Below, piece after piece: positions 1 to 64,000 of a DNA stretch of 64,000 bases. Origin of the DNA: Clostridiales bacterium GWF2_38_85 (GTDB lineage Bacteria; Bacillota; Clostridia; Oscillospirales; CAG-382); contig MGOY01000008.1 in the NCBI GenBank assembly GCA_001797275.1, positions 14,083-78,082 of the forward strand, read 5' to 3'. Both the position numbers and the translations under genes were made by a program. How positions within the stretch are numbered: the stretch's first letter is position 1; each line of letters begins with the position of its first letter. The notes below the pieces were generated by a model. That model searched no databases. It worked only from the letters and a program-made list of their open reading frames with translations, and was not told where the DNA came from.

Positions 1-701
1 TTAGGCTCAGAAATATCAAATATCATTCTGCCGCTCTGCAGAATAGTTTCATCATCACTAATTATAACCTCGTCACCGTTTTCAATCGGATCAAGTGAGG
101 AACTTTTATCGACTGTATCAGGAATTGTATTTTTCGTTGTTTGATACTGCTCATAAACTCTGGCAGCATCCTGCTCAAGCTCTTCGAGTCCTGACGGGCG
201 GTAATCCTCATCAGCATCACCAACAAATTTAACGCTGATTGCTGTATCAAAAACTTTAGTGAAGGTTGTTTCAATCATACGGTCAAGCTGTGCACTATAT
301 AAAAGGTCAGCTGAATGGCCATCCGCAAGTATTATCGAATAGATATTGCGTTTTTTACTGTATTCATCCTTTGCACCGGTAAAGAAACCGTTGACAACAC
401 TGCCAAAATATTTTTTTACCAGCATTATCAACTCATTAAACGAAAATTGCTCCCATGTCATTGTTTTGTATGAGGGCAAAAAGATAACGCTGATTATTTC
501 GTATTGCTCTCTTATATCATTTTCAAGCTCTGATAACAAATCGAGTGATATCTTTTTTGAAAAATCGATATCACACTCAATTGCTTTCGCAGCTTTATTA
601 ACACGCACTTTTATATCATCTATACAGCAAATCAGTTCTTGCTGTTTAGGTGTCGGATTGAATTTTGAAAAGGTCTTTAAAAACTTTTCACTTGCAGTCA
701 T
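1..701 (-). CDS. polC: PolC-type DNA polymerase III, N-terminal part (partial; continues past position 1)
   Basis: Open minus-strand frame from ATG at 699-701 to the window edge (MTASEKFLKTFSKFNPTPKQQELI...). It is absent from the ORF track because it has no in-window stop. It lies directly downstream of rseP-ispG, as in the clostridial pyrH...ispG-polC cluster. The identity rests mainly on synteny. Confidence 0.6.
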   Translation of the reverse strand, partial: MTASEKFLKTFSKFNPTPKQQELICCIDDIKVRVNKAAKAIECDIDFSKKISLDLLSELENDIREQYEIISVIFLPSYKTMTWEQFSFNELIMLVKKYFGSVVNGFFTGAKDEYSKKRNIYSIILADGHSADLLYSAQLDRMIETTFTKVFDTAISVKFVGDADEDYRPSGLEELEQDAARVYEQYQTTKNTIPDTVDKSSSLDPIENGDEVIISDDETILQSGRMIFDISEP

Positions 702-732
702 TTTTTAACTTTTCCAATCTAAATTTATGTTT

Positions 733-1800
733 TTATAAACTTAATAAAATTAATTTTATTTCCTTTATAATTTCTTCGACAATATCTGCTTCGGGAATTT
801 TTCTCAAAATCACGCCTTTTTTGAATATAACAGCTTCGCCGTCACCGCCTGCAACTCCGATATCTGCCTGCTTTGCTTCTCCGGGTCCGTTAACGATGCA
901 ACCCATAACAGCAATATCAATATGCTTTTGAATGTTGAGTGAATCCAGTTCAACTTCAAGACGGTTTACTATATCGATTAGATTAATTCTTGTCCTTCCG
1001 CAGGTAGGGCAGGATATTATATTCGGTCTTTCGATAAGTCTGAGAGCTGAAAGTATTTGCTTTGCAGCAGGTACCTCTTCAACAGGATCAGCTGTCAGTG
1101 ATACTCTGATTGTGTCGCCTATACCATCGGCAAGGAGTGAGCCTATACCTATCGCAGATTTTACGATTCCCATTTTTGGTGTTCCTGCTTCGGTTACACC
1201 GAGGTGTAGCGGAAAATCAGTTTCGGCTGCGACAATGCGGTTAGCTTCAATCATTATCTGAGGATCTGATGATTTAATTGACAACACAATATCCGAAAGT
1301 CCCAGTCTTTCAAGCAGTCTTCCGTTATGTATTGCGCTCTCGGTGAGTGCTTCCGCGTTGGATCTACCATACTTCTCAAGAATATACTTTTCGACCGAAC
1401 CGCTGTTTACTCCGACACGGATGGGTATGTTTTTATTCAGTAGCTTGTCCACAACAGCCTTGACCTTGTCTTCGCTTCCGATGTTACCGGGATTAATTCT
1501 GACTTTATCGATACCAAAGTCAACTGCGGCAAACGCAAGCCTGTAGTCGAAATGGATGTCAGCGACAAGTGGAATTTTAGTGTTTAACTTAAAATATTCT
1601 ATGTTTCTTGCAGCATCCATACTGTTGACCGTGAAGCGTACAATGTCACAGCCGGCTGCTTCGAGTGCTTTTATCTGAGCAAGTGTTGCGTCTCTGTCAG
1701 CGGTGTCAGTATTCGTCATTGACTGGACAGCGATCTTTTCGCTGCCACCGATTTTTATATTACCGATTGATATAACTCTTGACTTTCGTCTCATAATCAT
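733..1800 (-). CDS. ispG: 4-hydroxy-3-methylbut-2-en-1-yl diphosphate synthase (flavodoxin)
   Basis: Motifs IAVQSMTNTDT, CPTCGRT and VMGCIVNGPGE. Start is uncertain (the ORF extends to 1824). Confidence 0.93.
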   Translation of the reverse strand: MIMRRKSRVISIGNIKIGGSEKIAVQSMTNTDTADRDATLAQIKALEAAGCDIVRFTVNSMDAARNIEYFKLNTKIPLVADIHFDYRLAFAAVDFGIDKVRINPGNIGSEDKVKAVVDKLLNKNIPIRVGVNSGSVEKYILEKYGRSNAEALTESAIHNGRLLERLGLSDIVLSIKSSDPQIMIEANRIVAAETDFPLHLGVTEAGTPKMGIVKSAIGIGSLLADGIGDTIRVSLTADPVEEVPAAKQILSALRLIERPNIISCPTCGRTRINLIDIVNRLEVELDSLNIQKHIDIAVMGCIVNGPGEAKQADIGVAGGDGEAVIFKKGVILRKIPEADIVEEIIKEIKLILLSL

Positions 1801-1827
1801 TCTAAACCCTATTTCATGGTGCAAATA

Positions 1828-2886
1828 TTATTTTATAATAGTGAAAACATCCTTGAATGCAACCAGGATCCCAAGCAGAATCAGCAGCATCATAAAGAAC
1901 ATTGTCAATGCTGCTTCAACCTTCTGCGGTACACGGCGTTTGAATATTGCTTCATAAATTAGGAACATAATCATACCGCCATCAAGCATCGGAATGGGAA
2001 GCAGGTTGAAAATACCCAAGCTGAGAGCTATAGTAACAAACAATGATGCAACATTTCTGACCGCTTCAGGTTGTTTTGCTGCACCGCCGATAGCATTACC
2101 GACTCCGATAGGTCCTGATACACCTTCAATTCCGAATCTGCCTTGAAGAGTGTCAACAAGTGATGAAATAACAATATCAACATTTGAGATTGATTGATAA
2201 ATTGTCTGATGGATCACTGTTCCGAAAGTCTTTTCTATACGTGCAACTTTAAAATCCAGATCTCCGAAAACAGTTCCCTGATTAGTAATTTGATTGAACT
2301 CTATAGTTAATATTTCTTTTTTCCCTTCTCTAATTACGACAATATTAATCGGTTTGATTCCGTCAACCATTATCGCATACACAAGATCGTTTGCAACATT
2401 TATTTTCTTCCCATTGACTTCGATTATTTGATCACCGACTTGAAGACCTTGTAAATCACTGACTGATTTTGTTTCATCAGTATTTATAAACTCAGCAATA
2501 GTTGTTGAGGCATAGACACTTTGTGTTGAAACCAGTACTGCCATAACAATCAATCCGAGCAGTACATTCATAAATGAACCGGCAATAGCAACAATGAATC
2601 TTTGCCAGATAGGTTTACTCCTGAAAGCAGTGCTTTTAAGCGCTTCGTCCTCGACTTCTTCGGATTCTCCGACCATACTGACAAAGCCACCGATCGGGAA
2701 CGCACGGATACTGAACAGGTTGTATTTACCCTGCTTTTTGAATATCTTTGGCCCAAAGCCTATTGCGAATTCGTTTATCCCGACTTTGAACTTTCTTGCC
2801 GCAAGATAGTGACCAAGCTCATGTACCAGTATCAATATACCGAATAAAAATATTGTCAATAACGCTGTTAAGAGAAAATCTAACAT
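1828..2886 (-). CDS. rseP: RIP site-2 metalloprotease, M50 family (RseP/RasP)
   Basis: HELGHYL zinc motif, a central PDZ-like segment, NLLPIPMLDGG motif and multiple TM helices. Confidence 0.92.
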   Translation of the reverse strand: MLDFLLTALLTIFLFGILILVHELGHYLAARKFKVGINEFAIGFGPKIFKKQGKYNLFSIRAFPIGGFVSMVGESEEVEDEALKSTAFRSKPIWQRFIVAIAGSFMNVLLGLIVMAVLVSTQSVYASTTIAEFINTDETKSVSDLQGLQVGDQIIEVNGKKINVANDLVYAIMVDGIKPINIVVIREGKKEILTIEFNQITNQGTVFGDLDFKVARIEKTFGTVIHQTIYQSISNVDIVISSLVDTLQGRFGIEGVSGPIGVGNAIGGAAKQPEAVRNVASLFVTIALSLGIFNLLPIPMLDGGMIMFLIYEAIFKRRVPQKVEAALTMFFMMLLILLGILVAFKDVFTIIK

Positions 2887-2898
2887 ACAAAAAACTCC

Positions 2899-4041
2899 TT
2901 AATCTTTGAAAATTACACCCTGTACATATTCTCTCGCAGATTTATCTGCATCGAGAATATCCTTTATTGTATTTACGTCCTTCGGACTAATTGCTTCGGT
3001 TGTTCGTATGACTATTTCAGCAATCTCCAAAAAGCTTATTTTCTTATTTAAAAACAAGGCAACAGCTGCTTCATTTGCTCCGTTCATAACTGTGGGTGCT
3101 GTTTCACCGATGTCAAACGCCTTCATTGCGAGCTGTAGAAGCGGGAAGGTTTCGTAATCGGGTTTTGCAAAATGCAGATAACTGATTTTCGTAAAGTCAA
3201 GAGGTTCTGATAATGATGCTTTGCGATCCGGATATGTCAGTGCATATTGTATCGGAAGTCGCATATCATGCGAACCAAGCTGTGCGATAACAGAATTGTC
3301 TTCAAACTCGACCATTGAATGAATAATGCTTTCGCGATGTATAACTATATCTATCTGCTTGCTTGTCAGATTAAAAAGATGAGCCGCTTCGATAAACTCG
3401 AGTCCTTTATTCATCAATGTGGCAGAATCAACGGTTATTTTTGCACCCATGCTCCAGTTGGGATGTTTGAGTGCATCATCAAGCGAAACATTCTTCAACA
3501 TATCCTTAGTATAACCAAAAAAGCTGCCGCCCGAAGCAGTAATGATGATTTTCTTAGGTTTACATTGACCCTGAAGGCACTGAAATATAGCTGAATGCTC
3601 GCTGTCTACAGGTATTATGTCAACTTTATTTTGCTTTGCTGACTTCATGATTAATTCACCGCCAGCTACAAGTGTTTCTTTATTAGCAAGAGCAATGCGT
3701 TTTTTTGCACTGATTGCTGCCATAGTTGGGGCGAGTCCGCTTATACCCAGTAATGAATTAAATATGATGTCTGCATTCTTATCCTGCGCAAGCTCACAAA
3801 GAGCATCGCTCCCTGCCAGAACCTCTGTATTGGTATCTGCAAGCGCAAGCTTCAATATATCATATTTTGCTTCGGAAATCCAGCATCTCGCTGGTCTAAA
3901 CTCTCTGCACTGCTTTTCTAATAATATATGATTGTTACCTGCAGATAATGCAGTTATTTTAATGCCGAGAAGCCTTGCAACCTCAAGTGCCTGAGTTCCT
4001 ATTGAGCCTGTCGAGCCGAGCAGAACCATGCTTTTTATCAT
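2899..4041 (-). CDS. dxr: 1-deoxy-D-xylulose 5-phosphate reductoisomerase
   Basis: LGSTGSIGTQ NADPH motif, plus LANKETLV, DSEHSAIFQCL and HPNWSMG. Confidence 0.96.
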   Translation of the reverse strand: MIKSMVLLGSTGSIGTQALEVARLLGIKITALSAGNNHILLEKQCREFRPARCWISEAKYDILKLALADTNTEVLAGSDALCELAQDKNADIIFNSLLGISGLAPTMAAISAKKRIALANKETLVAGGELIMKSAKQNKVDIIPVDSEHSAIFQCLQGQCKPKKIIITASGGSFFGYTKDMLKNVSLDDALKHPNWSMGAKITVDSATLMNKGLEFIEAAHLFNLTSKQIDIVIHRESIIHSMVEFEDNSVIAQLGSHDMRLPIQYALTYPDRKASLSEPLDFTKISYLHFAKPDYETFPLLQLAMKAFDIGETAPTVMNGANEAAVALFLNKKISFLEIAEIVIRTTEAISPKDVNTIKDILDADKSAREYVQGVIFKD

Positions 4042-4051
4042 CGCGACCTCA

Positions 4052-4852
4052 CTAAATCAATATTGAAATTATATAAAATGCATTGAATACCAAAGACACA
4101 CCGATAACGCTGTCGAATCTGTCCATAACACCGCCATGTCCCGGAAAAATCTTGCCATAATCCTTGATTACGTATATTCGTTTTATCGCAGATGCAAGCA
4201 AATCGCCTGCCTGAGATGCTAGTGACAAAAGAAAGCCTAAGAATACAGATTCAAGCACAGGTATATCCGTAATAAATCCATAGATAAGAAAAGCTATGAC
4301 TGTTGCCATTGTTCCGCCGATTGAGCCTTCAATTGTCTTTTTCGGACTTAGAGTTGGACAAAGCTTATGTTTACCGAAATATTTTCCGGTTATCATGGCA
4401 AAAGAATCCGTAACCCATGAAACGATGAAAAACATCAGGAAAATCAATGTATAAGGATGAAATCTATTGTAATATACTATAAGCCCGAAGCCTGTTGACG
4501 GATACAGAAGAGCTGTAATATACATTGGGATAAATTTATTTACCGGTCTTAGCATATAGCACATAACTATTATTGCAACAGTAAGAATTGTCAGCGGTAA
4601 AACCGTATGTATTATTATACTGCTCGCCAATTCACCGATTATTTTTATATCGGATGCCACCGGAATTGCTGTGCCGATTATAACGCCGACGATCCGAAGC
4701 GGGAGCTTTGCACCGATGCAAGAGCACATTTCGTAAACAGCTACCGCTGATAGAAGCGCTATTACAACAGTGAAAATATATGTATTATGAAATATCAATA
4801 CAGGAATGAATAACAGTAAGGCAATAACCGCCGTAATAACTCTTGTTTTCAT
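4052..4852 (-). CDS. cdsA: phosphatidate cytidylyltransferase
   Basis: Polytopic membrane protein with the C-terminal signature KDYGKIFPGHGGVMDRFDS. Confidence 0.92.
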   Translation of the reverse strand: MKTRVITAVIALLLFIPVLIFHNTYIFTVVIALLSAVAVYEMCSCIGAKLPLRIVGVIIGTAIPVASDIKIIGELASSIIIHTVLPLTILTVAIIVMCYMLRPVNKFIPMYITALLYPSTGFGLIVYYNRFHPYTLIFLMFFIVSWVTDSFAMITGKYFGKHKLCPTLSPKKTIEGSIGGTMATVIAFLIYGFITDIPVLESVFLGFLLSLASQAGDLLASAIKRIYVIKDYGKIFPGHGGVMDRFDSVIGVSLVFNAFYIISILI

Positions 4853-4867
4853 TTGTCTTCAGGCAGT

Positions 4868-5596
4868 TTATGCGCCGCCGAACCTCCTGTTGCGTTTCGA
4901 ATAGCTTTCTATTGCTGTAAGCAATTCCTTTTTATCAAAGTCAGGCCAATAGACAGTTGAAAAATATAGCTCTGAATATGCTGTCTGCCATAGTAAGAAG
5001 TTTGACAGCCGTTCTTCACCGCTGGTTCTGATTACAAGCTCGGGATCAGGTATACCAACTGTATACAGGTTTTCTGTGATATCCTTTTCTGTAATAACAC
5101 GCTTACCTGACTGTATCAGGTTGTTCACAGCATAACAAATATCAGCTTTTCCTCCGTAGTTCAATGCTATGCACAAGGTCATTCCGGTATTATTTCTGAG
5201 TGTATCTATGCTTTTTTCAAGTGATGTGACAGTTACAGCATCAAAAGCTTTGTAATCTCCGAGTAAACGAAGTGAAATATTCAACTCCATCAGCTTCGGG
5301 ACATAGTTCGCAATATATTTATGCATTAACTCAACAAGTGTTTTTATTTCATCTTCGCTTCGTTTCCAATTTTCAGTTGAAAAAGCAAATACAGTCAGGT
5401 ATTTAACCCTCAATGAGTTACAAGCATCAACTGTATTGATGAAGCTCTCACCACCGGCAGCATGACCTGCGGTTCTCGGTAGCCCTCTCTGCTTTGCCCA
5501 TCTGCCATTGCCATCCATAATTATTGCAATATGCTTGGGAACAATGAGATTATTATTCAATTCTGATATTGCAGTTATTTTCTTTCTTTTAAACAT
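4868..5596 (-). CDS. uppS: isoprenyl transferase (undecaprenyl diphosphate synthase)
   Basis: Motifs IIMDGNGRWA, FSTENWKR and RTSGEERLSNFLLWQ. Start chosen at MFKRKK, preceded by GAGG (the ORF extends to 5614). Confidence 0.94.
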   Translation of the reverse strand: MFKRKKITAISELNNNLIVPKHIAIIMDGNGRWAKQRGLPRTAGHAAGGESFINTVDACNSLRVKYLTVFAFSTENWKRSEDEIKTLVELMHKYIANYVPKLMELNISLRLLGDYKAFDAVTVTSLEKSIDTLRNNTGMTLCIALNYGGKADICYAVNNLIQSGKRVITEKDITENLYTVGIPDPELVIRTSGEERLSNFLLWQTAYSELYFSTVYWPDFDKKELLTAIESYSKRNRRFGGA

Positions 5597-5635
5597 GTTA
5601 AACCTCATTCCCAAAGCAATTAAATTGTATGTAAT

Positions 5636-5668
5636 AACATAAACCGATACAGTGTGAGGCTGTATCGG
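5636..5668 (-). terminator. stem-loop downstream of frr (weak U tract)
   Basis: CCGATACAG(N7)CTGTATCGG, 9-bp perfect stem at 5644-5652/5660-5668, followed on the minus strand by TTTATGTT. Confidence 0.5.
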
Positions 5669-5670
5669 AA

Positions 5671-5738
5671 TATATATTAAACTAACATCAGTATTTTATT
5701 ATAGAATGTACAGCATTTCATTTGTTAGTCTAAATATA
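5671..5738. repeat. short or decayed copy of the AT-rich palindromic element family
   Basis: Left arm TATATTAAACTAACA matches the 51557 copy over 15 nt. The right arm CATTTCATTTGTTAGTCTAAATATA is its imperfect complement. Confidence 0.55.
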
Positions 5739-5739
5739 A

Positions 5740-6294
5740 CTAAATCTCCATGATTTCTTTGTCTTTTTTAACGATTAAGGTATCAATTTCCTTGATGTAT
5801 TTATCGGTGAGATCTTGGGTTTCTTTTTCTGAATGCTTAATCTCATCTTCAGTCATCTCAGATTTCTTTTTCATTTCTTTGCACTTATCATTTGCTTCGC
5901 GTCTGATATTTCTGAGTGCAACCTTTGCATCTTCTCCAAGCTTTGCGACCTGCTTTGTAAGCTCATGTCTTCTGTCTTCGGTCAACTGAGGGAAATTCAA
6001 ACGAATTTGCTTGCCGTCATTGCTAGGAGTTATTCCCAGATCAGAGATTTGAATAGCCTTTTCGATTGCTTTCAGCGATGTTGCATCCCAAGGTGTGATA
6101 GTAAGAATACGAGGTTCTGGAACCTTGATTTCCGCCATCTGGTTTACAGGAGTTGGAGTTCCGTAATAAAGGACTGAGATTTTATCAAGAACCTTTGCAT
6201 TAGCTCTTCCAACTCTTATTGTTTCAAGTTCACCTTCAAAAACTATAATGGTTTTCTTCATGCGTTCTTCAAAGGATTTCAGTTCTAATTTCAT
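5740..6294 (-). CDS. frr: ribosome recycling factor
   Basis: Motifs VGRANAKVLD and ITPSNDGKQIRLNFPQLTEDRR. Start chosen at MKLELK after a GGAG (the ORF extends to 6306). Confidence 0.95.
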   Translation of the reverse strand: MKLELKSFEERMKKTIIVFEGELETIRVGRANAKVLDKISVLYYGTPTPVNQMAEIKVPEPRILTITPWDATSLKAIEKAIQISDLGITPSNDGKQIRLNFPQLTEDRRHELTKQVAKLGEDAKVALRNIRREANDKCKEMKKKSEMTEDEIKHSEKETQDLTDKYIKEIDTLIVKKDKEIMEI

Positions 6295-6370
6295 AATAAG
6301 CTCCATTTCTCCGGCTTTGGATTTTTAAAATATTAACAGTATATCGCCGGTATAACTGCTTTGTATGTTT

Positions 6371-7090
6371 TTATTCGATAATGGTTCCGATATCATTGCC
6401 CATAATGGCTCTTGTTATGTTTTCAGGGTTTTCAAGTGCGAATAAAAGTACTTTTAGTTTATTTTCTTTGCCGAAGCCTGCGGCTGCAAGGTCAATGACC
6501 GTGATATCATTCTTAAGTATATAATCATAAGTTACTTCTGTCAAGCGTTTTGCGTTTTTATCTTTTTTTGGATCGGCAGTATACACACCGTCGACATTTT
6601 TTGCAAGCAGTGCGATATCTGCGTCAATCTCTGCAGCTCTTAACATACCTGCTGTATCGGTTGAAAAGAACGGGTTTCCTGTTCCGCCAGCAATTATAAC
6701 TGCGTATCCTCTCTCAAGATACTCAATTGCGACATCTCTCGAATATGTATCGGTTACTGTCGGTATTTGCTTTGAACACATTACTATTGTTTTCTGTCCA
6801 ACTGCTTCAAGCTCATCCTGCAATGCAAGTGAGTTGATAACTGTTGCCAGCATACCCATCGCATCGCTTCTGGTGCGATTATGACTTTTACCCTGTCTGC
6901 CGCGCCATATATTGCCGCCACCGACAACAATCCCGAACTGGACACCCATATCAGCACAGGCCTTAATCTGTTTGCAAATTTCACCCATGAAATCAAAGTT
7001 AAGGATTTCATCGGTATTTGCCGACATTGCCTCTCCTGACAGTTTCAGCAGAACTCTTTTGTACTTTGATTTGATTTGATCTTTTTCCAT
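6371..7090 (-). CDS. pyrH: UMP kinase
   Basis: Motifs KRVLLKLSGEA, VVGGGNIWRG and GTGNPFFSTDTAG. Start is uncertain (the ORF extends to 7108). Confidence 0.95.
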   Translation of the reverse strand: MEKDQIKSKYKRVLLKLSGEAMSANTDEILNFDFMGEICKQIKACADMGVQFGIVVGGGNIWRGRQGKSHNRTRSDAMGMLATVINSLALQDELEAVGQKTIVMCSKQIPTVTDTYSRDVAIEYLERGYAVIIAGGTGNPFFSTDTAGMLRAAEIDADIALLAKNVDGVYTADPKKDKNAKRLTEVTYDYILKNDITVIDLAAAGFGKENKLKVLLFALENPENITRAIMGNDIGTIIE

Positions 7091-7129
7091 TCTTTTCACT
7101 CTTCCCATTAAGATATAAATGAATTTTAT

Positions 7130-8569
7130 TTATTTTTCATAGTTGTTGAATAAAAATAGTTGACTATCAAGGTATGGGAATAATCCGACTTTGAAAGCAG
7201 TAAAGTTACTGATTGTTGCAGATTCGATATCATCTGCCGGAATATATCTCATTATGTCCGACCAGACATAGTTTTCGGCAATCTTTGCGCGTTCGTCATC
7301 GCTGTCCTGGGGAAAGTACAAATCGCTTGCACCGAAAAGATGCAGAATTTCATGTGCATATGTTGACGGGCACATAAAATAATTATAATTGCGATCGGTT
7401 GAATAGAACATAACAGCTCGTTCGAGATAATTCAGTTCGCTGTCATAATTGTCTGTGTTACACTGTATTGCATAGCTTCTACCTGATTTATTTACATTAA
7501 GCAGTACACAGTAATTATCGTATTTACTTAATTCATCTTCTGTAAAATATGCCTCTACATAGCCTTTCAAAGAACCGTAGGTCGTATATGCCATCATTTC
7601 TTCTATCCAGATAGTATAAGTATAATCGTCGGGGATCGTTCCGTTATAAACGAAATATAATGATTCGGCTTCTGATGTTGCAGTGATTTCGGATTCAACA
7701 TTATATGCAAGAGCCATTTTTTCAAGGTAATTGGTTGCCTTATCAACATATTCAAGCATATCAGAAATAGCAGTCTTATTCCACTCGCTGTTCCCGTCAC
7801 TGATAAAAATATTTATTACAAGAATATCTCCGTATAATCGAGTTGCAGTTCCACTGTTTTGCGCGCCGTCTGTGAGGTTATCCTCCCAGTTTGTTGCCAG
7901 CAATTGATCTTCCTCCGCTTTTTCGAGTGCAAAGTATATGCTGTTGTCAAGCAGCCACATATCATTGATTTTTTTCATCCTGATAGACGCGGTTATTGAA
8001 ATTTCAAGTCCGGTAAATCGAATTTCCGCACTGTTTTGATCTAAACTCAATATCTTAATCGAATCGATATCAATTGAAAAAATATTCGAAAGCATATAAT
8101 TATCACTGATATATGTCGTTTCTTCAATGAAAGTGATTACTTTGGGTCCGTATTTAGGATATTCGAGTAGCATATTAAAAGCTGCCTGCCCGTCTGAGTA
8201 AATCTGATTACAGGCATCCAGTAGCTTTTGCTTTGTTGAGAATTTGTGTTCGCTATTCAGCTTGTATAACTTAAAGGGACTGTCATCGCAATAGAATTCT
8301 GCTTCTTTACTGTTTATTTCAGTTCTGGAAAGAATAAAGTCTATTATAACTAATTCCTTTTCATATAGCTTAACAAACTCATCTTTCAGCTCAGATTTGT
8401 ATAAGCTTTCCTCCGTTTCGGAAGCTGTTATCGATTCTGTCAGGTTGTATGATTCAACATTCGAGTAATTTGGACTTGAGGTATCAATATTATCAGCTTT
8501 GTTACATCCGGATAAAACGAAGATGATGCATAAACACAGAATTAAAGCTGAAATTTTAATGCTTTTCAC
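7130..8569 (-). CDS. putative zinc-metalloprotease-like lipoprotein (hypothetical)
   Basis: Lipobox signal MKSIKISALILCLCIIFVLSGC. C-terminal HExxH context YAHEILHLFGASDLY. No other family recognised. Confidence 0.5.
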   Translation of the reverse strand: MKSIKISALILCLCIIFVLSGCNKADNIDTSSPNYSNVESYNLTESITASETEESLYKSELKDEFVKLYEKELVIIDFILSRTEINSKEAEFYCDDSPFKLYKLNSEHKFSTKQKLLDACNQIYSDGQAAFNMLLEYPKYGPKVITFIEETTYISDNYMLSNIFSIDIDSIKILSLDQNSAEIRFTGLEISITASIRMKKINDMWLLDNSIYFALEKAEEDQLLATNWEDNLTDGAQNSGTATRLYGDILVINIFISDGNSEWNKTAISDMLEYVDKATNYLEKMALAYNVESEITATSEAESLYFVYNGTIPDDYTYTIWIEEMMAYTTYGSLKGYVEAYFTEDELSKYDNYCVLLNVNKSGRSYAIQCNTDNYDSELNYLERAVMFYSTDRNYNYFMCPSTYAHEILHLFGASDLYFPQDSDDERAKIAENYVWSDIMRYIPADDIESATISNFTAFKVGLFPYLDSQLFLFNNYEK

Positions 8570-8596
8570 CTATTTCTCCCTGCTGCAATTATTTCT

Positions 8597-8687
8597 GTAT
8601 AAAACTAATAAATGATTTACATCAGCTATTTGATATAAGTCATATAAATATTCTATAGAATTTACATATTTGATAAGTTAGCTTTTA
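8597..8687. repeat. degenerate copy of the palindromic element family
   Basis: GTATAAAACTAATAAATGATTTA (8597-8619) matches the T-variant arm TATAAAACTAATAAATGAATTA. A decayed partner arm AATTTACATATTTGATAAGTTAGCTTTTA lies at 8659-8687. Confidence 0.4.
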
Positions 8688-9012
8688 GGAAAGCGCTTCG
8701 CATTTTCGGAAGGTTAACGATAAATTATTATATCATATAACCAATTCTCTTTCAAGTACAAATTAATATTTTTCACAATTCAATCCCACTGCCAATAGAT
8801 TTTATCTGACAGCGGGATTATTATAACCAATCTTGTTCTATTATGATTAATTATTGTTTATCTGCAAATAATATGATTGAGGTAGAACAAAGGAGATAGG
8901 GAATTTTGTGCTTGAGTACAAAAAGTAAATTACTCAACCGTATACAATTCAGCGGATATAATACGTCAGATTGTATACGGAACAAATAACATATCCTGCC
9001 TTTGCGAAAGGG

Positions 9013-9222
9013 ATGGAATTTACGATGGATGATAAGTCAATTAAAAAGCATCCGAGTGAAGATGCTTTTTTAACAAATCCGATTGCATCAAATCAAGATA
9101 CAACCGGGTTTGTACCGACAATTCCTCAGGATGAATACGAGGCCAGGTCATATAAGGATATTCGGTATGTACCGGTGACACACCTCCATATGATCGAGGA
9201 AGAAAAAAAAAAGAAGAAATAA
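9013..9222 (+). CDS. hypothetical small protein with a lysine tail
   Basis: ORF MEFTMDDKSIKKHPSEDAF...HMIEEEKKKKK with no recognisable family. The track's TTG start at 8971 lies inside a hairpin, so an internal ATG is preferred. The coding sequence contains an A10 run at 9203-9212. Confidence 0.35.
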   Translation: MEFTMDDKSIKKHPSEDAFLTNPIASNQDTTGFVPTIPQDEYEARSYKDIRYVPVTHLHMIEEEKKKKK

Positions 9223-9250
9223 ATTAAATCTTCGTTCAAATTATAAAATA

Positions 9251-9288
9251 AAAAAGCAGGCAATAATGTTTATTTATTGTCTGCTTTT
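9251..9288. terminator. bidirectional stem-loop between convergent genes
   Basis: AGCAGGCAATAA(N6)TTATTGTCTGCT flanked by an A-run and a T-run. It overlaps the 3' end of the CBS gene. Confidence 0.55.
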
Positions 9289-9707
9289 AATTCACTGTAT
9301 ACTACTGCCTTTGTTTTTGAATAGATATATTTTATTATATCCTTCCGAGTTACGATACCGATGAAAACTCCTCTGTCATCGACAACAGGAACAAAGTTCT
9401 GATTAGTTGCCATTGTAATAAGTTCCTCCATACCAGTATCAATCCTGACAGGCAGGTTATCCATCTTACGTTCTATACTCATTATCGGGACTTTTTCTGC
9501 CTTTTTTATACTAAGGCTAAGTTCATTCTTGATAGTCCATAGAATATCACCTTCGGTTATGGTACCCGCATATCTGCCGTCACGATCAATAATCGGCACA
9601 GCTGAATATTTGTTATGTTCCATTTTTTCGAGTGTCTGTCTGAGGGTAAAATCGCTGTATATGTACGCAATATTATCTTTTGGCGTAAGGAACAGCAATA
9701 TATTCAT
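9270..9707 (-). CDS. CBS-pair domain protein (CbpB/YkuL-like architecture)
   Basis: Two CBS repeats in about 145 aa (SAVPIIDRDGRYAGTITEGDIL and FVPVVDDRGVFIGIVTRKDI). Start chosen at MNILLF after AAAGGA. Confidence 0.75.
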   Translation of the reverse strand: MNILLFLTPKDNIAYIYSDFTLRQTLEKMEHNKYSAVPIIDRDGRYAGTITEGDILWTIKNELSLSIKKAEKVPIMSIERKMDNLPVRIDTGMEELITMATNQNFVPVVDDRGVFIGIVTRKDIIKYIYSKTKAVVYSELKADNK

Positions 9708-9833
9708 ACTAATTAACATCCTTTCATTAGTGAACATATGGATTATAAATCGTATATTCACCCTGACTGATATAATTATATCACTTTGATAATCATATTA
9801 GGTTAATGAATTGTTAATGGTATGAAAACACAA

Positions 9834-10643
9834 TTAATTATCGTCTGTAATTATAGAATAATCACTGCCAACGACATTCGACATTATTTCTTCAAATCTT
9901 GTCTGGAAGGTAGTAGAGTAATTATTGATCAAATCAATAAGCGCGGACAGTTTAGTATTATAATCACGATATGAGGTGGTATCATTGGTATTGCTCGAAG
10001 CAGCACACTGCTCAAGAAAATATAAGGTTGCCTGAGAGAAGTCTTTTGTTTTTGTTTTTACTTCAGTAAGCATTGTTTGCAGGTCTGTATATTTCGTTTT
10101 ATAAACAGTTGTATTCTGAAGGTTATATTTCTTAAGAACATCATTAAATTTAGAAATAATAGATTCAATTGTTTTAATACAAGCATTAAGAGAAGTGTCT
10201 GACACATCTTTAAAATAAGCATATGCAGCTTCATAATCACCCATATATGCTTGAATCATCGCAGTATTCGAGGCACCGGAAGTTGGAGCATACATTGAAA
10301 CAAGAAGCAGCTGTGCATCTTTATAAAGGCTGGCTAACATCAGATCAGCTTTAGTAGTGGTAGAAGTTGATCCGGTATTGCTCCATGTTATGTAACCACG
10401 CTGTAAAACTCCGTCATAGGTTACCTTCCAACCAACTGCTTCAGCTACTGCTCGCATAGGAACATATGTAGTTCCAAAATGTTCAAAAACATCCACATCA
10501 AGTTTCTTGCCGTTGACATATAAATCAATTGAATCACGGCAGACGCTTATATCTTCGTAATTTGTGTTTAATGCAAATACCGAAAAAGACGGAATTATTA
10601 TCATTATAAGACAAATTGCAACAACAAAAACACGTTTTTTCAT
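9834..10643 (-). CDS. secreted protein with a copper amine oxidase N-terminal-like (stalk) domain
   Basis: Signal peptide MKKRVFVVAICLIMIIIPSFSVFA after GGAGG. Motif TTYVPMRAVAEAVGWKVTYD is typical of the Cu_amine_oxidN1 fold. Confidence 0.65.
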   Translation of the reverse strand: MKKRVFVVAICLIMIIIPSFSVFALNTNYEDISVCRDSIDLYVNGKKLDVDVFEHFGTTYVPMRAVAEAVGWKVTYDGVLQRGYITWSNTGSTSTTTKADLMLASLYKDAQLLLVSMYAPTSGASNTAMIQAYMGDYEAAYAYFKDVSDTSLNACIKTIESIISKFNDVLKKYNLQNTTVYKTKYTDLQTMLTEVKTKTKDFSQATLYFLEQCAASSNTNDTTSYRDYNTKLSALIDLINNYSTTFQTRFEEIMSNVVGSDYSIITDDN

Positions 10644-10697
10644 AACAACCTCCGTTTCAGACTTTAAAACGTAATCGCATTTATATACTTGCAGCAA

Positions 10698-11699
10698 TTA
10701 TGCCATTGTTGCAAGCATCTTTTGTGTAACTTCTGTGGTCAGCAGTTGACCTTTCAAGAACCTCTCTATTTCATCTGTTATATGAGCACCAATTCTAAGC
10801 TTACCGTTATTTGCAAGGCCGGCAAGATGAGGTGTCAAAATAACGTTTGAGAGTGTGCGAAGCGGATTATCCTTTACCGGTGGTTCGGGATCGGTTACAT
10901 CAAGGCAGGCATATTTCAGATTACCGTCCTTCATAAACTGGTAGAGTGCTGCTTCGTCTATAAGTGTACCTCTTGCGGTATTTATCAGAATTGCATCCTT
11001 CTTCATGAGAGCAAGGGTATCTTTGTTGAACATATGATTTGTTGCAGGGATTGAAGGTGCATGGACTGAAACTATATCGCTGGTTTTTAAAAGTGTTTCA
11101 AGGTCAGCCTTCTTAGCACCGAGTGCAGCAGCCTTTTCCTCGCTGATATAGGGGTCATAAAGCAAAACATCAACACCAAAATTTTGTATAAGCTTTATAT
11201 AATGGCTTCCTGCCCAGCCTGCACCAACAACACCGATAGTAAGATCATAAAGCTCTCTTATCTGGTCGTAGCCGTTATCGTTCCAACCGCCTGCTGCTGT
11301 ATGCTTCGACAGGTTGAAAAAGTTTTTTGAGGCTGATATTGTAAATCCAAGTGCTGTTTCAGCAACACCGATACCGAGAGGTGCAGCCGAAGAAACAACC
11401 CTGATACCTCTTGCAAAAAGCTCGTCAGATACAATTGGCTTAACGCTGCCTGCTGCATGAGCAACCAGTTTAAGGTCAGGAGCAAGGTCGAGCAGCGGTT
11501 TATCTATACTGATGTTACCCCATGAGGTTACAGCAATATCTGCACCTCTGATAGCTGCTGCGATATCATCAACCGAACAGCTGCCATAATTGAAAACAAC
11601 ATCCCCATATTCTCTTAGTCTGTCAATAGTTTTATTTGAAAACACCTGGGGACGCATACCCTCAGACATAATTAGTGCTATTTTCTTTTTCATTATCAA
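10698..11699 (-). CDS. D-isomer-specific 2-hydroxyacid dehydrogenase family protein
   Basis: GVVGAGWAGS NAD motif, plus TARGTLIDEAAL, LDVTDPEP and TPHLAG. Confidence 0.85.
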   Translation of the reverse strand: MIMKKKIALIMSEGMRPQVFSNKTIDRLREYGDVVFNYGSCSVDDIAAAIRGADIAVTSWGNISIDKPLLDLAPDLKLVAHAAGSVKPIVSDELFARGIRVVSSAAPLGIGVAETALGFTISASKNFFNLSKHTAAGGWNDNGYDQIRELYDLTIGVVGAGWAGSHYIKLIQNFGVDVLLYDPYISEEKAAALGAKKADLETLLKTSDIVSVHAPSIPATNHMFNKDTLALMKKDAILINTARGTLIDEAALYQFMKDGNLKYACLDVTDPEPPVKDNPLRTLSNVILTPHLAGLANNGKLRIGAHITDEIERFLKGQLLTTEVTQKMLATMA

Positions 11700-11795
11700 T
11701 TTTCCTTCATGTAATTTTTTTTATTTATATTTGTATACATAATACTACATTATTATTTAAAGAGCAATAGATTATACGTTTAATAAATATTTTTT

Positions 11796-13079
11796 TCACA
11801 TAAATAATGATTTATACCTGTTTTCGTTGAATAACTTAACACTGTCAACGAAAAATTTATTGTCAGTCGTAAAAGCTCCGTTTTTTGCTTCTGTATAACC
11901 ATACCCCTGCGGTAACATTTTCTTCATTTCATTCCAGTTGACATAATTCATATCACCGTTTACTTCAACACAACCGCAGTTCATGCCTTTCAACGGCTTC
12001 AATCTTGCCGCAAATTGCTTATTCCATTCAGCAAGCATTGGATTTACAGTTAAATCTGCACAAAAGCACATCGCGCCCGAAGCATATGCAGCTGCAGCCA
12101 TATCAAAGCTTGCTGTCAATGTTTTCGCAATCGGTTTCAATGCTATCGCTTTATATCCGAGTGCGAGACGAGTATTGACATCCTCAAGACTATGAGCACT
12201 TTCATCAGAAGTTACTGTTACCGGAAGGTCTGATACATTTGTTGTATCATCGAGTGAAAAAGGTTCTTCAAGAAGTACGATTCGCTTCAATGCTCCGATT
12301 CTGTCAGCAAAATTCAGAAGCTCCATAAGTCTTGATTTCTTATCATATCTGCCGTTTGCATCAAGATAATACAACACATTTCCTGATTCGCTGTAGGGTG
12401 TTGTATAATTATCGGCAAGAGTATGAATTTGCAAAAGCCTTTTCTTATCCCAATCGACCATGCTTTGCATATCCTGATCATGATTTTCGGGTTGAACGCA
12501 ATTCCCTATTTTTATTTTCAACAACGATGCTCCGTTATATAATACTTCCTTGATGCTTTCATCTCTGACATTATAACTGATAAGCGGAATCTGTACCAGC
12601 TTATCATTATGAGCTGACATCGCTTTTTTCGCATGTGCAGGTATTATATCATCAAACCCACTGGCGTTTTTTTCTTTTGCATACAGAGACCATATAGCGA
12701 AATCGATACTTACAAGCGAATTGAGAATAAATGTCGGCTTTACGTCGAAGTCACAGAGCTTCTTGGCATATTCGGCAAGAGCCGGCAAAATTTTGTTTTG
12801 TAAATCCTTTGGTGTGTTGAAATCAATACCGTCAATCAATTTCAAGGCATAAGCGGTTACTGCAAGCATCAACGCATTAGAAGCTGCAGGTGAGGTTGAA
12901 GCAAAGACATCAGCATCAGACCACAGGACACTCTGTACAGAAGGACATACTGCTGTATACTTTTCTGTTGATAGCTTAACCACAGGTTGCCAAAGCTCGT
13001 TCAGATATCTTCCTTTAAAACCAAAGGGAGCCAATAATTTTTCTCTTATAAAATCTAAATCTGTTTTTATTATACGCAT
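11796..13079 (-). CDS. enolase-superfamily enzyme, MLE subgroup (dipeptide epimerase-like)
   Basis: Ordered catalytic pattern KIKIG (KxK), YLDANGRY (D), LLEEPF (E), TSDESAH (D) and IALKPIAK (K). Adjacent to an LD-carboxypeptidase gene. Confidence 0.65.
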   Translation of the reverse strand: MRIIKTDLDFIREKLLAPFGFKGRYLNELWQPVVKLSTEKYTAVCPSVQSVLWSDADVFASTSPAASNALMLAVTAYALKLIDGIDFNTPKDLQNKILPALAEYAKKLCDFDVKPTFILNSLVSIDFAIWSLYAKEKNASGFDDIIPAHAKKAMSAHNDKLVQIPLISYNVRDESIKEVLYNGASLLKIKIGNCVQPENHDQDMQSMVDWDKKRLLQIHTLADNYTTPYSESGNVLYYLDANGRYDKKSRLMELLNFADRIGALKRIVLLEEPFSLDDTTNVSDLPVTVTSDESAHSLEDVNTRLALGYKAIALKPIAKTLTASFDMAAAAYASGAMCFCADLTVNPMLAEWNKQFAARLKPLKGMNCGCVEVNGDMNYVNWNEMKKMLPQGYGYTEAKNGAFTTDNKFFVDSVKLFNENRYKSLFM

Positions 13080-13087
13080 TACTTAAA

Positions 13088-13990
13088 TTAAGGTAAAAAC
13101 CTTAACTCCTCATTATTTGCATCAAGTCGGGCTTTCATTCCTATTGGAAAAATCGCATTATTGCTTTCATGTCCGAAATCGTTGCATTTTACTATCGGTA
13201 TTTTATGTTTTGCTCCAAATCTTTTCAGTATTTCGATAATTTCACTTTGCTCATCATTAGAATACTGACCGAAAATCAATCCGGTTACATTTGTAAACAG
13301 ATCACTCTGTTCGATATGTGAAATATATCTGCTGACTGCCGCAGGAATGCTGAACCAGCGATGATCCTCAAGGAACAGAATGTATTTTTGGTTCAAATCA
13401 AGCTTCATATATCTGCTGCCTGTCAGCAGAGCAACATTCTGTGTATATCCACCGACCATAATACCTTCGGCAACACCGTTGTTAATAACTGTCCAACTAT
13501 CGGATTTCAAATAATCGTTGTCGGAGGTCATAAGTCTTTTATTGAAATGCCAGAGATTGAATTCGGTAATCGGTGTAAATGTTCTCGGAGTCTGTCCGTG
13601 ATAGGTAACAATTTTGCAATTAGCGGTAATTGCGTTCAATATTGAGGTCCCATCGCTGTATGAACAGTATATTTTCGGATTTTTTCTTGCAGTTTTATAA
13701 TCTATGAGAGGAAGAATTTCGTTGCCCACTTCCCCACCGCCAAAGAAAACCATCCTGACTTCGTTATCATATATCATTGCATTAAAATCCGCAGCGCGTT
13801 CTTCTGCTGTTGCTGCATAACCGATTGTCGGTTTGTAGACGAAATTACCAAGCTTAACCCTGAAACCCTGTTCTTTTATTATATCAACAGCAGGTTCAAG
13901 CTTATCGGCTGTTTTAACATCGCAGGGCAAAACAATACCTATTATATCACCTTTTTTTAATCTAAGCGGAATAATATTATTTATATACAT
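13088..13990 (-). CDS. LD-carboxypeptidase (peptidase S66, LdcA/MccF-like)
   Basis: CSYSDGTSILNAI nucleophile region and C-terminal FGHESNNAIFPIG. The start overlaps the proS stop (TGATG). Confidence 0.8.
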   Translation of the reverse strand: MYINNIIPLRLKKGDIIGIVLPCDVKTADKLEPAVDIIKEQGFRVKLGNFVYKPTIGYAATAEERAADFNAMIYDNEVRMVFFGGGEVGNEILPLIDYKTARKNPKIYCSYSDGTSILNAITANCKIVTYHGQTPRTFTPITEFNLWHFNKRLMTSDNDYLKSDSWTVINNGVAEGIMVGGYTQNVALLTGSRYMKLDLNQKYILFLEDHRWFSIPAAVSRYISHIEQSDLFTNVTGLIFGQYSNDEQSEIIEILKRFGAKHKIPIVKCNDFGHESNNAIFPIGMKARLDANNEELRFLP

Positions 13991-15426
13991 CAATATGCCT
14001 TGCCCCAATATACCAGTTTATCAGCTGGTTTACCGCAACAAATGCATTTGTCAGTTATCGGCTCTTCATCAAATGGTATATTTCGAGATGTCATGTCTGC
14101 AACCTCTTTAATTTTTTCTTCGCATTCCCTATTTCCGCACCACATTGCTTTAAAGAAACCGTTCTTCTCAGCACCTATAGTACTAAGCTCCTCAAGCGTC
14201 TTTGCTTCGTAGGTCATATCAGCTCTTCTTGCGAGTGCTTTTTCATATAATGAGTTGTGTATGGATTCAAGAAGTTCAGATATAGTCTGTTCAAGGTTTT
14301 CAAGCTTGACAAACAGCTTTTCTCTTGTATCGCGTCGTACAAGCACACATTGACCGTTTTCTATATCCTTCGGTCCTATTTCCAGACGAACTGGAATACC
14401 GCGCATCTCGTGCTGAGAGAACTTCCAACCTGCGCTGTTTTCCGATACATCAAGCTCGACTCTGAATTTTTCCTTAAGGCTATTATACAACTCTGTTGCT
14501 TTTTCGACAACACCCTCTTTATGCTGTGCGATAGGAACGATGACAAGCTGTGTCGGTGCGATATATGGCGGTAAAACAAGTCCGCTGTTATCGCCATGGA
14601 CCATAATAACTGCACCGATTATACGGGTCGAAACACCCCATGAGGTTTGGTGGCAATATTGAAGCTTGTTTTCCTTATCAAGATATTGTATATCAAATGC
14701 TTTTGCAAAGCCGGTACCGAAGTTGTGGCTTGTACCCGCCTGCAGTGATTTGCCGTCGTGCATTAATGCTTCTATCGAATAGGTTGCCAATGCACCGGCA
14801 AATTTTTCTATATCTGTTTTTCTGCCCATTATAACAGGCATAGCAAGATATCTCTTGCTGAAGTCTGCATAAACACCAAGCATCTTGATTGTTTCTTCAT
14901 GCGCTTCCTCTGCGGTTGCATGCATTGTATGACCTTCCTGCCATAGGAATTCTCGGCTTCTGAGGAAGGGACGGGTGGTCTTTTCCCAGCGAACAACCGA
15001 ACACCATTGGTTGTAAAGCTTGGGAAGGTCGCGGTAAGACTTAATGATATTTGCGTAATGATCGCAGAACAAGGTTTCACTTGTCGGTCTGACGCAAAGC
15101 CTTTCTGCAAGCTCCTCGCTGCCGCCGTGCGTTACCCAGGCAACCTCCGGTGCAAAACCTGCGACATGCTCCTTTTCTTTATTTAACAGACTTTCGGGTA
15201 TGAACATCGGCATATAGACATTGCAATGTCCGGTTGCCTTGAACATTCCGTCAAGAACATTCTGTATATTTTCCCATAAAGCGTAACCGTAGGGACGGAT
15301 TATCATGCAACCTTTTACACCTGAATAATCAATAAGATCGGCGTTCTTAACTATATCAGTATACCATTTTGCGAAATCTTCGTCCATCGATGTTATCGCT
15401 TCGACAAGCTTCTTATTATCAGCCAT
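13990..15426 (-). CDS. proS: proline--tRNA ligase (short archaeal/eukaryote-like type without an INS domain)
   Basis: 478 aa, with [22 protein letters not shown] and a C-terminal Cys cluster [18 protein letters not shown]. Confidence 0.95.
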
Positions 15427-15519
15427 AAAAATACTCCTTCAAAATCATAATAACTCAATATATAATATCACCAGAACCTTGCTATTGTCAAGCAATATTT
15501 AATAATAGGAATTTTATGA

Positions 15520-15548
15520 TTGCAAAATTCAGATTTATAGTGTATAAT
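15520..15548 (+). promoter_or_regulatory. sigma-A-type promoter for the surface protein gene
   Basis: TTGCAA (15520-15525), 17-nt spacer, then TATAAT (15543-15548) preceded by an upstream TG. Confidence 0.6.
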
Positions 15549-15604
15549 ATGTTTTGTTAAAATAAAATAATTTTCTCCTGAAAAATGAAAGGAATGTTCT
15601 GAAA

Positions 15605-18600
15605 ATGAAAGTAAGATTCACAAAAAAAATTTTTGCGTATATTCTATGTATGCTACTATTAATATTACAAATCGCCCCTATAATGGTTTTTGCTGAAACT
15701 TCGGATAATTCAGATGCTGTATCACAAGCGGAATCGACTTCAGTTTCTGATTTTACTCAGCTTGCGGCTGCAATTACTGCAGGTGACAAAAATATTATTC
15801 TTACCTCAGATATTACCTGTACTTCGGTTATGACAATATCGGATGCTGCTGCTATAACAATATCAGGTGATTTTAAATTAATAACTCCTTCCTTTAACGG
15901 AAACGGAATTGTTATATTAGATATTCCCTGCGCAACACTGACCGTTTCGGGCAATGCGGTTATAACTGCAAACAAAAGTATTATCGCCGAATCGTCAGGT
16001 TATGGTGTTAAAGCAAGCGGGAGCGCAAAGCTGACTGTTAATTCAAATGTACAGGGCTTTAACGGTGGCAACGGTGTTGAGATCTCCGACAGTGCTAATG
16101 TAACAATAAACGGTAATGTTGCAGGTGGTAATTCTGATGCTGTCAAGGGTGGGAGCGGTGCTGTTCTGATCTCCGGGAAACTCACGATTACAGGTGCAGT
16201 TACGGGCGGCAGCGGTGTAACCGGTGGTGGAAATGGTATAGAGCTTACAAAGGGTATCCTTTCGGTTACTGGAAATATAACCGGTGGTTCAATCATTTTA
16301 AATGATAACACAAGCGATACAGCAAACGGTGGCACCGGATTATTATATAAAGGTACTAACGTCAGCGAAGTCAATGCAACAATAATTGGCAACCTTACAG
16401 GCGGCAGCAGTTCAATCAATAACGGCGGCGCAGGAATATCCTGTGTTACTCATCGTTTCAGTCTGAGCGTCAGCGGTAGTGTTACCGGCGGTAGCGGCGA
16501 AAAGATTGGCGGTAATGGTATTGAACTATATTACGGTAGCCAGGTTTTGACAGCATCAACTGTTTCAGGTGGCAACGGTATTACCAGAAAAGGTGCTAAT
16601 TTCTTTGATAAAACAAACGGTGATGTATTTGGCGATTATGCTAATAATACAAATATTAATATTCCCACATACAGCGGTTCCGAAATGCATCTTATAAGCG
16701 GTAAAAAGACAGACAGTTCATTGAGAAATTTAGTTTTTGCTGCATATGACTTCACAATTAAAGGTCAATTCGGCAAAGAAACCGGAGTTGGTACGTTTAA
16801 GCTCCAACAATCTCCCGATACAACCGGAATTAACTGGGGACTTGAAGCAGATGAAGCTGTTTTTGAAGAATATAAATTTGATATAGCAGACTCTGCTGTT
16901 TCAGTTACATACACAAATTCAACTTTATTAAATAAAGAAATCAGAATTCTTGCTTATACCAACGGATCAGTAAGTGAAGTCTGGAGCGGTACTCTTTCTT
17001 CAGCTGTAACACTTGAGAATGTTGTTGATGGAAGTTATTTCGCAATCATTCATGAAAAAGTGATTGTTACATATAAAGTTACTACATCAGCGAGCAACAA
17101 CGGAACTATCACGCCGAGTGGCGAAACTGTTGTTAATGCCGGAGATACTTTCTCTTTCACAATAACCCCGAGTTCCGGTTACCAGATTGATAAGCTAATT
17201 GTTAATGACAAAGAACAGGCAACAAATGGATCTACAAGTTTTACAATACCCAATATAAAGTCCAATATTACAATCAGTGTTACATTCAAGAAAATCGCTA
17301 CAGCAAAAGTCAATGTAACTGTTACAAGCGGTTCCGGCGGCGTAATATTACCAAACGGTGTTATTTCAGTTAATGTTGGCAGTAACCTCACCTTTACACT
17401 AACCCCTGAGGTCGGATATACTGTCGATAAATTCACTGTAAACGGTACAGCAGTAACAGTAAGTAATAATCAGTTTACTCTTTCTAACATTACAACAGAT
17501 ACCACCGTAAAAGCAACATTCAAAAAAACAGATGCCAAATTCACTGTTACCGCTACCGCAGGTTCCGGAGGAAGCATTTCTCCCGCAGTCGAACAAACAA
17601 TCATTTACGGCGACAGCGTTACATTCAATATAACCCCAGAACTTGGTTTCATAATCAATAAACTCTATCTCGACGGAAATATTGTTATGTCAAATAATAA
17701 CAAATATACTATAACAAATATAACTGCAAATCATACCATTGAGGTTACTTTTATTTCTGAGGATTCGGAAGATGCAATGATAAAACCTGAGGATATTGAT
17801 TGGTCAGCACAAAATATAAAAATTGATCTGACTGATTTCACAAGAGTATCTGCCGATGTTATAAGCAGAATCGTCGACCAGTATTCAACAAAAGAAATAG
17901 CATTTGCAACCCTTCAATATGAAATAGTTTTTGCTCCGCATACAATGTCTAAAATTTCGGAGAATTATGTTGATTTCGGTCTCATTATAGATAATTCTGA
18001 GAATCAGGATAAACTCGCAGAAATAGGAGCAGGTAAATATGTAAAAACATTATCCTTTTCAAACTCCGTTACTTATTTACCGGCACAAGCTTCTATAAAA
18101 ATTTATATCGGGAATCAATATATAGGAAGAGATTTCAATATCTATAAATTCGATATATCATCGATGCAATTCGTGCAAATGTCTGTCAATACTATTGATG
18201 TCGGTGGTTATGCAACAATTACAACCTCGTCTCCCTCTGAATTCGCGATTATTACTGAACTTGTCGAACAGAAGTACACAATAACCGCTTCTGCCGGTAT
18301 GAACGGTTCTATTGCGCCGGTCGGTGAAACTGAATATGCTGAAAATTCCACCCCTGAATACACATTTACACCGAATAACGGTTATGTTATTGAGAAAGTT
18401 ATGGTTGACGGAACCGAAATTTCTGTAACCGAAAATACCTATACATTTGAAGCATTGAATGCCAATCATACCATCGAGGTTTCCTTCGAACAAGAATCAA
18501 CCTCAATACCTGAACCAACACAAAAGACAAACGCAGGTATGGTTGTTCTGATTATATTCCTTGTAGTTATATTATTGTGTGCAGTTGCATTTGTAGTGCT

Positions 18601-18643
18601 GTATAAAATGGGTATAATCAAAATAAAAGGACCAAAATTCTAA
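15605..18643 (+). CDS. large cell-surface protein with Gly-rich beta-helix-like repeats, four InlB B-repeat-like modules and a C-terminal TM anchor
   Basis: Signal peptide. Residues about 100-335 carry reiterated TGGSG/GGNGIEL units. There are four modules of about 75 aa (..GSISP..V.YG..VTF.ITP..GY.I.K..VDG......N.YT..NI.ANHTIEVTF). The C-terminal TM segment is AGMVVLIIFLVVILLCAVAFVVLY, and there is no LPXTG. Confidence 0.8.
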   Translation: MKVRFTKKIFAYILCMLLLILQIAPIMVFAETSDNSDAVSQAESTSVSDFTQLAAAITAGDKNIILTSDITCTSVMTISDAAAITISGDFKLITPSFNGNGIVILDIPCATLTVSGNAVITANKSIIAESSGYGVKASGSAKLTVNSNVQGFNGGNGVEISDSANVTINGNVAGGNSDAVKGGSGAVLISGKLTITGAVTGGSGVTGGGNGIELTKGILSVTGNITGGSIILNDNTSDTANGGTGLLYKGTNVSEVNATIIGNLTGGSSSINNGGAGISCVTHRFSLSVSGSVTGGSGEKIGGNGIELYYGSQVLTASTVSGGNGITRKGANFFDKTNGDVFGDYANNTNINIPTYSGSEMHLISGKKTDSSLRNLVFAAYDFTIKGQFGKETGVGTFKLQQSPDTTGINWGLEADEAVFEEYKFDIADSAVSVTYTNSTLLNKEIRILAYTNGSVSEVWSGTLSSAVTLENVVDGSYFAIIHEKVIVTYKVTTSASNNGTITPSGETVVNAGDTFSFTITPSSGYQIDKLIVNDKEQATNGSTSFTIPNIKSNITISVTFKKIATAKVNVTVTSGSGGVILPNGVISVNVGSNLTFTLTPEVGYTVDKFTVNGTAVTVSNNQFTLSNITTDTTVKATFKKTDAKFTVTATAGSGGSISPAVEQTIIYGDSVTFNITPELGFIINKLYLDGNIVMSNNNKYTITNITANHTIEVTFISEDSEDAMIKPEDIDWSAQNIKIDLTDFTRVSADVISRIVDQYSTKEIAFATLQYEIVFAPHTMSKISENYVDFGLIIDNSENQDKLAEIGAGKYVKTLSFSNSVTYLPAQASIKIYIGNQYIGRDFNIYKFDISSMQFVQMSVNTIDVGGYATITTSSPSEFAIITELVEQKYTITASAGMNGSIAPVGETEYAENSTPEYTFTPNNGYVIEKVMVDGTEISVTENTYTFEALNANHTIEVSFEQESTSIPEPTQKTNAGMVVLIIFLVVILLCAVAFVVLYKMGIIKIKGPKF
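17066..17755 (+). repeat. three tandem divergent coding repeats of about 225 bp (InlB B-repeat-like modules); a fourth copy lies at 18269-18490
   Basis: Protein-level periodicity at aa 488-717 and 889-962 of the 15605-18643 product. Confidence 0.75.
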
Positions 18644-18672
18644 AATTCAGAAAGGGTAAAATAAATTTTACG

Positions 18673-19119
18673 ATGAAAAAAATAATTACCGTTGTATTAT
18701 TGGCAACCCTATTATTTAATTTTTTGGGATGTGAATTCAGCCGGAACGAATCTTCATCCCCAAACAGTGATACATCCACCATTTCGGAAATAGTATCTGA
18801 AATTTCTGAAAACACTCAGCCAGCGCTTCAATGGCCAACTGACAATGAATTTGTTTCTATTCTTCCGCCTTTCAATGGAGGGAAAATAGTTGAAATCAAT
18901 CAAAAAACCAATTCTGTTTTAATAACAATAGTAAATGTTGAACGTGCAGCTTTTGAAATGTATGTAACTGCTTTAAAGGGATATTCATTTACTGATGTTG
19001 CTTTTGAAAACGAGGATTTATACTCAGCAGTAAAACCCGATTCCGAAAAAGAAGAGGGTGTTACTGTCCGCTATTATAACGATACTTCGACAATGACTAT
19101 AGATGTATCAATCAAATAA
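18673..19119 (+). CDS. hypothetical lipoprotein
   Basis: Lipobox MKKIITVVLLATLLFNFLGC. No family recognised. Confidence 0.6.
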   Translation: MKKIITVVLLATLLFNFLGCEFSRNESSSPNSDTSTISEIVSEISENTQPALQWPTDNEFVSILPPFNGGKIVEINQKTNSVLITIVNVERAAFEMYVTALKGYSFTDVAFENEDLYSAVKPDSEKEEGVTVRYYNDTSTMTIDVSIK

Positions 19120-19150
19120 AAAAATGCCGCAGGATTTCTGCGGCATTTTT
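19119..19150 (+). terminator. intrinsic terminator (bidirectional shape)
   Basis: ATGCCGCAG(N5)CTGCGGCAT followed by TTTTT. Confidence 0.8.
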
Positions 19151-19172
19151 AAGTAAATTAAGGAGAAAGTAT

Positions 19173-20453
19173 ATGAAATTAAGCATTAAGCGTACATTTT
19201 TTATTGGGCTTGCATTTTTCTCGATTTCAGCATTCTGGCAACTATATGACACTATTATCCCTCTGATTTTGAGAGACACTTTTAAATTAGGTGACACAAT
19301 AAACGGAGTAATTATGGCAATGGATAATATACTTGCTCTGTTCCTGTTGCCGTTATTCGGATCATTATCGGACAGAACCGATACATCTATCGGTAAACGT
19401 ATGCCTTACATAGTGTTTGGTACCGCATTCGCCTCAGTTGCTATTATATTATTACCGATTGCTGATAATATCAAAAACCTGTCTATGTTCATAACAGTAC
19501 TTGGATTTGTTCTTGTCTTCATGGGCACCTACCGTTCCCCTGCTGTTGCTCTTATGCCTGACCTTACGCCAAAACCTTTGAGAAGCAAAGCAAATGCTAT
19601 TATAAATCTCATGGGTTCTGTTGGTGCTATTATAACTCTTTTAATAATCCTTGTTCTTGTTCCAAAAGAAAACCCGAATTATTTTACTGTATTTTCTTGC
19701 GTTGTCGGGGTTATGATAGTCTCAGTTTTCCTATTATTCATTACAACCAAAGAGAAGAAGCTTCATTCTGTTATTCCCGGCTTGGATGAACCGGAAGAAA
19801 TAAAACCTAAATTAAAAACAAGAGAAAAACCTGAACAAATGCCTGCTGATGTAAAGAAAAGCCTTATATTCCTTTTGTTATCAGTGTTTCTTTGGTTTAC
19901 TGCATACAATGCTGTAACAACAGCATTCTCGCGTTATGCAACTGTAGTTTGGAAAATAGCCGGTGGCGGATTTTCAATGTTTTTAATAGTTGCAACACTT
20001 GCCGCATTAGTCAGTTTTATTCCGATCGGTATTATATCTTCTAAAATCGGTAGGAAAAAAGTTATTCTTGCCGGTATCATAATGATGATTACTGCATTTG
20101 CAGCGGGAGCATTGTACCCTGTTTATCACTGGTCGCTTAATATAATCTTCGCTTTAACAGGTATCGGTTGGGCATCCATAAATGTCAACTCATACCCGAT
20201 GGTTGTTGAAATGAGCAAGGGTAGTAATATAGGCAAGTATACAGGAATATATTATACCTTCTCCATGGCTGCTCAAATATTCACTCCTATTGCATCAGGT
20301 TATCTACTTGAGCATGTCAGCTACCGTACATTATTCCCTTATTCAGCAATTTTTTCACTGCTTGCGTTGTTTACAATGCTCAACGTAATGCATGGTGATA
20401 CAAAACCTGTTAAGGTAAACAGTGTGATAGAAAACTTCAATACTCCAGACTAA
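19173..20453 (+). CDS. MFS transporter
   Basis: About 12 TM helices with a central charged loop. Motif GSLSDRTDTSIGKRMP follows TM2. Confidence 0.85.
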   Translation: MKLSIKRTFFIGLAFFSISAFWQLYDTIIPLILRDTFKLGDTINGVIMAMDNILALFLLPLFGSLSDRTDTSIGKRMPYIVFGTAFASVAIILLPIADNIKNLSMFITVLGFVLVFMGTYRSPAVALMPDLTPKPLRSKANAIINLMGSVGAIITLLIILVLVPKENPNYFTVFSCVVGVMIVSVFLLFITTKEKKLHSVIPGLDEPEEIKPKLKTREKPEQMPADVKKSLIFLLLSVFLWFTAYNAVTTAFSRYATVVWKIAGGGFSMFLIVATLAALVSFIPIGIISSKIGRKKVILAGIIMMITAFAAGALYPVYHWSLNIIFALTGIGWASINVNSYPMVVEMSKGSNIGKYTGIYYTFSMAAQIFTPIASGYLLEHVSYRTLFPYSAIFSLLALFTMLNVMHGDTKPVKVNSVIENFNTPD

Positions 20454-20473
20454 ATCAAAAAGGTGATGTTTCT

Positions 20474-21310
20474 TTGAATTATCTTTATGTACTTATACCG
20501 CTATTTATTTTAATTTTGTTGTACTTAATATGCATTAAGCCATCAAGTCATGGTAAGCAAAAATGTACTCCCCTTATGGGTTGGTTTTATGCTCACAGAG
20601 GATTACATGAAAACGCCTCTCCATTTAATTCGCCTGAAAATTCACTTGAGGCTTTCAAACGGGCAATCAATAGTGGATATGGCATTGAGCTTGATGTACA
20701 GTTGACCAAGGACAAAAAGGTTGTCGTTTTTCATGACGACAACCTTTCTAGAATATGCGGAATTGATAAAGCGATCAGCGACTTCACATACGATGAACTC
20801 CGACAGTTCAGACTATTAAGCAGCAATTGTATAATTCCTTTATTTAATGATGTTTTACAGCTTATTAACGGCAAGGTTCCATTAATCGTCGAAATTAAAG
20901 CTCCATCAAAAGCAGATGAAATATCGATATATACAGTAAAAATATTAGATACTTACAAAGGTATTTACTGCATTGAGAGTTTTAATCCACTGTCAGTTGC
21001 ATGGTTCTGTAAAAATCGTCCCGATATAATCAGAGGGCAACTCTGCGATAAATTCTGGAATTTTCCAGAATACAGAGGAAAACTGCTGTATTTGATATTG
21101 CAAAATATGATGTTCAACATAATAGCAAAACCGCATTTTATCGCTTTCAATATAAAGAATAAGAACTCAATTCCTTATCGTATAATAAAATTTCTATACA
21201 AACCCTGCACTGTTGCATGGGCAGTACGTTCTGACGACGATTACATAAATAATAAGGATGAATTCGACTTAATTATTTTCGAAAACATCCAACCCGGAGT
21301 GACAAAATGA
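20474..21310 (+). CDS. glycerophosphodiester phosphodiesterase family protein (membrane-anchored)
   Basis: TTG start after AAGGTGA. Motifs AHRGL...ENSLEAF and GIELDVQLTKDKKVVVFHD. Confidence 0.85.
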   Translation: MNYLYVLIPLFILILLYLICIKPSSHGKQKCTPLMGWFYAHRGLHENASPFNSPENSLEAFKRAINSGYGIELDVQLTKDKKVVVFHDDNLSRICGIDKAISDFTYDELRQFRLLSSNCIIPLFNDVLQLINGKVPLIVEIKAPSKADEISIYTVKILDTYKGIYCIESFNPLSVAWFCKNRPDIIRGQLCDKFWNFPEYRGKLLYLILQNMMFNIIAKPHFIAFNIKNKNSIPYRIIKFLYKPCTVAWAVRSDDDYINNKDEFDLIIFENIQPGVTK

Positions 21311-22002
21311 CACAAGCTCAAATCAGAGAAAAGTTGAAGCTGCTCACAGACGAAAAATATAAAGTATTCTCAGCAGAATTGATCCCCAACTGTACGGATA
21401 TGCTTGGCGTCAGACTCCCCGAGCTACGTAAAATAGCCAAAGAGATTGCAAAAGGCGCTTGGAAGGAATACATTGATACAAGCGAATATCAATATTTTGA
21501 AGAGAAGCTACTTGCGGGAATGGTTATCGGATATGTAAGAGCTGACATTGATACAATATTTGAATACACCGACAAATTCCTACCGCATATCGACAACTGG
21601 TCTGTCTGCGACAGCTTTTGCACTACACTGACTATAGCCGAAGCATATAGACCTAAGGTATGGCAGTACATATTAAAACAACTTGAAAGTGATTCCGAAT
21701 TCAAAATAAGATTTGCTGTAATAATGATACAACGATATTTTATCAAAAAAGATAGACTCGTTCAAATATTCGATATATTAAGCAATATTAAACATTCCGG
21801 TTATTATGTAAAGATGGGAACATCATGGGCAATATGTGAGTGTTTCTGTAAATTTCCCGAGGAAACAATAAATTTTTTAAGAGAATACAAAACAGATGAG
21901 TTTACACTGAAAAAATCACTTCAAAAGATACTTGAATCCCAGATTCCTGATACAGAGCAAAAAGTTAAAATCAGAAAATTAAAACAGACTCAGTGCCTAT
22001 AA
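21307..22002 (+). CDS. DNA alkylation repair protein (AlkD-like HEAT-repeat family)
   Basis: 231 aa, helical. The N-terminus ...KYKVFSAELIPNCTDMLGVRLPELRKIAKEI is typical of PF08713-type proteins. 4-nt overlap with the upstream gene. Confidence 0.65.
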   Translation: MTQAQIREKLKLLTDEKYKVFSAELIPNCTDMLGVRLPELRKIAKEIAKGAWKEYIDTSEYQYFEEKLLAGMVIGYVRADIDTIFEYTDKFLPHIDNWSVCDSFCTTLTIAEAYRPKVWQYILKQLESDSEFKIRFAVIMIQRYFIKKDRLVQIFDILSNIKHSGYYVKMGTSWAICECFCKFPEETINFLREYKTDEFTLKKSLQKILESQIPDTEQKVKIRKLKQTQCL

Positions 22003-22767
22003 TACCGATTTCGCCTTCCACTCTTTTGGGCTGCAGTCATGGAGTTTGTTGAACAGGCGATAGAAGGCTGACAGGTCGTTATAACCGCATTCCTCAGCAA
22101 TCAGCTGGACTGTACGGTTGGTTGACAGCAGAAGCTGGCGCGCATGATTCATCCGAAGCTCTGAGATATACTGATGCGGTGTGATTCCGTATGATTTTTT
22201 GAATGAACGGATAATATAGTCCTTTGAATAATTCAGCTTTTCTTCAAGCAGCGACAGCGAAAGCGGTTCGCTGTATTTTTCTGCGAGTATGTTCTCAATG
22301 GTTTTAGCAAGTGATGCTTCCTTCTCTTCGATTGTATTTGTTTCTTTCAGTTTTTGAAGTATCTCATAAAATACGCTTGTTATTTCAAGTCGGGTTTTCG
22401 TTTTAGATTTGATCAGGCTATCAAGCTTGAAAAGCAATTCCTTCGTATCGTTGAATGAAAATGTGCCTTTGATTGCAATTCCGGGTGTCGGGTCGGTGAA
22501 GTCGCCATTAAAATGAATATAATAATACTTTGGTGAGCTGCTCGGAGCTACACCCTCCTGAAACAGATTAGCTTTCTGGATGTAATACTGTCCTGCCGAA
22601 ACTTCTACCGGTACATTGTTTTCAGAGAATCTGAGGATGCCCGAAAATACCATCAATAGAACATCCTCGTTGATTGTTCTTGTTATATGCTTTTCATCCG
22701 GGTAAAAATAACGAAACGATGAATTGATGTATTCAGGTAGTGTATCAAAGCTTAAGTATTTGTTCAT
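21997..22767 (-). CDS. AraC family transcriptional regulator
   Basis: N-terminal cupin-like sensor and C-terminal double HTH (ITPHQYISELRMNHARQLL...IAEECGYNDLSAFYRLFNK). Start chosen at MNKYLSF after GGAG (the ORF extends to 22818). Confidence 0.88.
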   Translation of the reverse strand: MNKYLSFDTLPEYINSSFRYFYPDEKHITRTINEDVLLMVFSGILRFSENNVPVEVSAGQYYIQKANLFQEGVAPSSSPKYYYIHFNGDFTDPTPGIAIKGTFSFNDTKELLFKLDSLIKSKTKTRLEITSVFYEILQKLKETNTIEEKEASLAKTIENILAEKYSEPLSLSLLEEKLNYSKDYIIRSFKKSYGITPHQYISELRMNHARQLLLSTNRTVQLIAEECGYNDLSAFYRLFNKLHDCSPKEWKAKSVL

Positions 22768-22863
22768 ATTATTCTCCATCTCGCCGCATAAATAGCTATG
22801 AAAAAGCACATTCCACAAAGCGGATGCTGCTCATGCTTTACGAGCAGCAAGTGGCTTTTTACT

Positions 22864-22888
22864 GCGTGAAAATTCATTTTTCACGCTA
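22864..22888. promoter_or_regulatory. perfect palindrome GCGTGAAAA-N5-TTTTCACGC in the AraC/GH127 divergent region
   Basis: 9-bp arms at 22864-22872 and 22878-22886. The minus-strand reading contains TAGCGTGAAAAAT. Confidence 0.5.
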
Positions 22889-23019
22889 TTTCCTTTTCCA
22901 TTGTTATAAGTAATATACTTCATCAGGTCGATTTTTGCAAGTGTTTGTTCGTATTATTCTATTACAAAATAACGAAAAACTGATAAAATTGAAGAAAAAC
23001 AGTAAGAAGGTGCTTTGGT

Positions 23020-24858
23020 ATGCAATCGCAAAAGTACAAACCTTTTGCCACAAATGAAATCGAACCCAAAGGCTGGCTGCTGCAACAACTTGAAATACAG
23101 GCTGTTTCACTTTCGGGTAACCTTGACAAGGTATGGCCGGACATCAGAGACAGCAAATATGTAGGTGGTGACCGTGAAGGGTGGGAACGAGTTCCCTACT
23201 GGCTGGATGGTTTTATCCCACTCGCTTATCTACTGAAGGATGACGATTTAATTTCTCGCGGGAAAAGATATATTGATGCCATTCTTGCAAGGCAATGCGA
23301 GGACGGCTGGATATGCCCATGCAAAGCTGAAGAAAGAGCCGACTACGATGTGTGGGCAATGTTGTTGCTATCAAAAGTGCTTATAGTGCATCATGACTGC
23401 TCGGGAGATGAGCGAATTGAACCGGCATTGTATAAGGCGTTCAAAAACTTAAAAGAGCATCTTGCAGAACATCCGCTATTCAGCTGGGGTAAATACAGGT
23501 GGTTTGAAGGACTTATCGCTATATACTGGCTTTATGACAGGGTAAAGGAAGAATGGCTGCTAGAGCTTGCTGATATGTTACATGAACAAGGTACTGATTA
23601 TAATGAAATAATAGACGGTTCACGCTTCCAAGAAGCAAAGCGTGAATGGACCTTTGACACGCATGTTGTAAATATGGCTCAGGCAATCAAATCCGATGCG
23701 TTGATGTCACTCAGAAAAGGTAACAATGGCAATGAGTTTGCTGAAAAGATGTATTCAACCTTAATGAAATATCACGGAACCGCAATCGGTCATTTCACAG
23801 GCGATGAATGCCTTGCAGGCAACAGCCCGATACAGGGAGCAGAGCTTTGCAGTGTTGTTGAAGCGATGTATTCCTATGAGCAGATATTTACGGTTACAGG
23901 AAACCCTGTCTGGCTTGACAGACTTGAAATGCTGGCATATAATGCATTGCCTGCTGCAATCAGTCCGGATATGTGGACTCATCAATATGATCAGATGGTC
24001 AACCAGATAGAGTGTTCCAAGCAAAATGACCCGTCGGTTTTTTTAACAAACTCACCCGATGCACATATTTACGGACTTGAGCCGAATTACGGCTGCTGTA
24101 CAGCGAATTTCAACCAGGGGTGGCCAAAGTTCGCGTTGAGTACATTCTATAAAGATAACAGCAGTATTATCTCAGCTGCTATTGCACCTTCAAAGGTTAC
24201 AACACAGATAAGAGATGCTAAAGTTTCTGTTGAGCTTCAGACTATATATCCTTTCAAAAATAAGTTGAAATATATTATTACTGCTGAAAAGCCGATTCAA
24301 TTTGAGTTGAAAATCAGAATACCGCGATGGGCAAAGCGAACTGTTGTTAATGAAATAGAGACAACAAATACGGATTATATTTGCTTGAACAGAATCTGGG
24401 ATGCTTCAACCGAAGTAAACGTCGAATTTGAATTCGAAACGAAATTTGATGAACGACCGGAAAATATGGTATGCTTAAGGCACGGAGCATTATGCTATTC
24501 TGTTGATATTAAAGAAGAATGGAAAAAGATCGAATACACAAGAGATGATGTTGACAGAGTATTTCCCTATTGCGATTATGAAGTGTATCCGAAATCGAAA
24601 TGGAATTATGCTTTCTGGAATAATAATTTGAGCATAAAATACAATGATATTTACGATATACCGTTTTCACCAGATAATTCACCAATAACAATTATTGCTG
24701 ATATGGTTGAAATTGATTGGGGTTATGAGCCCGGATATGATAATGTATGTGCAAGAATTCCAAAATGTAGGACACCGATCAGTGATGTTCATAGAATAAC
24801 ACTGAAGCCATATGGCTGTTCTAATCTTCATATAACCGAGCTTCCGAAATTAAATTGA
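23020..24858 (+). CDS. glycoside hydrolase family 127/146-like (beta-L-arabinofuranosidase, DUF1680)
   Basis: 612 aa. The N-terminal region is typical of DUF1680. The EPNYGCCTANFNQGWPKF Cys-Cys motif resembles the GH127 catalytic/zinc site. Divergent AraC partner gene. Confidence 0.75.
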   Translation: MQSQKYKPFATNEIEPKGWLLQQLEIQAVSLSGNLDKVWPDIRDSKYVGGDREGWERVPYWLDGFIPLAYLLKDDDLISRGKRYIDAILARQCEDGWICPCKAEERADYDVWAMLLLSKVLIVHHDCSGDERIEPALYKAFKNLKEHLAEHPLFSWGKYRWFEGLIAIYWLYDRVKEEWLLELADMLHEQGTDYNEIIDGSRFQEAKREWTFDTHVVNMAQAIKSDALMSLRKGNNGNEFAEKMYSTLMKYHGTAIGHFTGDECLAGNSPIQGAELCSVVEAMYSYEQIFTVTGNPVWLDRLEMLAYNALPAAISPDMWTHQYDQMVNQIECSKQNDPSVFLTNSPDAHIYGLEPNYGCCTANFNQGWPKFALSTFYKDNSSIISAAIAPSKVTTQIRDAKVSVELQTIYPFKNKLKYIITAEKPIQFELKIRIPRWAKRTVVNEIETTNTDYICLNRIWDASTEVNVEFEFETKFDERPENMVCLRHGALCYSVDIKEEWKKIEYTRDDVDRVFPYCDYEVYPKSKWNYAFWNNNLSIKYNDIYDIPFSPDNSPITIIADMVEIDWGYEPGYDNVCARIPKCRTPISDVHRITLKPYGCSNLHITELPKLN

Positions 24859-24930
24859 ATTTGTGCCTACTAATAAACTGCCTTTTGCGGCTTATTTTTT
24901 ATAATTATATGTACATTGGTTAATTATTTA

Positions 24931-24959
24931 TTGACTTTCTGACGAAGATGATGTACTAT
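24931..24959 (+). promoter_or_regulatory. sigma-A-type promoter for the diguanylate cyclase gene
   Basis: TTGACT (24931-24936), 17 nt, then TACTAT (24954-24959). Confidence 0.5.
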
Positions 24960-25003
24960 ATTGTTAAGATTAATAAACTCTTCATCGAATCTGGAGGTTA
25001 TAT

Positions 25004-26617
25004 ATGAACAAACTTAAAATTTGTATTCTAATAGTTATCGTTTTTTTTGTTACGGTAATTACATTCTTTGGAAATTATAATTTATATCTGAAGGAGATCG
25101 AATCTACAGTAAAAACAGAACAAACTCAGATAAATCGTTATATTGATTTAAGCCAGGGTTTTATTAATCTCCTTGTAATTCATAGTGAAGAAACACTAAA
25201 ACAATCTCCTGCTATTGATAGTGAGCTTTATCAATATTTAGAGTACAGTAGTAGAGCCAATACATATAATCTTGATGCTGTTTTCGGTACAAAATATCAA
25301 AGTAATTATGGTAATATCACCGGAATAGGTAAAATACCCGAAAACGGGATAGAAAAAGATGAGATAAATCTTGCATTGAATATTTCCGAACAATTTTCAA
25401 GTATATATAAAAAGTTGCCGGATGTTGCATGGATATATTATACCAGCTCAAATAATTTCATATTATTGTATCCATGGGTTTCATCTTCTGATTTTGCTTT
25501 TGATGAAAGTTTACTGAAGGAAGTATTTTATACTATAGCAACCCCTGAAAACAATCAACTACGTGAAGCATTGTGGACTCCAGTATATATGGATCATGCA
25601 GGAAAAGGATTAATGGTTACACTCTCAAAGCCAATCTATAATAATGATGTATTTGTCGGTGTAATATCAATTGACCTTACAAATGATAAGCTCAGCGAAA
25701 TGATAAAATCCGAATATGAAATTTATATCATTGATGATACCGATTCTGTTATTGCGAACAGCAGAAATTTAATTAATGCTGATAATGTTCCAAAATTTAA
25801 TGAGGTACTTAAGACTAGTGTTAACAAAGCAGAAGATATAAAAAGTATAAAAAATAATGAAATTGAAATAATTGATGGATATTATACATATTCCATTGTC
25901 TTCAATGATGCACCATGGAGACTTTTTATTCGAATTTCAATGTTATCAATCACATTAAAATCATTTATTTATACTTTACCGCTGATGTTTATCTGTATAC
26001 TTCTGCTACTCACTTTCTTCCAGATCGAAAGAAGAAAACGTGTTGAAATCGATTTGAAAAATTCACTTGAAGAATTAACTTCGTATCAAAAGTTGCTTGA
26101 AAAAGCTGCAAAATATGACTTCCTAACTTCAACAGTAAATCGCCGTGGTTTAATGGATATTTTTAATGATGAAGTTCTTAAAAATATAAAGAATACCTCT
26201 CCAATATGTTTCATAATGGGTGATATTGATCATTTTAAACGCTTCAATGACACATATGGTCATTATGCAGGAGACAAGGTTCTTGTTGAGATAACTAAAA
26301 TAATGCAGAGTTGTATTAAAAATGATGAGGTTGTCTGCCGCTGGGGTGGTGAAGAATTTATAATAATGCTGATTAAGCGTGATTATAATACAGCACTTCA
26401 GGTCGCGGAACATATACGGTTGGAAATTGAAAATATGATTATACCATGGGAAAATTCAATAGAGCTGAAAGCGACAATGACTTTTGGTGTTATAGAATTT
26501 AATCAAAAGGAAACTTTCGAATCTAATATATCGATTCTGGACAGTGCATTGTATTTCGGCAAAAATTCAGGACGTAATAAGGTTGTCGGAAGTATAGAGT
26601 GTGATTTAACAGTTTAA
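25004..26617 (+). CDS. sensor diguanylate cyclase (TM - Cache-like periplasmic domain - TM - GGDEF)
   Basis: Two TM segments flank a domain of about 280 aa. The C-terminal GGDEF domain carries RWGGEEF and DIDHFKRFNDTYGH. Confidence 0.88.
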   Translation: MNKLKICILIVIVFFVTVITFFGNYNLYLKEIESTVKTEQTQINRYIDLSQGFINLLVIHSEETLKQSPAIDSELYQYLEYSSRANTYNLDAVFGTKYQSNYGNITGIGKIPENGIEKDEINLALNISEQFSSIYKKLPDVAWIYYTSSNNFILLYPWVSSSDFAFDESLLKEVFYTIATPENNQLREALWTPVYMDHAGKGLMVTLSKPIYNNDVFVGVISIDLTNDKLSEMIKSEYEIYIIDDTDSVIANSRNLINADNVPKFNEVLKTSVNKAEDIKSIKNNEIEIIDGYYTYSIVFNDAPWRLFIRISMLSITLKSFIYTLPLMFICILLLLTFFQIERRKRVEIDLKNSLEELTSYQKLLEKAAKYDFLTSTVNRRGLMDIFNDEVLKNIKNTSPICFIMGDIDHFKRFNDTYGHYAGDKVLVEITKIMQSCIKNDEVVCRWGGEEFIIMLIKRDYNTALQVAEHIRLEIENMIIPWENSIELKATMTFGVIEFNQKETFESNISILDSALYFGKNSGRNKVVGSIECDLTV

Positions 26618-26636
26618 TTAAATATTTATGGTAATA

Positions 26637-26676
26637 ATAAAAAGTGCTTCAACTTAAAATAGTGAAGCACTTTTTA
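26637..26676. terminator. bidirectional intrinsic terminator between convergent genes
   Basis: AAAAAGTGCTTCA(N10)TGAAGCACTTTTT. Confidence 0.8.
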
Positions 26677-27501
26677 TTATTTCGAGTTAATATTTAACCA
26701 CCTTACAACTCCATCATCTGTATTTGGGTCGATTATGGCAGTTGCTTTTTCTTTGACTTCAGGTTTTGCATTCTCTACTGCATAACTTTCATCGCTTGCC
26801 AAGAACATAGGTATGTCGTTAAGATTGTCACCGAAGGCAATTATTTTATCAAAACCATATTCCCTTTTCAGATATTGAACAGCATTGTATTTTGATGCTT
26901 TATCCGAGCATATTTCAAGATACCAATTGTTTTCGTTGTATATATCCCTGTAGAATTCTGTTCGAATGCCTACAATTGCTTTTAACTCTGCATACAAAGG
27001 TTGAAGGTTCTCTGCAATATCTGATACTGAATAATAAACGATTGATTTATCTTTGCAATCGAAGAAGCTGTCAACTTTAGTGAATACTTTGCCATACTTC
27101 ATCTCGCGTTCCTCGATGTATTTTTTTGATATTAAATCATCTACGTTTTCATAATATTTTGATAACTTGTCATCATCAATAGAATAGAAAAATCCTCTAC
27201 CATTATGTTTTTTGACCGTTTCGATAACCTTCATTTTAGACTCTTCGGGAAATCTTTCGATTTTCATATACTTATTTTCTTGAAGATCATAGATACATAC
27301 TCCGTTCATCAGTACAATCGGAACATTCAGATTTACACCGTTGAACATTTTTATTACAGTTGTTGCTGTTCTTGCTGTTGCGATACTCAAATGTATGTTT
27401 TTCTCAAGCAGTTGACATAATACTGTCTTTGCGTATTCGCTTAGTTCAGCATCTTTATTCAAAAGAGTACCGTCAAGGTCTGAGATATAAAGTGTTTTCA
27501 T
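26677..27501 (-). CDS. Cof-type HAD-IIB phosphatase
   Basis: Motifs LYISDLDGTLLN and AFGDNLNDIPMF, with a large cap domain. Confidence 0.85.
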   Translation of the reverse strand: MKTLYISDLDGTLLNKDAELSEYAKTVLCQLLEKNIHLSIATARTATTVIKMFNGVNLNVPIVLMNGVCIYDLQENKYMKIERFPEESKMKVIETVKKHNGRGFFYSIDDDKLSKYYENVDDLISKKYIEEREMKYGKVFTKVDSFFDCKDKSIVYYSVSDIAENLQPLYAELKAIVGIRTEFYRDIYNENNWYLEICSDKASKYNAVQYLKREYGFDKIIAFGDNLNDIPMFLASDESYAVENAKPEVKEKATAIIDPNTDDGVVRWLNINSK

Positions 27502-27512
27502 TTTTAATCCAT

Positions 27513-28166
27513 TTATATATCACTCAATAACTCATTGAGTTCAACTATACTTTCCGCAATATATTCAGATCTTGCATTTTTCAATTCATCTAAGCTGCCA
27601 TAACCGTATAAAACACCGATCGAGTCAATACCTGTTTTCTTAGCACCTATAATATCATGTTCCCTGTCACCAATCATTATAACTGCAGAACGGTCGGTGA
27701 TTCCACAAGATCTTAACGCATATTCTATAACATCATTCTTTGCGACTCTGGTTCCGTCAAGATAGCTGCCTGATACGAAATCAAAATAATTTGCTATATC
27801 AAAATGTTCAAGTATTCGTTCTGCAAATATTGTTGCTTTTGATGTCGCAAGGATTATGGACTTCCCTCTTTGTTTTTGTTCTGAAAGCATTTTTTCAACG
27901 CCATCATAAACTTTATTTTCAAATATACCTTTATCCCTGAAATACTCTCGGAAATATTCAATAGCAACCTTTGCCGTTTCTTTTTGCATACCGAAGTAGA
28001 ATTCAAACGAATCGGTTAATAGCGGCCCAATCAGCTTTTTCAGCTCTGATTTTTCTGGTACTATAATGTCAAGCTTATTCAATGAATAGGCAAACGAGTT
28101 TGTAATACCTTCAGCCGGATCAGTTAATGTTCCATCAAGATCGAATAATAAATATCTTTTTTTCAA
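27513..28166 (-). CDS. HAD-IA family hydrolase (phosphoglycolate phosphatase-like)
   Basis: Motifs LLFDLDGTLTD, ATSK and IGDREHDIIGA. Confidence 0.85.
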   Translation of the reverse strand: MKKRYLLFDLDGTLTDPAEGITNSFAYSLNKLDIIVPEKSELKKLIGPLLTDSFEFYFGMQKETAKVAIEYFREYFRDKGIFENKVYDGVEKMLSEQKQRGKSIILATSKATIFAERILEHFDIANYFDFVSGSYLDGTRVAKNDVIEYALRSCGITDRSAVIMIGDREHDIIGAKKTGIDSIGVLYGYGSLDELKNARSEYIAESIVELNELLSDI

Positions 28167-28169
28167 AAT

Positions 28170-28952
28170 CTACTCCTTTGTAGCATTTGATATTTCTTCC
28201 ATTTGTCTAATCTTGTATCCTACATCTTCAGGGCAATGAGCATCAGAAGCTGTTATAATCCTGATCTTATTCGCTTTTATAGCTTTTATTAGTTCAACCG
28301 ACATACCAAGCTCTGCATTGGTTCTTCTGCTACTTCCGCTGTTTTGTTCAGCATACATATCGCTTTTTGCTAATTCTGCTGCAAGAGAATTATAGTACTC
28401 TGTTAATTCAAAAGTCGGTTTATGACCGTACAGCTTTATACAATCCGGATGTGCGATGCCATCGAAGACTCTACTTTTAGCCAAATCTATGCTTGTTTCA
28501 AAATAACGTTTATATGCTTCATCAACATCGACGCCATCCCAAAATTCCGGTTTATGGTCATATGCAAAATGATCGATAAAATGAATGCTGCCAATAGTAA
28601 AATCAAATCCTTTATTTTTGATTAACTGACCAATAAATTCTTCTGAATTTTTGAAATAGCAGATTTCAAGTCCGAATTTAATTTTTATAGGTAGTTCAGA
28701 ATTTCTGACCTCATCAATTAAATGAAGATAATCACTTAAGTTGCAAACTCCGCCTTTTTTCGCAAGCCATGTTTTAATATAGCTATTATTTGCACAAATA
28801 TCATTGTACATCGGTAAGAATTCTATAAATCGATAGCTGTGCTCAAGAAGCCAAATTTCACTTAGTCCTTGTTCGACAGCTTTATTTATAAACTTGTTAA
28901 TCCAATCAAGAGTATATGGACCTCTTTCAATATGAATATGGCAATCAGTCAT
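28170..28952 (-). CDS. PHP-domain phosphoesterase (HisJ-family histidinol-phosphatase-like)
   Basis: N-terminal DCHIHI, internal GSIHF and AHPD, C-terminal SDAH. Confidence 0.7.
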   Translation of the reverse strand: MTDCHIHIERGPYTLDWINKFINKAVEQGLSEIWLLEHSYRFIEFLPMYNDICANNSYIKTWLAKKGGVCNLSDYLHLIDEVRNSELPIKIKFGLEICYFKNSEEFIGQLIKNKGFDFTIGSIHFIDHFAYDHKPEFWDGVDVDEAYKRYFETSIDLAKSRVFDGIAHPDCIKLYGHKPTFELTEYYNSLAAELAKSDMYAEQNSGSSRRTNAELGMSVELIKAIKANKIRIITASDAHCPEDVGYKIRQMEEISNATKE

Positions 28953-29827
28953 ACTATTTCTTCGATAATATCATATAAATTCAATTCTTCCGCAGCCTTT
29001 TTCCAATAGATTTCTGGTATTATACCGTCTTCCATAAAGCATCTGTCTTCTGAAGCAATTTGGTATGCACGTCTCACGCATTGCATTGGCATATCAGTAC
29101 CTGTCTTGATAAGCGCAATAATACTGTTGCCCCAGACTAGTGACTTTTTTAGGATTTCACTCTTTTTGAATTCATGAATCAATTTTTCTCTATCATAAGG
29201 TATCGAAATTAATTCGTCCTGCCATTTATTATTTATATACTCCAGAGAAACAAATTGAGCATTTGTCTGCCTGTTAGTGGGTAACCCAACACTGCCCACA
29301 AACACGATTTCTTTATTTTCAAAAACATACTTATGGTATCTATGAGTATGACCGCAGAATAAATAGTCTGCATCGATTGAATCGAGATATTTCTTCATCA
29401 ACTCATCTTTTCCGCATATCCACTCATTTGATTTTACCGGAGAGCCATGACAGATTGTAATTGGTGGATAGTAATCAATCGAAATATTCATACATATAGG
29501 CATACTTTCAAAAGTTTTTATATCTGCTTCAGTTAAATTTTCGTATGTATAAAGTACTGCTCCTGTACTCGAAGCATATCGCCATTTTTTGTTATTGCTG
29601 TTATGATAATTTATTATATAGTCTTCTCGATTACCTCTGATGAACCATGTTTTATAACCTTGTGTTCTTGTTTTCAGAAGTTCAAGAGTTTTTTGCGGAT
29701 ATAGGCAATCGCTTATATAATCACCTAAAAATACTAATCCATCATAATTATTTGTATCAATATAATTCAAGCACTCCTCAAGCGCTGTGAAATTGCCGTG
29801 TATATCTGCGAGTAAAGCAAGTTTCAC
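28949..29827 (-). CDS. metallophosphoesterase family protein
   Basis: Motifs LLADIHGN, FLGDYISD, GNRE, CGHTH and GS.G. A GTG start after GGAG overlaps the upstream stop (TAGTG). Alternative ATG at 29851. Confidence 0.8.
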   Translation of the reverse strand: MKLALLADIHGNFTALEECLNYIDTNNYDGLVFLGDYISDCLYPQKTLELLKTRTQGYKTWFIRGNREDYIINYHNSNNKKWRYASSTGAVLYTYENLTEADIKTFESMPICMNISIDYYPPITICHGSPVKSNEWICGKDELMKKYLDSIDADYLFCGHTHRYHKYVFENKEIVFVGSVGLPTNRQTNAQFVSLEYINNKWQDELISIPYDREKLIHEFKKSEILKKSLVWGNSIIALIKTGTDMPMQCVRRAYQIASEDRCFMEDGIIPEIYWKKAAEELNLYDIIEEIV

Positions 29828-30741
29828 TAATTTATCACTCCTGTGTACCATTTTGGAATAGGATTTTGCATATAATCGTAGAATTCTAATACTTCCTTTG
29901 ATTGATTTAGCATTGTTTCTATTTCTTTCCGGCCGAAAGGTATTGCCCAATATACTGATGAAAGAGTGTTTGATATAATATAAAATGCAAGCAATTTAAA
30001 AAAATCTTCTGGTACTTCATTATTAAAATAACCGTTTATTCTGCCGGAAGCGAAATATTTACTGCAATGAGCGCACCAAACAATACGATTGAATTCTTCC
30101 CAAGGGTCTCCGTAATCAAATCTGTTGAAATCAATTATAGATAAATTGTTATCTGATGAAATTATCATATTACCGACATGGTAATCTCCATGATTCAACG
30201 ACTGAGGACGATTTGCAAGCAAATGTCTGTTTTTTTCGATATAATCAAAGAAATAGTTATCACCGTCTATTTTTATACCGCATTCAAGGTATTTTTTAAT
30301 TTTATTATCTGTTTTTCTATTGAATCGTGTTTCCCAGTTTTCCTGAGTTGCAGGAGCCGGAATTGAATGAATTCTCTGAAGTATTTTCCCTGCTTCAACA
30401 CCAATCTCATATTGCTCTTTCGAAGACAGCTCGTGTAATATTGTTTCAGCATCCTCGCCCTCAATCCATGTTAGAAGCATATAACAATTTAACCCTTTGT
30501 TACAATAACCAAAGTCAATCGGCTGCGACATAGGTATCTCTGTTTCGGATATTGTTTTCAATACTTTGAATTCTGATTTTTTGCGGTCATAGTTTAATGC
30601 ATCAGACAATCGCAGCAGCAAACGTCGGTTATCATTGGTTTCAATATAGTATTTCTTATCCTCAGACCAACCTTTTTCAACCAGTATGACTTTTGAGAAT
30701 GAATTGTATTGAGGTATGTCAGAAATCAAATTAATCTCCAT
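29827..30741 (-). CDS. aminoglycoside phosphotransferase (APH)/choline-kinase-fold kinase
   Basis: Brenner motif NHGDYHVGNMII and IIDFNRFDYGDPWEEF. The true start may be the TTG 15 nt downstream of the ATG. Confidence 0.8.
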   Translation of the reverse strand: MEINLISDIPQYNSFSKVILVEKGWSEDKKYYIETNDNRRLLLRLSDALNYDRKKSEFKVLKTISETEIPMSQPIDFGYCNKGLNCYMLLTWIEGEDAETILHELSSKEQYEIGVEAGKILQRIHSIPAPATQENWETRFNRKTDNKIKKYLECGIKIDGDNYFFDYIEKNRHLLANRPQSLNHGDYHVGNMIISSDNNLSIIDFNRFDYGDPWEEFNRIVWCAHCSKYFASGRINGYFNNEVPEDFFKLLAFYIISNTLSSVYWAIPFGRKEIETMLNQSKEVLEFYDYMQNPIPKWYTGVIN

Positions 30742-30921
30742 TCTACCGCACAGCGGTTATAAAAATATAGCGTGAAATGTGTTACCTCACTATATTATAT
30801 AAAACTAACAAATGAATTAGGATATTATTGATTTTGAAAAAGCCGTACAGAAAAGGCTTTTTCAAAATCGCTAAGGTAATTCATTTATTAGTTTTATATA
30901 GTTAACTTAATTTTCACGCTA
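30742..30921 (-). promoter_or_regulatory. conserved leader unit, copy A (TAGCGTGAAAA box ... GC hairpin ... start), interrupted by a nested palindrome
   Basis: Homologous to 33241-33319 at about 80% identity outside the insertion. See findings. Confidence 0.6.
30796..30900. repeat. 105-nt AT-rich nested palindromic element, full copy 1
   Basis: Outer arms TATATAAAACTAACAAATGAATTA / TAATTCATTTATTAGTTTTATATA. Inner perfect 15-bp stem GATTTTGAAAAAGCC / GGCTTTTTCAAAATC. Confidence 0.85.
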
Positions 30922-31429
30922 CCTCCAAAAATTTCTTTATTTCTTTTCTTGTTTTCAGAATAATAATATTTTTTCCTTTTTGGTACTCAATCATTTTAAT
31001 GATATCCGGTCGACTTCTCTTAGGAAAATTGTATATCCATTTTAAAAACTCAAAATCTATCTTCTCTTTACAACCGCTACCCATATCCGGTCGAACTTTA
31101 CCGATATGTGTCAAGCATCGTTTTATCACACTGTAAAGGCAAATCCACCTCTTAATATCAAGAAAAATTATTGTATCAGCTTTTTCAGCTCTCAAATCCA
31201 TTGTGCCGCCGTAATTTCCATCGATTATCCATTCTTCGGCTTCTATTATTTTTGTTTGCACTTCTATCCACTCATCTCGTGGTGTTTGAATCCAATTATC
31301 TTTCCAGAACAGCTTGTCAAGATGAATAAGAGGCAAGCTTAATTTATTATGTAACTTTTTCGCAAATGTAGTTTTTCCGCTACCGGCACTACCTATAATC
31401 ATAATGCGTTTAGATTCTGATAAATCCAT
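30914..31429 (-). CDS. P-loop NTPase, adenylate-kinase-like (topology modulation protein family)
   Basis: Walker A IIGSAGSGKTT and about 170 aa, matching the FlaR/topology-modulation-type small kinase pattern. Confidence 0.7.
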   Translation of the reverse strand: MDLSESKRIMIIGSAGSGKTTFAKKLHNKLSLPLIHLDKLFWKDNWIQTPRDEWIEVQTKIIEAEEWIIDGNYGGTMDLRAEKADTIIFLDIKRWICLYSVIKRCLTHIGKVRPDMGSGCKEKIDFEFLKWIYNFPKRSRPDIIKMIEYQKGKNIIILKTRKEIKKFLEVA

Positions 31430-31450
31430 AACTACCTCTCATATACTGTT

Positions 31451-31966
31451 CTATTTACTGAACAAAAACTTCTCAAATGCTTTTCTTAATGGTATCAGTC
31501 TTGTGCCAACCGGCTCAGCAATCATACCGCTGTTTATCATCTCATCCAACTTACCAAGTGTTACCCATTGTGCGTCGACCGTTTCGCTCTCTTGCATAAC
31601 AAGCTCGCTTATTTCGACATCTTTTCTGATTATATATGTATCAATAAACGCTGTTTCTTCTTTCAATTCTCCAAGAAAATTCAGTTCGTTTTCTTCTGCT
31701 TTTATTCCTGTTTCTTCGAACAATTCTCTAACTGCTCCCTGTACGCTTGTTTCACCGGCAAGTATTGAGCCTGCTGAGTTTTCCCAAAGGTTTGGAAAGC
31801 ATTCCTTATTTGGATCGCGAAGTGTCAGCAGAATTTCTTGTTTGCTGTTGACCGTCCATATATCGACGACGATATGATAATCACCTCGTTTAATATGTTC
31901 GCCTCTTTTTTGCAATCTACCAAGCAGCTGTCTGTTACCGTCGTATAAATCCCAAAGCTCCATCAT
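31451..31966 (-). CDS. NUDIX hydrolase
   Basis: Nudix box GETSVQGAVRELFEETGI. Confidence 0.88.
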   Translation of the reverse strand: MMELWDLYDGNRQLLGRLQKRGEHIKRGDYHIVVDIWTVNSKQEILLTLRDPNKECFPNLWENSAGSILAGETSVQGAVRELFEETGIKAEENELNFLGELKEETAFIDTYIIRKDVEISELVMQESETVDAQWVTLGKLDEMINSGMIAEPVGTRLIPLRKAFEKFLFSK

Positions 31967-33240
31967 TTCAATCCTTCCAGTACATCAATAATTTCTGTCC
32001 AATTCTTTATATGCTGATGGTTATAATCAATAGTATCGGTGTATTTGTCACGATAATAGCATTCAATATTGCTGTCATACCACACAGGAAACATACCGGC
32101 TGAGTTTGCTCCTGCGATATCATAATAGACATTATCACCGCAAAACCAAATTTCTTCGGGTTTCAGATTTGCTTTTTTTATTGCAAGCTCAAATATCATA
32201 GGATCGGGTTTTCGCACAATATATTCACTTGATGCTATTATAAATTCGAATTTATTATTAGGAAAATTTTTGTTTATACGTTCTGCGAGAGAATCACCTG
32301 AGAATGAAATATTGCTTATAACACCGCTTCTGATTTTATTTTCATTTATGTAACTGATAACTTTATCTATATCAGACATTTTTTCACCGGGCGCAGCGTT
32401 ATCCCAGAATATCTGCTCTATCTCATCAGGCTCAAGTGGAATGTCAATTTCAAGATACTCGTAAAGCATGCGTTGAAATTTGTGATTGTGGAATTCCAAA
32501 GCATTTGTTCTTGCAATTGGCCTGAGCTTTGAAAAGAAATTTGCGGAAAACTCACTGTCTTGAATGGGTGTCAGATTGTTTTTATTATACACCGCATACT
32601 TCATTACAGCTTCGGTTCCCTTAACACCATTAAATCCGAGTTCGCACATCAGAGTATGACCATAATCAAATATAATCATCTTTGGATAAGTCATTTTAAG
32701 TTTGCTCTTTTCTTTTTCAGCTTTTCTCAATATATCTTCAAGAAAATCGTGTTTTCCTTCAATGTACAAGTCAATATCATGTCGATACTTTTCGGCAAGC
32801 TGTATTTTTAATTTGCCGTATTCATCTGCTGCTGTTTTATATTTACGCAGATAATCCCTGAATACAATATGTCTTGCAAGCTCACGGCTATTTTTCGGGC
32901 ATACATACATATGATAATCCATAAATTCATTCTTGAAGTTTCTCTTAAATGCTTCGCGTGCCTTAATTCCGAGATCACCTTCATGACTATATCCGAGTGC
33001 TTCAAGTCGATTGACGAGTTCGGGGAATATGTCATATGATTCAATTATGATATTGAAATCGATAATTGGCTTTGCTGATAATCCCTCAACCGATGTGCTG
33101 CCAACATGCTCAATCCCAATGATGATATCTGAGATGTGAGGCATTAACATATCTTTTATCTTCTCAAATTCGTTTTTCCATTCGGGGTTATAGGGTTCGA
33201 CAATAATTGTGCGGTTTGGATTATACATATTAATTTCCAT
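31963..33240 (-). CDS. GrpB (UPF0157, nucleotidyltransferase-fold) - HAD-like hydrolase fusion protein
   Basis: N-terminal half: IIVEPYNPEW...IEHVGSTSVEGLSAKPIIDFNI...HMYVC (GrpB). C-terminal half: IIFDYGHTL...SNISFSG...FCGDNVYYDIAGANSAG (HAD motifs I-IV, with the second Asp of motif I replaced). Confidence 0.75.
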   Translation of the reverse strand: MEINMYNPNRTIIVEPYNPEWKNEFEKIKDMLMPHISDIIIGIEHVGSTSVEGLSAKPIIDFNIIIESYDIFPELVNRLEALGYSHEGDLGIKAREAFKRNFKNEFMDYHMYVCPKNSRELARHIVFRDYLRKYKTAADEYGKLKIQLAEKYRHDIDLYIEGKHDFLEDILRKAEKEKSKLKMTYPKMIIFDYGHTLMCELGFNGVKGTEAVMKYAVYNKNNLTPIQDSEFSANFFSKLRPIARTNALEFHNHKFQRMLYEYLEIDIPLEPDEIEQIFWDNAAPGEKMSDIDKVISYINENKIRSGVISNISFSGDSLAERINKNFPNNKFEFIIASSEYIVRKPDPMIFELAIKKANLKPEEIWFCGDNVYYDIAGANSAGMFPVWYDSNIECYYRDKYTDTIDYNHQHIKNWTEIIDVLEGLK

Positions 33241-33319
33241 TCTGCCGCGTAGCGGCTGTATAAAATATAAGGTGAAATAAATTACCTTCCATCATTTGTT
33301 AAGTTAATTTTCACGCTAT
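33241..33319 (-). promoter_or_regulatory. conserved leader unit, copy B (compact)
   Basis: Minus-strand sequence TAGCGTGAAAATTAACTTAAC...GGTAATTTATTTCACCTTATATTTTATACAGCCGCTACGCGGCAGAATGGAAATTAAT. Confidence 0.6.
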
Positions 33320-34069
33320 CTGTCTCCTTTTATAAATGTCTCCGCTTTCGACAGAATATCCTTATATTTTTCATGTATAAGCAGGTTGCAAGTTGTTTCT
33401 CTATCTGTCCAGATATATTCTTTGATTTCCGAATTTGGTGTTATAACTGTGTTTGACACCTCAGACAAAAATAAAATTACCTGTTTTTGGCGAAGCGGAT
33501 TAATATTGTAAACTATTTCTTCACGAAAATCAAGTACTAATTTTACATTTATTCCTATTTCTTCTCGAACTTCGCGAATTGCTGTATCAGATTCAATTTC
33601 AAAAACTTCCGAATGTCCTTTAGGAAAGCTCCAGGTTCTTGATTTTTGTTGAAACAATAATAAATATTCGATATTGAAATTTGTTTTGCTTTTTTCGATA
33701 AATAATTACCCCACAGGATTTCTTATAAAGAGCATGTATTGTTGTTTTGAAATATAACTCTTGAAAATTAACCGCTTCGGCAACCTCTGCTTGATTTAGC
33801 TTCACATTTTCGGGAGCGACAACCCATTTATCTTCAACATCATCTTCTCTTTTAATTACAGCAATAATTCTTCCTGTGAACTGCTTGACAGGATGGTCAA
33901 CACCGAGAAGGTACGCATCCTGTTCCTCGCCATCGGGTGCAATAACACCTTCTATGTAGCCGTAATTCACTGGATAAATGATATTTTTATATTCAGGATG
34001 TGTGCTTCCAAGCGGTCTGTCTACTGTAACTATTTGATTTAATATATCATCATACATATCTATGACCAT
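33316..34069 (-). pseudogene. inorganic-pyrophosphatase-like domain - NUDIX fusion gene, interrupted by a 1-nt frameshift
   Basis: ORF 33620-34108 (VDRPLGSTHPE...YPVNYGYI...DGEEQDAYLLG...EDKWVV...SCGVIIYRKKQNKFQY) and ORF 33316-33657 (WSFPKGHSE...AIREVREEIGI). They join into one NUDIX domain if one base near 33668-33675 is removed (..KFQ-EYLLLFQQKSRTWSFPKGH). Confidence 0.7.
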
Positions 34070-34089
34070 TCCTTTTTTTATATATAAAC

Positions 34090-34118
34090 ATAATAACATA
34101 GTTTTCATGTTTATTCAA
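34090..34118 (-). promoter_or_regulatory. sigma-A-type promoter at the head of the phosphoesterase island
   Basis: Minus-strand TTGAAT (34118-34113), 17 nt, then TG-n-TATTAT (34095-34090). Confidence 0.55.
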
Positions 34119-34128
34119 TAAATGCATT

Positions 34129-34155
34129 ATAAAACTCATCCGAAATTCGGATGAG
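34129..34155 (-). terminator. intrinsic terminator after the 50-aa ORF
   Basis: Minus-strand CTCATCCGA-ATT-TCGGATGAG followed by TTTTAT. Confidence 0.8.
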
Positions 34156-34165
34156 CTGCCAAGAT

Positions 34166-34318
34166 TTACATCGGTTTCGCTTTTTTATGTCCCTTTTTCG
34201 CCTTGCCCTTAATCTCCGGGACCGGGGTTACATCATTCTTTTCGATGTTCATTCTTTCCCAGTTCTCTGTTCCATGTGGTTGCTTTGGATCCGGTCTTCT
34301 CATACCCGCTTTCGCCAT
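34166..34318 (-). CDS. small basic protein, 50 aa (hypothetical; hand-called, below the ORF-track cutoff)
   Basis: MAKAGMRRPDPKQPHGTENWERMNIEKNDVTPVPEIKGKAKKGHKKAKPM. The ATG abuts the upstream stop (TAAATG) with GAAGGAG 10 nt upstream, and a terminator follows. Confidence 0.55.
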   Translation of the reverse strand: MAKAGMRRPDPKQPHGTENWERMNIEKNDVTPVPEIKGKAKKGHKKAKPM

Positions 34319-34747
34319 TTACAAATACTCCTTCAGTTTTTGAATATTATTTTCTTCAAATTTCAACAGCTTATCCATTAATTTTCTTATATCGACTTCG
34401 GTGTCTTTATATTTCTTCAGATTTTTTATTGCATCGATAACGCCCATATTGCTGCCAATGATAAGCATTTCAGTGATATGTGAAGATGACTTGTCTGTCA
34501 TTGTCTGCAGGTTTATCATCAGATAAGTCTTGATTTTCTCAAGAGCTGATAAACCTTTTTCATCATATCCAGCTTTATTTAACAATCCTTTTGCTTCAAT
34601 ATGAATTTTTTCATATTCGTTATATTGATTTTGAAGCTGTTTCTTAAATGTTATATCTGACGATATTCCTATTAATTGATTTAAAGTATCAACACCCATT
34701 TGCGAATTCTGATATATAAAATTTAATAGTTCCGCATTTTCGTTCAT
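34319..34747 (-). CDS. hypothetical helical protein
   Basis: Start chosen at MNENAELLNF after GGGGAGAG (the ORF extends to 34807). No family recognised with confidence. Confidence 0.55.
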   Translation of the reverse strand: MNENAELLNFIYQNSQMGVDTLNQLIGISSDITFKKQLQNQYNEYEKIHIEAKGLLNKAGYDEKGLSALEKIKTYLMINLQTMTDKSSSHITEMLIIGSNMGVIDAIKNLKKYKDTEVDIRKLMDKLLKFEENNIQKLKEYL

Positions 34748-34944
34748 GTTTTCACTCTCCCCAGGATTATTATGTGTAAAAAATAAAGTGTCATTCTGAC
34801 TTAACAATGATAAGTGAAGATTCTTATAATAAGTTGAATTGTTAAAGCGGTTATATTTGATTTGAATAGACGAATTTGTATTGTTACTGGTAGTATTGGT
34901 ATATCATAATTATAACGGTTAAGGATTAAAAAATAGATATATTG

Positions 34945-34975
34945 AAAGCAGCTGTGAAAATTCACAGCTGCTTTA
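34945..34975 (-). terminator. terminator of the alpha operon (after rplQ)
   Basis: AGCAGCTGTGAA-AA-TTCACAGCTGCT, 12-bp stem, followed by a T-rich tract on the minus strand. Confidence 0.75.
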
Positions 34976-34989
34976 TTGAGGTTAATGTA

Positions 34990-35454
34990 TTATGCTTCTA
35001 AAGCGTCGGCTTCAACCTTTTTGGTTTTCTTGCTAGCTTTTTTATCAGTTTTGATTTCTTTCTGATCGTTCTTAGCTTTAATCTCATCTCTGGTTGCATA
35101 AACTTTTTCAGCATCAACCATCTGGATTATTGCCATTTCGGCGCCATCACCTCTGCGGGGACCGATTTTAAGAACTCTTGTATATCCGCCGTTTCTTGAA
35201 TCATAAATCGGAGCTATCTGGGAGAACAATTTCCTCACAACATCTTCTTTTGTGATGAACGCCAATGCCTGACGTCTTGCTGCAAGATTGTTTGTTTTTC
35301 CGAAAGTAACTAATTTATCTGCAAGTGCGCTAACTTCTTTCGCACGGGTTACTGTTGTTTCAATTTGTCCCTTTTCGAGCAGCAATGTCACAAGGCCTTT
35401 AAGCATGGCGATTCTGTGATCAGTTGTTCTGCCCAATTTTCTTGTTCCGGGCAT
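34990..35454 (-). CDS. rplQ: 50S ribosomal protein L17 (with a Lys-rich C-terminal extension)
   Basis: N-terminus [20 protein letters not shown]. 154 aa, against about 115-120 for typical L17. Confidence 0.95.
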
Positions 35455-35483
35455 GATTTTTCCTCCTTATAGATTATTTGCTG

Positions 35484-36434
35484 TTACTCCTCACTCGGTT
35501 TAAGTGAAAGCCCTAAGGAATTCAGCTTTTGGATTACTTCCTCAAGCGATTTCTTGCCAAGGTTACGAACCTTAATCATATCTTCTTCGTTTTTGTTTAT
35601 TAAGTCTTCGACTGTATCGATTCCAGCTCTTTTCAAGCAGTTGAACGAACGCACTGACATATCGAGTTCTTCAATTGTCATTTCAAGAACTTTTTCCTTA
35701 ATGGTTTCTTCTCTATCTACCATTATTTCAGTGTTCTTTGCTTCGTCTGAAAGCTCAACAAACAAATTAAGGTGCTCGCTTAAAATTTTGGCAGCAAAAG
35801 AAACAGCTTCTTTTGCATTTATTGTACCATTAGTGGTAACATCAAGTGTTAATTTATCGAAATCGGTTATATTCCCAACACGGGTATTCTCGACTACATA
35901 GTTTGCTGCATATACCGGTGTGAAAATAGAGTCTGTATAGATTGTTCCAATTGCTGACATAGCTGCTTGTTTATTCTTTTCGGATGAAACATAACCACGA
36001 CCTCTGTCGAAAGTTATCTCCATATAGAAAGTGTAGCCTTCTTCAACAGTTGCGATAGGATGATCCGAATTCAGAATTTCAATATCACTGTCACATTGAA
36101 TATCATTTGCTGTAACTTCACAGCCACCACGAACATCGATTATAACAGTTTTAGGACCAGTAGTATGAAGCTTTGCAACAATTCCCTTGATATTCATAAC
36201 TATCTGAGTAACGTCTTCTTTAACACCTTTAACTGTTGATATTTCGTGTAATACACCATCTATTTTTATGCTTGTTGCAGCAACTCCCGGTAATGAGCTG
36301 AGCAGTATGCGTCTTAATGAATTTCCCAAGGTTATTCCGTATCCACGCTCTAACGGCTCTATAATAAACTTGCCGTATCGGCCGTCTTCACTCATATCGA
36401 CGGTTGCAATGTTCGGTCTTTCTATCTCGATCAT
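35484..36434 (-). CDS. rpoA: DNA-directed RNA polymerase subunit alpha
   Basis: MIEIERPNI...[25 protein letters not shown] with a C-terminal CTD. Start trimmed from the ORF maximum of 36506. Confidence 0.96.
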
Positions 36435-36483
36435 AACCTGCATTCCTTTCTGGCACAACAGTGCCAATTCATCAAGAATCTGA

Positions 36484-37116
36484 TTATTTTGAATACAACT
36501 CGACAATCAGATGTTCCTCGAACGGGAATTCTACATCTTCTCTTAACGGAAGAGCAATAACCTTGACTATAATAGCTTCTTTATCAACTTCAAGCCATTT
36601 CGGTATTGTTCTGCCCGCGATATCTTCGATAAGCATTTTAAACTTTTCAGATTTACGGCTGTTTTCTTTCAAAGAAATAACATCACCGACCTTAACGATA
36701 AGTGAAGGAATGTTAACATTCTTCCCGTTAAGTCTGAAATGACCGTGGAGTACAAACTGACGTGCTTCCTTGCGACTGTCAGCAATACCCATGCGGTATA
36801 TAACATTGTCAAGTCTACGCTCGATCAATGTAAGCAGATTTTCACCTGTTTGTCCTTCTTTTTTATCTGCTGCTACAAAATAATTTTTAAACTGCTTTTC
36901 TAAGATACCATAATATCTTTTAGCTTTTTGTTTCTCACGTAGCTGCATTCCGTACTCTTTAACACGCTTTCTGCCGGAGCCGGAGCCGTGTTGACCGGGA
37001 ACGCTTCCACGTCTTGTATACGGACATTTATCACCAAAGCATCTTTCGCCCTTTAAAAACAGCTTTGTGCCTTCTCTGCGACATAATCTGCATGAAGGTC
37101 CTGTATATCTTGCCAT
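36484..37116 (-). CDS. rpsD: 30S ribosomal protein S4
   Basis: N-terminus [26 protein letters not shown]. Confidence 0.97.
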
Positions 37117-37146
37117 TTAATTTTTTTCCTCCTTTTTAAATAATTA

Positions 37147-37551
37147 TTATACGCGTCTTCTCTTGGGCGGTCTGCAGCCATTATGTGGTATTGGAGTAAC
37201 ATCTTTGATCATTGTTATCTCAAGACCTGCTACCTGAAGTGCTCTGATTGCAGCTTCTCTTCCCTGACCGGGACCTTTTACGAAAACTTCAATATACTTT
37301 AATCCATGCTCCATAGCTGCTTTAGCTGCTGCTTCAGCTGCCATCTGAGCTGCATATGGTGTAGATTTACGGGAACCTCTGTATCCAAGCTCACCGGCTG
37401 ATGCCCATGAAAGTGCATTGCCTTTAACATCGGTTAAGGTTACGATCGTATTATTATATGTGGAACGGATATGTGCTGAACCGCGTTCAACATTTTTACG
37501 TTCACGACGCTTTCTTGTAACAACTTTCTTGTTTGTTGTTGTACTTGCCAT
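37147..37551 (-). CDS. rpsK: 30S ribosomal protein S11
   Basis: [26 protein letters not shown]...CRPPKRRRV. Confidence 0.97.
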
Positions 37552-37569
37552 TAAATTCAACTACCTCCT

Positions 37570-37938
37570 TTACTTTTTCTTGTTTGCGATAGTCTTCGCA
37601 GGACCTTTTCTGGTTCTAGCGTTGGTTTTTGTTCTCTGCCCTCTGACCGGAAGACCTTTTCTATGTCTTATTCCGCGATAGCATTCAATTTCGACCATTC
37701 TCTTGATATCGAGACTTATATTTCTACGTAAGTCGCCTTCAACTTGATAATCATTCTCGATAACTTCACGCAATTTCGCAACGTCATCCTCTGTGAGGTT
37801 CTTAACTCTTGTATCGGGATTTATGCCTGTTTTAAATAATATTTCGTTAGCACGGCTTCTACCGATACCGAAAATATAAGTAAGGCCAATCTCAACACGT
37901 TTTTCGTTTGGAATGTCAACACCTGATATACGCGCCAT
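37570..37938 (-). CDS. rpsM: 30S ribosomal protein S13
   Basis: N-terminus [26 protein letters not shown]. Confidence 0.97.
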
Positions 37939-37953
37939 TGTTACACCTCATTT

Positions 37954-38067
37954 CTATCCCTGTTTTTGCTTGTGCTTTGGATTTTCGCAAATGACCATTA
38001 TTTTGCCTTTTCTTTTGATGATTTTGCACTTTTCGCAAATCTTTTTCACCGAAGGCTTAACTTTCAT
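37954..38067 (-). CDS. rpmJ: 50S ribosomal protein L36 (hand-called, 37 aa)
   Basis: [37 protein letters not shown], preceded by GGAGG. Confidence 0.95.
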
Positions 38068-38114
38068 AATCGTACCTCCATTAATCCTGCATTATTATTT
38101 CAAACGCTGTTTAA

Positions 38115-38333
38115 TTAAGTCCAACGCCATGTAATTCTTCCTTGATTAAGATCATACATCGAAACCTCAATGGTAACTCTGTCACCAGGGAGAATTTTAA
38201 TTGATTTCATACGCATTTTCCCTGATATATGCGCTGTTACAATATGACCGTTCGACAACTTTACTTTGAATATTGTGTTCGGGAGTACTTCTGTAACTAC
38301 GCCCTCAAATTCGATTACATCGTCTTTTGGCAA
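38115..38333 (-). CDS. infA: translation initiation factor IF-1
   Basis: [39 protein letters not shown]. Confidence 0.97.
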
Positions 38334-38357
38334 TTATCGCTCACTCCTTCGCTTGTC

Positions 38358-38639
38358 TCACAATCTATCCTTCATATGAATTTCATATGAATTAATTTTT
38401 TCACGCAACTGCTTGTTTGTTATGTTTTCTTTAACATCAAGTGGTTGCAAAATGTCAATGTCTGCATCAACAATTACTTTGATATGCCGTAGCTTTTTCT
38501 TTTTAGGCTTTTCTATCCGCCTGTATTTGCCATCGGCAATTAAATAATAATTATTGTCGACTCTTGATACTACAACGAAGATTCTGCCATTGTCTCGCCC
38601 GGCGGTTGCTGTAATCAAACAGCCCAGAATATCATCCAT
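38358..38639 (-). CDS. KOW domain-containing RNA-binding protein (small, conserved between map and infA in Clostridia)
   Basis: ..ATAGRDNGRIFVVVS....YYLIADGKYRRIEKPKKKKLRHI. Start is uncertain (the ORF extends to 38669). Confidence 0.6.
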   Translation of the reverse strand: MDDILGCLITATAGRDNGRIFVVVSRVDNNYYLIADGKYRRIEKPKKKKLRHIKVIVDADIDILQPLDVKENITNKQLREKINSYEIHMKDRL

Positions 38640-38773
38640 TGTTTTGTTTAGACCTCCATAAATTAACACCTATACTTATCTCGATTAAAAACATAGATAA
38701 AATTCAAGGAAAAACTTTTGCTTTATGAGTTTTTTCGCAGAATTTTTTCGTAATGTTTTATGAGAGATTAGTA

Positions 38774-39535
38774 TTATAAACAACCCTCATCAGGTTCGGT
38801 AAGTATTATTGGTTCACCTTCTGTAATAGCAATCGTATGTTCATAATGAGCAGACAATTTCCCGTCTAATGTAATTATTGTCCACTTGTTATCTAAACAT
38901 CTGATATCCATTGTTCCCGTATTTACCATCGGTTCAATAGCAAAGGTCATACCGGGTATCAGTTTGATTCCTCTTCTTCCCATATCATAGTTGGGAACAT
39001 CAGGATTCTCATGGAGATTATGCCCGACACCATGCCCTATGAATTCTGTAACAACACTGTATCCTTCAGAAGTTGCAACCGACTCGACTGTTTTTGAAAC
39101 ATCATTCAATCTGTTATCTGCTCTCGCCATTTTTACAGCTTCGAAGAAGCTACGACGGGTAGTTTCAATCAAATGTTTTGCTTCATCGGAAATCGAGCCG
39201 ACTGCAAAAGTTGCGGCAGTATCTCCATGAAATCCTTTATAAAAAGCGCCGACATCAATCTTAACGATGTCACCTTCTTTTAAAATTCTATCAGAAGGTA
39301 TGCCATGAATAACCTGTTCATTTATACTGATACATGCTGAATTCGGAAACCCGTTGTAATTCAGGAACGAAGGCTTTGCACCGTGTCCTGTTATAAAGCT
39401 TCTGATTTTTGCATCTATGGTTAATGTACTAACACCCTCTTTGACAAGGCTTCCACCATATGCAAGTGCATTTCCGGCGATTTTCCCTGCTTCACGCATT
39501 AAAGCGATTTCGGAATTGTTCTTTAAATATACCAT
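38774..39535 (-). CDS. map: type I methionine aminopeptidase
   Basis: Motifs DIVKIDVGA, GHGVGHNLHE and FAIEPM. Confidence 0.95.
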   Translation of the reverse strand: MVYLKNNSEIALMREAGKIAGNALAYGGSLVKEGVSTLTIDAKIRSFITGHGAKPSFLNYNGFPNSACISINEQVIHGIPSDRILKEGDIVKIDVGAFYKGFHGDTAATFAVGSISDEAKHLIETTRRSFFEAVKMARADNRLNDVSKTVESVATSEGYSVVTEFIGHGVGHNLHENPDVPNYDMGRRGIKLIPGMTFAIEPMVNTGTMDIRCLDNKWTIITLDGKLSAHYEHTIAITEGEPIILTEPDEGCL

Positions 39536-39574
39536 TTCTGCCTCTTTTCAAAGCTCTGTTAAATTCATCTACGA

Positions 39575-40210
39575 CTATTTGATACCTAAGACTGCAAAGG
39601 TTGCTGCTGTGGTATCTTCTAATTTTTCCTTGCCTGTAACCGACTTTAAAAGTCCTTTATTTTTATAATAAACTTCAAGCGGTTCGGTCTCTTTGTGATA
39701 AACATCAAGTCTGCTCTTTACAACAGCGGGATCGTCGTCTTTTCTGATTGTAAGCACAGTACCACATTTGTCACATGACATATTGTCACGCGAAGGGATA
39801 TATTTAGTATGATATGATGCACCGCAGGCTGGGCATACACGGCGCCCACTCATTCGCTCAACAATTGTTTCATCTGAAAGTTCTATCGATACAACAATAT
39901 CAATTTTTGCTCTCATTTTGTCAAGAGCTTCAGCTTGGGGAATTGTTCTTGGAAATCCATCAAGAATGAAACCGTTTTTACAGTCATCCTTTGCAAGTCT
40001 TTCCTCAATAATTCCGATAACCACACTATCGGGAACAAGAGCACCGCTTTCGATATAGCTTTGTGCTTCCTTACCCATTTTTGTTTGGTTTTTTAATGCC
40101 TCTCTTATTATAGCGCCGGTTGAAATTGTCGGTATATTCAATTCTTTACTGACCAATTCCGCCTGTGTACCTTTGCCGGCACCGGGAGGGCCGAAAAATA
40201 TTATATTCAT
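39575..40210 (-). CDS. adk: adenylate kinase (zinc-lid type)
   Basis: GPPGAGKGTQ. The lid carries CPACGASYH...CDKCG. Confidence 0.96.
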   Translation of the reverse strand: MNIIFFGPPGAGKGTQAELVSKELNIPTISTGAIIREALKNQTKMGKEAQSYIESGALVPDSVVIGIIEERLAKDDCKNGFILDGFPRTIPQAEALDKMRAKIDIVVSIELSDETIVERMSGRRVCPACGASYHTKYIPSRDNMSCDKCGTVLTIRKDDDPAVVKSRLDVYHKETEPLEVYYKNKGLLKSVTGKEKLEDTTAATFAVLGIK

Positions 40211-40251
40211 AATGTTATATCCTTATCAATTATAGCAAATGAATTGCTACT

Positions 40252-41550
40252 TTATTCAAGGAAGCCTTTATAATGACGCATTGTCATCTGGCTTTCAATT
40301 TCACGAGTTGTTTCAAGAACAACACCGACTACGATAAGTATTGATGTTCCGCCGAATACAAATCCTGCCATGTTTCTATCAAATATTCTTATTAAGAATG
40401 GGAACACGGCAACAATTCCAAGGAATAATGCACCGATAAGTGTAACTCTGTTCAATACTTTAGTTATATAATCCGAAGTAGGTTTACCCGGACGATAACC
40501 GAGTATTGTACCGCCGTTCTTTTGAAGGTTATTTGCAACTTCAATTGGATTAAACGAAATAGTAAGGTAGAAGTAAGCAAATGCTATAATAAGAACGAAT
40601 GTTAATATCGGGTATAATGCTGAACTTGAAGAAAATAAATTTAAGAAATTTTTCCAGAAGCCATCACTGTTAGTCGGAAAAATTAATCCTAAAGTTGCCG
40701 GTAAAGCGACTATCGACTGAGCAAATATGATAGGCATAACGCCTGACATATTGAGCTTGATAGGCAGATGAGTGTTCATGCCGCCATATATCTTTCTGCC
40801 GACTTGCTTCTTTGCATACTGTACGGGAAGTCTTCTTTCACTGTTTGTCATGAATACTATAAAGTATATAGACAGTGCCATAACCGCTATGATGATCACA
40901 ACTGTTATTATACTTAACATATCATTCTTAATCATAGTGAAAGCAGAAAGAGCCATATTTGGTCCGCGGGATACGATATTCGCAAATAGTAATATTGATA
41001 TACCGTTACCGATACCATTATCATTGATTTTTTCAGCAAGCCACATGATAATAGCACTGCCAGCAATGAAGCATAAAATAATAACAAGAGCTGTAAACCA
41101 ACTAACATTTAAAAGTATAGGACCGTCTTCAGTTCCTCTGCTGAGAGTTACATAATAACCGATAGCCATGAAAGCACCTATAGCAATAGTGACAAATCTT
41201 GTTATTTGTGCGATTTTCTTTTGACCTTCAGGACCTGATTTTTGTAGTCTCTCAAGCGGTTCAATTGCAATTGTTAAGAGCTGCATTACGATTGAAGCCG
41301 TGATATACGGAGATACCGAAAGTGCAAAAAGAGTTGCTTGGGAGAAAGCATTACCGCTTAAAATATTAAAATATGAAAAGAGATCGCTTCCACCGGAGCT
41401 TGAACCAAATAATGCTGCTAACGCTTCACTGTCTACAAAAGGTACAGGGATTACTGCGCCGAGTCTGTATAGCAAAATGATGATTAATGTAAACATCAAT
41501 TTTGCTTTTAGGTCTGGGACCTTCCATGCATTCTTGAATGTTTGAAACAT
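40252..41550 (-). CDS. secY: preprotein translocase subunit SecY
   Basis: 10-TM protein at the canonical position between rplO and adk. Confidence 0.95.
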   Translation of the reverse strand: MFQTFKNAWKVPDLKAKLMFTLIIILLYRLGAVIPVPFVDSEALAALFGSSSGGSDLFSYFNILSGNAFSQATLFALSVSPYITASIVMQLLTIAIEPLERLQKSGPEGQKKIAQITRFVTIAIGAFMAIGYYVTLSRGTEDGPILLNVSWFTALVIILCFIAGSAIIMWLAEKINDNGIGNGISILLFANIVSRGPNMALSAFTMIKNDMLSIITVVIIIAVMALSIYFIVFMTNSERRLPVQYAKKQVGRKIYGGMNTHLPIKLNMSGVMPIIFAQSIVALPATLGLIFPTNSDGFWKNFLNLFSSSSALYPILTFVLIIAFAYFYLTISFNPIEVANNLQKNGGTILGYRPGKPTSDYITKVLNRVTLIGALFLGIVAVFPFLIRIFDRNMAGFVFGGTSILIVVGVVLETTREIESQMTMRHYKGFLE

Positions 41551-41991
41551 TTATATCACCTCAACCCTTCCGCCAGCTGCTTCGATTTTCTCTTTAGCTG
41601 TTGCTGAAAAGATCATAGCTTTGACGGTAAGCTTTTTAGTGATATCTCCTTTGCCGAGAACTTTTAATCCGTCATTCAATTTACCGATTATGCGATTTTC
41701 AAGTAAAACTTGAGCATCAACGACCGCGCCATCATTAAAACAATTGAGTTTTTCAAGATTAACAATTGAATAAATTTTTGAAAAGTGATTTGTGAATCCT
41801 CTTTTCGGAAGTCTTCTGTAAATAGGGAGCTGACCGCCTTCAAAGCCTGGTCTTACTCCACCGCCTGAACGGGCATTTTGACCTTTATGTCCGCGACCGG
41901 CAGTCTTACCATTGCCACTGCCGATTCCACGACCTTTACGATAGTTTTCTTTCGTTGAGCCTGCAGCCGGAGAAAGTTCATGGAGCTTCAT
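41551..41991 (-). CDS. rplO: 50S ribosomal protein L15
   Basis: [12 protein letters not shown]...[14 protein letters not shown]. Confidence 0.96.
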
Positions 41992-42012
41992 ATAATTACC
42001 TCCTGTTTTTTG

Positions 42013-42195
42013 TTATTCAGCCGCGTCTACCTTGACCAGATAAGAAATTTTGGTAAGTTTGCCTTCGACTTCGTTAGTCTTGCTGACTACTCTGCTGTCA
42101 CCGATTTTTCTTAATCCCAAGGAATTAGCTGTTTTGATATGTTTCCCATTTCGGCCGATAAGACTTTTTTCAAGTGTTACCTTTATCATTTCCAT
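42013..42195 (-). CDS. rpmD: 50S ribosomal protein L30
   Basis: MEMIKVTLEKSLIGRNGKHIKTANSLGLRKI. Trimmed from the ORF maximum of 42285, which overlaps rpsE. Confidence 0.93.
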   Translation of the reverse strand: MEMIKVTLEKSLIGRNGKHIKTANSLGLRKIGDSRVVSKTNEVEGKLTKISYLVKVDAAE

Positions 42196-42208
42196 CTTAT
42201 ATGACCTC

Positions 42209-42706
42209 CTATAAAATTTCTTCGACAGTTTTATCACGCATACGCGCAACCTGCTCTGCTGTTCGAAGAGACTTGAGTGCTTCAAAAGTAGCTTTTACTA
42301 CATTAATTTTGTTGGTTGAACGTAAGCATTTAGATCTTATGTCTTTTATGCCTGCCATCTCAATAACCGAACGAACTGTACCGCCTGCTATAATACCGGT
42401 ACCGGGTGCTGCAGGTTTTAGAAGAACTTTCCCTGCGCCAAACTCACCGATAATTTCATGGGGTATTGTTGTATTGACTATAGGTACTTCTATTAAATTC
42501 TTTTTTGCTTCCTCGATTGCTTTTCTGATTGCTTCGGGTGTTTCAGAAGATTTACCGATTCCGTATCCAACATGACCATTTCCATCGCCAACAACTACGA
42601 GAACTGATTGACGAGATATACGACCACCTTTAACTGTTTTGGATACACGCTTCGTATTGACGACATTTTCTTTTAGATCGAGAGTTGTGAAATCTATTTT
42701 TGTCAT
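42209..42706 (-). CDS. rpsE: 30S ribosomal protein S5
   Basis: Sequence pattern and operon position. Confidence 0.96.
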
Positions 42707-42718
42707 GATATCCCTCCG

Positions 42719-43078
42719 TTAAAATTTAAGGCCGCCAGCGCGTGCACCATCTGCTAAGCCCTTAACGCGACCGTGATATAAATAACCGCCTCTGTCAAAA
42801 ACAACATCAACGATTCCTTTTTCAATAGCGCGTTTTGCAACAAGCTCGCCGACTTTTGTTGCGCCTTCAATGTTGCCGCCGATCGCTTTGAGAGCATTTT
42901 CATAGCTGGAAGCTGACACCAAAGTAGATCCCGTTGTATCATTTATAATCTGCGCTTGGATATTGTCCAGAGAACGATATACGCAAAGACGCGGCTTTGA
43001 AGCTGTGCCTGTAATCTTTCCTCTGACTCTCTTATGCCTTTGTAAACGCTTCTGATTGCTATTCTTACGAGTAAACAT
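42719..43078 (-). CDS. rplR: 50S ribosomal protein L18
   Basis: [19 protein letters not shown] pattern. Confidence 0.96.
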
Positions 43079-43096
43079 TGATAATCACTTCCTTCT

Positions 43097-43636
43097 TTAT
43101 TTGCCGGTCTTGCCGGATTTGCGTCTGATATGCTCATCTACATACTTAATACCTTTTCCAAGGTAGGGTTCAGGAGGTCTTTTCCCTCTTATCTCAGCTG
43201 AAAGCTGTCCAACCTTCTGTTTATCAGCGCCGCTGACAATAATCTTGTTGGGAGCCGGAACATCAATAGTGATGCCTGTTGGCTCATCAAATATAATGTT
43301 GTGTGAATAACCAAGGTTCAGAATGAGCTGTTTGCTCTGCTTCTGCGCTTTATAACCAACACCATTAATTTCGAGTTCTTTCTTAAAACCTTCTGTAACG
43401 CCTTTTACCATGTTTGCTGCCAGAGAGCGAGTCAAACCATGTAAAGATTTATTTACTTTTTCATCATTAGGACGAGAAACAGTCAAAACATTGTTTTCAA
43501 GTTTGAGCAGCATATTACTATGAAGCTGCTGACTTAACGAACCATTCGGTCCTTTAACAGTAAGATGATTGTTTTCGCCTATAGTAACAGTTATTCCTGT
43601 CGGAATCTGTATTGGCGCTCTGCCTATTCTTGACAT
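43097..43636 (-). CDS. rplF: 50S ribosomal protein L6
   Basis: MSRIGRAPIQIP.G..V pattern. Confidence 0.96.
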   Translation of the reverse strand: MSRIGRAPIQIPTGITVTIGENNHLTVKGPNGSLSQQLHSNMLLKLENNVLTVSRPNDEKVNKSLHGLTRSLAANMVKGVTEGFKKELEINGVGYKAQKQSKQLILNLGYSHNIIFDEPTGITIDVPAPNKIIVSGADKQKVGQLSAEIRGKRPPEPYLGKGIKYVDEHIRRKSGKTGK

Positions 43637-43649
43637 TTTACAATCCTCC

Positions 43650-44048
43650 TTACCATACGAATGCGAGTACTTCGCCGCCTATGTTTTCTGTTCTTGCTTT
43701 TCTGTCTGTCATAATACCCTTGGGGGTTGAAACAATAGCGATACCGAGACCGTTTCTTACTTTGGGAATTTCAGAACAACCTGCGTATATTCTGAGACCG
43801 GGTTTTGAAACTCTGCGGAGACCGCTTATGACACGGGTTTTACCAACACCGTATTTAAGGGTAACTCTGATTATATTTTGTTTGCCGTCTTCAACAATCG
43901 TATATGATTTTACATAGCCTTCATTCAAAAGAATATCAGCTATTGATTTTTTCAAATTGGAAGCCGGTATATCTACCGTTTCATGTTTTGCCGAATTAGC
44001 ATTTCTGATACGCGTAAGCATATCTGCTACAACATCGGTTATTTGCAT
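43650..44048 (-). CDS. rpsH: 30S ribosomal protein S8
   Basis: [13 protein letters not shown] pattern. Confidence 0.96.
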
Positions 44049-44074
44049 AATTCTGTCCTCCTTCTATCAAGCAA

Positions 44075-44260
44075 TTACCAGCTTGCTTTCTTAACACCCG
44101 GTATTTGTCCGCTATAAGCCAAATTTCTGAAGCAAATACGGCAAACTCCGAATTTGCGAAGGTACGCATGAGGGCGACCGCAAATTTTGCATCTGTTGTA
44201 CTCGCGAGTAGAGAATTTCTGCTTGCATTGCTGTTTCAGCACCATAGCTTTTTTTGCCAT
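44075..44260 (-). CDS. rpsN: 30S ribosomal protein S14, type Z (zinc-binding, 61 aa)
   Basis: [11 protein letters not shown]...[22 protein letters not shown]. Confidence 0.96.
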
Positions 44261-44273
44261 TTTTCAATCCTCC

Positions 44274-44816
44274 TTATTCTTTGGCGAACGGCGCACCCAT
44301 CAATTTTAAAAGCTCTCTTGCTTCTTCATCATTGACGGCGGTCGTAGTAAACGAAATATCCATGCCTCTTATTTTGTCAACTTTTTCGTATTCGATTTCA
44401 GAAAAAATAAGTTGCTCTTTAAGTCCCATGTTATAATTACCGCGACCATCAAAAGAGTTAGGATTTATACCTTTAAAGTCTCTGACTCTTGCTAAAGAAA
44501 CATTGAAGAGCCTATCAACGAATTCATACATTCTTTCGCCGCGTAATGTAACCTTTACACCGATCTTTGAGCCTTCACGAAGCTTGAAGTTTGAAACTGA
44601 TTTCTTTGCTATGGTTGCAACTGGCTTCTGACCGGTTATTGCAGAGATATCAGCGATTATCGAATCAATGATTTTTGAGTCGTCTTTTGCTGCGCCGGAA
44701 CCAATATTGATAACAACTTTTTCAAGCTTTGGTATCTGCATCGGGCTCTTGTAGTTGAATTTGCTCATCAGTGCGGGAGCAATATCTTTTTTATACATTT
44801 CTGCAAGTCTTGACAT
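44274..44816 (-). CDS. rplE: 50S ribosomal protein L5
   Basis: Sequence pattern and operon position. Confidence 0.96.
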
Positions 44817-44834
44817 TATTATTCACCCTCACCT

Positions 44835-45221
44835 TTACAAAATCTCGCCGCATTTAACACATTTGCGGACTTTTTGACCGGATTCATTGACAACAGTTTT
44901 TGTTCTTCGTCCGGTATCACACTTTGGGCAATAAAGCATAACCTTGCATGCATACATAGCACCTTCGGTATCTATTATTCCACCGGGATCGCCCTGTTTT
45001 CTGGGTTTAACATGCTTGTGAACTATGTTTATACCTTCAATGATTACCTTACCTTCTTCAGGAGAAGTTGCGATAACTTTACCTATAGCTCTGCTCTTTT
45101 TATTATCTTTAACTTCATTTTTAATTTCTTTTTCGACTTTTTCTTTTTTCTCTATGAATTTTGCACCACCTGATACTACTATAACAGTATCACCGGTTTT
45201 TATATGCAGTTTTTTATTCAT
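44835..45221 (-). CDS. rplX: 50S ribosomal protein L24 (with a K/E-rich insertion and a Cys4 C-terminus)
   Basis: KTGDTVIVVSG...GINIVHKHVKP...VMLYCPKCD...KCVKCGE. 128 aa. Confidence 0.93.
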   Translation of the reverse strand: MNKKLHIKTGDTVIVVSGGAKFIEKKEKVEKEIKNEVKDNKKSRAIGKVIATSPEEGKVIIEGINIVHKHVKPRKQGDPGGIIDTEGAMYACKVMLYCPKCDTGRRTKTVVNESGQKVRKCVKCGEIL

Positions 45222-45234
45222 TATCTATCCTCCA

Positions 45235-45603
45235 TCAAAGAACTTCGGGAGCAAGGGATAATATCTTCATATAATCCTTTTCGCGGAGCTCTCTTGCGAC
45301 AGGCCCAAATATACGGGTGCCTCTCGGGTTTTTATCATCTTTAATTAAAACTGCAGCATTCTCGTCGAATTTAATGTATGAACCATCGGTTCTGCGAATT
45401 CCGCTAACTGTTCTGACAATTACTGCTTTAACGACTTCGCCTTTCTTAACAACACCACCGGGTGTTGCTTTCTTAACCGATGCTACAACTACATCACCGA
45501 TATTAGCATATCTTCTGCCCGTACCGCCTAAAACGCGAATGCACATCAGCTCTTTTGCGCCGGTATTATCGGCGACCTTCATAAATGATTGTTGCTGTAT
45601 CAT
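45235..45603 (-). CDS. rplN: 50S ribosomal protein L14
   Basis: N-terminus [27 protein letters not shown]. Confidence 0.97.
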
Positions 45604-45626
45604 TGTGAATCCTCCTTTTCAGCGGC

Positions 45627-45890
45627 TTATTTAGCCTTTTTGATAATTTCTACAAGTCTCCAGTTTTTATCTTTTGACAATGGACGAGTTTCCATTATTA
45701 CTACTTTATCGCCAATTTCACATTCATTATTCTCGTCATGCGCCTTAAATTTAACTGTGCGCTTTATAATTTTCTTATATAAAGGATGTGTAATGCTGTC
45801 TTGGATAGCTACGACTATGGTTTTGTCCATTTTGTTGCTGACAACAAGACCTGTTCTTGTTTTTCTCAGAGTTCTATTTTCGCTGTTCAT
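45627..45890 (-). CDS. rpsQ: 30S ribosomal protein S17
   Basis: [19 protein letters not shown] pattern. Confidence 0.96.
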
Positions 45891-45907
45891 AGTATTTTCC
45901 TTTCACA

Positions 45908-46126
45908 TCACTGAGCTTTGTTCTGAATTTCCTTCTCACGAAGGACAGTCAGAACTCTTGCGATGTTCTTCTTGGTCTCGACGATAGTAATAGGATTGTC
46001 GAGCTGTTTGATGGAGTGTTGGAAACGAAGTCTGAAAAGTTCCTTCTTTAAGCTTTCAAGGTCATTTGTAAGCTCAGCAGGAGTCTTTTGTCTAAGTTCT
46101 TTATTTTTTTCTTTCAAGTTAGCCAT
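45908..46126 (-). CDS. rpmC: 50S ribosomal protein L29
   Basis: MANLKEKNKELRQKTPAELTNDLESLKKELFRLRFQ. Trimmed from the ORF maximum of 46162. Confidence 0.94.
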   Translation of the reverse strand: MANLKEKNKELRQKTPAELTNDLESLKKELFRLRFQHSIKQLDNPITIVETKKNIARVLTVLREKEIQNKAQ

Positions 46127-46127
46127 A

Positions 46128-46553
46128 TTAACCCTCCTGTTCAAGCTCTGCTTTTGTAGCAAACCTACATTTTATAGGTAACTTATGTGCAGCCAGACGC
46201 ATAGCTTCTCTTGCAGATTCTTCGGGAATACCATCCATCTCAAATAAAACTCTACCCGGTTTTACAACCGCTACCCAATACTCAGGGCTTCCTTTACCGG
46301 AACCCATTCGTGTTTCCGCAGGTTTTTCAGTGATAGGTTTATCCGGGAAAATATCAATCCAAACCTGACCGCCTCTTTTTATATAACGTGTCATAGCAAC
46401 ACGTGCCGCTTCAATCTGATTGCTTGTGATCCACGAAGGCTCTAAAGCAATGAGACCGAATGATCCATATGCAATTTTGATCCCGCGTGATGCTTTGCCT
46501 TTTAAACGACCTCTGTGTACACGTCTGTACTTTTCTCTTTTTGGCATTAACAT
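46128..46553 (-). CDS. rplP: 50S ribosomal protein L16
   Basis: N-terminus [19 protein letters not shown]. Confidence 0.97.
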
Positions 46554-47218
46554 TATTTTTTACCTCCTTCTACGAAGGCACGCTTTGTATCATTAAGAAC
46601 TTCACCTTTGTAAATCCAAACTTTGATACCGATCTTGCCATATGTTGTATTTGCTTCTGCAAAACCATAGTCAATATCTGCTCTCAAAGTCTGAAGCGGA
46701 ATAGTTCCTTCGTGATAATGCTCGCTTCTTGCGATTTCAGCACCGCCGAGACGGCCTGCAACCATTATTTTAATACCCTTTGCGCCAAGTTTCATCGTTC
46801 TTCCAATTGATTGCTTCATAGCACGTCTAAAGGATATACGCTTTACAAGCTGAGCAGCGATATTTTCTGCAACAAGCTGCGATGATAAATCCGGCTGTTT
46901 AATTTCTATAACACTTACACTTGCTGATGTGCCTGTAAATGCTTCGATTTCTTCTTTAAGTTTATCAATATTTGCGCCGCCTCTGCCGATTATTATACCG
47001 GGTTTAGCACAATGAATGATAACCTTGATACGCGAATTGTCGCGTTCAATTTCTATCTTTGGAACTCCTGCCTGCTTTAACTTTTCTCTAAGATAAGTTC
47101 TGAGCTTATAGTCGGCAACGAGAGTATCACCGAAAACTTCGTCCTTAACGAACCAACGGGAATCCCAATCTTTGATTACGCCCACTCTCAGTCCGTGGGG
47201 GTTTACTTTTTGACCCAT
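46553..47218 (-). CDS. rpsC: 30S ribosomal protein S3
   Basis: N-terminus [23 protein letters not shown]. Confidence 0.97.
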
Positions 47219-47236
47219 ACTATTCGTTAGCCTCCT

Positions 47237-47578
47237 TTATTCTCTTTCCTTTAACGCAATGGTGACATGAGAGGTGCGTTTTATTATTGTATCTGCACTA
47301 CCCTTTGCTCTCGGCATCATACGTTTCTGATTCTTTAACATGCCAGGTGTTACAAAGCACTCAGATACATAAAGTTTGTCGGTATTCATCTGGAAATTAT
47401 GTTCTGCATTCGCTACAGCAGATTTGAGTAGTTTACTTAAACTCTCACAAGCTATTTTATTTGTATTCTTTAATATTCCCGCAGCTAATGCTGCATCTTT
47501 GCCTCTTATCAAATCAAGCACGATTTTGACCTTACGAGGTGAAATTCTGACTTGTTTTAAATAAGCTCTTGATTCCAT
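47237..47578 (-). CDS. rplV: 50S ribosomal protein L22
   Basis: Sequence pattern and operon position. Confidence 0.96.
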   Translation of the reverse strand: MESRAYLKQVRISPRKVKIVLDLIRGKDAALAAGILKNTNKIACESLSKLLKSAVANAEHNFQMNTDKLYVSECFVTPGMLKNQKRMMPRAKGSADTIIKRTSHVTIALKERE

Positions 47579-47606
47579 TTAAATTTTCCTCCTTTCAGTC
47601 TACGCG

Positions 47607-47885
47607 CTATTTCGTGTTTGTAGTTTTTGAACCGGAATGACCTCTGAATGTTCGCGTTGGAGCGAATTCACCAAACTTATGTCCAACCATATCCTCAACC
47701 ACATACACCGGTACATGTTTTCTACCATCATGAACCGCTATCGTATGACCTACGAATTCCGGGAATATCGTGGAAGATCTCGACCATGTCTTTATAACAC
47801 GCTTTTCACCTTTTTTATTCATATCAGTAATGCGTTTATAGAGCTTAGGCTCAACGAATGGTCCTTTTTTTACGCTTCTGCTCAT
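47607..47885 (-). CDS. rpsS: 30S ribosomal protein S19
   Basis: [11 protein letters not shown]...[13 protein letters not shown]. Confidence 0.97.
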
Positions 47886-47910
47886 TAGTTATTGTCCTCC
47901 TTTCAATCCC

Positions 47911-48741
47911 CTACTTATCATTCTTGCGCTTAACAATAAATTTATTTGTACGCGCTTTCTTATTACGAGTCTTATAACCCATTGTCGGTTTACCCCAAGG
48001 TGTAACCGGTGTAGGTCTGCCAATTGGAGATTTACCTTCGCCACCACCGTGTGGATGGTCTACAGGGTTCATTGCAGAACCTCTCACTGAAGGTCTTATA
48101 CCGAGATGACGAGATTTACCTGCTTTACCGAGTTTTATGTTTTCATGCTCAAGATTACCGACTTGACCTATTGTTGCAACGCAGTCAAGACGGATAAATC
48201 TTACTTCGCCCGAGGGAAGTCTTACCTGAGCCATGCCATTTTCTTTAGCCATAAGCTGAGCTGCTGCGCCTGCCGAACGGACAAGCTGAGAACCTCTGCC
48301 AGGATAAAGCTCGATGTTGTTTATGATTGTACCGACCGGAATTGCTGATATCGGAAGTGTATTGCCAGGTTTGATATCTGCAGATGCACCGGAATAAATA
48401 ACATCGCCGACCTTTAAACCAACAGGAGCAATTATATAGTTCTTTACACCTGCTTCATTTTGAAGAAGTGCGATATAAGCAGTTCTATTGGGATCGTATT
48501 CTATAGCTATTACTGTGTTCGGTATATCACTGTTACGTCTAAAATCAATGATTCTATACTTCTGTTTATTGCCGCCGCCTTGATGACGAACGGTTATTTT
48601 ACCGGTATTGTTACGACCTGCATTCTTTTTAAGAATATGAACAAGACTTTTTTCAGGGATCTTCTTCGTTATCTCTTCAAAAGAAGCAACAGTCATATGA
48701 CGCCTTGAGGGCGTAGTCGGTCTAAAGCTTTTCGTTGCCAT
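47911..48741 (-). CDS. rplB: 50S ribosomal protein L2
   Basis: ..[20 protein letters not shown] pattern. Confidence 0.97.
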
Positions 48742-48759
48742 TAGTGTCGCTCCTTTCGA

Positions 48760-49053
48760 TTACATCAAGCTATCGAAGAATTCAATTGTTTTAGAACCGG
48801 GGGTAAGCTTAACTATTGCTTTCTTCCATTCGCTTGTTGTTCCTTCATGATATCCAACCCTTTTAGGTTTGCTTTTCATGCTAACGGTTGTTACCTTTTC
48901 GACTGTGACACCGAAAATTTCTTCTACCGCTTTTTTTATTTCAATTTTATTTGAATTGGATGCAACTCTGAATGTATATTTCTTCTGTTGCATTCCATCC
49001 ATTGCCTTTTCACTGATAACCGGCTTTATAATAATATCGTAAGCATTACGCAT
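48760..49053 (-). CDS. rplW: 50S ribosomal protein L23
   Basis: Sequence pattern and operon position. Confidence 0.95.
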   Translation of the reverse strand: MRNAYDIIIKPVISEKAMDGMQQKKYTFRVASNSNKIEIKKAVEEIFGVTVEKVTTVSMKSKPKRVGYHEGTTSEWKKAIVKLTPGSKTIEFFDSLM

Positions 49054-49676
49054 TATGCATATACCTCCTCTATTTTTTCAACAGCCGCTTTTGTAACTAT
49101 CATATTGTCGTACTTTAATATATTGTAGACATTGATTGTGTTTACTGTTGCTGTTTCAACACCCGGTATATTGCTGGCCGATCTGTAAATGAAGTTGTTA
49201 GGCTCAGCAGATACAATAAGTGATTTTTTTTCAGCTCCGAGAGCTTTAAGCATTGCGATTACATTCTTGGTCTTGTATTCGTCCATTGTGATATTATCTA
49301 AGATAATCAACTCATTGGCAAGAACCTTCGAAGAAAGCGCACTCTTCATCGCAATTCTCTTAACTTTTTTATTGATACTAACTCTATATGTGCGGGGTTT
49401 GGGTCCAAATGTTATACCACCGTGTGTCCATTGCGGCGAACGTATTGAACCTTGTCTTGCTCTGCCGGTTCCTTTCTGACGCCATGGTTTTTTACCACCG
49501 CCGGAAACCTCAGCTCTTGTAAGGGTAGATTGTGTACCCTGTCTTTGATTTAATAAATATGCTCTGACAACGGAGTGAAGCACTTCCTTATTTACTTTTG
49601 CTCCGAATATATTATCGGAAAGCTCTATTTCGCCGCATACCTTGCCTTGCATATCATGTATATTTAACTTTGGCAC
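49053..49676 (-). CDS. rplD: 50S ribosomal protein L4
   Basis: ..[22 protein letters not shown] pattern. Confidence 0.97.
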
Positions 49677-49696
49677 TTTAGTATCCTCCCTTCCGA

Positions 49697-50326
49697 TTAT
49701 TTCACTGTGTTGCGGATAAATACTATGCCGCCACGTGAACCCGGAACCGCTCCCTTGACAGCGATAAGATTCTTGTCAGAATCAATTTTTACAACTGTCA
49801 GATTTTGCATAGTAACTTTTTCGTTACCATATTGTCCCGCCATTTTTTTATTTTTAAAAACTCTTGATGGAGAGCTGTTCGCACCCATAGAACCGACCTG
49901 ACGGTGAACAGGACCTGTACCGTGAGTCATTCTGAGTCTGTGCTGTCCCCATCTTTTTATAACGCCGGAAAACCCACGACCTTTGGTTGTTCCGCTGATA
50001 TCAACCTTTTCACCTGCAGTGAACACATCAGCTGTTATAACATCGCCAACATTCATTTTGTCAGCATCATCAAGTTTGAATTCTGCAAGATATTTCTTGA
50101 ACGAAACTCCTACCTTAAGAAACTTACCTTTAGCAGGCTTTGTTAGCTTTCTTTCCTGAATATCAGAAAATCCGAGCTGTACTGAGTTGTATCCGTCTTT
50201 TTCGACAGTTTTCTTTTGTGTTATTACACATGGACCGGCACTAATTACTGTAACCGGTATAACGTTTCCGTTTTGGTCGAAAATCTGAGTCATTCCGACT
50301 TTACGACCGATGATTCCTTTTTTCAT
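49697..50326 (-). CDS. rplC: 50S ribosomal protein L3
   Basis: [16 protein letters not shown] pattern. Confidence 0.97.
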
Positions 50327-50420
50327 TTTTTACTCCTTTGTTTGGTTATTGGTTGATCTTGCCAACTTGACCTCTCTCAACGAAAGGGTGAAAACTAATT
50401 CTCGCAAGCAAGAAATAGTA

Positions 50421-50732
50421 TTAGAGTTTAATCTCAATATCAACGCCTGCCGGTAACTCAAGTCCGGTAAGTGCATCAACAGCTTTCTTCGTGGGTTTGA
50501 TTATGTCAATCAAACGTTTATGGGTACGAAGCTCAAACTGCTCACGTGAATCCTTATACTTATGAACTGCGCGAAGGATTGTGATTATCTCTTTTCTGGT
50601 CGGTAGCGGGATAGGTCCCGAGACCGAAGCACCACAGCGTTTTGCTGTTTCAACAATCTTTTCCGACGCCTGATCAATCAGAGTGTGATCATAAGATTTA
50701 AGTCTGATACGGATTCTTTCTTTTGTTGCCAT
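50421..50732 (-). CDS. rpsJ: 30S ribosomal protein S10
   Basis: [15 protein letters not shown]...GPIPLPT pattern. Confidence 0.97.
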
Positions 50733-50830
50733 CTTGTTAGCCTCCTTATAAATTTTGACGGCTGCGGTCTTAACACGCGTCCGGGCGTTTCTTATTCAAC
50801 ATTTAAAAAACGCTGACCGCTTCGCCCGAT
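50733..50830 (-). promoter_or_regulatory. structured 5' leader of the S10 operon (candidate pseudoknot)
   Basis: Interleaved 6-bp GC helices: 764-769 pairs with 815-820, and 782-787 pairs with 823-828 (offsets within 50xxx), just upstream of AAGGAGG. Confidence 0.4.
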
Positions 50831-51047
50831 TTTCGGACATACTCTGTAAAAGTTACCTGCCGCCATCAGTTACGACAGCTTCCACAATGGCAATTGCGTG
50901 CAGCAATCTCTTACTTCATTGCATATCAAGCTTGGTAAGTATACAGCTTTTTCGCCCAAATTGCAATAGCTTTCTGCAAATTACTCAATTAATATTGTAA
51001 ACAATTTGTGAACTTCAAGTACGACGTATTATACACTGTATTATATA

Positions 51048-51472
51048 TTATTTTTTTATCAGCTTTTTATATGTATTCAACAATTCAATAAATTTGTTGG
51101 CATTACCGCCCAGATCAGGGTGATATTGTTTTTCAAGCTCATGGAATCTTCGTTTGATATCCCTCTCTGTAGCGTCATATGGCAAATTCATTTAAATCAA
51201 GACGCATGGATTATAATTTATTATATTTTGTGAAAATGTTTCATTATATATTTGGTTATAGACAAAAAATAGATATTCATCAACAATCTTCTTGTATTCT
51301 TCATGATTTAATTCAGACAGCTCAGATAGTGTATACCTTGCTATACTTTTGTTCGTTTCACGGAGTTCAAAAAAACTGTCCCATATTAGGCGAGTGTAAG
51401 GGGGTATTTGTTCACCGAACCTAAGTTTTATCTCCAGCTGCTTGAGTTTTCGTAGTTTACGCTAAATTTCAT
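51048..51472 (-). pseudogene. decayed gene for a protein with a C-terminal J domain (one frameshift and one in-frame stop)
   Basis: MKFSVNYEN.. reads into ..KLKQLEIKLRFGEQIPPYTRLIWDSFFELRE...NYNPCVLI after a frame change. A TAA follows, then MNLPYDATERDIKRRFHELEKQYHPDLGGNANKFIELLNTYKKLIKK, which carries the HPD motif. Confidence 0.55.
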
Positions 51473-51555
51473 CGAATTCCAAAGAATCCCCGCCAAAACA
51501 TTGTTAATAATATTGATGTCTCATCTTATCATACATACTATATTATTTCAACGGA

Positions 51556-51666
51556 TTTATATTAAACTAACAAATGAATTGTGATTTTATTAATTTGAAA
51601 AGACCAAAGAGTATAGACACTTTTCAAATTGCTTAGGTAATTCATTTATTAGTTTAATATAGTTAA
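51556..51666. repeat. AT-rich nested palindromic element, full copy 2
   Basis: ATATTAAACTAACAAATGAATT...AATTTGAAAAG(N17)CTTTTCAAATT...AATTCATTTATTAGTTTAATAT, followed by AGTTAA as in copy 1. Confidence 0.85.
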
Positions 51667-51740
51667 ATATGATAAAAATAATAGTTATTACCATGAAATT
51701 TCTTTTTACTTCTCTACTTTATTTTTATCTCAGTATGTGT

Positions 51741-51746
51741 TATAAT
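51741..51746 (+). promoter_or_regulatory. extended -10 box (TGTTATAAT) upstream of the TSCPD gene
   Basis: TG-n-TATAAT lies 39 nt upstream of the ATG. The -35 region is weak. Confidence 0.4.
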
Positions 51747-51784
51747 GTTGTTAAAAATATGAATTCATAATTTTCGAGGGTTAT

Positions 51785-52045
51785 ATGCAATATAAATTTA
51801 ATATGGAAGGTACTTGCACAAAGCAGGTTTCTTTCGAGATAGATGAAAATAATAAGATCAGAAAAACTTTTTTTCTCGGTGGGTGCAATGGAAACTCAAA
51901 AGGGATCGCAGCATTAGCTGAAGGAAGAACACCCGATGAAATTATTCCACTACTGCAAGGCATCCGTTGTAGTTTCAAAAATACTTCCTGTCCGGATCAG
52001 TTTTCTAAAGCACTACAAAAAGCAATTGATTGTAATAATAATTAA
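51785..52045 (+). CDS. TSCPD domain-containing small protein (TIGR03905-like)
   Basis: 86 aa with GGCNGN and NTSCPDQ motifs. Confidence 0.7.
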   Translation: MQYKFNMEGTCTKQVSFEIDENNKIRKTFFLGGCNGNSKGIAALAEGRTPDEIIPLLQGIRCSFKNTSCPDQFSKALQKAIDCNNN

Positions 52046-52095
52046 ATAATGAAAAGAACTTATGGATCTATTTATTCAAAAGGATGGAATTATAT

Positions 52096-53805
52096 ATGAA
52101 TACAGTATTCGAAAAATGGCTTAATTCCGATAAAATTGATGATGCCACCCGTGCTGAGTTGTTGGCTATGAAAGACAAGCCACATGAAATTGCGCTCGGA
52201 TTCAATAGTCCGATGCAATTCGGTACTGCCGGGCTGCGTAGCTTTATGGGTGCCGGAATCAGCAGAATGAACAAGTATACCGTTGCACACACAACTCAGG
52301 GACTTGCTTCACTCATACTCAGCGAAGAAGCAGCTGATAAAGGTGTAGTTATCGCATATGACAGCAGAAACAACTCTGAGTTGTTTGCAAAAACTGCTGC
52401 CTGTGTGCTTGCTGCCAACAAAATTAAAGTCTATCTTTTTGAATCTCTCAGACCAACCCCTGAGCTGTCTTTTGCTGTTTTATACCTCAAAGCGATAGCA
52501 GGTATCAATATAACAGCATCACACAATCCAAAAGAATATAACGGTTACAAAGTTTTCTGGTCTGATGGTGCACAACTGTCAGTCGAACACGCAGAAACAG
52601 TATCTGCTGCTGTTGAAAAGTCTGATATCTTTTATGATGTTTTTTATATCGATTTTAATGAAGCTGTCAATGCAGGTATTATTAATATAATAGGAAAAGA
52701 AATTGATGAGCCTTTCATGCAGGCTGTGCTTGATTGCAGGATCAACCCCGAGCTTATCGAAAAGTATGCAGATAGTCTTAATATAATCTACACCCCTTTT
52801 CACGGTGCCGGAGGATATCTTGTTCCCGAAACATTGAAAAGAGCAGGGTTGAATAATTTGCGGATTGTACCTGAGCAAAAAGAACCTGATGGAAATTTTC
52901 CTACTGTAAAAAGTCCTAATCCCGAAAACAAGGAAGGTTTTGCTCTCGCCATAAATATGGCACTCAATAGTGAGTGTGACTGCGATCTTATGATAGCGAC
53001 TGACCCGGATGCCGATCGAATTGGGATAATTATAAAAGATAGTGATGGCCTTTATTCTGCACTAAGTGGTAACCAGGTTGGGATATTGCTTGCAGAATAT
53101 ATTATTACAGCAAGAAAAGAAAAGGGTATTCTACCTGAAAATGCCTGTGCTGTCCGCTCAGTAGTTTCAAGCAGACTTTTCGATGCTATATGCATAGAAA
53201 ACGGTGTTACATCATTTATTGTTCTCACAGGATTTAAATATATCGGTGAAAAAATCAATGAGGTTCTCGAAAGTGGATCTAATACATTCATATTCGGTTA
53301 TGAGGAAAGCTGCGGATATCTGCCCGGTCCATATATCCGCGATAAAGACGGTATTGGTGCATCCTTGCTGTTTGTTGAACTTGCAGCATATTATCGCAGT
53401 AAAGGTAAGTCAGTTTATGAAGCTCTGCAGGACATTTATAATAAGTATGGCTATTATGATGAATACACTTTAAATAATATGATAGCAGGGTTAAATCCTA
53501 TGGCTGAGATGAACGGACGTATGGAAAATTTGCGTTCAAAACCTCGTTCAGAAATTTTTGAAACAAGCGTTTTACGTATTCGTGATTACAACACAGGAGA
53601 ACTACTTGACCTTATCACAGGTAACATTACAAAAGAATCGCTGCCTGTTTCCAATATGCTTGTATACGAGCTTGAGGATTCAACAGAAATTGCAATCAGG
53701 CCAAGCGGTACTGAACCAAAAGTAAAAATATATATTCTTGCTAAAGGAAAATCGGCACTCGATGTTAAAAATAAGATAGAAAAATATAAGAAAATAACAA
53801 TCTAA
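52096..53805 (+). CDS. phospho-sugar mutase (phosphoglucomutase/phosphomannomutase, PgcA-like)
   Basis: Active-site loop TASHNPKEYNGYKV and metal loop ATDPDADR. An alternative start lies at 52084. Confidence 0.9.
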   Translation: MNTVFEKWLNSDKIDDATRAELLAMKDKPHEIALGFNSPMQFGTAGLRSFMGAGISRMNKYTVAHTTQGLASLILSEEAADKGVVIAYDSRNNSELFAKTAACVLAANKIKVYLFESLRPTPELSFAVLYLKAIAGINITASHNPKEYNGYKVFWSDGAQLSVEHAETVSAAVEKSDIFYDVFYIDFNEAVNAGIINIIGKEIDEPFMQAVLDCRINPELIEKYADSLNIIYTPFHGAGGYLVPETLKRAGLNNLRIVPEQKEPDGNFPTVKSPNPENKEGFALAINMALNSECDCDLMIATDPDADRIGIIIKDSDGLYSALSGNQVGILLAEYIITARKEKGILPENACAVRSVVSSRLFDAICIENGVTSFIVLTGFKYIGEKINEVLESGSNTFIFGYEESCGYLPGPYIRDKDGIGASLLFVELAAYYRSKGKSVYEALQDIYNKYGYYDEYTLNNMIAGLNPMAEMNGRMENLRSKPRSEIFETSVLRIRDYNTGELLDLITGNITKESLPVSNMLVYELEDSTEIAIRPSGTEPKVKIYILAKGKSALDVKNKIEKYKKITI

Positions 53806-53829
53806 ACCTAAAAAATATGAAAATTACTA

Positions 53830-53858
53830 TTGCATCATAAAAAAAGATGTGATATAAT
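53830..53858 (+). promoter_or_regulatory. sigma-A-type promoter of rpsB
   Basis: TTGCAT (53830-53835), 17 nt, then TG-n-TATAAT (53853-53858). Confidence 0.65.
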
Positions 53859-53992
53859 ATCTTGCTTTGGTATGACAACAAGGCAAAAATAATACAAACA
53901 TCGCTTTGTAACATAAGGGTGCAACAAATAATGTATTTGTTGTGAGTTGTTATAAAAAAGAAGCGATGGGGTTTTAACCCAAGGAGGAAAAT
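53859..53992 (+). promoter_or_regulatory. structured rpsB 5' leader
   Basis: Long-range helix CATCGCTT (53899-53906) / AAGCGATG (53961-53968) encloses the hairpin ACAACAAATA-ATG-TATTTGTTGT. The hairpin GGGTT-TT-AACCC abuts the SD. Confidence 0.45.
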
Positions 53993-54766
53993 ATGTCAGT
54001 TATTTCAATGAAGCAATTGCTTGAAGCAGGTGTTCATTTTGGTCACCCGACCAGAAAATGGAACCCAAAAATGGCAGAGTACATTTTCACAGAAAGAAGC
54101 GGTATTTACATTATTGATCTTCAGAAAACTCTTAAAAAGGTTGAAGAATCTTATATGTTCGTCCGCAATACCGTTCAGGACGGTGGCAAGATCCTATTTG
54201 TCGGCACAAAAAAACAGGCTCAGGACGCTGTTAAGGATGAAGCACTGCGTTGTGAAATGTTTTATGTTAATGTTCGCTGGCTTGGCGGCATGATGACAAA
54301 CTACAAGACAATTAAAAAGAGCATTTCAAAATTAAAGAATCTTCGCCTAATGGAACAGGATGATACTTTCAACCTTCTTCCAAAAAAAGAAGTTGCAATG
54401 CTCAAAAAAGAAATCAGTGACCTTGAAAAGAACCTTGGCGGTATCAAGGATATGAACGGTCTTCCCTCTGCTGTTTTCATAATTGATCCTAAGAAGGAAA
54501 GAAATGCAGTTGAAGAAGCAAAAAAGCTTGGTATTCCGATCATAGCTATTGTTGATACAAACTGCGATCCTGATGAAATTGATTACATTATCCCCGGCAA
54601 TGATGACGCTATCCGTGCAATTAAGCTTATCTGCTCTGTTTTGGCTGATGCAGTTCTTGAAGCTAAGCAGGGTGTTCAAATGACAGATGCAGCTGCTGAA
54701 GCTGCCGCAGTCGCTGAAAAAGAAGAAGCTGATTCAGAAGAAGAAAGCGAAAGCTCTGATAAATAA
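53993..54766 (+). CDS. rpsB: 30S ribosomal protein S2
   Basis: [27 protein letters not shown] with an acidic C-terminal tail. Confidence 0.97.
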
Positions 54767-54841
54767 TATATAATATAACTTTTCCGGATATTGCCCCAGA
54801 AATCTCCGGAATATATAAATAACTCTTTGGGGAGAAAGGAT

Positions 54842-54873
54842 ATTTGTTTATCTGTATTTGAAGATAAACAAAT
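54842..54873 (+). promoter_or_regulatory. perfect 11-bp hairpin between the strong SD and the tsf start codon
   Basis: ATTTGTTTATC(N10)GATAAACAAAT. GGGGAGAAAGGA lies at 54829-54840 and the ATG at 54884. Confidence 0.5.
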
Positions 54874-54883
54874 CAAGAAATTG

Positions 54884-55813
54884 ATGGCTATTTCCGCAAA
54901 AGATGTACAAAACTTAAGAGTTAAAACAGGCTGCGGCATGATGGAGTGTAAAAAAGCGCTTACAGAATGCAACGGTGATTTTGAAGAAGCTGTTAAATAT
55001 CTCAGAGAAAAAGGACTTGCTGTTGCTGCAAAGAAAGTGGACAGAATTGCTGCTGAAGGCATAGTTGATATATTAAAAAGTGATGACGGTATGACAACCG
55101 TAATGGTTGAAGTAAATGCTGAAACTGACTTCGTTGCAAAGAATGCAACTTTTCAGGAGTTTGTAAAAGGAATTCTAAATACAATTTCAATAAACAAACC
55201 GGCTGATGTTGATGCACTTCTTTCACTTCCTTACAACGATACTGAAAACACGGTTGAAGCAGAGTTGAAGAATAAGATTTTTACAATCGGTGAAAACATG
55301 TCAATCAGACGTTTTGCTTTAGTTAATGGTGTTACAGGCACGTACATCCACGGTAAAGGCAATGTTGGTGTTATCGTTAAGTTTGATGTCGACAATAAAG
55401 CAGCACAGAGCGATGAATTTGCAGAATTCGCAAAAAATATCTGTTTACAGGTAACTGCTATGAATCCTCTTTATCTTGATAAATCAAACGTTCCCGCAGA
55501 AATTATTGAGAATGAGAAACAGATTCTAATATCCCAAATTAAAAACGATGAGAAGAATGCCAATAAACCGGATGCAATCGTCGAAAAAATGGTTATCGGC
55601 AAAATCAACAAATACTACGATACAAACTGCTTGCTTGAGCAGATATATGTAAAAGACGAAGCAATGAACATTGCAAAGTATGTTGAAGCAACAGCAAAAG
55701 CACTCAACACATCAATATCAACCAACTCTTTCGTTAAATACGAAAAAGGTGAGGGCATCGAGAAGAAGTGCGAAGACTTTGCTGCCGAAATCGATAAGAT
55801 GATTAAAGGTTAG
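54884..55813 (+). CDS. tsf: translation elongation factor Ts
   Basis: MAISAKDVQNLRVKTGCGMMECKKAL. Trimmed from the ORF-track start at 54791. Confidence 0.96.
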   Translation: MAISAKDVQNLRVKTGCGMMECKKALTECNGDFEEAVKYLREKGLAVAAKKVDRIAAEGIVDILKSDDGMTTVMVEVNAETDFVAKNATFQEFVKGILNTISINKPADVDALLSLPYNDTENTVEAELKNKIFTIGENMSIRRFALVNGVTGTYIHGKGNVGVIVKFDVDNKAAQSDEFAEFAKNICLQVTAMNPLYLDKSNVPAEIIENEKQILISQIKNDEKNANKPDAIVEKMVIGKINKYYDTNCLLEQIYVKDEAMNIAKYVEATAKALNTSISTNSFVKYEKGEGIEKKCEDFAAEIDKMIKG

Positions 55814-55867
55814 AAATACTTCGAATTTTTCGAAGGTTATATATTGACTGATCTTAATATAATTATG

Positions 55868-55901
55868 CGCTGTGAAGATTTTATCTTTACAGCCTTTTTT
55901 T
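55868..55901 (+). terminator. intrinsic terminator after tsf
   Basis: GCTGTGAAG(N6)CTTTACAGC followed by a C and then TTTTTTT. Confidence 0.75.
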
Positions 55902-56014
55902 GTTAAAAACAATCGTTTACTATTGATTTTTATACCTTCCGGTGATATACTATTTTTAATATTGAAAAGTATCAACTCAGTTTTGGGTTGATATTTCATA
56001 AAAGGAGTAAGTCA

Positions 56015-57166
56015 ATGAACAACGATTTATCAAATGAAACTGTATCACCTGACCCTGAGCCTGAGCAAAACTCTATGCTTAACTCTGTACCAAATGAATC
56101 AATCAGTATTGAACAGGCAACAATATCAGATGAAACTATCTTAACTGCAGAAAAGACACAGGACAGCTTTCAACCCAAAACTCCTGAATACAGTTTTAAT
56201 TTTAAGAAAATCTTTGAAGAATGGAAAAGAGACGAAAAGTTCAAGTATGTTTCTACTCTTTTCTTCGTTCCGATGATTGTTTTTTTTGTAATAAGCTTTT
56301 TTTTGCAAACCAATCTCACAAATTTTCTAAATTTACAACAATTCACCTTTGAAGAAAGACTTATTATTTCAGATATATTAACTTTTATAATAATTTCTTT
56401 TCCAATAATAATTGCTGCTGTTCTTTTTCAAAAAAATATTTTTTCTCCTTTTATGTCAAAACCCAAAGTACCGAAAAGACCTTTTATGACTGCCTTTTTC
56501 GTACTTGGCGTAGGCTTTCTTTCCAGTATAATATTAGCTCCGATAACAAGTATTCTTCCAACTATGGAATCTACAAATGAATATTTCAGATCTCCTTTAG
56601 CAATTATTCTTACAGTAATTCAAATAGCTCTTATACCAGCTATTTTCGAAGAATGGTTATTCAGGGGAATGCTACTAAAACACCTGCTACCTATGAACAG
56701 ATCTGCTGCAATAATAATATCAGGTATAATGTTCGGAATGATGCATCAAAACCCCACTCAAGCTGTATTTGCTGCAATATTCGGTATGCTTCTCGGTGTA
56801 GTTTATGTAAATTCAGGTTGTAATATTTGGCTGACAATGCTGATTCATTTTATAAATAATGCATACTCTTTATTTACTGCATATATATATGATAAATTTC
56901 CTATGGGAAGTGTTCAATACTGGTGGTCTGAAATTCCTATTTATATTTGTATTGCAATTACATTCGGTTGTTTGATGTATTATGTTTTCTCTGGTAAAAA
57001 AGCTTTCTTTACATTGAAGGAGTCCGATGAAATTGAACCTTATGAAACAAAGCATGTTATTAAGAAAATACTTACAACCCCAACATTTTATATTGCGATA
57101 GCTTTTATGATTTTAAATCAAGTGATGACGATGGTAAGTATCACATATTATAACAATATAAGTTGA
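56015..57166 (+). CDS. CPBP family intramembrane glutamic endopeptidase (CAAX protease-like) with a long N-terminal extension
   Basis: Motifs EEWLFRG, FGMMHQ and HFINN. Start follows AAAGGAG. Confidence 0.85.
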   Translation: MNNDLSNETVSPDPEPEQNSMLNSVPNESISIEQATISDETILTAEKTQDSFQPKTPEYSFNFKKIFEEWKRDEKFKYVSTLFFVPMIVFFVISFFLQTNLTNFLNLQQFTFEERLIISDILTFIIISFPIIIAAVLFQKNIFSPFMSKPKVPKRPFMTAFFVLGVGFLSSIILAPITSILPTMESTNEYFRSPLAIILTVIQIALIPAIFEEWLFRGMLLKHLLPMNRSAAIIISGIMFGMMHQNPTQAVFAAIFGMLLGVVYVNSGCNIWLTMLIHFINNAYSLFTAYIYDKFPMGSVQYWWSEIPIYICIAITFGCLMYYVFSGKKAFFTLKESDEIEPYETKHVIKKILTTPTFYIAIAFMILNQVMTMVSITYYNNIS

Positions 57167-57167
57167 T

Positions 57168-57668
57168 ATGCAAAATAAAGATGATTTATATTTTATGAAA
57201 AAAGCTATCACAGCGGCAAAACGAGCATCAAGAGTCGGCGAGGTTCCTGTCGGTGCTGTTATTGTCAAAGGCACTGAGATCATCTCCGGCGGCAGAAATA
57301 TGCGTGAGCTGGATAAAAACTCTTTGCTTCATGCAGAGATAGTTGCAATAAACAGAGCCTGCAAAAAGCTCGGTAGATGGCGGTTGTCAGATTGTGATCT
57401 GTATGTAACCCTTGAACCCTGCCCCATGTGCACCGGGGCTGCAATCAATACACGGTTCAGACGGGTTATATTCGGTGCTTATGATAATAAGGCAGGTTCA
57501 CTTGGCTCTGTCATCAATCTCAACGAATTAGGTTATAATCATAAACTTGAGGTTGTGGGCGGAGTTATGAAGGATGAATGTGCTGCTTTGCTGTCAGACT
57601 TTTTCAAGCAGCTTCGAAACAGGATAATTAAACATAAAGAGGTGCAGTATGAAAATCCAATGGGATAA
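57168..57668 (+). CDS. tadA: tRNA-specific adenosine deaminase
   Basis: Motifs HAEIVAI and PCPMCTGA. Confidence 0.92.
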   Translation: MQNKDDLYFMKKAITAAKRASRVGEVPVGAVIVKGTEIISGGRNMRELDKNSLLHAEIVAINRACKKLGRWRLSDCDLYVTLEPCPMCTGAAINTRFRRVIFGAYDNKAGSLGSVINLNELGYNHKLEVVGGVMKDECAALLSDFFKQLRNRIIKHKEVQYENPMG

Positions 57669-58914
57669 AAGGTATACAACAATAGCAATATACTGCTTTT
57701 TGGTAATACTTGCATCCAGTTCTTCTATTTTAATAATAAGCAATTTCAATGCTGTTAGCTCTACTGTGGGATGGTTTATCGGAATACTGTCACCTTTCAT
57801 TGGCGGTTTTGCTATAGCTTATATGCTAAACCCCATAATAATGATGTTTGAAACAAAACTCCTAAAACATCTCTCTTTAAAAAAACTACGCAGAGGAATT
57901 TCTCTGTTACTGACATACAGTATATCAATAATTTTTATAACTATGTTGATAATAAATATTATTCCTCAGCTTCAAAGCAGTATAACAACTCTAATATCAA
58001 ATTCTACGAATTATATTGATAACATTAACAATTATTTTCTCGATCTTGCTAAAGAAAATCCCTGGCTAAAGGAACCGTTTAATTCTGCAGCCGATTATCT
58101 TGAAGAATTGATAAAAAATTCCGGTGATATAATAAAAAACATTATTCCTACAGTTTTATCAATAACAACAAGTGTATCAAACATATTGATTGCGATTGTT
58201 GCTTCGATATATCTTCTGGCAGCAAAGGAAAAAATGCTGTCTCAATCGAGAAAAATGCTTTTTGCATTCGCACATAAATCCACTGCCGAAAGACTTCTTG
58301 GAATAAGCTCATTCACAAATGATTGCTTCAATAAATTCATCTCCGGACAAATTTATGTATCATTAATTACAGGTACAATAACCTTTATTGTAGCATCATT
58401 TATGGGCGTTCCATATCCGCTTATTATGGCATTCATTATTGCAATAACGAATATTATACCATTCTTCGGGCCGATAATAGGCAGTGTACTGTGTATTTTT
58501 ATCGTACTTCTCGTTAATCCGGTACAAGCTTTGTGGTTCGGTATATTTATTATAATCCTTCAACAGATAGACAGCAACATCATAAGCCCTCGTATAATCG
58601 GCGGCAGTATCGGATTAGCTCCGTTCTGGGTTATGTTTTCGATCATCATCAGCGGCGCGTTATTCGGCTTCGCCGGTCTGGTATTTGGTGTCCCGCTTTT
58701 CACAGTTATATACAGCCTCATAAGAATTACGATAAATGATAAATTAGCCGAAAAAGGGTTACCTGCAAACGAAACCGATTATTATGAAAAATACGAGGTA
58801 GTCGATAACCATTTCAGAGTTCCCGATGAAATTAAAAAAAAGCGAATGTTTAAACTGCCATTCATAAAAAAGAAAAATAATAAAAGTGATATAAAGGAAG
58901 ACAGCTCAAAATGA
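57649..58914 (+). CDS. AI-2E family transporter (PerM-like permease)
   Basis: Polytopic membrane protein with the typical length and a PFFGPIIG motif region. Confidence 0.8.
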   Translation: MKIQWDKRYTTIAIYCFLVILASSSSILIISNFNAVSSTVGWFIGILSPFIGGFAIAYMLNPIIMMFETKLLKHLSLKKLRRGISLLLTYSISIIFITMLIINIIPQLQSSITTLISNSTNYIDNINNYFLDLAKENPWLKEPFNSAADYLEELIKNSGDIIKNIIPTVLSITTSVSNILIAIVASIYLLAAKEKMLSQSRKMLFAFAHKSTAERLLGISSFTNDCFNKFISGQIYVSLITGTITFIVASFMGVPYPLIMAFIIAITNIIPFFGPIIGSVLCIFIVLLVNPVQALWFGIFIIILQQIDSNIISPRIIGGSIGLAPFWVMFSIIISGALFGFAGLVFGVPLFTVIYSLIRITINDKLAEKGLPANETDYYEKYEVVDNHFRVPDEIKKKRMFKLPFIKKKNNKSDIKEDSSK

Positions 58915-60848
58915 AAGAAAAATTTTATATAACGACAGCAATTGTTTACTCATCAAAAAAACCGCACATCGGTAATATATATGATCCAATTATGGCTGAC
59001 TGCATTGCAAGATACAAAAGACTTGCCGGTTATGATGTTTTTTACCTCACCGGCACTGATGAACACGGTCAAAAAATACAAGCAGAAGCTGAAAAAGCAG
59101 GTATTACTCCGCAACAGTATGTTGATAATATAGCAGGTGAAATCAAGGGTATCTGGGATAAATTCAAGATCAGTTATGATAAATTCATACGGACGACCGA
59201 TGAAGACCATATAAAGTGTGTTCAGAGTATTTTCAAACGTTTATACGAGCAAGGTGATATTTATAAAAGCAGTTATGAAGGTATGTATTGTACTCCTTGC
59301 GAATCCTTTTGGACTGAATCCCAACTTGTAGACGGATGCTGTCCCGATTGTGGAGCACCTGTTGTAAAAGCAAGCGAAGAAGCATATTTCTTGAAGCTGT
59401 CCAAATATCAGGATAAGCTGATGAGACATATTGAGGAAAACATTGATTTCATATTGCCGGTTTCGAGAAAAAATGAGATGATAAACAACTTTCTCAAACC
59501 CGGACTTAATGACCTTTGTGTTTCAAGAACATCCTTCAACTGGGGTATTCCGGTTGAATTTGATGATAAACATGTTATCTATGTCTGGATTGACGCTCTT
59601 TCGAACTATATTACAGGTATCGGGTATGATATAGACAATCCTTCAGACAGCTACAAAAAATACTGGTCTTGTGATCTTCATGTTATCGGTAAGGATATAA
59701 TCAGATTCCATACAATTTATTGGCCAATAATACTTCTTGCTCTCGGTGAACCTCTTCCCAAAACAGTTTTAGGTCATCCATGGCTGCTCTCGGGTAACGT
59801 TAAGATGAGCAAATCCAAGGGTAATGTAATGTACGGCGATGATTTAGTCGATATTTTCGGTCTTGATCCGATTCGTTATTATCTTCTCAGCGAGTTATCA
59901 TATGGAAACGATGGCAACATAACCTTCGAAAGCGTAATCGGCAGAACAAATACAGACCTTGCAAACACACTTGGTAACCTGGTCAGCAGAACTGCTGCGA
60001 TGATTAAACAGAATTTCAACGGTGTGATACCTAAAATAGATGAGCTTTCAGCAATAGACGAAGAATTAAATGCGAATGTTGCATATGCAGCTCGGCGTGC
60101 GACTGCCTTGCTTGATGATTACAAGCTCGCTGATTCACTTGAGAGCATCATGCAGATATTCAGACATTGCAATAAATATATCGATGATACAACGCCCTGG
60201 GTACTTGCAAAGAACGAGGATGACAGACAAAAGCTCGGAACTGTCCTCTCCTGCCTTGTAGAGAATATCAAGATCGGAACAATACTTCTAACACCGTTTA
60301 TTCCTGATACAAGCGAAAAAATCAGTAAGATATTTGGCTTTGAAATCGACAGTCTCGAAAAAGCACAGCTTAACTTCAGTTGTATCGGAAATACAATAAA
60401 TAATACTGAAATTTTGTTTGCCAGAATCGATGAAAAGAAGAAACTCGAGGAAATTAATAAATTCCTTTCTTCAAAATATCCGAAGAAGGAAGAGCCTAAA
60501 GCTGAGGTTAAAGAGGAAAAAGTTGCTGAACCTATTGATATCAATGACTTTGCTAAAGTAAGTTTAAAGGTTGCTCAGGTTTTAGAATGTGAGCCAGTAC
60601 CGAAGTCAGATAAATTGTTGAAGCTGATTGTTGATATTGGAACAGAAAAAAGACAGGTTGTTTCGGGTATTGCGAAGTATTATAAACCCGAACAGCTTAT
60701 CGGGAAGAAAATAATTCTTGTTGCAAACCTGAAACCTGCGAAACTCAGAGGAGTTGAGAGCAATGGCATGATACTCACTTCAGGCGAGGATGATGTCAAG
60801 GTCGTTTTCATTGATGACAGCGTACCAAACGGAGCTACTGTACGATAA
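58911..60848 (+). CDS. metG: methionine--tRNA ligase (with a C-terminal tRNA-binding domain)
   Basis: HIGN, zinc knuckles CTPCE...CPDCG, KMSKS and a C-terminal EMAP/Trbp111-like domain. Confidence 0.96.
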   Translation: MKEKFYITTAIVYSSKKPHIGNIYDPIMADCIARYKRLAGYDVFYLTGTDEHGQKIQAEAEKAGITPQQYVDNIAGEIKGIWDKFKISYDKFIRTTDEDHIKCVQSIFKRLYEQGDIYKSSYEGMYCTPCESFWTESQLVDGCCPDCGAPVVKASEEAYFLKLSKYQDKLMRHIEENIDFILPVSRKNEMINNFLKPGLNDLCVSRTSFNWGIPVEFDDKHVIYVWIDALSNYITGIGYDIDNPSDSYKKYWSCDLHVIGKDIIRFHTIYWPIILLALGEPLPKTVLGHPWLLSGNVKMSKSKGNVMYGDDLVDIFGLDPIRYYLLSELSYGNDGNITFESVIGRTNTDLANTLGNLVSRTAAMIKQNFNGVIPKIDELSAIDEELNANVAYAARRATALLDDYKLADSLESIMQIFRHCNKYIDDTTPWVLAKNEDDRQKLGTVLSCLVENIKIGTILLTPFIPDTSEKISKIFGFEIDSLEKAQLNFSCIGNTINNTEILFARIDEKKKLEEINKFLSSKYPKKEEPKAEVKEEKVAEPIDINDFAKVSLKVAQVLECEPVPKSDKLLKLIVDIGTEKRQVVSGIAKYYKPEQLIGKKIILVANLKPAKLRGVESNGMILTSGEDDVKVVFIDDSVPNGATVR

Positions 60849-61609
60849 TGTTTGACTCTCATGCACACTACGACGATAAAAAATTTGACACCGACAGACA
60901 CGAGCTGCTGTCGGTGCTTCAATCAAATATCAAAATAGAAGGAATTATAAATGCTGCTACTGATATTAAAAGCTGCGAACAAATAATAGCACTTTCCGAG
61001 CAGTACAGCAAGCTTTATTCTGCGATCGGAGTTCACCCGCATGAAACAAGTGAAGTCAAAGAAAGCTATATTGGCAAGCTGAAAGCTTTTGCAAAGAATG
61101 AAAAGGTTGTTGCAATCGGTGAAATCGGATTGGATTTTCATTATGACTTTTCACCGAGAGACATTCAACGACGTTTATTTGAGGATCAGATGATTCTTGC
61201 TGAAGAATTAAAACTGCCTGTAATAATTCATGATCGTGAAGCTCATGGTGAATGTGTTGCTATGACTGAGAAATTTCCCAATGTTATCGGAGTTTTTCAC
61301 AGCTTTTCGGGAAGCACAGAGACAGCGAAAATACTGTTGAACAAAGGATGGTATATATCCTTCAACGGGATTATAACCTTCAAGAATGCAACAAATTTGC
61401 GTTCTGTTGTACCAAATATACCTGATGATAGGCTACTTGTCGAAACAGACTGCCCGTATCTTGCACCTGTTCCCCATCGTGGCGAAAGAAATAACAGCAG
61501 ACATATGAAGCATACAATCATTGAGCTTGCTCAGCTACGTGGACAAAGCTTTGAATATATTGAAAAAATAACAACCGAAAATGCAAAAAGACTTTTCGGA
61601 ATAGAATAA
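60848..61609 (+). CDS. tatD: TatD family hydrolase
   Basis: Motifs FDSHAHY, EIGLDFHY, HSFSG and ETDCPYL. Confidence 0.92.
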   Translation: MFDSHAHYDDKKFDTDRHELLSVLQSNIKIEGIINAATDIKSCEQIIALSEQYSKLYSAIGVHPHETSEVKESYIGKLKAFAKNEKVVAIGEIGLDFHYDFSPRDIQRRLFEDQMILAEELKLPVIIHDREAHGECVAMTEKFPNVIGVFHSFSGSTETAKILLNKGWYISFNGIITFKNATNLRSVVPNIPDDRLLVETDCPYLAPVPHRGERNNSRHMKHTIIELAQLRGQSFEYIEKITTENAKRLFGIE

Positions 61610-61717
61610 GAAACAAGGAATTTAGCGTGAAAAATATACAATGCAAAGATACAGTGGCGCGTATCTCCATGTATTATTCATGACTATTTTTGCCCGAAAC
61701 AGGGCATGGAGATTATA
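61610..61717 (+). promoter_or_regulatory. structured leader of the radical-SAM gene with the TAGCGTGAAAAAT box and an anti-SD/SD pairing option
   Basis: TAGCGTGAAAAAT at 61623-61635. ATCTCCATG (61663-61671) is exactly complementary to CATGGAGAT (61705-61713), which contains the SD. Confidence 0.5.
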
Positions 61718-62320
61718 ATGCTGACTATAACTTACATTGTCGACAACTCGCTTTATGTCAACATAACAAACCGCTGTACAAACAACTGCGATTTCTGTAT
61801 CCGAAATAATGGGGATGGAGCATATGGCAGCAACAGCTTATGGCTCGAACGTGAACCGACAGTTGATGAAATTTACAATGATATCATGAAATATCAACTC
61901 GATAAATACGATGAACTGATATTCTGCGGATACGGTGAACCGACAATGCGTGTTTACGACCTCGTTGAAGTCGCAAAAAAAGTTAAGGCGGCATCGAATA
62001 TTCATATACGGATTAATACGAACGGACATGCCAATCTTGTTCACCGCACAGATGTAACTCCCCTTTTCGAAGGAATAATTGATACTGTATCTATCAGTCT
62101 TAACAATGCCAATAAAGAGGATTACAACAGTATCTGCCACCCAGCATATAAAAATGCATATGAAAAGATGATAGAATTTACTGCTCTTTGTTCAAAACAT
62201 GTAGAAAATGTCGTTATGTCTGTGGTCCACGGTACGATCCCAGATGAGAATCTTGAGAAGTGCAGAATTATCGCAGAAAATGCAGGTGCAAAGCTCAGAA
62301 TCCGTGAATACATCTCATAA
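61718..62320 (+). CDS. TatD-associated radical SAM protein (TIGR04038-like)
   Basis: CTNNCDFC (CxxxCxxC) near the N-terminus. Lies immediately downstream of tatD. An alternative start lies at 61706. Confidence 0.8.
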   Translation: MLTITYIVDNSLYVNITNRCTNNCDFCIRNNGDGAYGSNSLWLEREPTVDEIYNDIMKYQLDKYDELIFCGYGEPTMRVYDLVEVAKKVKAASNIHIRINTNGHANLVHRTDVTPLFEGIIDTVSISLNNANKEDYNSICHPAYKNAYEKMIEFTALCSKHVENVVMSVVHGTIPDENLEKCRIIAENAGAKLRIREYIS

Positions 62321-62432
62321 ATAGCTTCCTTTAAAAGTGTGAACAAACTGAAAACTTTGGCAAATATGCTTGTTTTTAATGAGCTTTTGATGTAAAATTA
62401 GATGTTGAAAAAACAATATGGAGGTCTTATAT

Positions 62433-63446
62433 ATGACAGTAAAAGTTGCTATTAATGGTTTTGGCCGTATAGGTCGTCTTGCGTTCAGACAGATGTTCGG
62501 CACACAGAGTTACGAAATTGTAGCTATAAACGATCTTACAGACGCGAAGATGCTCGCTCATCTTCTTAAGTATGATTCCGCTCAAGGTAGATATGTTCTT
62601 GGCGACACAGTAGTTGCAAAAGAGTCTTCGATCGTAGTTGACGGAAAAGAAATTCAGATTTATGCAAAAGCAAATCCTGCTGAGCTCCCCTGGAAAGAAC
62701 TCGGTGTTGATGTTGTTCTCGAATGTACGGGTTTCTTTACTTCTAAAGCAAAAGCTCAGGCACACATAGATGCAGGCGCTAAAAAGGTTGTTGTTTCCGC
62801 TCCTGCAGGAAATGATCTTCCCACAATCGTCTTCAGCGTAAACGAAAATACACTTACTGCTGCTGATACAATCATTTCAGCTGCTTCCTGCACAACAAAC
62901 TGCCTCGCTCCTATGGCAGATACCCTTAACAAATTAGCTCCTATTCAAAAGGGCTTTATGACAACTATCCATGCTTATACAGGCGATCAGATGGTTCTTG
63001 ACGGCCCTCACAGAAAAGGCGATCTTAGAAGAGCAAGAGCTGCTGCCGCAAACATCGTTCCTAACTCAACAGGCGCTGCAAAAGCTATCGGTCTTGTTAT
63101 TCCCGAGCTTGCAGGAAAACTTGACGGTGCTGCTCAGCGTGTTCCTGTAATTACAGGCTCAGTTACAGAACTTGTCGCTGTTTGCACAGGTGCTGTTACA
63201 GTTGCTGATGTAAACGCCGCGATGAAAGCTGCTGCTTCTGCATCCTTCGGATACAACGTAGATGAGATCGTTTCTTCCGATGTTATTGGTATCAAATATG
63301 GTTCGTTGTTTGATTCCACACAAACAAAGGTAACTTCTCTTGGCGATGATAAAACACTTGTTAAAGTTGTTTCATGGTATGATAACGAAAACTCATACAC
63401 AAGCCAGATGGTAAGAACAATTAAGTACTTTGCTGAATTAAAGTAA
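62433..63446 (+). CDS. gap: type I glyceraldehyde-3-phosphate dehydrogenase
   Basis: INGFGRIGR and [10 protein letters not shown]. Start follows GGAGG. Confidence 0.97.
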
Positions 63447-63466
63447 ATTATTTATTAAGCTAAATA

Positions 63467-63500
63467 AATCCCGACGGTTGATTCCGTCGGGATTTTTCTT
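63467..63500. terminator. bidirectional intrinsic terminator
   Basis: AAATCCCGACGG(N5)CCGTCGGGATTT followed by TTTCTT. Confidence 0.85.
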
Positions 63501-63510
63501 CTATTTCTTA

Positions 63511-64000
63511 TTATTCTTCATCTTGCAATGCATCGTAGCCTTCCTCACCGGATCTGATTTTTACAACGTTTTCAACATCATAAATAAATATTTTCCCGTC
63601 TCCAAGTTGACCGGTATATAAAGCTTTCTTAGCTGTTTCGATAACTGTACGAGGTGATATCTTACTGACCACTATATCAATCTGAACCTTTGGCATAAGG
63701 TCCTCGTCAACTTTTACACCGCGATAATACTTATCTTTATCATGCTTAAACGTACACCCGAGTACATTTGTTACTGTCATACCCCTGACACCAATAGCAA
63801 TCATTGCTTCTTTTAATACTTCAAATTTACTCTGTTTTGTTATAATAGACAGCATTGTCATTTTAACATCACTTGAAATAACATTTCTATCGTTCTTCAA
63901 TTCTACGGGAATAGCTTCATCAATAGGTGTATCACCTGTTATTTCCGATGTAATACCAATCGATTCGGGAGCCATCAAAAACCCATCATATGCTGATACA
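63511..64000 (-). CDS. P-II family nitrogen regulator domain; the frame stays open to the window edge (possibly fused to an upstream domain)
   Basis: MTMLSIITK..EVLKEAM.AIGVRGMTV.NV.G...YRG...TGQLGDGKIFIYDVE (T-loop and B-loop patterns). There is no stop between 63978 and 64000 in this frame. Confidence 0.7.
   Translation of the reverse strand, partial: VSAYDGFLMAPESIGITSEITGDTPIDEAIPVELKNDRNVISSDVKMTMLSIITKQSKFEVLKEAMIAIGVRGMTVTNVLGCTFKHDKDKYYRGVKVDEDLMPKVQIDIVVSKISPRTVIETAKKALYTGQLGDGKIFIYDVENVVKIRSGEEGYDALQDEE

Follow-up and report, generated by a model that had tools for sequence, protein, structure and literature searches.

A compact island of phosphoester and nucleotide enzyme genes interspersed with copies of a widespread structured leader in a Clostridiales genome

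Gene content and boundaries of the island

The window analyzed here, a 64,000-nt stretch of DNA from Clostridiales bacterium GWF2_38_85 (MGOY01000008.1:14083-78082), carries ten minus-strand ORFs at positions 26677-34108. Using an ORF list, gene calls made independently for contig L001 of this organism, and family assignment with Pfam and NCBIfam profiles, we confirmed the initial annotation's description of ten packed ORFs from phosphoester and nucleotide families that overlap or lie no more than 21 nt apart. Read 5' to 3' along the minus strand, the features are as follows:

34128-34157, minus strand, intrinsic terminator ending the upstream rplQ/162-aa/50-aa unit (stem CUCAUCCGAA/UUCGGAUGAG, then UUUUAU)
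34090-34118, minus strand, candidate sigma-70 promoter by consensus match alone, TTGAAT-17-TATTAT with TG ahead of the -10 box
33620-34108, minus strand, ORF with a PPase-like domain, 5' part of the frameshifted PPase-like-NUDIX gene (PF00719, E = 2.7e-5)
33316-33690, minus strand, NUDIX domain encoded in the other frame by the gene's 3' part (ORF fragment 33316-33657; PF00293)
31963-33228, minus strand, fusion gene of GrpB and HAD (DREG-2/CTE7-like) domains (PF04229 + PF13419)
31451-31966, minus strand, NUDIX hydrolase, here NUDIX2 (PF00293)
30914-31429, minus strand, P-loop adenylate-kinase-like protein (NCBIfam NF005994, 'DNA topology modulation protein')
29827-30729, minus strand, APH-fold kinase with a TTG start (PF01636)
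28949-29851, minus strand, metallophosphoesterase (MPE) with a C-terminal helical extension (PF00149/PF12850)
28170-28952, minus strand, PHP-domain phosphoesterase of the HisJ family (PF02811, TIGR01856)
27513-28166, minus strand, HAD-IA hydrolase, PGP/PpaX-like (PF13419)
26677-27501, minus strand, Cof-type HAD-IIB phosphatase (PF08282, TIGR00099)
26634-26680, no strand assigned, terminal intrinsic terminator common to a convergent GGDEF gene (fold -21.8 kcal/mol, z = -8.1)

The junctions comprise overlaps of 4 nt (GrpB-HAD/NUDIX2), 25 nt (APH/MPE) and 4 nt (MPE/PHP), and gaps of 21 nt (NUDIX2/P-loop), 3 nt (PHP/HAD-IA) and 11 nt (HAD-IA/Cof). The start codons of the APH and GrpB-HAD genes lie 5 and 4 codons, respectively, inside the longest ORF, in agreement with the public calls P0001 (299 aa) and P0121 (421 aa). 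The unit is compact and, as annotated, holds neither a transporter nor a regulator; its GC content is unremarkable, and the ten genes are probably co-transcribed as one unit. The island sits immediately after the ribosomal-protein/rpoA cluster. The P-loop protein (247 bits against NF005994, cut-off 215 bits) and the Cof gene (142 bits against TIGR00099, cut-off 137 bits) passed their NCBIfam cut-offs, and all NCBIfam matches of the HAD-IA gene fell under equivalog cut-offs. Nudix boxes (consensus GX5EX7REUXEEXGU) are present in both the frameshifted PPase-like-NUDIX gene (GHSEVFEIESDTAIREVREEIGI) and NUDIX2 (GETSVQGAVRELFEETGI).

The frameshift that had been noted in the first gene is real in the sequence. 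When intact PPase-like-NUDIX homologues of 257-265 aa were aligned by tblastn, the match ran in frame 1 down to ~33660 and in frame 2 from ~33687, with the switch at or near an A6 run, and no single ORF spans the two domains in either the window or L001. The PPase-like part, whose true start is probably the ATG at 34057, is 54-56% identical to the intact fusion proteins P0348, P0350 and P0353. The frameshift may be the consequence of a sequencing error, a pseudogene or programmed slippage.

Transcription would begin at the island's own promoter, just past the terminator of the rpoA-rplQ unit (fold -16.1 kcal/mol, z = -3.7), and end at the strong terminal terminator, which is probably bidirectional. 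Both the annotated promoter at 34118-34090 and the end terminator were found; promoter-like matches, however, were no commoner here than in shuffled sequence (43 vs 36.3 +/- 5.3).

A structured leader element within and beyond the island

Two copies of a structured leader lie in the island and two more elsewhere in the 64-kb window:

about 33229-33330, minus strand, leader B (57.7 bits with model R1)
about 30730-30930, minus strand, leader A, the second island copy, with mini-ORF MKIKLTI (49.4 bits)
30795-30905, no strand assigned, MITE-like palindrome of 114 nt inserted into leader A's P1 loop (folding at -67.6 kcal/mol, z = -9.3)
22765-22895, minus strand, leader copy D, lying in the 5' UTR of a gene for an AraC-type regulator (perfect P1, degenerate P3, z = -3.8)
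61617-61720, plus strand, leader copy C, flanked by tatD and a radical-SAM gene, with a GCCC/GGGC stem in P3 (25.3 bits, E = 3e-4)

Leader B consists of a first Shine-Dalgarno sequence (SD1), a GTG mini-ORF (MKINLTNDGR), helix P1, the P3 hairpin GCCGC-UAC-GCGGC, a second Shine-Dalgarno sequence (SD2) and an ATG. In leader A, the TGA stop of the upstream gene falls within the 5' strand of P1; a second copy of its 114-nt palindrome lies at 51557-51666. Leaders A and B are alike at both ends and, once the palindrome is taken out of A, show 84% identity over 80 aligned bases. Their alignment-column identity of 72%, compared to 50-62% for every pair involving C or D, makes them each other's closest relatives in the window.

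The core pattern of the leader was recovered at 12 metagenome loci and at least 117 genome loci, and a core-motif scan placed the element in at least ~70 other Clostridia assemblies. Among the matches listed, the 105 proteins encoded downstream represent 162 Pfam families. The proposal that a common leader marks co-regulated modules of the island is not supported, given this distribution and the four copies in the window. Among 130 non-redundant instances, 112 are in sense orientation, 5-9 nt ahead of a real ORF start, the other 18 being tandem copies, decayed copies, copies truncated at contig ends, and chance matches from other phyla. The leader precedes core genes (carB, argS and glycogen phosphorylase) at orthologous positions across species, which points to stable inheritance rather than mobility.

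The search pattern itself dictated P3 and the SD strand of the collected set. Features that it did not impose were also retained, including TATTTGTGCYG upstream of P3 and the module GCGTGAAA...TTTCACGC, which is kept in 37 instances. Almost every full copy yielded P1, P2 and P3 on MFE folding (z between -2 and -6); the sequence of P2 varies among genomes with its pairing kept, and copy C carries the GCCC/GGGC variant of P3. Pairing of a proximal anti-SD was predicted in 62-80% of 80 sequences, its 3' strand being set by the search pattern, and in the MFE fold of leader B the U-rich tract pairs with the SD (UUUU:GGAA). Neither the length (3 to 100 codons) nor the peptide of the mini-ORF is conserved, and it usually stops far upstream of SD2.

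Rfam gave zero matches at the gathering threshold in the whole window, no relevant match over the leaders up to E = 5, and none up to E = 0.5 at seven loci with well-formed copies; we found no match to the element in the literature. An alignment by eye of 37 full copies showed no target-site duplication, and the element's ends GCGTGAAA and GGAGATTAAT do not form an inverted repeat. Having no such ends or duplication, and with 112 of 130 instances sense-oriented at ORF starts, the leader was rejected as a mobile repeat of the MITE or REP type.

The layout of the element suggests how it may act at the RNA level. Its 5' end would shut all three reading frames, by a TAG, a TGA and the stop of the mini-ORF; the SD and GTG mini-ORF follow a scheme in which the first codons of the mini-ORF would form one strand of P1; and at the 3' end the GC hairpin P3 would abut an extended SD (AGAAUGGAG) 6 nt ahead of the start codon, part of which is predicted to pair with the U-rich tract 5' of P3. 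Through this layout and the predicted SD pairing, the leader would therefore either set or gate the start of translation at the next cistron, whatever that encodes.

A broader reading, which we put forward only tentatively, is that the leader represents a widespread and undescribed class of structured RNA modules carried by uncultured Clostridia of the Oscillospiraceae, the Lachnospiraceae and unclassified lineages. Each module would comprise an SD and GTG mini-ORF within P1, a variable P2, and an invariant GC hairpin abutting the extended SD, whose spacing to the start codon is constant. Such modules would serve as a portable cassette for translation control (or processing/stability) and, by recombination between copies, for the shuffling of gene blocks, which would explain how the island was pieced together. 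If it is a true regulatory RNA, the leader would be a new and abundant cis-element controlling the start of translation for many genes in a large, mostly uncultured share of gut, rumen and groundwater Clostridia.

The corresponding scenario for the island itself, in which the GrpB-HAD/NUDIX2/P-loop block was inserted or duplicated by recombination between leader B upstream and leader A downstream, appears improbable. In that case the leader would be a site of gene shuffling in addition to its role in expression. Consistent with it, A and B are mutually closest (84% identical) and bracket the three-gene block as direct repeats, tandem leader duplications occur elsewhere (L009/L093, L088 and L091), and one assembly of this organism (L002) breaks within leader A. 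Yet neither an empty site nor an alternative arrangement was found, no recombinase is encoded nearby, and terminal inverted repeats and target-site duplications are not visible. The scenario concerns the origin of the island and is compatible with the explanation that we favor below.

Conservation, fusions and function of the island enzymes

We examined 11 independent neighborhoods around homologues of the APH, HAD, PHP and MPE genes, and the island was reproduced in none. Orthologues of the APH gene in L132 and in Paludicola (L133), at 61-62% identity, are solitary, as are a PHP and an MPE homologue; HAD homologues (56-57% identity) occur in unrelated contexts; and among the best 120 matches, this organism's own cluster (P0121) was the only one with the GrpB-HAD fusion. 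Conservation of the island as a whole thus found no support: the homologues are scattered, as the initial annotation had expected if its idea of linked modules were wrong, and this tells largely against the whole island, not against some of its pairs. Judged by these 11 neighborhoods, the island is a pile-up particular to its lineage rather than a pathway kept across genomes.

At the level of families, by contrast, the suggestion of co-occurrence beyond chance held for several members and failed for the whole island and for the PHP, HAD-IA, Cof and P-loop genes, for which we saw no recurrent linkage. Of 150 representative homologues of the PPase-like domain, 33 carry it joined to NUDIX and 14 carry it joined to GrpB; two of the latter (P0375 and P0408) were checked and are GrpB-PPase-like-NUDIX proteins. 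Orthologues of the island APH (56-61% identity) are fused to GrpB in four clusters (P0014, P0092, P0103, P0112) and to a NUDIX2-like domain in one (P0083), whose NUDIX half shares 29% identity with NUDIX2. In the MPE subfamily, 26 of 105 matches are fused to an APH-fold kinase, from a subfamily other than that of the island APH, and 13 of 105 to NUDIX. Adjacent genes give further links: GrpB lies two genes away from APH in L149, NUDIX adjoins a GrpB-APH fusion in L134, HAD adjoins an MPE-NUDIX fusion in L147, a Cof and HAD pair lies near an MPE-APH fusion in L143, and in L145 a GrpB-APH fusion is found between MFS, glyoxalase and MarR genes. Other fusion partners are GNAT, methyltransferase, DHFR and TIM-barrel domains.

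These recurring pairs therefore place the genes in a loose guild of enzymes for phospho- and nucleotidyl transfer on small molecules. Its members would be the NUDIX, HAD, MPE, PHP, APH-fold kinase, GrpB nucleotidyltransferase-fold and adenylate-kinase-like P-loop families, and its theme house-cleaning, metabolite repair or small-molecule modification. The same fusions and neighborhood links (GrpB-PPase-like-NUDIX, PPase-like-NUDIX, GrpB-APH, APH-NUDIX, MPE-NUDIX and MPE-APH-fold; L149, L134, L147, L143 and L145) could, as Rosetta-stone evidence, indicate a dedicated module, formed by the whole island or by a core of PPase-like-NUDIX, GrpB, NUDIX2, APH and MPE, that acts on a single class of small molecules bearing phosphate or nucleotidyl groups. 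GrpB would nucleotidylate, APH phosphorylate and the PPase-like domain remove pyrophosphate, with NUDIX, MPE, PHP and HAD hydrolyzing the products, for instance in modifying and de-modifying an antibiotic-like xenobiotic or in repairing a damaged nucleotide or cofactor. We consider such a module unlikely: the fusion partners are promiscuous, so that a loose guild is a better fit than a fixed pathway, the MPE-APH fusions carry the other APH subfamily, the PHP, HAD-IA, Cof and P-loop genes lack a recurrent link, and the structure search returned generic APH-fold matches at 14-18% identity.

The AlphaFold model of the APH protein, a predicted small-molecule kinase, has the APH/eukaryotic-like kinase fold (pLDDT 93.7). 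Its best PDB matches, with TM about 0.6, were CcrZ and APH(2'')-IVa (for the latter, E = 7.5e-12, TM 0.62, 17% identity). No island protein reached an NCBIfam resistance cut-off; the best score of the APH protein against the APH resistance models was 41.4 bits (APH_3p, cut-off 205 bits), far from what the suggested role in antibiotic modification would call for, and the ~60% conservation of this APH subfamily across Bacillota suggests a core function rather than acquired resistance.

An anti-phage defence or stress system centered on nucleotides, also suggested originally, is very improbable. NUDIX, P-loop and kinase-fold proteins are present, and PADLOC gave weak matches of NUDIX to the candidate PDC-S07 (E = 1e-10) and of the P-loop region to IetA and PtuA over ~30 residues (E = 1e-4). 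These reflect generic domain similarity, however; there was no specific or system-level PADLOC match, six proteins had no match, and nuclease, sensor and effector architecture is absent. The house-keeping families, the site after the ribosomal-protein/rpoA cluster and the ordinary GC content likewise argue against defence.

Taken together, we lean with modest confidence towards a lineage-specific, probably co-transcribed 'accretion' operon of widespread small phospho- and nucleotidyl enzymes, in which two sister copies of a generic structured leader would join three gene blocks, and which is not a conserved pathway, resistance cassette or defence system. The recurrent fusions and adjacencies of island families argue that some genes have a common functional theme, against pure accretion. 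The repeatedly fused guild of GrpB, PPase-like, NUDIX, APH, MPE and GNAT offers a lead for the function of large families with unknown substrates, among them the APH subfamily conserved across Bacillota, and the island illustrates how house-cleaning-type enzymes can accumulate into one operon.

Comparison with known systems

Genes for house-cleaning phosphohydrolases are normally scattered over the genome. The island shares their superfamilies, their motifs (Nudix box, DxD-type HAD motif I), their small, soluble, broadly specific proteins, and the predicted hydrolysis of non-canonical nucleotides or phosphometabolites, and differs in holding ten genes in one unit, in its kinase- and nucleotidyltransferase-fold members, and in that no subfamily reaches an equivalog cut-off. 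The concept, covering NUDIX, HAD and related families, was reportedly set out by Galperin et al. in 2006.

With AAC(6')-Ie/APH(2'')-Ia and APH(2'') enzymes, the island has in common the APH fold and bifunctional-style domain fusions (GrpB-APH, GNAT-PPase-like), whereas its own APH shows only 14-18% identity, with TM about 0.6, to the APH(2'') enzymes. Among solved structures, the MPE protein comes closest to 3qfm (SapH-type; a distant match, E = 1e-5, without the C-terminal extension) and the PHP protein to 2yxo (HisJ-type histidinol phosphatase, E = 6.7e-21). The PHP gene passes the HisJ-family model TIGR01856 (93 bits vs 90.2), stays under all equivalog cut-offs and, unlike HisJ, lies outside any his operon.

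Modular structured intergenic repeats include pneumococcal BOX and Bacillus cereus bcr1 in Firmicutes and ERIC in enterobacteria. Like these, the leader is multi-copy, intergenic, stably folded and modular, with some modules optional or duplicated, and tolerates insertions such as the 114-nt palindrome. Unlike them, it always points the same way as the downstream gene, with which it keeps a fixed register (SD, 6 nt, start codon), has a 3' core kept across many genera, occurs at orthologous genes in different species, and lacks inverted termini.

Leaders that occlude the SD include fourU RNA thermometers and leader-peptide attenuators (ermC, cat), and the synthetic 'bicistronic design' is a related arrangement. 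As in fourU thermometers, a U-rich tract pairs with the SD, here in predicted MFE folds alone; as in attenuators, an upstream SD and short ORF overlap a helix; and as in bicistronic design, the layout is SD1-miniORF-SD2-gene. The leader departs from all three in that its mini-ORF is variable and usually ends far upstream of SD2 and in that the genes served are of all kinds, and we know of no temperature or antibiotic link. If it acts as proposed, it would be a natural counterpart to the insulated ribosome-binding-site parts of synthetic biology.

Gene content and boundaries of the island

Ten consecutive minus-strand ORFs occupy positions 26677–34108, as defined by the ORF list and by independent gene calls on a 139-kb contig of the same organism (L001). 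Pfam and NCBIfam matched the family assignments of the initial annotation exactly, and the tight packing it described was borne out, with within-block overlaps of 4–25 nt or gaps of 3–21 nt.

Products of the island genes (26677–34108; Pfam and NCBIfam unless stated)
Minus strand: PPase-like domain and NUDIX domain, in two overlapping frames
Minus strand: GrpB and HAD fusion
Minus strand: second NUDIX protein (NUDIX2)
Minus strand: P-loop protein, NF005994 'DNA topology modulation protein', score above the cut-off (NCBIfam)
Minus strand: aminoglycoside-phosphotransferase-fold (APH) kinase
Minus strand: calcineurin-like metallophosphoesterase (MPE)
Minus strand: PHP/HisJ-family phosphoesterase
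Minus strand: HAD-IA hydrolase
Minus strand: Cof-type HAD-IIB phosphatase

Among the island proteins, only the P-loop protein reached an NCBIfam equivalog cut-off, and TIGR00099 (Cof) and TIGR01856 (HisJ-family) passed at the subfamily level only. The predicted APH model (pLDDT 93.7) matched APH(2'') enzymes, CcrZ and FN3K at the fold level only (14–18% identity, TM about 0.6), the MPE showed distant similarity to PDB entry 3qfm, and the PHP protein was similar to the HisJ-type histidinol phosphatase 2yxo. PADLOC returned no specific defence match for the island proteins, which argues against the nucleotide-centred defence function suggested initially; we regard a defence system as highly improbable.

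Taken singly, the island genes are ordinary members of known superfamilies, the exceptions being the unique GrpB-HAD fusion and a frameshift in the PPase-like-NUDIX gene. The latter is genuine both in the window and in L001, a separate assembly record with the same two frames, because intact homologues of 257–265 aa align with window frame 1 and then frame 2. The switch falls at about 33685–33695 (minus strand), at or near an A6 run, and its position is that of the homopolymer CGAAAAAAGC; misassembly, a pseudogene or a site prone to slippage could each account for it.

Folding energies are −16.1 kcal/mol for the upstream terminator and −21.8 kcal/mol for the terminal one; a terminator scan detected neither of these flanking structures, and both are supported by folding instead. 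The proposed TTGAAT-17-TATTAT promoter is present as sequence, but such hexamer pairs are no commoner than in shuffles. Two ORFs separate rplQ from the island, one of 162 aa without a Pfam match (34319–34807, minus strand) and one of 50 aa that is lysine-rich (34166–34318, minus strand); the gene calls on L001 include both, and a terminator of their own follows them. A horizontal-transfer signal was rejected, as the GC content of the island (0.33–0.35 vs 0.32–0.42 nearby) is unremarkable.

Island families in other genomes

In the eleven independent neighbourhoods read, all from genomes that are not close relatives, the whole island is not conserved. Its orthologues are largely scattered, the pattern that the initial annotation had named as counting against its own interpretation. 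APH orthologues with 61–62% identity occur singly among unrelated genes (L132 and the Paludicola locus L133), two HAD homologues (56–57% identical) likewise occur in unrelated contexts, and isolation was also seen for one PHP homologue (59%) and for one MPE homologue (43%) that carries a fused AP_endonuc_2 domain. GrpB and HAD share one protein only in this organism's cluster among the best 120 matches; unfused homologues of the HAD half are numerous (50–60% identity).

Subsets of the families do recur. Among the best 120 APH matches, four clusters join GrpB to APH and one joins APH to NUDIX; the APH portions are 56–61% identical to the island APH, and the NUDIX portion shares 29% identity with NUDIX2. 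In L149, GrpB lies two genes upstream of an APH orthologue that is not fused, and in L134 a NUDIX gene adjoins a GrpB-APH fusion. The MPE is fused to an APH-fold domain in 26 of 105 homologues (of a subfamily other than the island APH), to NUDIX in 13 and to GNAT in 3. One HAD gene directly follows an MPE-NUDIX fusion (L147), and a Cof and HAD pair lies 3.5 kb from an MPE-APH fusion (L143). Among 150 representative homologues, the PPase-like domain was found with NUDIX (33), GNAT (at least 18), GrpB (14) and P-loop kinase (3), the checked GrpB examples being GrpB-PPase-like-NUDIX proteins of ~420 aa. The island families thus make up a loosely associated guild whose members are fused again and again, as opposed to a fixed pathway.

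The fusions favour a module dedicated to a single class of small molecule, nucleotidylated or phosphorylated, but the fusion partners are promiscuous and synteny is absent, and we consider such a module rather unlikely. Our preferred explanation, held with modest confidence, is that the island is an accretion operon specific to this lineage, which gathers enzymes with a presumed role in house-cleaning or small-molecule modification and is probably expressed as a single unit.

Two further observations concern the fused proteins. The ~110-aa PPase-like domain (P0348–P0497, homologues of 33620–34060) is a promiscuous accessory domain: it is fused at either protein end, and its partners also include methyltransferase, AAC(3), Tpt1 and others. 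The gene for the GrpB-APH fusion P0112 (L145/L146) has an MFS transporter gene on one side and two glyoxalase/bleomycin-resistance-family genes on the other; genes for MarR and HxlR regulators are close by, making this a xenobiotic-response-like neighbourhood. A keyword search of the literature for intergenic repeats and GrpB function returned nothing relevant.

Copies and distribution of the leader element

The island blocks are separated by leaders A (30730–30920) and B (33229–33318), intergenic sequences predicted to be structured, with 84% identity over aligned bases. Both carry the 5' module TAGCGTGAAAATTAA and the 3' module CCGCnnnGCGGnAGAATGGArATTAAT followed by a start codon; public gene calls P0001 (299 aa) and P0121 (421 aa) begin at TTG and ATG, respectively, 6 nt past the leaders' GGAG/GGAA. 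Applying a covariance model of the 3' core to the window yielded two additional copies, more divergent than A and B.

Additional leader copies in the window (covariance model)
61617–61720, plus strand: copy C, flanked by tatD and a radical-SAM gene; its P3 stem is the alternative GCCC/GGGC
22765–22895, minus strand: copy D, within the 5' UTR of a gene for an AraC-type regulator; P1 is perfect, P3 decayed

Cassette-like assembly of the island through recombination between leader copies concerns origin and is compatible with the accretion operon; we judge it improbable. Leader A also holds a 114-nt palindrome in its P1 loop (30795–30905; −67.6 kcal/mol, z −9.3). A second copy of this MITE-like ~110-nt repeat, 79–84% identical, is intergenic at 51557–51666, upstream of the S10 ribosomal-protein operon.

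Scanning public collections with the 3' core as the pattern, which biases the resulting leader set, we obtained 12 metagenome loci and at least 117 genome loci, where by our own arithmetic ~8 matches would be expected by chance in 596 Gb. Among the matches listed, the genome loci were spread over ~70 assemblies, all from uncultured Clostridia such as Oscillospiraceae, Lachnospiraceae, Ruminococcus and 'Eubacteriales', and 10–17 loci each fell in three of these assemblies; about ten further loci were evident chance matches in other phyla. Covariance model R1 added few copies beyond the pattern matches, and a relaxed scan for divergent copies gave only two alternative P3 stems. Among the non-redundant instances listed, the element lies 5–9 nt ahead of a real ORF start in 112 of 130, with exactly 6 nt and ATG in 85; this nearness follows in part from the SD that the search pattern itself contains. 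Three features do not follow from the pattern: the conserved TATTTGTGCYG upstream of the P3 hairpin, the GCGTGAAA...TTTCACGC module (37 of the instances listed), and the middle helix P2, whose sequence varies between genomes while pairing is kept.

Downstream genes in the matches listed cover 162 Pfam families among 105 proteins (for example, carbamoyl-phosphate synthase, arginyl-tRNA synthetase, glycogen phosphorylase, glycoside hydrolases and peptidases). The leader is thus an element of general use in this lineage, which contradicts its initial interpretation as a sign of island co-regulation and led us to reject an island-specific riboswitch or regulon. Several instances precede orthologous genes in different species, and 17 of 37 full copies are intercistronic, the remainder following non-coding sequence. 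For L003, Pfam did not confirm gyrB as the downstream gene.

Some copies are unusual in form. Whole elements are duplicated head-to-tail in L009/L093 (973–1136), L088 (2889–3052) and L091 (3218–3377), the first copy's ATTAAT running straight into the next copy's GCGTGAAA with no start codon between. In MAG AS10tlH2TH_216 (L050, L067, L069, L094), the P2 region carries 2–4 tandem ~20-nt repeats (GCGATAyTTGyATCGCAGAC), so that the middle module expands by internal repetition. Seemingly decayed copies (L005 10447–10480; L038 5735–5790; L085 2712–2760) have ATC/ATA at the start-codon position and no ORF after it. In one MAG (L031), the element lies between FMN and SAM riboswitches, both above the Rfam gathering score, with all three (1933–2066, ~2880–2990 and 3679–3780) within 2 kb.

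Predicted structure and proposed mode of action of the leader

MFE folding yielded P1, P2 and P3 in almost every full copy (z −2 to −6); the folds also paired (C)UAUU with AAUG(G) in the SD region. The proximal part of this helix is present in 62–80% of sequences, its 3' strand being fixed by the search pattern; the distal part of the predicted SD-sequestering helix found no support, with pairing (~45%) no better than in shuffled or slid controls. Counted by eye, ~90% of full copies have an SD-like GGAGG 4–8 nt before a GTG within the P1 5' strand. The mini-ORF begins MK and spans 3–100 codons (mode 6); only its first few residues recur, and a conserved leader peptide was rejected. The extended SD sequence AGAAUGGAG is complementary to the 3' end of Bacillota 16S rRNA, with one mismatch.

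Inspection by eye disposed of two other candidates: a Rex-type operator for GTGAA...TTCAC, whose half-sites, separated by 3–130 nt, behave like the strands of an RNA helix, and a promoter inside the element (CAGAAT as −10), for which there was no suitably spaced −35 box. Rfam gave no match over the leaders of the window and seven loci at gathering and permissive thresholds, and the core sequence, as DNA or RNA, had no match in the full-text literature.

Two sister copies of this generic leader separate the island blocks, and we infer that they act at the RNA level. Each would halt upstream translation in every frame, supply an SD and a mini-ORF overlapping P1, and offer the next cistron an extended SD that is insulated by a hairpin, partly occluded and fixed in its spacing. 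With these properties combined, the element would set or gate translation initiation, whatever gene follows.

The leader resembles modular structured repeats such as BOX, bcr1 and ERIC, and also SD-occluding leaders, namely fourU thermometers, leader-peptide attenuators and the synthetic bicistronic design. Unlike any of these, it keeps a fixed register to the start codon and a strict orientation with the downstream gene, has a 3' core conserved across genera and is placed before genes of every kind.

Follow-up and report, generated by a model that had tools for sequence, protein, structure and literature searches.

The repeated unit in front of the APH-like gene is probably one of a family of small, non-autonomous insertion elements of Clostridia, locked in orientation and lodged between the native Shine-Dalgarno sequence of a gene and its start codon. 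On our best reading it is a new clostridial insertion repeat of MIRU-like type, found at start codons. The element is roughly 90 bases long (~80-110 nt). On its 5' side it leaves the native Shine-Dalgarno in place, and its 3' end is followed by the start codon of the gene.

The observation behind this reading is real, and the copy number is far above chance. In the window (the whole 64-kb stretch of DNA that we analysed) the 11-mer TAGCGTGAAAA, which we call the box, has exactly four exact matches, against 0.03 expected from 100 dinucleotide-preserving shuffles. An earlier reading, made from the sequence alone, had judged four shared 11-mers improbable by chance, and rightly so. It had also placed the core always on the strand of the downstream gene, and all four boxes are indeed sense relative to that gene. 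Each box is paired with a block, ATGGAGAWTAAT, which lies 67-169 nt downstream and directly 5' of an ATG or TTG start. When the window was searched with profiles of the two end modules, the same four copies came out as the top matches for either module, and neither profile turned up an orphan end. Two one-mismatch box matches, at 38398 and 48873, were rejected as copies; both lie inside coding sequence of the ribosomal operon and are unrelated. This region of the window is downstream of rpoA-rplQ. The features of the four copies, A to D, are these:

30730-30921, minus strand: unit A, whole element, with the P-loop kinase gene upstream and the APH-like gene downstream (TTG start codon at 30727-30729)
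30911-30921, minus strand: 5' box of unit A, TAGCGTGAAAA, whose TGA (30914-30916) is the stop of the kinase gene
30798-30898, no strand assigned: second repeat nested in the loop of the first hairpin (P1) of unit A, a 101-nt palindromic miniature element
30768-30777, minus strand: 3' strand of hairpin P1 of unit A, TTTCACGCTA, perfectly complementary to the box over 10 bp, with T-rich TATTTTTAT after it
30745-30757, minus strand: small GC hairpin of unit A, ACCGC-TGT-GCGGT, directly 5' of the replacement ribosome-binding site (RBS)
30730-30741, minus strand: 3' block of unit A, ATGGAGATTAAT, the element's own Shine-Dalgarno (GGAG) and spacer
33229-33318, minus strand: unit B, between the NUDIX gene and the GrpB-HAD gene (start ATG at 33226-33228)
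33308-33318, minus strand: box of unit B, TAGCGTGAAAA
33268-33277, minus strand: 3' strand of P1 of unit B
33244-33256, minus strand: hairpin of unit B
33229-33240, minus strand: 3' block of unit B
22768-22888, minus strand: unit C, in the 5' leader of the AraC-family gene (start ATG at 22765-22767)
22878-22888, minus strand: box of unit C, TAGCGTGAAAA
22864-22872, minus strand: local partner of the box of unit C
22793-22805, minus strand: distal partner of the box of unit C
22768-22779, minus strand: 3' block of unit C
61623-61717, plus strand: unit D, between the TatD gene and the associated radical-SAM gene (start ATG at 61718)
61623-61633, plus strand: box of unit D, TAGCGTGAAAA
61663-61670, plus strand: internal anti-Shine-Dalgarno of unit D, ATCTCCAT
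61677-61686, plus strand: 3' strand of P1 of unit D
61692-61705, plus strand: GC hairpin of unit D
61706-61717, plus strand: 3' block of unit D

All four window copies carry their parts in the same order: a purine-rich stretch that resembles a Shine-Dalgarno and lies 0-5 nt 5' of the box, the box, a complement of the box, a T-rich tract, a further hairpin and a AGAATGGAGATTA-like sequence, from which a spacer of 1-5 nt leads to the start codon. The ends of the unit (5' TAG-C-GTGA, 3' AGAATGGAGATTA) are conserved and the interior is variable. Two frames of the box contain a stop, TAG and TGA respectively, and the remaining frame a GTG. Box and complement (TTTCACGCTA in A, TTTCACCTTA in B, TTTTCACGC together with TTTTTCATAGCTA in C, TTCATGACTA in D) make up hairpin P1, formed either locally or around the variable interior. 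In unit A the GTG of the box stands 4 nt after a native GGAGG (30922-30926); in unit B the box TAG (33316-33318) is the stop codon of the upstream NUDIX gene; unit D has a native AAGGA (61615-61619) just 5' of the box; and unit C, which lies downstream of a promoter-like TTGCAA-17-TATATT, follows a native AAGGAAA at 22889-22895. At the other end of the unit, the gene start comes after ATGGAGATTA.

Much of what the sequence-only reading said of A and B holds. It put them at about 80% identity, and they are 80% identical (75/94 columns) once the nested insert of A is taken out. The box of A contains the upstream TGA stop, as it stated. AGCGTGAAA and TTTCACGCT can pair as the base of a hairpin, the 5-bp GC hairpin at 30745-30757 is present, and both appear in the minimum-free-energy fold. 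The A-T closing pair of that small hairpin is G-C in B and in L090, a related unit from another genome. The homologous spacer of copy B, given as 33241-33319, also stands, with its end one base too far: the spacer really ends at 33315, TAG at 33316-33318 being the upstream stop. Unit A is long (a 180-nt spacer) because a separate 101-nt element is nested inside it. The nested element is flanked by TA at 30796-30797 and 30899-30900, and a second copy of it lies at 51560-51659, where its terminal repeat TATAAAACTAAYAAATGAATTA is found again.

Where the earlier reading saw the similarity of A and B run into the first four codons of the genes, we part company with it. We think that the shared ATGGARATTAAT more probably consists of a ribosome-binding site (GGAG) and its spacer, with the genes starting at the TTG or ATG that follows, because the orthologues of the radical-SAM protein behind unit D and of the Roseburia nitroreductase begin at the position of this second start. 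The AraC orthologues fit the first or the second start equally. Gene callers disagree over the starts of the APH-like and GrpB-HAD genes, with lengths of 304 versus 299 aa and 425 versus 421 aa between them.

The family extends well beyond the window. A scan of one genome per species with the pattern box-N55-85-ATGGARAWTAW gave 39 loci, of which about 17 are expected by chance on our own estimate, and some 18-20 are clear copies: they share internal landmarks that the pattern had left free. One genome gave four matches. Nearly all of these copies come from Clostridia/Bacillota genome bins labelled Oscillospiraceae, Ruminococcus, Lachnospiraceae or Selenomonadaceae. A scan of metagenomes added at least about ten further distinct units, among them one in R. 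rectibacter; the dominant metagenome locus among the matches listed, found in more than 100 human-gut assemblies, lies upstream of a nitroreductase gene of Roseburia intestinalis. Further copies in related genomes, on which the sequence-only reading had staked its case, are therefore not in short supply: at least about 27 distinct ones, in Clostridia genome bins and gut metagenomes that include R. intestinalis and R. rectibacter. Since an exact match to both the 5' box and the 3' block was a condition of either collection scan, the invariance of the ends and the copy counts outside the window are biased, and the unbiased evidence for conserved ends is that of the four window copies only. Within the 1.29 Mb of fetched loci we found no variant copy with up to two mismatches at both ends and no real orphan 3' end; the one match, at position 4330 of locus L030, is inside a terminase gene. 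Viral contigs, scanned with two gap ranges, gave no match, and blastn found none among 72,556 plasmids. A full-text literature search for the exact strings TAGCGTGAAAA and ATGGAGATTAAT returned no relevant paper, and keyword searches on intergenic repeats of Clostridia or Roseburia returned nothing specific.

The relationship to genes is strict. Among the matches listed, all 27 distinct units are sense to the downstream gene, and in 26 of the 27 a real ORF (at least 77 aa) starts 0-5 nt after the unit. Upstream ORFs, where there are any, stop anywhere from 21 nt 5' of the box up to the box TGA, and the box TAG or TGA itself serves as the upstream stop in A, B, L004, L014 and L027. Several copies (C, L023, L028, L031) sit in 5' leaders with no upstream gene at all. 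A Shine-Dalgarno-like tetramer lies no more than 14 nt 5' of the box in 23 of the 27 units among the matches listed; these tetramers vary in sequence and spacing, as expected of native sites. The sequence-only reading had thought of an enrichment of particular gene families, and among the downstream genes we find no functional coherence: 20 proteins fall into 20 unrelated Pfam families. Encoded there are, among others, a radical-SAM enzyme, GrpB-HAD, APH, AraC, aldose epimerase and the products of such housekeeping genes as tmk (thymidylate kinase), ligA (DNA ligase), uvrB (UvrB) and metF (MTHFR), as well as transaldolase, a PASTA kinase, rubrerythrin and a GNAT acetyltransferase.

The evidence that the unit inserted comes from three loci at which fairly distant relatives, at 59-78% protein identity, have an empty site. 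The first is the junction of TatD and radical-SAM genes, which in the window, with unit D, measures 108 nt and in the closest relatives (proteins 59-66% identical) is a 17-nt spacer, a 4-nt spacer or a 4-nt overlap. The second is the divergent GH127/AraC region, where four orthologous loci (69-75% identity) lack the ~110 nt of unit C. Here the sequences align through the promoter block ACAAACACTTGCAAAAATCGACCT to the Shine-Dalgarno, after which the orthologues run straight to the ATG and the window has its ~110 extra bases. The third is the Roseburia nitroreductase, whose orthologues (76-78% identity) read ...AGGAGGAT(G)AT...ATG with no unit; in R. intestinalis the unit is placed after GGAGGAT. 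Since orthologous sites at three independent loci lack it, the unit is an insertion and not an ancestral leader. Among the relatives compared, at 59-78% protein identity, we saw no recent presence/absence polymorphism.

Dispersal points the same way. Unit D is 94% identical to the unit of L064, which sits between a permease gene and a thioredoxin-like gene, and the flanks of the two are unrelated. Copies are mostly single, with tandem or partial-tandem arrangements at L017/L040 and L043. At the Roseburia locus the 38 nt 5' of the box repeat the last 37 nt of the unit, a partial tandem, and one pair of Roseburia contigs diverges exactly at the 3' end of the unit. Some units lie where a contig ends; L017 and L040 share one that bridges the break between their contigs. 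Outside this partial tandem copy, none of the units compared (25 of 26) has a significant direct repeat between flank and unit that could be a target-site duplication; a TA dinucleotide is conserved at both unit ends, where it is inseparable from the sequence of the element. In an alignment of 25 units there are no terminal inverted repeats, the 5' TAGCGTGAAAA and the 3' ...AGAATGGAGATTA not being complementary, and where the 3' block recurs inverted, in L032 and L040, it does so inside the unit. We found no mobilising gene, nor any autonomous protein-coding version of the element in scans whose patterns detect short versions only. With mobilising gene, terminal inverted repeat and target-site duplication not found, we infer mobility only from the pattern of presence and absence and from dispersal.

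Could the unit instead be a shared cis-regulatory mRNA leader, in which hairpins and, in some copies, anti-Shine-Dalgarno sequences control access to the ribosome-binding site, the cue being a global RNA-binding protein, the translation of the short upstream frame or a pause of transcription in the T-rich tract that follows P1? The sequence-only reading had listed such an RNA first among its possibilities, and there is something to be said for it. The unit is always sense and directly abuts the start codon, a Shine-Dalgarno and a GTG come together at the 5' box, and A, L040 and L024 are predicted to keep their replacement ribosome-binding site sequestered. An exact anti-Shine-Dalgarno is found in D, L064, L110, L017, L032 and L040. 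We nevertheless think a shared leader unlikely. RNAalifold returned no consensus pair and no covariation, whether for 25 or for 10 sequences, so the covariation for which that reading had proposed a test did not appear; the interiors align poorly. Across the alignment of 25 units the ends are invariant, mean column identity is 44%, and interiors differ completely between subfamilies. Nor is there any asymmetry between strands: the sense strand folds better than the antisense in 14 of the 27 units among the matches listed (Wilcoxon p = 0.75), both strands fold equally well, and the hairpins are for that reason ordinary palindromes, not RNA-specific structures. Rfam gave no match at the gathering threshold over the whole window and chance-level matches only at permissive E-values over units and loci, which bears out the earlier remark that this is no known riboswitch class. 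The downstream genes are functionally unrelated, and the orthologous leaders at the three loci do without the unit. The anti-Shine-Dalgarno of some subfamilies hints, on its sequence, at regulation rather than mere tolerance, and these features leave room for a regulatory role in the copies that have one, D included.

A second alternative grants that the unit was once a repeat and holds that it has been domesticated as intercistronic punctuation, kept because its hairpins uncouple the expression of neighbouring genes by acting as partial terminators, RNase processing sites or 5'/3' stabilisers, as in REP/BIME and BOX elements. Every copy does have at least one very stable hairpin between two cistrons, in many copies followed by a T-rich tract (CTATTTNT), and units start right at upstream stop codons. 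Against this, a consensus scan found no sense-strand terminator-like site in the four window units, and C, L023, L028 and L031 lie in 5' leaders where there is no upstream gene to punctuate. We consider it distinctly unlikely. A similar scan for promoters found no usable one in the window units; a promoter-like TTGCCC-18-TATAAT in unit D (61690-61719) was discarded, as it ends on the start codon and would leave no leader.

The sequence-only reading had also raised a cassette-boundary repeat, and in spirit this comes closest to the insertion repeat that we favour. What does not survive is the mobility of the cassette. A site-specific recombination site like an integron attC, with the unit and the gene or genes behind it moving together, would suit the imperfect hairpins with their bulged bases and variable loop lengths, and the strand-locked units among small accessory-type genes of the 26.7-34.1 kb block. 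The radical-SAM, AraC and nitroreductase genes, however, stand beside the same neighbours in orthologues that have no unit. Downstream genes keep their ancestral positions, which means that it was the unit, and not a cassette, that moved. Unlike attC sites, copies are single and dispersed on both strands, not arrayed, and no GTTRRRY-type core is found at their boundaries. As an account of the unit this is very improbable.

Hardly tenable is the proposal, again from the earlier reading, of a family of transcription factor operators, in which a dimeric protein would recognise the inverted repeat AGCGTGAAA / TTTCACGCT on DNA. Copy C and several relatives do contain a near-perfect, short-spaced palindrome, GCGTGAAAA-N3-5-TTTTCACGC. 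The spacing of the half-sites, though, runs from 3 to ~130 nt, a range that a dimeric operator does not allow; of the two half-sites the 5' one is constant and the 3' one variable; and most copies are inside operons, directly after a stop codon, not at promoters. The known parS, Rex, CRP and cre-type operators fit in neither half-site sequence nor spacing. The leader consensus of RfaH ops / JUMPStart is the 12-mer GGCGGTAGnnTG, which copy A approaches with GGAGGTAGCGTG (11/12); we judged this coincidental, the bases 5' of TAGCGTG varying in all other copies. That A and B, 2.4 kb apart on the same strand and 80% identical, are merely a recent local duplication and the other two 11-mers chance is almost certainly wrong, since the coding flanks of A and B are unrelated and close relatives of both subfamilies occupy quite different loci of another genome (L064 for D and, for A and B, L090, a unit between a Fur-family gene and rubrerythrin that is 78% and 82% identical to A and B, which resemble one another to the same degree), while C and D also have both end modules and at least about 27 distinct copies exist elsewhere. 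Such a duplication, coding sequence included, was one of the outcomes that the sequence-only reading had named as telling against it, together with a lack of further copies; none of them came about in full.

How might such an insertion be endured? From their sequence we infer that the ends make the insertion tolerable and that they have the following effects on translation. The two-frame stops of TAG-C-GTGA would end a truncated upstream gene at once, as they do in A and B. In the third frame the GTG of the box would lie at initiation distance, 5-12 nt, from the native Shine-Dalgarno, and could capture its ribosomes. The 3' end, AGAAUGGAGAUUA, would supply a replacement Shine-Dalgarno and spacer to drive the displaced gene anew; its AGAAUGGAG resembles AGAAAGGAGG, the extended Shine-Dalgarno consensus. 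The hairpins may be signals to the mobilising enzyme and may also act as punctuation in the mRNA.

The internal frame opened by the box GTG deserves a closer look. It reaches the 3' block in 12 of the 27 units among the matches listed against 5.5 expected, p being about 0.004 for units that are not independent of one another. In about 40% of the family it would thus span the entire unit and stop at or over the start codon of the gene. In four of the 27, again among the matches listed (L028, L031, L039, L042), its end overlaps the start of the gene as ATGA, and in L014 and L092 frame and gene nearly abut. In the window the frame is short (7-18 codons) and uncoupled in all four copies and reaches the 3' block in none, so the downstream genes there probably rely on the element's own Shine-Dalgarno. 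In nearly every unit the prediction puts the box GTG in a base pair (median probability of being unpaired 0.01) and leaves the second GGAG about half accessible; with its GTG paired, the internal frame may be translated only weakly, unless ribosomes arriving from upstream open the hairpin. A conserved leader peptide was considered and dropped: the peptides share only MK(N/I) and range in length from 4 to more than 50 residues.

Among known systems the closest in description are the MIRUs (mycobacterial interspersed repetitive units). The passages of PMC12548453 that concern them, drawing on Supply et al. 1997, portray short intergenic repeats in the orientation of the genes, apparently mobile and inserted at start codons, with an internal short ORF that takes over from the upstream stop and couples at -4, by a 4-nt overlap, to the downstream start. 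Compared by description only, our unit is also co-oriented with the gene, at the start codon and apparently mobile, and has tandem copies at L017/L040 and L043; a 4-nt ATGA overlap occurs in four of its 27 units among the matches listed (L028, L031, L039 and L042). It differs in its hosts, which are low-GC Clostridia and not mycobacteria; in being mostly single, where MIRUs form tandem arrays of 46-101-bp units; in its own strong Shine-Dalgarno, hairpins and highly variable interior; and in an internal ORF that is short and uncoupled in most copies, including all four of the window.

Other likenesses are more partial. General classes of MITE are listed in PMC3184786. Like RUP, Correia and the TA-flanked nested element of unit A, our unit is small, multi-copy, non-coding and intergenic, absent at orthologous sites and a breaker of assemblies; unlike them, it has no terminal inverted repeats or demonstrable target-site duplication and keeps a strict orientation to the gene. 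The BOX elements of Streptococcus pneumoniae, intergenic and modular, combine conserved ends (boxA and boxC) with a variable middle and form stable hairpins; they are non-autonomous, and no enzyme is known to mobilise them. Our unit is likewise modular and non-autonomous, with conserved ends, variable middle and stable hairpins, whereas BOX occurs in either orientation, is not tied to the junction of Shine-Dalgarno and start, and has no stop, start or Shine-Dalgarno signals in its ends. REPs are single GC-rich hairpins of 20-40 nt, found in both orientations, clustered and mostly 3' of genes, without a ribosome-binding site. With REP/BIME (REPIN) sequences the unit shares its palindromes, its place within about 20 nt of upstream stops and a possible influence on mRNA stability and on translation of the next cistron; it departs from REPs in its ribosome-binding site and fixed orientation. 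Integron attC sites are further off, as synteny of the downstream genes holds where the unit is missing, its copies are scattered over both strands and its ends have no GTTRRRY. Last come the synthetic bicistronic design (BCD) adaptors, which PMC12548453 also mentions. The unit resembles them in its layout (a first Shine-Dalgarno, a short leader ORF that holds the second, a stop overlapping the gene start), its internal ORF reaching the second Shine-Dalgarno in 12 of 27 units among the matches listed; it is a natural repeat, though, and the window copies have no spanning ORF.

What does this mean in practice? The element misleads start calling. The nitroreductase of R. intestinalis is annotated at 170, 174 or 199 aa, according to whether the real ATG, the ATGGAG of the element or its GTG is taken as the start, and the APH-like and GrpB-HAD genes of the window show the same disagreement. 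As copies sit at contig breaks, the repeat also fragments metagenome assemblies. Its occurrence in cultured, abundant gut commensals (Roseburia) opens its effects on translation and its mobility to experiment. For genome evolution, for the annotation of gene starts and as a natural analogue of bicistronic translation adaptors, we see the relevance as moderate.

We also entertain, tentatively and as a rather unlikely case, that the unit represents an undescribed class of Firmicutes mobile elements that insert specifically into the region of translation initiation, in the short gap separating Shine-Dalgarno from start codon. Were that true, such specificity would imply a targeting machinery as yet unknown, for instance a hairpin-recognising single-strand DNA enzyme or a nucleic-acid-guided mechanism, and the element would be a compact, self-neutralising design of two-frame stops, start and replacement Shine-Dalgarno. 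As several copies have a perfect anti-Shine-Dalgarno, some may since have been recruited to serve as natural bicistronic adaptors or switches of translation. The insertion repeat that we favour would be the second independent example, after the MIRUs of mycobacteria, of a repeat that colonises start codons and brings its own translation signals, and would suggest a general route by which selfish DNA can live inside operons without killing their expression.

Units A and B, two of the window's copies of the roughly 90-nt repeat inserted between a native Shine-Dalgarno sequence and its gene, interrupt a run of about nine co-oriented, tightly packed genes for enzymes of the 'house-cleaning' type, which lies directly downstream of rplQ. 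The two junctions that these units break would otherwise be overlapping. We also came across a second repeat family in the window, unrelated to the unit: a palindromic miniature element of about 101 nt with terminal inverted repeats (TATAAAACTAAYAAATGAATTA), TA at either side and, in its interior, a hairpin that looks like a bidirectional terminator. One of its copies is nested within unit A.

26677-34108, minus strand: gene run (pyrophosphatase-like, NUDIX, GrpB-HAD, NUDIX, P-loop kinase, APH, metallophosphoesterase, PHP, HAD, HAD)
30796-30900: miniature element copy 1, with TA flanks, inside unit A
51560-51659 (51558-51661 with flanks): miniature element copy 2, full
8598-8619: single terminal repeat of the miniature element, alone

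The E. coli RfaH ops consensus is GGCGGTAGCGTG, and GGAGGTAGCGTG at copy A (30915-30926, minus strand) agrees with it at 11 of 12 positions. We rejected an ops identity and judged the match coincidental because its GGCGG portion is conserved in no other copy of the unit. Unit C lies in the leader of an AraC-family gene. Between this gene and the divergent GH127 gene, the block ACAAACACTTGCAAAAATCGACCT (22912-22935, minus strand) is kept in all the orthologous loci (L167-L170), and is probably the -35 region of the AraC gene's promoter together with an operator.

Two Roseburia metagenome contigs, L057 (1-700) and L118 (28-720), have in common 566 nt of upstream sequence and the entire unit, and part exactly 3' of its ...ATTAATATG. 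Beyond this point L118 runs into deoB. On L057 a convergent gene terminates here, its stop codon overlapping the unit's end. Either a rearrangement took place at the unit or one assembly is chimeric.

Units can also follow one another. In the nitroreductase leader of Roseburia intestinalis (L043, 2236-2273; also L171), the 38 nt directly 5' of the box, the unit's conserved 5' end, duplicate its last 37 nt, so this leader holds about 1.5 tandem units. The nitroreductase is annotated as 170, 174 or 199 aa, according to which start-like signal of the element each gene caller picks. Tandem units, head-to-tail and spanning a contig break, occur in L017 and L040, which with L032 form a subfamily carrying a perfect internal hairpin, ATTAATCTCCAT-N5-ATGGAGATTATT, whose two arms are copies, one inverted and one direct, of the 3' block, the conserved end with the replacement ribosome-binding site.

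L017, 6426-6574: hairpin subfamily member
L040, 2729-2883: hairpin subfamily member
L032, 494-621: hairpin subfamily member

In this subfamily, the anti-Shine-Dalgarno could pair with the decoy copy in the hairpin or with the real ribosome-binding site.

Follow-up and report, generated by a model that had tools for sequence, protein, structure and literature searches.

A nested palindromic repeat in a groundwater Clostridiales genome, probably a new family of TA-inserting MITE

The window analysed here, a stretch of 64,000 nucleotides from Clostridiales bacterium GWF2_38_85, is part of a bacterial chromosome: the S10-spc ribosomal operon occupies part of its minus strand and ordinary metabolic genes are present too, and a phage origin was ruled out by this operon and by the lack of any match when the phage collection was queried with the window region containing the first palindrome. 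Two full copies of a palindromic element are found in it. Copy 1 has a P-loop kinase gene on one side and an APH gene on the other, all within a run of small hydrolase and kinase genes read from one strand, and lies 13 nt past a stop codon; the neighbouring APH protein shows 100% identity to one of the groundwater MAG 'Clostridiales bacterium GWF2_38_85'. Copy 2 occupies a gap of about 1 kb, poor in genes, which extends from rpsJ (minus strand) to a TSCPD-domain gene (plus strand). The strand of copy 1 is the orientation set by the family alignment.

30796..30900, plus strand: copy 1 of the element, 105 nt including the TA at each end; profile score 80.4 bits
30796-30819, plus strand: left terminal inverted repeat of copy 1, TATATAAAACTAACAAATGAATTA; its outer TA (30796-30797) is the putative duplicated target
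30820-30829: left spacer of copy 1, 10 nt, GGATATTATT
30830..30869, plus strand: inner hairpin of copy 1, a perfect 15-bp stem in which GATTTTGAAAAAGCC (30830-30844) pairs with GGCTTTTTCAAAATC (30855-30869) around a 10-nt loop, GTACAGAAAA; this portion varies with compensatory changes throughout the family
30870-30876: right spacer of copy 1, 7 nt, GCTAAGG
30877-30900, plus strand: right terminal inverted repeat of copy 1, TAATTCATTTATTAGTTTTATATA; its outer TA (30899-30900) is the putative duplicated target
51558..51661, plus strand: copy 2 of the element, 104 nt; profile score 81.3 bits

The arms of copy 1 are 24 nt long and 96% complementary, with a single C/T asymmetry in which A93 of the right arm stands opposite C14, a feature common to the whole family. 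Copy 2 retains this asymmetry, its right spacer is GCTTAGG, and its inner stem (ATTTGAAAAG/CTTTTCAAAT) has one base less per side than that of copy 1. The sequence-only reading of this DNA had described the nested anatomy at 30796-30900, a second full copy, matched indels between the two inner stems, the shared asymmetry with a GCTWAGG spacer and the lack of coding capacity. Arms, spacers, inner stem and loop were all found as described; the indels are indeed matched, because the inner stem of copy 2 loses one base on both sides; and the ORFs that overlap copy 2 are merely incidental ones of 27-34 aa. The range 51556-51666 previously given for the second copy takes in a few flanking bases beyond the element itself.

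Folding energies of -44.3 kcal/mol for copy 1 and -28.3 kcal/mol for copy 2 were obtained, compared with -13 kcal/mol for shuffles, and no shuffle equalled either of them. The z-scores on the two strands were -12.2 and -11.6 for copy 1, and -5.9 and -8.6 for copy 2, and the inner hairpin of copy 1, folded as DNA, gave -13.9 kcal/mol (z = -7.9). The arm consensus has 6 matches within the window versus 0.73 expected. By both of these measures the similarity stands clear of AT-rich background; a fall to that background was what the sequence-only reading had named as a refutation.

Copy 1 is harboured by an intergenic leader unit of about 85 nt, which occurs twice in the window, once with the palindrome and once without it.

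30738..30925, minus strand: leader unit B, carrying the element, flanked by the P-loop kinase and APH genes
33237..33321, minus strand: leader unit A, paralogous and without the element; a paralogous empty site whose divergence is too great for the junction to be fixed

On the coding (minus) strand the unit contains a hairpin, UAGCGUGAAA/UUUCACGCUA, followed by a U-run, and directly ahead of the ribosome-binding site a second, 5-bp hairpin of the form CCGC-NNN-GCGG, in which a compensatory G-C to A-U change has taken place (ACCGC-TGT-GCGGT versus GCCGC-TAC-GCGGC). The palindrome occupies the apical loop of the outer hairpin of unit B and is missing from the unit at 33237-33321, which upholds the earlier claim that it was inserted inside the leader unit. 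Closure of the outer stem around the palindrome is still possible, and the whole region folds with -64.9 kcal/mol. We observed that the genes behind the two leader units, APH and GrpB-HAD, are unrelated; the units have no Rfam match, and further copies were not found in the genome's DNA examined, about 250 kb with the window included. The units may be attenuators or a shared regulatory leader. Upstream of rpsJ, where such a leader is to be expected, window positions 50822-50928 (minus strand) also match the Rfam S10-Clostridia ribosomal protein leader below threshold (28.6 bits, gathering score 35.1, E = 0.0014); copy 2 of the element is outside this match, since about 630 nt separates them.

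The element is not limited to the two window copies, a limitation that the sequence-only reading had considered as a point against mobility. A two-arm pattern scan of the JGI metagenomes returned 20 exact-arm copies on 19 stretches, all of them in metagenome Ga0209417, and a profile built from these exact-arm copies recognized 6 further diverged copies, plus partial ones, in the flanks of the same stretches. On the basis of exact protein matches, the copy-bearing contigs of Ga0209417 represent the same genome as the window. In total at least 28 full copies, 103-105 nt in length, are present in this one genome besides decayed and short forms; the number is a lower bound because the scan required exact arms and missed the window's own two copies. 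Two of the reduced forms are located in the window.

8597..8700, minus strand: decayed copy in which the right arm with the spacer is well preserved (8597-8641), the left half has degenerated and no inner hairpin is left; 18.1 bits
5673..5738, plus strand: short derivative of about 66 nt, in which the arms TATATTAAACTAAC ... CATTTGTTAGTCTAAATATA are recognisable and the interior is replaced or deleted

An arms-only derivative of about 72 nt, akin to the one at 5673-5738, was noticed at locus L123 (3848-3920); internally deleted forms therefore coexist with the 105-nt form. The flanks of the copies are mutually unrelated, and identical or near-identical copies occur at several loci: the copy of L116 is identical to that of L115, L118 and L129, and those of L121, L123, L124 and L125a are 1-2 nt different. 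Identical or near-identical copies amid unrelated flanks point to a recent amplification of the family.

All copies are intergenic, their neighbouring genes being tandem, convergent or divergent, and no orientation bias relative to genes was detected (10 versus 11, and 11 same versus 15 opposite). This distribution fits a selfish insertion which is tolerated solely outside genes, and is unlike that of a transcription unit or a dedicated terminator. Beyond this genome, the element had no match among the IMG/VR viral contigs and no significant match in the plasmid collection; a search of the GTDB genomes with a 17-mer of the arm gave at least 111 single chance matches in unrelated taxa, with no real copy among the matches listed, and full-text search found the arm sequences in no published paper. 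In independent short-read assemblies (Logan) contigs of the same organism end exactly in the palindrome loop at both window copies.

Window position about 30850: position 1 of contig L113
Window position about 51587: position 1 of contigs L133 and L134

These breaks are an assembly artefact of long perfect hairpins, by which the genome is fragmented at every copy.

The same genome contains other repeats as well. One is a second MITE-like family, unrelated to the first, whose members measure about 108 nt and end in inverted repeats that are imperfect and about 24 nt long (TATACTTATCTCGATTAAAAACAT ... ATGTTTTATGAGAGATTAGTAT); its window copy is situated between two genes of the ribosomal-protein gene region, and copies elsewhere in the genome are 88-92% identical to it. 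Another is a 38-nt motif, TGCTTCGCATTTTCGGAAGGTTAACGATAAATTATTATA, which recurs in intergenic DNA, at three places 100-300 nt from a copy of the palindromic element, and which could be a promoter/operator motif or a third repeat family.

Window 38671-38778: second MITE-like family, window copy
L130 4435-4542: second MITE-like family
L128 10448-10521 and 6101-6209: second MITE-like family
L117 7756-7821: second MITE-like family
Window 8695-8732: 38-nt motif
L130 9281-9318: 38-nt motif
L121 1082-1116 and 1188-1255: 38-nt motif
L118 571-624: 38-nt motif

In the family alignment A1, which comprises 23 copies of the palindromic element, the terminal arms (TATWAAACTAAYAAATGAATT) are nearly invariant: 13 of the 22 pairs never vary, and a compensatory change was seen in one pair. 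The C14/A93 mismatch is present in most of the 23 copies, three others having G at position 93 and therewith a C-G pair; the mismatch is ancestral. The spacers, GTGATTTTATT and GCTNNRG, are conserved and asymmetric, and the element as a whole is directional, being scored by the profile at about 90 bits forward versus about 28 bits reverse. The inner stem behaves in another way. Compensatory changes affect 7 of its 14 pairs with 93.7% of the cells paired, and this level of covariation was reached by none of 500 shuffles and by no slid control; the stem variants include TTTGAAAAAAGCC, ATCATGAAAAAGCC and CATTCGATTAAGAACC, each with its own complement. In composition (A-tract, GCC/GGC, T-tract) the inner hairpin is like a weak bidirectional terminator. 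The arms do not fold on themselves, whether or not the spacers are included (0 to -1.7 kcal/mol, z about 0).

All copies start with TATAT and finish with ATATA, and have TA at both ends. Beyond the termini no direct repeats of 2-9 nt were found at any offset, only the TATATA termini themselves matching; any duplication must therefore be a TA or TATA hidden in the palindromic ends, and in most copies a TA duplication is indistinguishable from the palindromic TATATA termini. The copy of locus L115 allows a comparison, since it sits in one inverted repeat of an IS3-like element, 19 nt inward from the element's end, and the other inverted repeat of that element is AGTAGACAGTTGAAATAACAAAAA. When this copy was excised in silico, removal of 103 nt (TA duplication) gave a match of 24/24 to the other repeat, as against 20 for 105 nt (no duplication) and 22 for 101 nt (TATA duplication). 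Target-site duplications, which the sequence-only reading had regarded as a mark of mobility, are thus favoured in the form of a TA duplication by a single paralogous comparison. The empty-site comparison of the leader units gave scores of 90, 89 and 85, these units being too diverged to separate the models. Searching for orthologous empty sites through the flanking proteins APH and S10 retrieved only the same strain; such a site is lacking because the nearest relative is too distant (its APH is 65% identical).

The IS3-like element itself (L115 1-1187) is about 1.08 kb long and has a frameshifted rve-type transposase. Its junction with the palindromic element recurs at the ends of L118 and L129 with at least two different flanks; therefore the IS3-like element apparently spread or was duplicated after the palindrome had landed in it.

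The insertion sites have a strong bias. The calculation was made on 26 sites, one of which belongs to a copy cut by a contig end and has a spurious flank; the 25 that are usable comprise 3 CTAG sites, 21 half-CTAG sites and a single site of neither type, while the intergenic TA background consists of 0.23% CTAG, 16.9% half-CTAG and 82.9% neither (binomial p = 9e-17 for a C or G on at least one side). If the preference is symmetric and about 21-fold per side, 4.9/17.1/4.0 are predicted, which is compatible with the observed counts. A C on the left and a G on the right are anticorrelated at the flanks and rarely occur together (Fisher p = 0.005), which gives the appearance of a one-sided C. CTAG is, however, very depleted in the window plus loci L114-L132 (about 250 kb), with 28 of 17,032 NTAN sites overall and 6 of 2,604 intergenic ones; this rarity, combined with a symmetric preference, explains the pattern. 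A one-sided target with single-strand transposition was accordingly dropped once the CTAG background, about 0.2% of TA sites, had been counted. Inversion of the core between the arms was rejected as the source of the flank pattern, the T/T and C/A arm mismatches staying tied to the internal orientation. The GTTAA found after both window copies is not conserved in the other copies and is a coincidence.

Taking these results together, we consider that the palindrome is probably (at roughly 75%) a new family of non-autonomous, TA-inserting MITE with a transposase of the IS630/Tc1-mariner type as its mover. IS630-family elements insert at TA and duplicate it (PMC2170065), and IS630 itself prefers TA within 5'-CTAG-3' according to the work of Tenzen and Ohtsubo (1991) as it is listed in PMC2170065. 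The sequence-only reading had offered three possibilities, of which the MITE finds support in at least 28 dispersed copies, near-invariant repeats, TA ends, the evidence for TA duplication and the CTAG-type preference; a small structured RNA gene and a partner TnpA of the IS200/IS605 type find none. In the proposed mechanism both repeats would be bound by a DDE transposase of the IS630/Tc1-mariner type, whose gene may lie elsewhere in this genome or have been lost since; the enzyme would excise the element and reinsert it at a TA, which would thereby be duplicated. The conserved asymmetric spacers may lengthen the transposase-binding sites. The target signature is the one feature from which we infer the link to the IS630 family.

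The cognate transposase which the sequence-only reading had expected elsewhere in the genome did not come to light in the part covered: in about 250 kb the search for an autonomous element whose ends match gave none, and a crude regex detected no HUH/Y1 (RAYT, IS200) motif combination in the six-frame ORFs of that DNA. A degraded ISL3-family transposase is present at L117 7881-8800 as two frameshifted fragments (DDE_Tnp_ISL3, E = 3e-33; end GGCTCTGTGCC). This ISL3 remnant lies 400 nt from one copy, but was rejected as the parent since its ends (GGCTCTG...) are unrelated. The ends of the IS3-like element are unrelated as well, and it is a target of insertion instead of a parent.

A copy that is co-transcribed with its neighbours, e.g. 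copy 1, should endow the RNA with a hairpin predicted at about -44 kcal/mol. By analogy with reports on Correia elements, this hairpin, standing in the loop of a terminator-like hairpin in the case of copy 1, could affect termination or RNase III processing.

It should be emphasized that the plain MITE model leaves the compensatory evolution of the inner stem unexplained, as a classical MITE does not require it. Pairing of the inner hairpin might be kept by a fold-back which joins the ends, by a better tolerance of its transcripts, or by templated correction of quasi-palindromes. A bolder suggestion is that the interior is more than neutral cargo and that the inner hairpin is selected across the subfamilies, either as the required fold-back intermediate of an unusual single-strand or hairpin-dependent transposition (REPIN-like, vertically inherited, in Firmicutes) or as a mobile bidirectional terminator or RNA-stability module useful to the host and spread by the genome from operon to operon; we regard this as unlikely.

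Among the alternatives to a TA-inserting MITE, a REPIN-like origin would mean that inverted conserved repeats with a variable hairpin spacer are copied through single-stranded DNA by a single-copy RAYT (HUH/Y1) transposase and are passed on vertically. Near-invariant arms with a covarying inner stem fit the architecture of published REPINs (PMC3337134), and the JGI metagenome, IMG/VR and plasmid searches place the family in one genome only. Each REP should, however, hold its own imperfect palindrome, and the arms here are devoid of self-structure; the TA duplication favoured by the IS3-like comparison and a symmetric, CTAG-like target preference also argue against this origin, as does the lack of an HUH/Y motif in about 250 kb (crude regex). 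A Pfam scan of 20 of the about 145 flanking ORFs likewise yielded no RAYT (HUH/Y1) gene. REPIN/RAYT systems have been described mainly in Proteobacteria. Considering all of these, a REPIN-like origin appears distinctly improbable.

Another alternative is a functional RNA or a cis-regulatory hairpin, such as a bidirectional terminator, an mRNA-stability element or a small RNA gene, which would be repeated for its usefulness and not for its mobility. The very stable fold on either strand, the preservation of the inner stem by compensatory changes, its resemblance to a weak bidirectional terminator and the position of copy 1 shortly after a stop codon are in agreement with such a role. Rfam 15 gave no match at gathering thresholds, however, and in E-value mode only plant microRNA-precursor models appeared, with about 30 bits versus gathering scores of 100-140; the promoter and terminator scans gave no call on the element. 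Copies are found also in divergent promoter gaps and inside an IS end, without orientation bias; the arms are conserved in their sequence, beyond mere pairing; and the TA/CTAG signature of the flanks has no place in this explanation. The small RNA gene envisaged in the sequence-only reading has thus lost its footing, the copies lying in all gene contexts and in one IS end, and we hold a functional RNA in general to be very improbable.

The derivation of the element from IS200/IS605, in which TnpA would act on hairpin ends and insert 3' of a fixed short target without duplication, could at first sight invoke the C carried by one flank only, on the 5' side, and the TTAAC which both window copies follow on the minus strand, but it is largely refuted and has hardly any probability left, since the flank anticorrelation vanishes once the rarity of CTAG is considered, the flanking tetranucleotides are heterogeneous (TATC, TTAC, GTTC, TAAC and others) with none fixed on one side, the arms are true terminal inverted repeats which pair mutually in place of separate subterminal hairpins, the copies favour neither strand with respect to the direction of the genes, a TA duplication is the model with the best fit, and the crude regex found no IS200-type motif in about 250 kb; the partner proposed in the sequence-only reading thus finds no support.

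With the TA-inserting MITE as the preferred explanation, a conspicuous structured repeat is accounted for and needs no annotation as an RNA gene or a regulatory site, and the short-read assembly breaks of this organism, whose contigs end in the palindrome loop, can be attributed to it. Furthermore, the copies of a MITE are by themselves enough here to reveal an IS630-like CTAG preference, and this in a genome nearly without CTAG. The compensatory evolution of the inner hairpin poses the small question of what constrains the interior of MITEs.

Compared with known systems, the element has in common with REPINs the conserved inverted ends and a variable spacer which always keeps a hairpin (PMC3337134), but it differs from them in arms without an internal palindrome, in the evidence for TA duplication, and in that no RAYT gene was seen in about 250 kb. 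With IS630/ISY100 of the Tc1-mariner superfamily it shares the TA target and, probably, the TA duplication (PMC2170065), and the bias measured here is the same as the CTAG preference ascribed to IS630 by Tenzen and Ohtsubo (1991), in so far as PMC2170065 lists it; those elements are autonomous, about 1.1 kb long and encode a DDE transposase, whereas the new element encodes nothing.

Its design is closest to the pneumococcal RUP and the Neisseria Correia elements, two groups which have TA termini and hairpin transcripts in common (PMC2229807). The Correia/NEMIS elements of Neisseria, about 107 bp long with 24-bp terminal inverted repeats and TA termini, are similar to the new element; they also have a target duplication, as is probable here, and their transcripts fold into long hairpins which were proposed as RNase III substrates (PMC2229807), a long hairpin being predicted for the new element too. 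RUP, which also lands in IS elements and tends to do so (PMC2229807), has its counterpart here in the copy inside the IS3-like inverted repeat. The Correia elements are unrelated to the new element in sequence and in host phylum. No partner transposase is known for them. RUP is of like size (107 versus 105 bp), non-coding, intergenic and multicopy, has terminal inverted repeats and inserts at TA, as the new element does, and is thought to be mobilised by IS630-Spn1; no such candidate partner was found for the new element in about 250 kb. There is no sequence similarity between the two, and the repeats of RUP contain 9 contiguous pairs in contrast to 22-24 nt here. What sets the new element apart from RUP is its host, an uncultured groundwater Clostridiales, and the prominence of a nested inner hairpin with compensatory variation; in other respects it is a selfish repeat of the ordinary sort: the family is new, the kind of system well known.

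Follow-up and report, generated by a model that had tools for sequence, protein, structure and literature searches.

Copy B, a short unit directly 5' of a GrpB-HAD gene in the uncultivated Clostridiales bacterium GWF2_38_85, probably belongs, as an intact copy, to a genome-specific family of dispersed leader repeats that sit in the spacer between an SD and its start codon and bring a replacement SD with them. The two-hairpin repeat has at least seven copies in this one genome, spread over four contigs: four copies (A, B, C, and D) in the window, which is the whole 64,000-nt stretch analyzed, and three on other contigs (L134, L136, and L140). A unit copy is about 91-121 nt in size, or 192 nt with the nested MITE of copy A, and unit-to-unit identity across the family is 69-91%.

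Proteins named Clostridiales bacterium GWF2_38_85 are matched at 100% identity by both the MetRS encoded in the window and the Fhs of L134, showing that all copies come from one genome; L134, L136, and L140 are contigs of one JGI metagenome sample, Ga0209417. The stretch is also present as contig DOAL01000030.1 (GCA_003504315.1), and its public assemblies are all 100% identical to the window, so that there is no within-species presence/absence polymorphism to compare. A covariance model (R1) built from five copies recovered copy B at 33226-33334 with 113.9 bits and copy C at 61607-61720 (+) marginally. This model under-scores diverged copies (18.3 bits and an E of 0.25 for C, while D was missed), and the site of copy D, near 22888 (-), turned up in a box search allowing mismatches. 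R1 found no other significant copy, and pattern searches no additional copies, in the window, its extensions (L152/L154), L134/L136/L140, and the relatives' loci; about 15 kb past both window ends contained no extra unit copy.

A scan of JGI metagenomes with the 19-mer pattern GCGTGAAAATTAANTTAAC returned 15 loci, three of which are full-length units, all from sample Ga0209417, and the other 12 have no additional unit features. In the GTDB representative genomes, which do not include the GWF2_38_85 genome, the same pattern (18 fixed bases) had nine matches, about the rough chance expectation. The match in a Ruminococcus MAG was rejected as a unit since it sits within atpB (FGVKINLTE), and the remaining ones fall in unrelated phyla. 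Viral contigs scanned with the pattern gave 0 matches, plasmid blastn with the L140 unit as query gave no match, and Rfam 15 gave no match over the whole window at gathering thresholds; permissive Rfam scans of units B and L140 returned chance-level matches only (E >=1.3). The family described here is known from seven copies in a single genome.

The order of parts is the same in all seven units: an SD-like motif (SD1), the box TAGCGTGAAAA, a long hairpin (P1), a linker, a second hairpin (P2), a second SD (SD2), and the real start codon of the gene. All are sense-oriented and lie between SD1 and the start codon, in a 5' UTR or an intercistronic spacer. An SD-like 4-mer is found within 12 nt 5' of the box in 7/7 copies, against a background of 0.049 per 12-mer (p ~6e-10); the SD1 motif lies 0-5 nt before the box, and the GTG of the box follows SD1 by 4-9 nt. 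No 4-5-mer is conserved 5' of the box. The box itself, an 11-mer that is exact in every copy, holds TAG, a GTG start, and an overlapping TGA (TAG-C-GTG-A). Its GTG opens a mini-ORF of 6-18 codons, the peptides of which share just MK(I/N).

The box is also the 5' arm of the P1 base, pairing with the downstream TTTCACGCTA, and the P1 apex is variable: the loop measures 5 nt in D and ~15 nt in most copies, and the arms of A are 132 nt apart with the MITE counted in. An arm spacing of 5 to 132 nt led us to reject P1 as a double-stranded DNA operator with Rex- or CRP-like half-sites. That the 11-nt box is fixed despite a drifted pairing partner suggests recognition by sequence or a role in translation. 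A short linker, often TATATT(G/T)T, joins P1 to P2, which is a 5-bp GC-rich hairpin followed by (AGA)ATGGAG; AGAATGGAG carries the new SD 7 nt 5' of the real start. The distance from the GGA of SD2 to the real start is 7 nt in six of the seven copies and 9 nt in L134.

The gene itself starts at a later ATG or TTG and not at the ATG of ATGGAG. From the downstream codon, Fhs (MKSDVQIA...) and the radical SAM protein (MLTITY...) match the N-termini of their orthologs, and the rubrerythrin of L140 begins with MKDLKGTKTEKNL..., which we take to be typical for its family; in L134, the ATG of ATGGAG is out of frame. An in-frame ATGGAG in the unit causes gene starts to be annotated four codons too early. 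No sigma-70-like promoter was found within units A or B, and promoter-like sites are present 5' of L134 and D; the unit lies 3' of promoters or within operons.

The genes around copy B are on the minus strand, and the unit (33229-33318, minus) extends from the 5' box up to the base that precedes the GrpB-HAD start, complete and with no nested insertion, in the order AAAAGGAGACAGA-TAGCGTGAAAATTAACTTAAC-AAATGATGGAAGGTAATTTATTTCACCTTATATTTTATACA-GCCGC-TAC-GCGGC-AGAATGGAAATTAAT-ATG. SD1, here AGGAG (33324-33328, minus), is 9 nt 5' of the box GTG, and we infer that it is the native SD of the downstream gene. The invariant box TAGCGTGAAAA (33308-33318) opens P1, a long imperfect hairpin (TAGCGTGAAAATTAACTT ... 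AAGGTAATTTATTTCACCTTA; 33268-33318), and the mini-ORF, GTG...TAA (33282-33314), encodes MKINLTNDGR*; P2 is at 33244-33256 and the SD2 region, ATGGAAATTAAT, is at 33229-33240, with its GGA 7 nt 5' of the real start (all minus strand). The sequence of the start-proximal hairpin given in the original prediction, GCCGC-TAC-GCGGC (33256-33244, minus), is correct. The unit had been taken to end at the ATG of ATGGAA (33241), but ATGGAA (33240-33235) is the SD region of unit B, and the real end lies 12 nt further, at 33229, next to the ATG (33228-33226) with which the GrpB-HAD gene really begins; other assemblies call a 421-aa product for this gene. No orthologous site for unit B was found, the GrpB-HAD fusion being unique to GWF2_38_85 among the matches listed.

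Copy A (30730-30921, minus) lies between the gene of a 171-aa P-loop protein and an APH gene (start TTG 30729-30727). Its 5' box TAGCGTGAAAATTAA is identical to that of copy B, and a 21-mer from it has two matches in the window against 0 expected (100 shuffles). The blocks are ordered as in copy B and broken by a 105-nt perfect-stem palindrome; without the palindrome, the two copies align over ~95 nt with 77% identity, which bears out the earlier view of A and B as two copies of one leader unit directly 5' of start codons. The hairpin ACCGC-TGT-GCGGT ascribed to copy A is likewise in place, as P2 at 30745-30757 (minus; read 30757-30745). The P1 3' arm, ATTTCACGCTA, is at 30768-30778 (minus), and the mini-ORF before the MITE encodes MKIKLTNIVR*.

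The palindrome of copy A (30796-30900; fold -42.6 kcal/mol, z -12.4) occupies the P1 apical loop, probably flanked by a TA duplication, and is missing from copy B, as had been noted, and from the other five copies. The element occurs elsewhere, as a second full copy at 51557-51666 with no unit associated, as a solo arm (half copy) at 8595-8633, and as an 85% identical element on L140 (12160-12270), 3' of the rubrerythrin terminator. It is a MITE-like repeat of its own, inserted in the P1 loop. It had been proposed that about 11 nt of copy B resemble the inner end of the palindrome arm and that copy B is either the footprint of the excised palindrome or a seed for its growth. The resemblance exists, since B carries the 10-mer TAACAAATGA also found in the arm, but it is a lone match of 10-11 nt, and the segment of B aligns with the flank of the palindrome, not with its interior. 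When the palindrome is cut from A with one TA kept, the remainder has the length of B from GTG to TATATTTT (53 nt) and aligns to it without gaps at 41/53 identities, as against only 31/51 when all 105 nt are cut. This gapless alignment, together with the absence of the palindrome from the five other units, identifies copy B as an unoccupied site. With the palindrome forming an independent family that has copies away from units, a footprint or seed origin of copy B is very improbable.

As side observations, this family of ~105-nt near-perfect palindromes contains a terminator-like hairpin in its interior, and its ends are probably flanked by TA; two of its copies have the left flank TTAAC in common. 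Logan short-read contigs stop inside unit A with its MITE (L012 end, window ~30875) and inside unit C (L153 start, ~61690), breaks that are consistent with sequences repeated in the genome.

Copy C (61623-61717, +) and copy D (22768-22888, minus) are diverged. Copy C separates tatD (stop 61607-61609) from a radical SAM gene (ATG 61718), with SD1 AAGGAA at 61615-61620 (+) and P2 TGCCC-GAAACA-GGGCA at 61691-61706 (+). Copy D is in the 5' UTR of an AraC-type regulator gene (ATG 22767-22765), 3' of a promoter-like TTGCAA-17-TATATT at 22940-22912. Its P1 is compact (GCGTGAAAA-ATGAA-TTTTCACGC), and its P2 arms, GCTGC/GCGGC, enclose ~57 extra nt. These extra nucleotides (window 22788-22843) are structured, and the compact P1 of D has, on the opposite strand, a terminator-like score and faces a divergent GH127 gene.

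The off-window copies precede fhs (L134), a rubrerythrin gene (L140), and a short ORF (L136). L134 has the same promoter as fhs in the relatives, followed by 22 nt, SD1 GGGAGGG, the unit, and ATG. In this copy only, a promoter-like TTGAGA-18-TATATT (L134 1609-1638) has its -10 in the TATATT linker, and the unit may contain a weak internal promoter. On L140, a Fur/PerR-like regulator gene (11007-11417) is directly 5' of the unit that precedes rubrerythrin, and the unit thus lies between cistrons of a probable perR-rbr operon. The L136 copy has a 68-nt insert between P1 and P2 (777-844, minus), unique in the available sequence and predicted to fold into a small three-way structure in which GAAATTCTT...AAGAATTTC enclose two hairpins. 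The ORF after this unit (~665-740) has 24 codons and is antisense to a 61-codon membrane-protein-like ORF that reads into the 3' end of the unit; the L136 copy may be one without a real gene to serve.

The overlap of the box with the stop codon of the upstream gene, from which a cassette-like layout had been proposed, holds in part. The NUDIX fragment terminates at the TAG of the box in copy B (33318-33316), and the P-loop protein gene at the TGA of the box in copy A (30916-30914). In C, D, L134, L136, and L140, however, the box overlaps no stop, and the sequence 5' of it is promoter or non-coding, so the box does not mark the end of an upstream gene as a rule. The overlap in A and B is due to the location of the unit inside packed operon junctions, where an upstream ORF passes the next SD and meets the TAG or TGA of the unit. 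The unit in this way accounts for odd C-terminal extensions of upstream genes, as it does for contig breaks in short-read assemblies.

A related idea is that the unit is an attC-like recombination site and that the GrpB-HAD/NUDIX/P-loop segment between B and A is an inserted cassette. B and A do form direct repeats around a 2.4-kb, three-gene segment, both overlap the upstream stop, and P1 resembles attC sites in that its base is conserved and its apex varies. Nevertheless, the five other copies are single, none being in an array (0/5), with L134, L136, and D behind promoters or promoter-like sequence, and the unit runs ~45 nt beyond P1 and is fixed to the downstream start rather than to the upstream gene end. 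The P1 base has no RYYYAAC/GTTRRRY pair, and its 3' arm no GTTRRRY; no integrase is among the called, Pfam-annotated genes of the 21-kb neighborhood; and A and B are just 77% identical. We regard this reading as largely refuted, with very little probability left to it.

RNAalifold recovered P1 and P2 with 94% of cells paired, vs 29-43% with the partners slid, while the fold z-scores of the units are modest (-1.7 to -3.4). For P2, 96% of cells are paired in the five-copy alignment. P2 has five standard pairs in B (GCCGC/GCGGC), and in A (ACCGC/GCGGT) the closing pair is altered on both sides. L134 (GUCGC/GCGGC) and L140 (GCUGC/GCGGC) each have one C-G changed to U.G, D has GCUGC/GCGGC with its ~57 extra nt between the arms, and L136 (ACCGC/GCGGC) has an A.C mismatch at the closing pair. 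Copy C has another stem sequence, UGCCC/GGGCA, at the equal position. The compensatory A-T to G-C change of the closing pair between A and B, put forward in the original prediction, is real and keeps the pairing, but it is a single event and not significant. Alignment of further copies, the check that had been proposed, found P2 in 7/7, but as many as 182 of 500 shuffles reach the covariation score (P1 and P2, five-copy alignment), so that the lone compensatory change carries no significance. What does stand is the start-proximal hairpin as a maintained feature, present at a fixed position in every copy despite sequence change, and this persistence is better evidence than covariation. The C-to-U changes in P2 retain pairing on the sense strand only, which fits an RNA hairpin or a top-strand hairpin.

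The position of the unit relative to the native signals can be seen in relatives with empty sites. In relatives with 75-76% identical Fhs, fhs is preceded by TTGATT-17-TATAAT, 20 nt, GAAAGGA, ~10 nt, and ATG, with no unit. In the relative L151 (MetRS 71% identical), the spacer between tatD and the radical SAM gene is TAG-AAAGGACATCACGATAT-TTG, 17 nt with no unit; the corresponding spacer in the window is TAA-GAAACAAGGAATT-[unit C]-ATG, 108 nt, and the two starts align. The unit is thus absent from two orthologous loci in the nearest relatives, fhs and tatD-radical SAM, where SD and start are kept, and these two empty sites place the unit between the native SD and the start codon. SD1 is thus most readily understood as the SD that the gene had originally, with SD2 as the substitute brought in by the unit. 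These relatives are distant (71-76% protein identity), and exact insertion boundaries are not readable from them; the relatives may conceivably have lost the unit.

The L140 and L136 units share 50/50 nt, P1 loop included, and this near-identity in front of unrelated downstream genes points to recent copying and not to a conserved regulon. We propose that the unit would be transcribed within the mRNA, as a 5' UTR or intercistronic spacer, and that translation of the gene would start from SD2, leaving SD1 to serve only the 6-18-codon mini-ORF that starts inside P1. An insertion or copy-paste process of some form would have spread the unit, which would be tolerated because it replaces the SD that it displaces. 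The hairpins may act in the RNA, in stability or in RBS insulation, or may alternatively be single-strand recognition sites for whatever spreads the unit.

It is possible, although we think it rather unlikely, that the unit is primarily a cis-regulatory RNA leader, in which P1 and the box would be bound in trans by a protein or RNA or the SD1-GTG mini-ORF would act as a ribosome-sensing attenuator, the copies forming a regulon. The exact box in 7/7 copies, including the diverged C and D, with a varying pairing partner, is in accord with such a role, as are the sense orientation of all copies in 5' UTRs or intercistronic spacers and the presence of SD1 and GTG in all seven. In addition, the P2 stem in A' and B can extend onto the SD2 region, and a 3-nt length difference in L134 leaves the mini-ORF in frame. 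Against a regulon, the unit is missing at the two orthologous loci in the nearest relatives, and the genes it precedes are unrelated (fhs, rubrerythrin, APH-like kinase, GrpB-HAD, AraC regulator, radical SAM, and the 24-codon ORF). That L140 and L136 have the same unpaired loop indicates recent copying rather than selection, and the unit can accommodate large nested insertions, as in the P1 loop of A, the linker of L136 (68 nt), and the P2 loop of D. Past MK(I/N), the mini-ORF peptides show no conservation, and those of A, L136, and L140 are shortened; the predicted P2 extension pairing with the SD2 region is absent from L134 and L140; and no Rfam family matches. A regulatory role would not exclude a repeat origin, however, the Neisseria REP2/CREN element offering an analogy that is both.

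No terminal inverted repeats of the unit and no convincing target duplication were found, nor was a parent element in ~130 kb of the genome. A classical MITE was rejected, since there are no terminal inverted repeats and the inverted repeat P1 fills the 5' half only. In no copy does SD1 match SD2, and the two were rejected as a duplicated target; a flanking TA...TA around the unit is possible and uninformative in AT-rich DNA. A REP/RAYT or IS200/IS605-derived element was likewise rejected, with P1 unlike P2, all seven copies sense-oriented 5' of a start, and no conserved 4-5-mer 5' of the box. A more specific proposal, conceivable but rather unlikely, is a non-autonomous mobile element that homes to SD-start spacers, with the stop/restart box TAG-C-GTG-A and a replacement SD at the right spacing offsetting the damage it does. 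As part of this same tentative proposal, the element would be spread by a hairpin-recognizing or RNA-guided enzyme, and its layout resembles bicistronic expression design. If positional targeting is real, the insertion specificity would be a new one, and the unit would offer a natural model for portable modules of translation initiation.

The kind of element described so far that comes closest is Neisseria REP2/CREN, and then Borrelia IR-A/B, a likeness in described layout. Neisseria REP2 (CREN, contact regulatory element of Neisseria) is a dispersed intergenic repeat of ~100-150 nt that has no terminal inverted repeats and contains two internal inverted repeats and two predicted RNA stem-loops; it carries an RBS, 5' UTR sequence, and a promoter, and is fused at the initiation codon of unrelated ORFs (PMC3184786). 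The present family (91-121 nt, at least seven copies) is similarly a multi-copy dispersed intergenic repeat, with no terminal inverted repeats (the right end of the unit has no left-end complement) and two internal stem-loops, P1 and P2, and it has its own RBS abutting the start codon of unrelated ORFs in 7/7 units. Unlike REP2/CREN, units A and B have no sigma-70-like promoter, the unit is located 3' of a second, apparently native SD that leads into a mini-ORF, and its host is an uncultivated member of the Clostridiales rather than a proteobacterium. Homology to Neisseria REP2 is not expected because the host phyla are unrelated. The Borrelia plasmid repeats IR-A/IR-B are directly 5' of genes, with an RBS and start codon and two internal inverted repeats near the 5' end, and are plasmid-borne, promoter-carrying, and of low copy number (PMC3184786). 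Like REP2, they are dispersed, lack terminal inverted repeats, and are joined to unrelated ORFs. No relation to a native SD is described for them, unlike the present unit. The origin and mode of proliferation of both REP2/CREN and Borrelia IR are open (PMC3184786).

Very few small dispersed repeats are known to join an RBS to unrelated genes; Neisseria REP2/CREN and Borrelia IR are the examples. The present family adds a Firmicutes-type example with clear anatomy, two orthologous empty sites that place the unit between the native SD and the start, and nested secondary insertions that show which parts tolerate disruption. ERIC/IRU of enterobacteria and the Correia elements of Neisseria are small imperfect palindromes in transcribed intergenic regions that are co-transcribed, with extra internal insertions in some copies and a proposed effect on mRNA processing and stability. 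They are palindromic from end to end and found in either orientation, and Correia elements duplicate TA; the present unit differs in being fixed to start codons and supplying an SD at a set distance. The erm/cat leader-peptide attenuators and the synthetic bicistronic design have the order SD1, short ORF, hairpin(s), SD2, and gene, which is also the order of our unit (SD1, mini-ORF, hairpins, SD2, gene). In contrast to these, the mini-ORF of the unit stops 40-70 nt from SD2, with no overlap or coupling, neither the peptide nor the sequestration of SD2 is conserved, and the downstream genes are not a resistance set.

Two minor observations concern the genes on either side of copy B. The GrpB-HAD fusion (31963-33228, minus) has no second full-length homolog among the matches listed, the other listed matches covering the HAD half only, with <=60% identity. 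Upstream of the unit (window 33316-34108, minus), a pyrophosphatase-like ORF (33620-34108) and the NUDIX ORF (33316-33657) overlap in different frames, which looks like a frameshifted fused gene; the same sequence is present in independent assemblies, and it is therefore not a single-assembly error.
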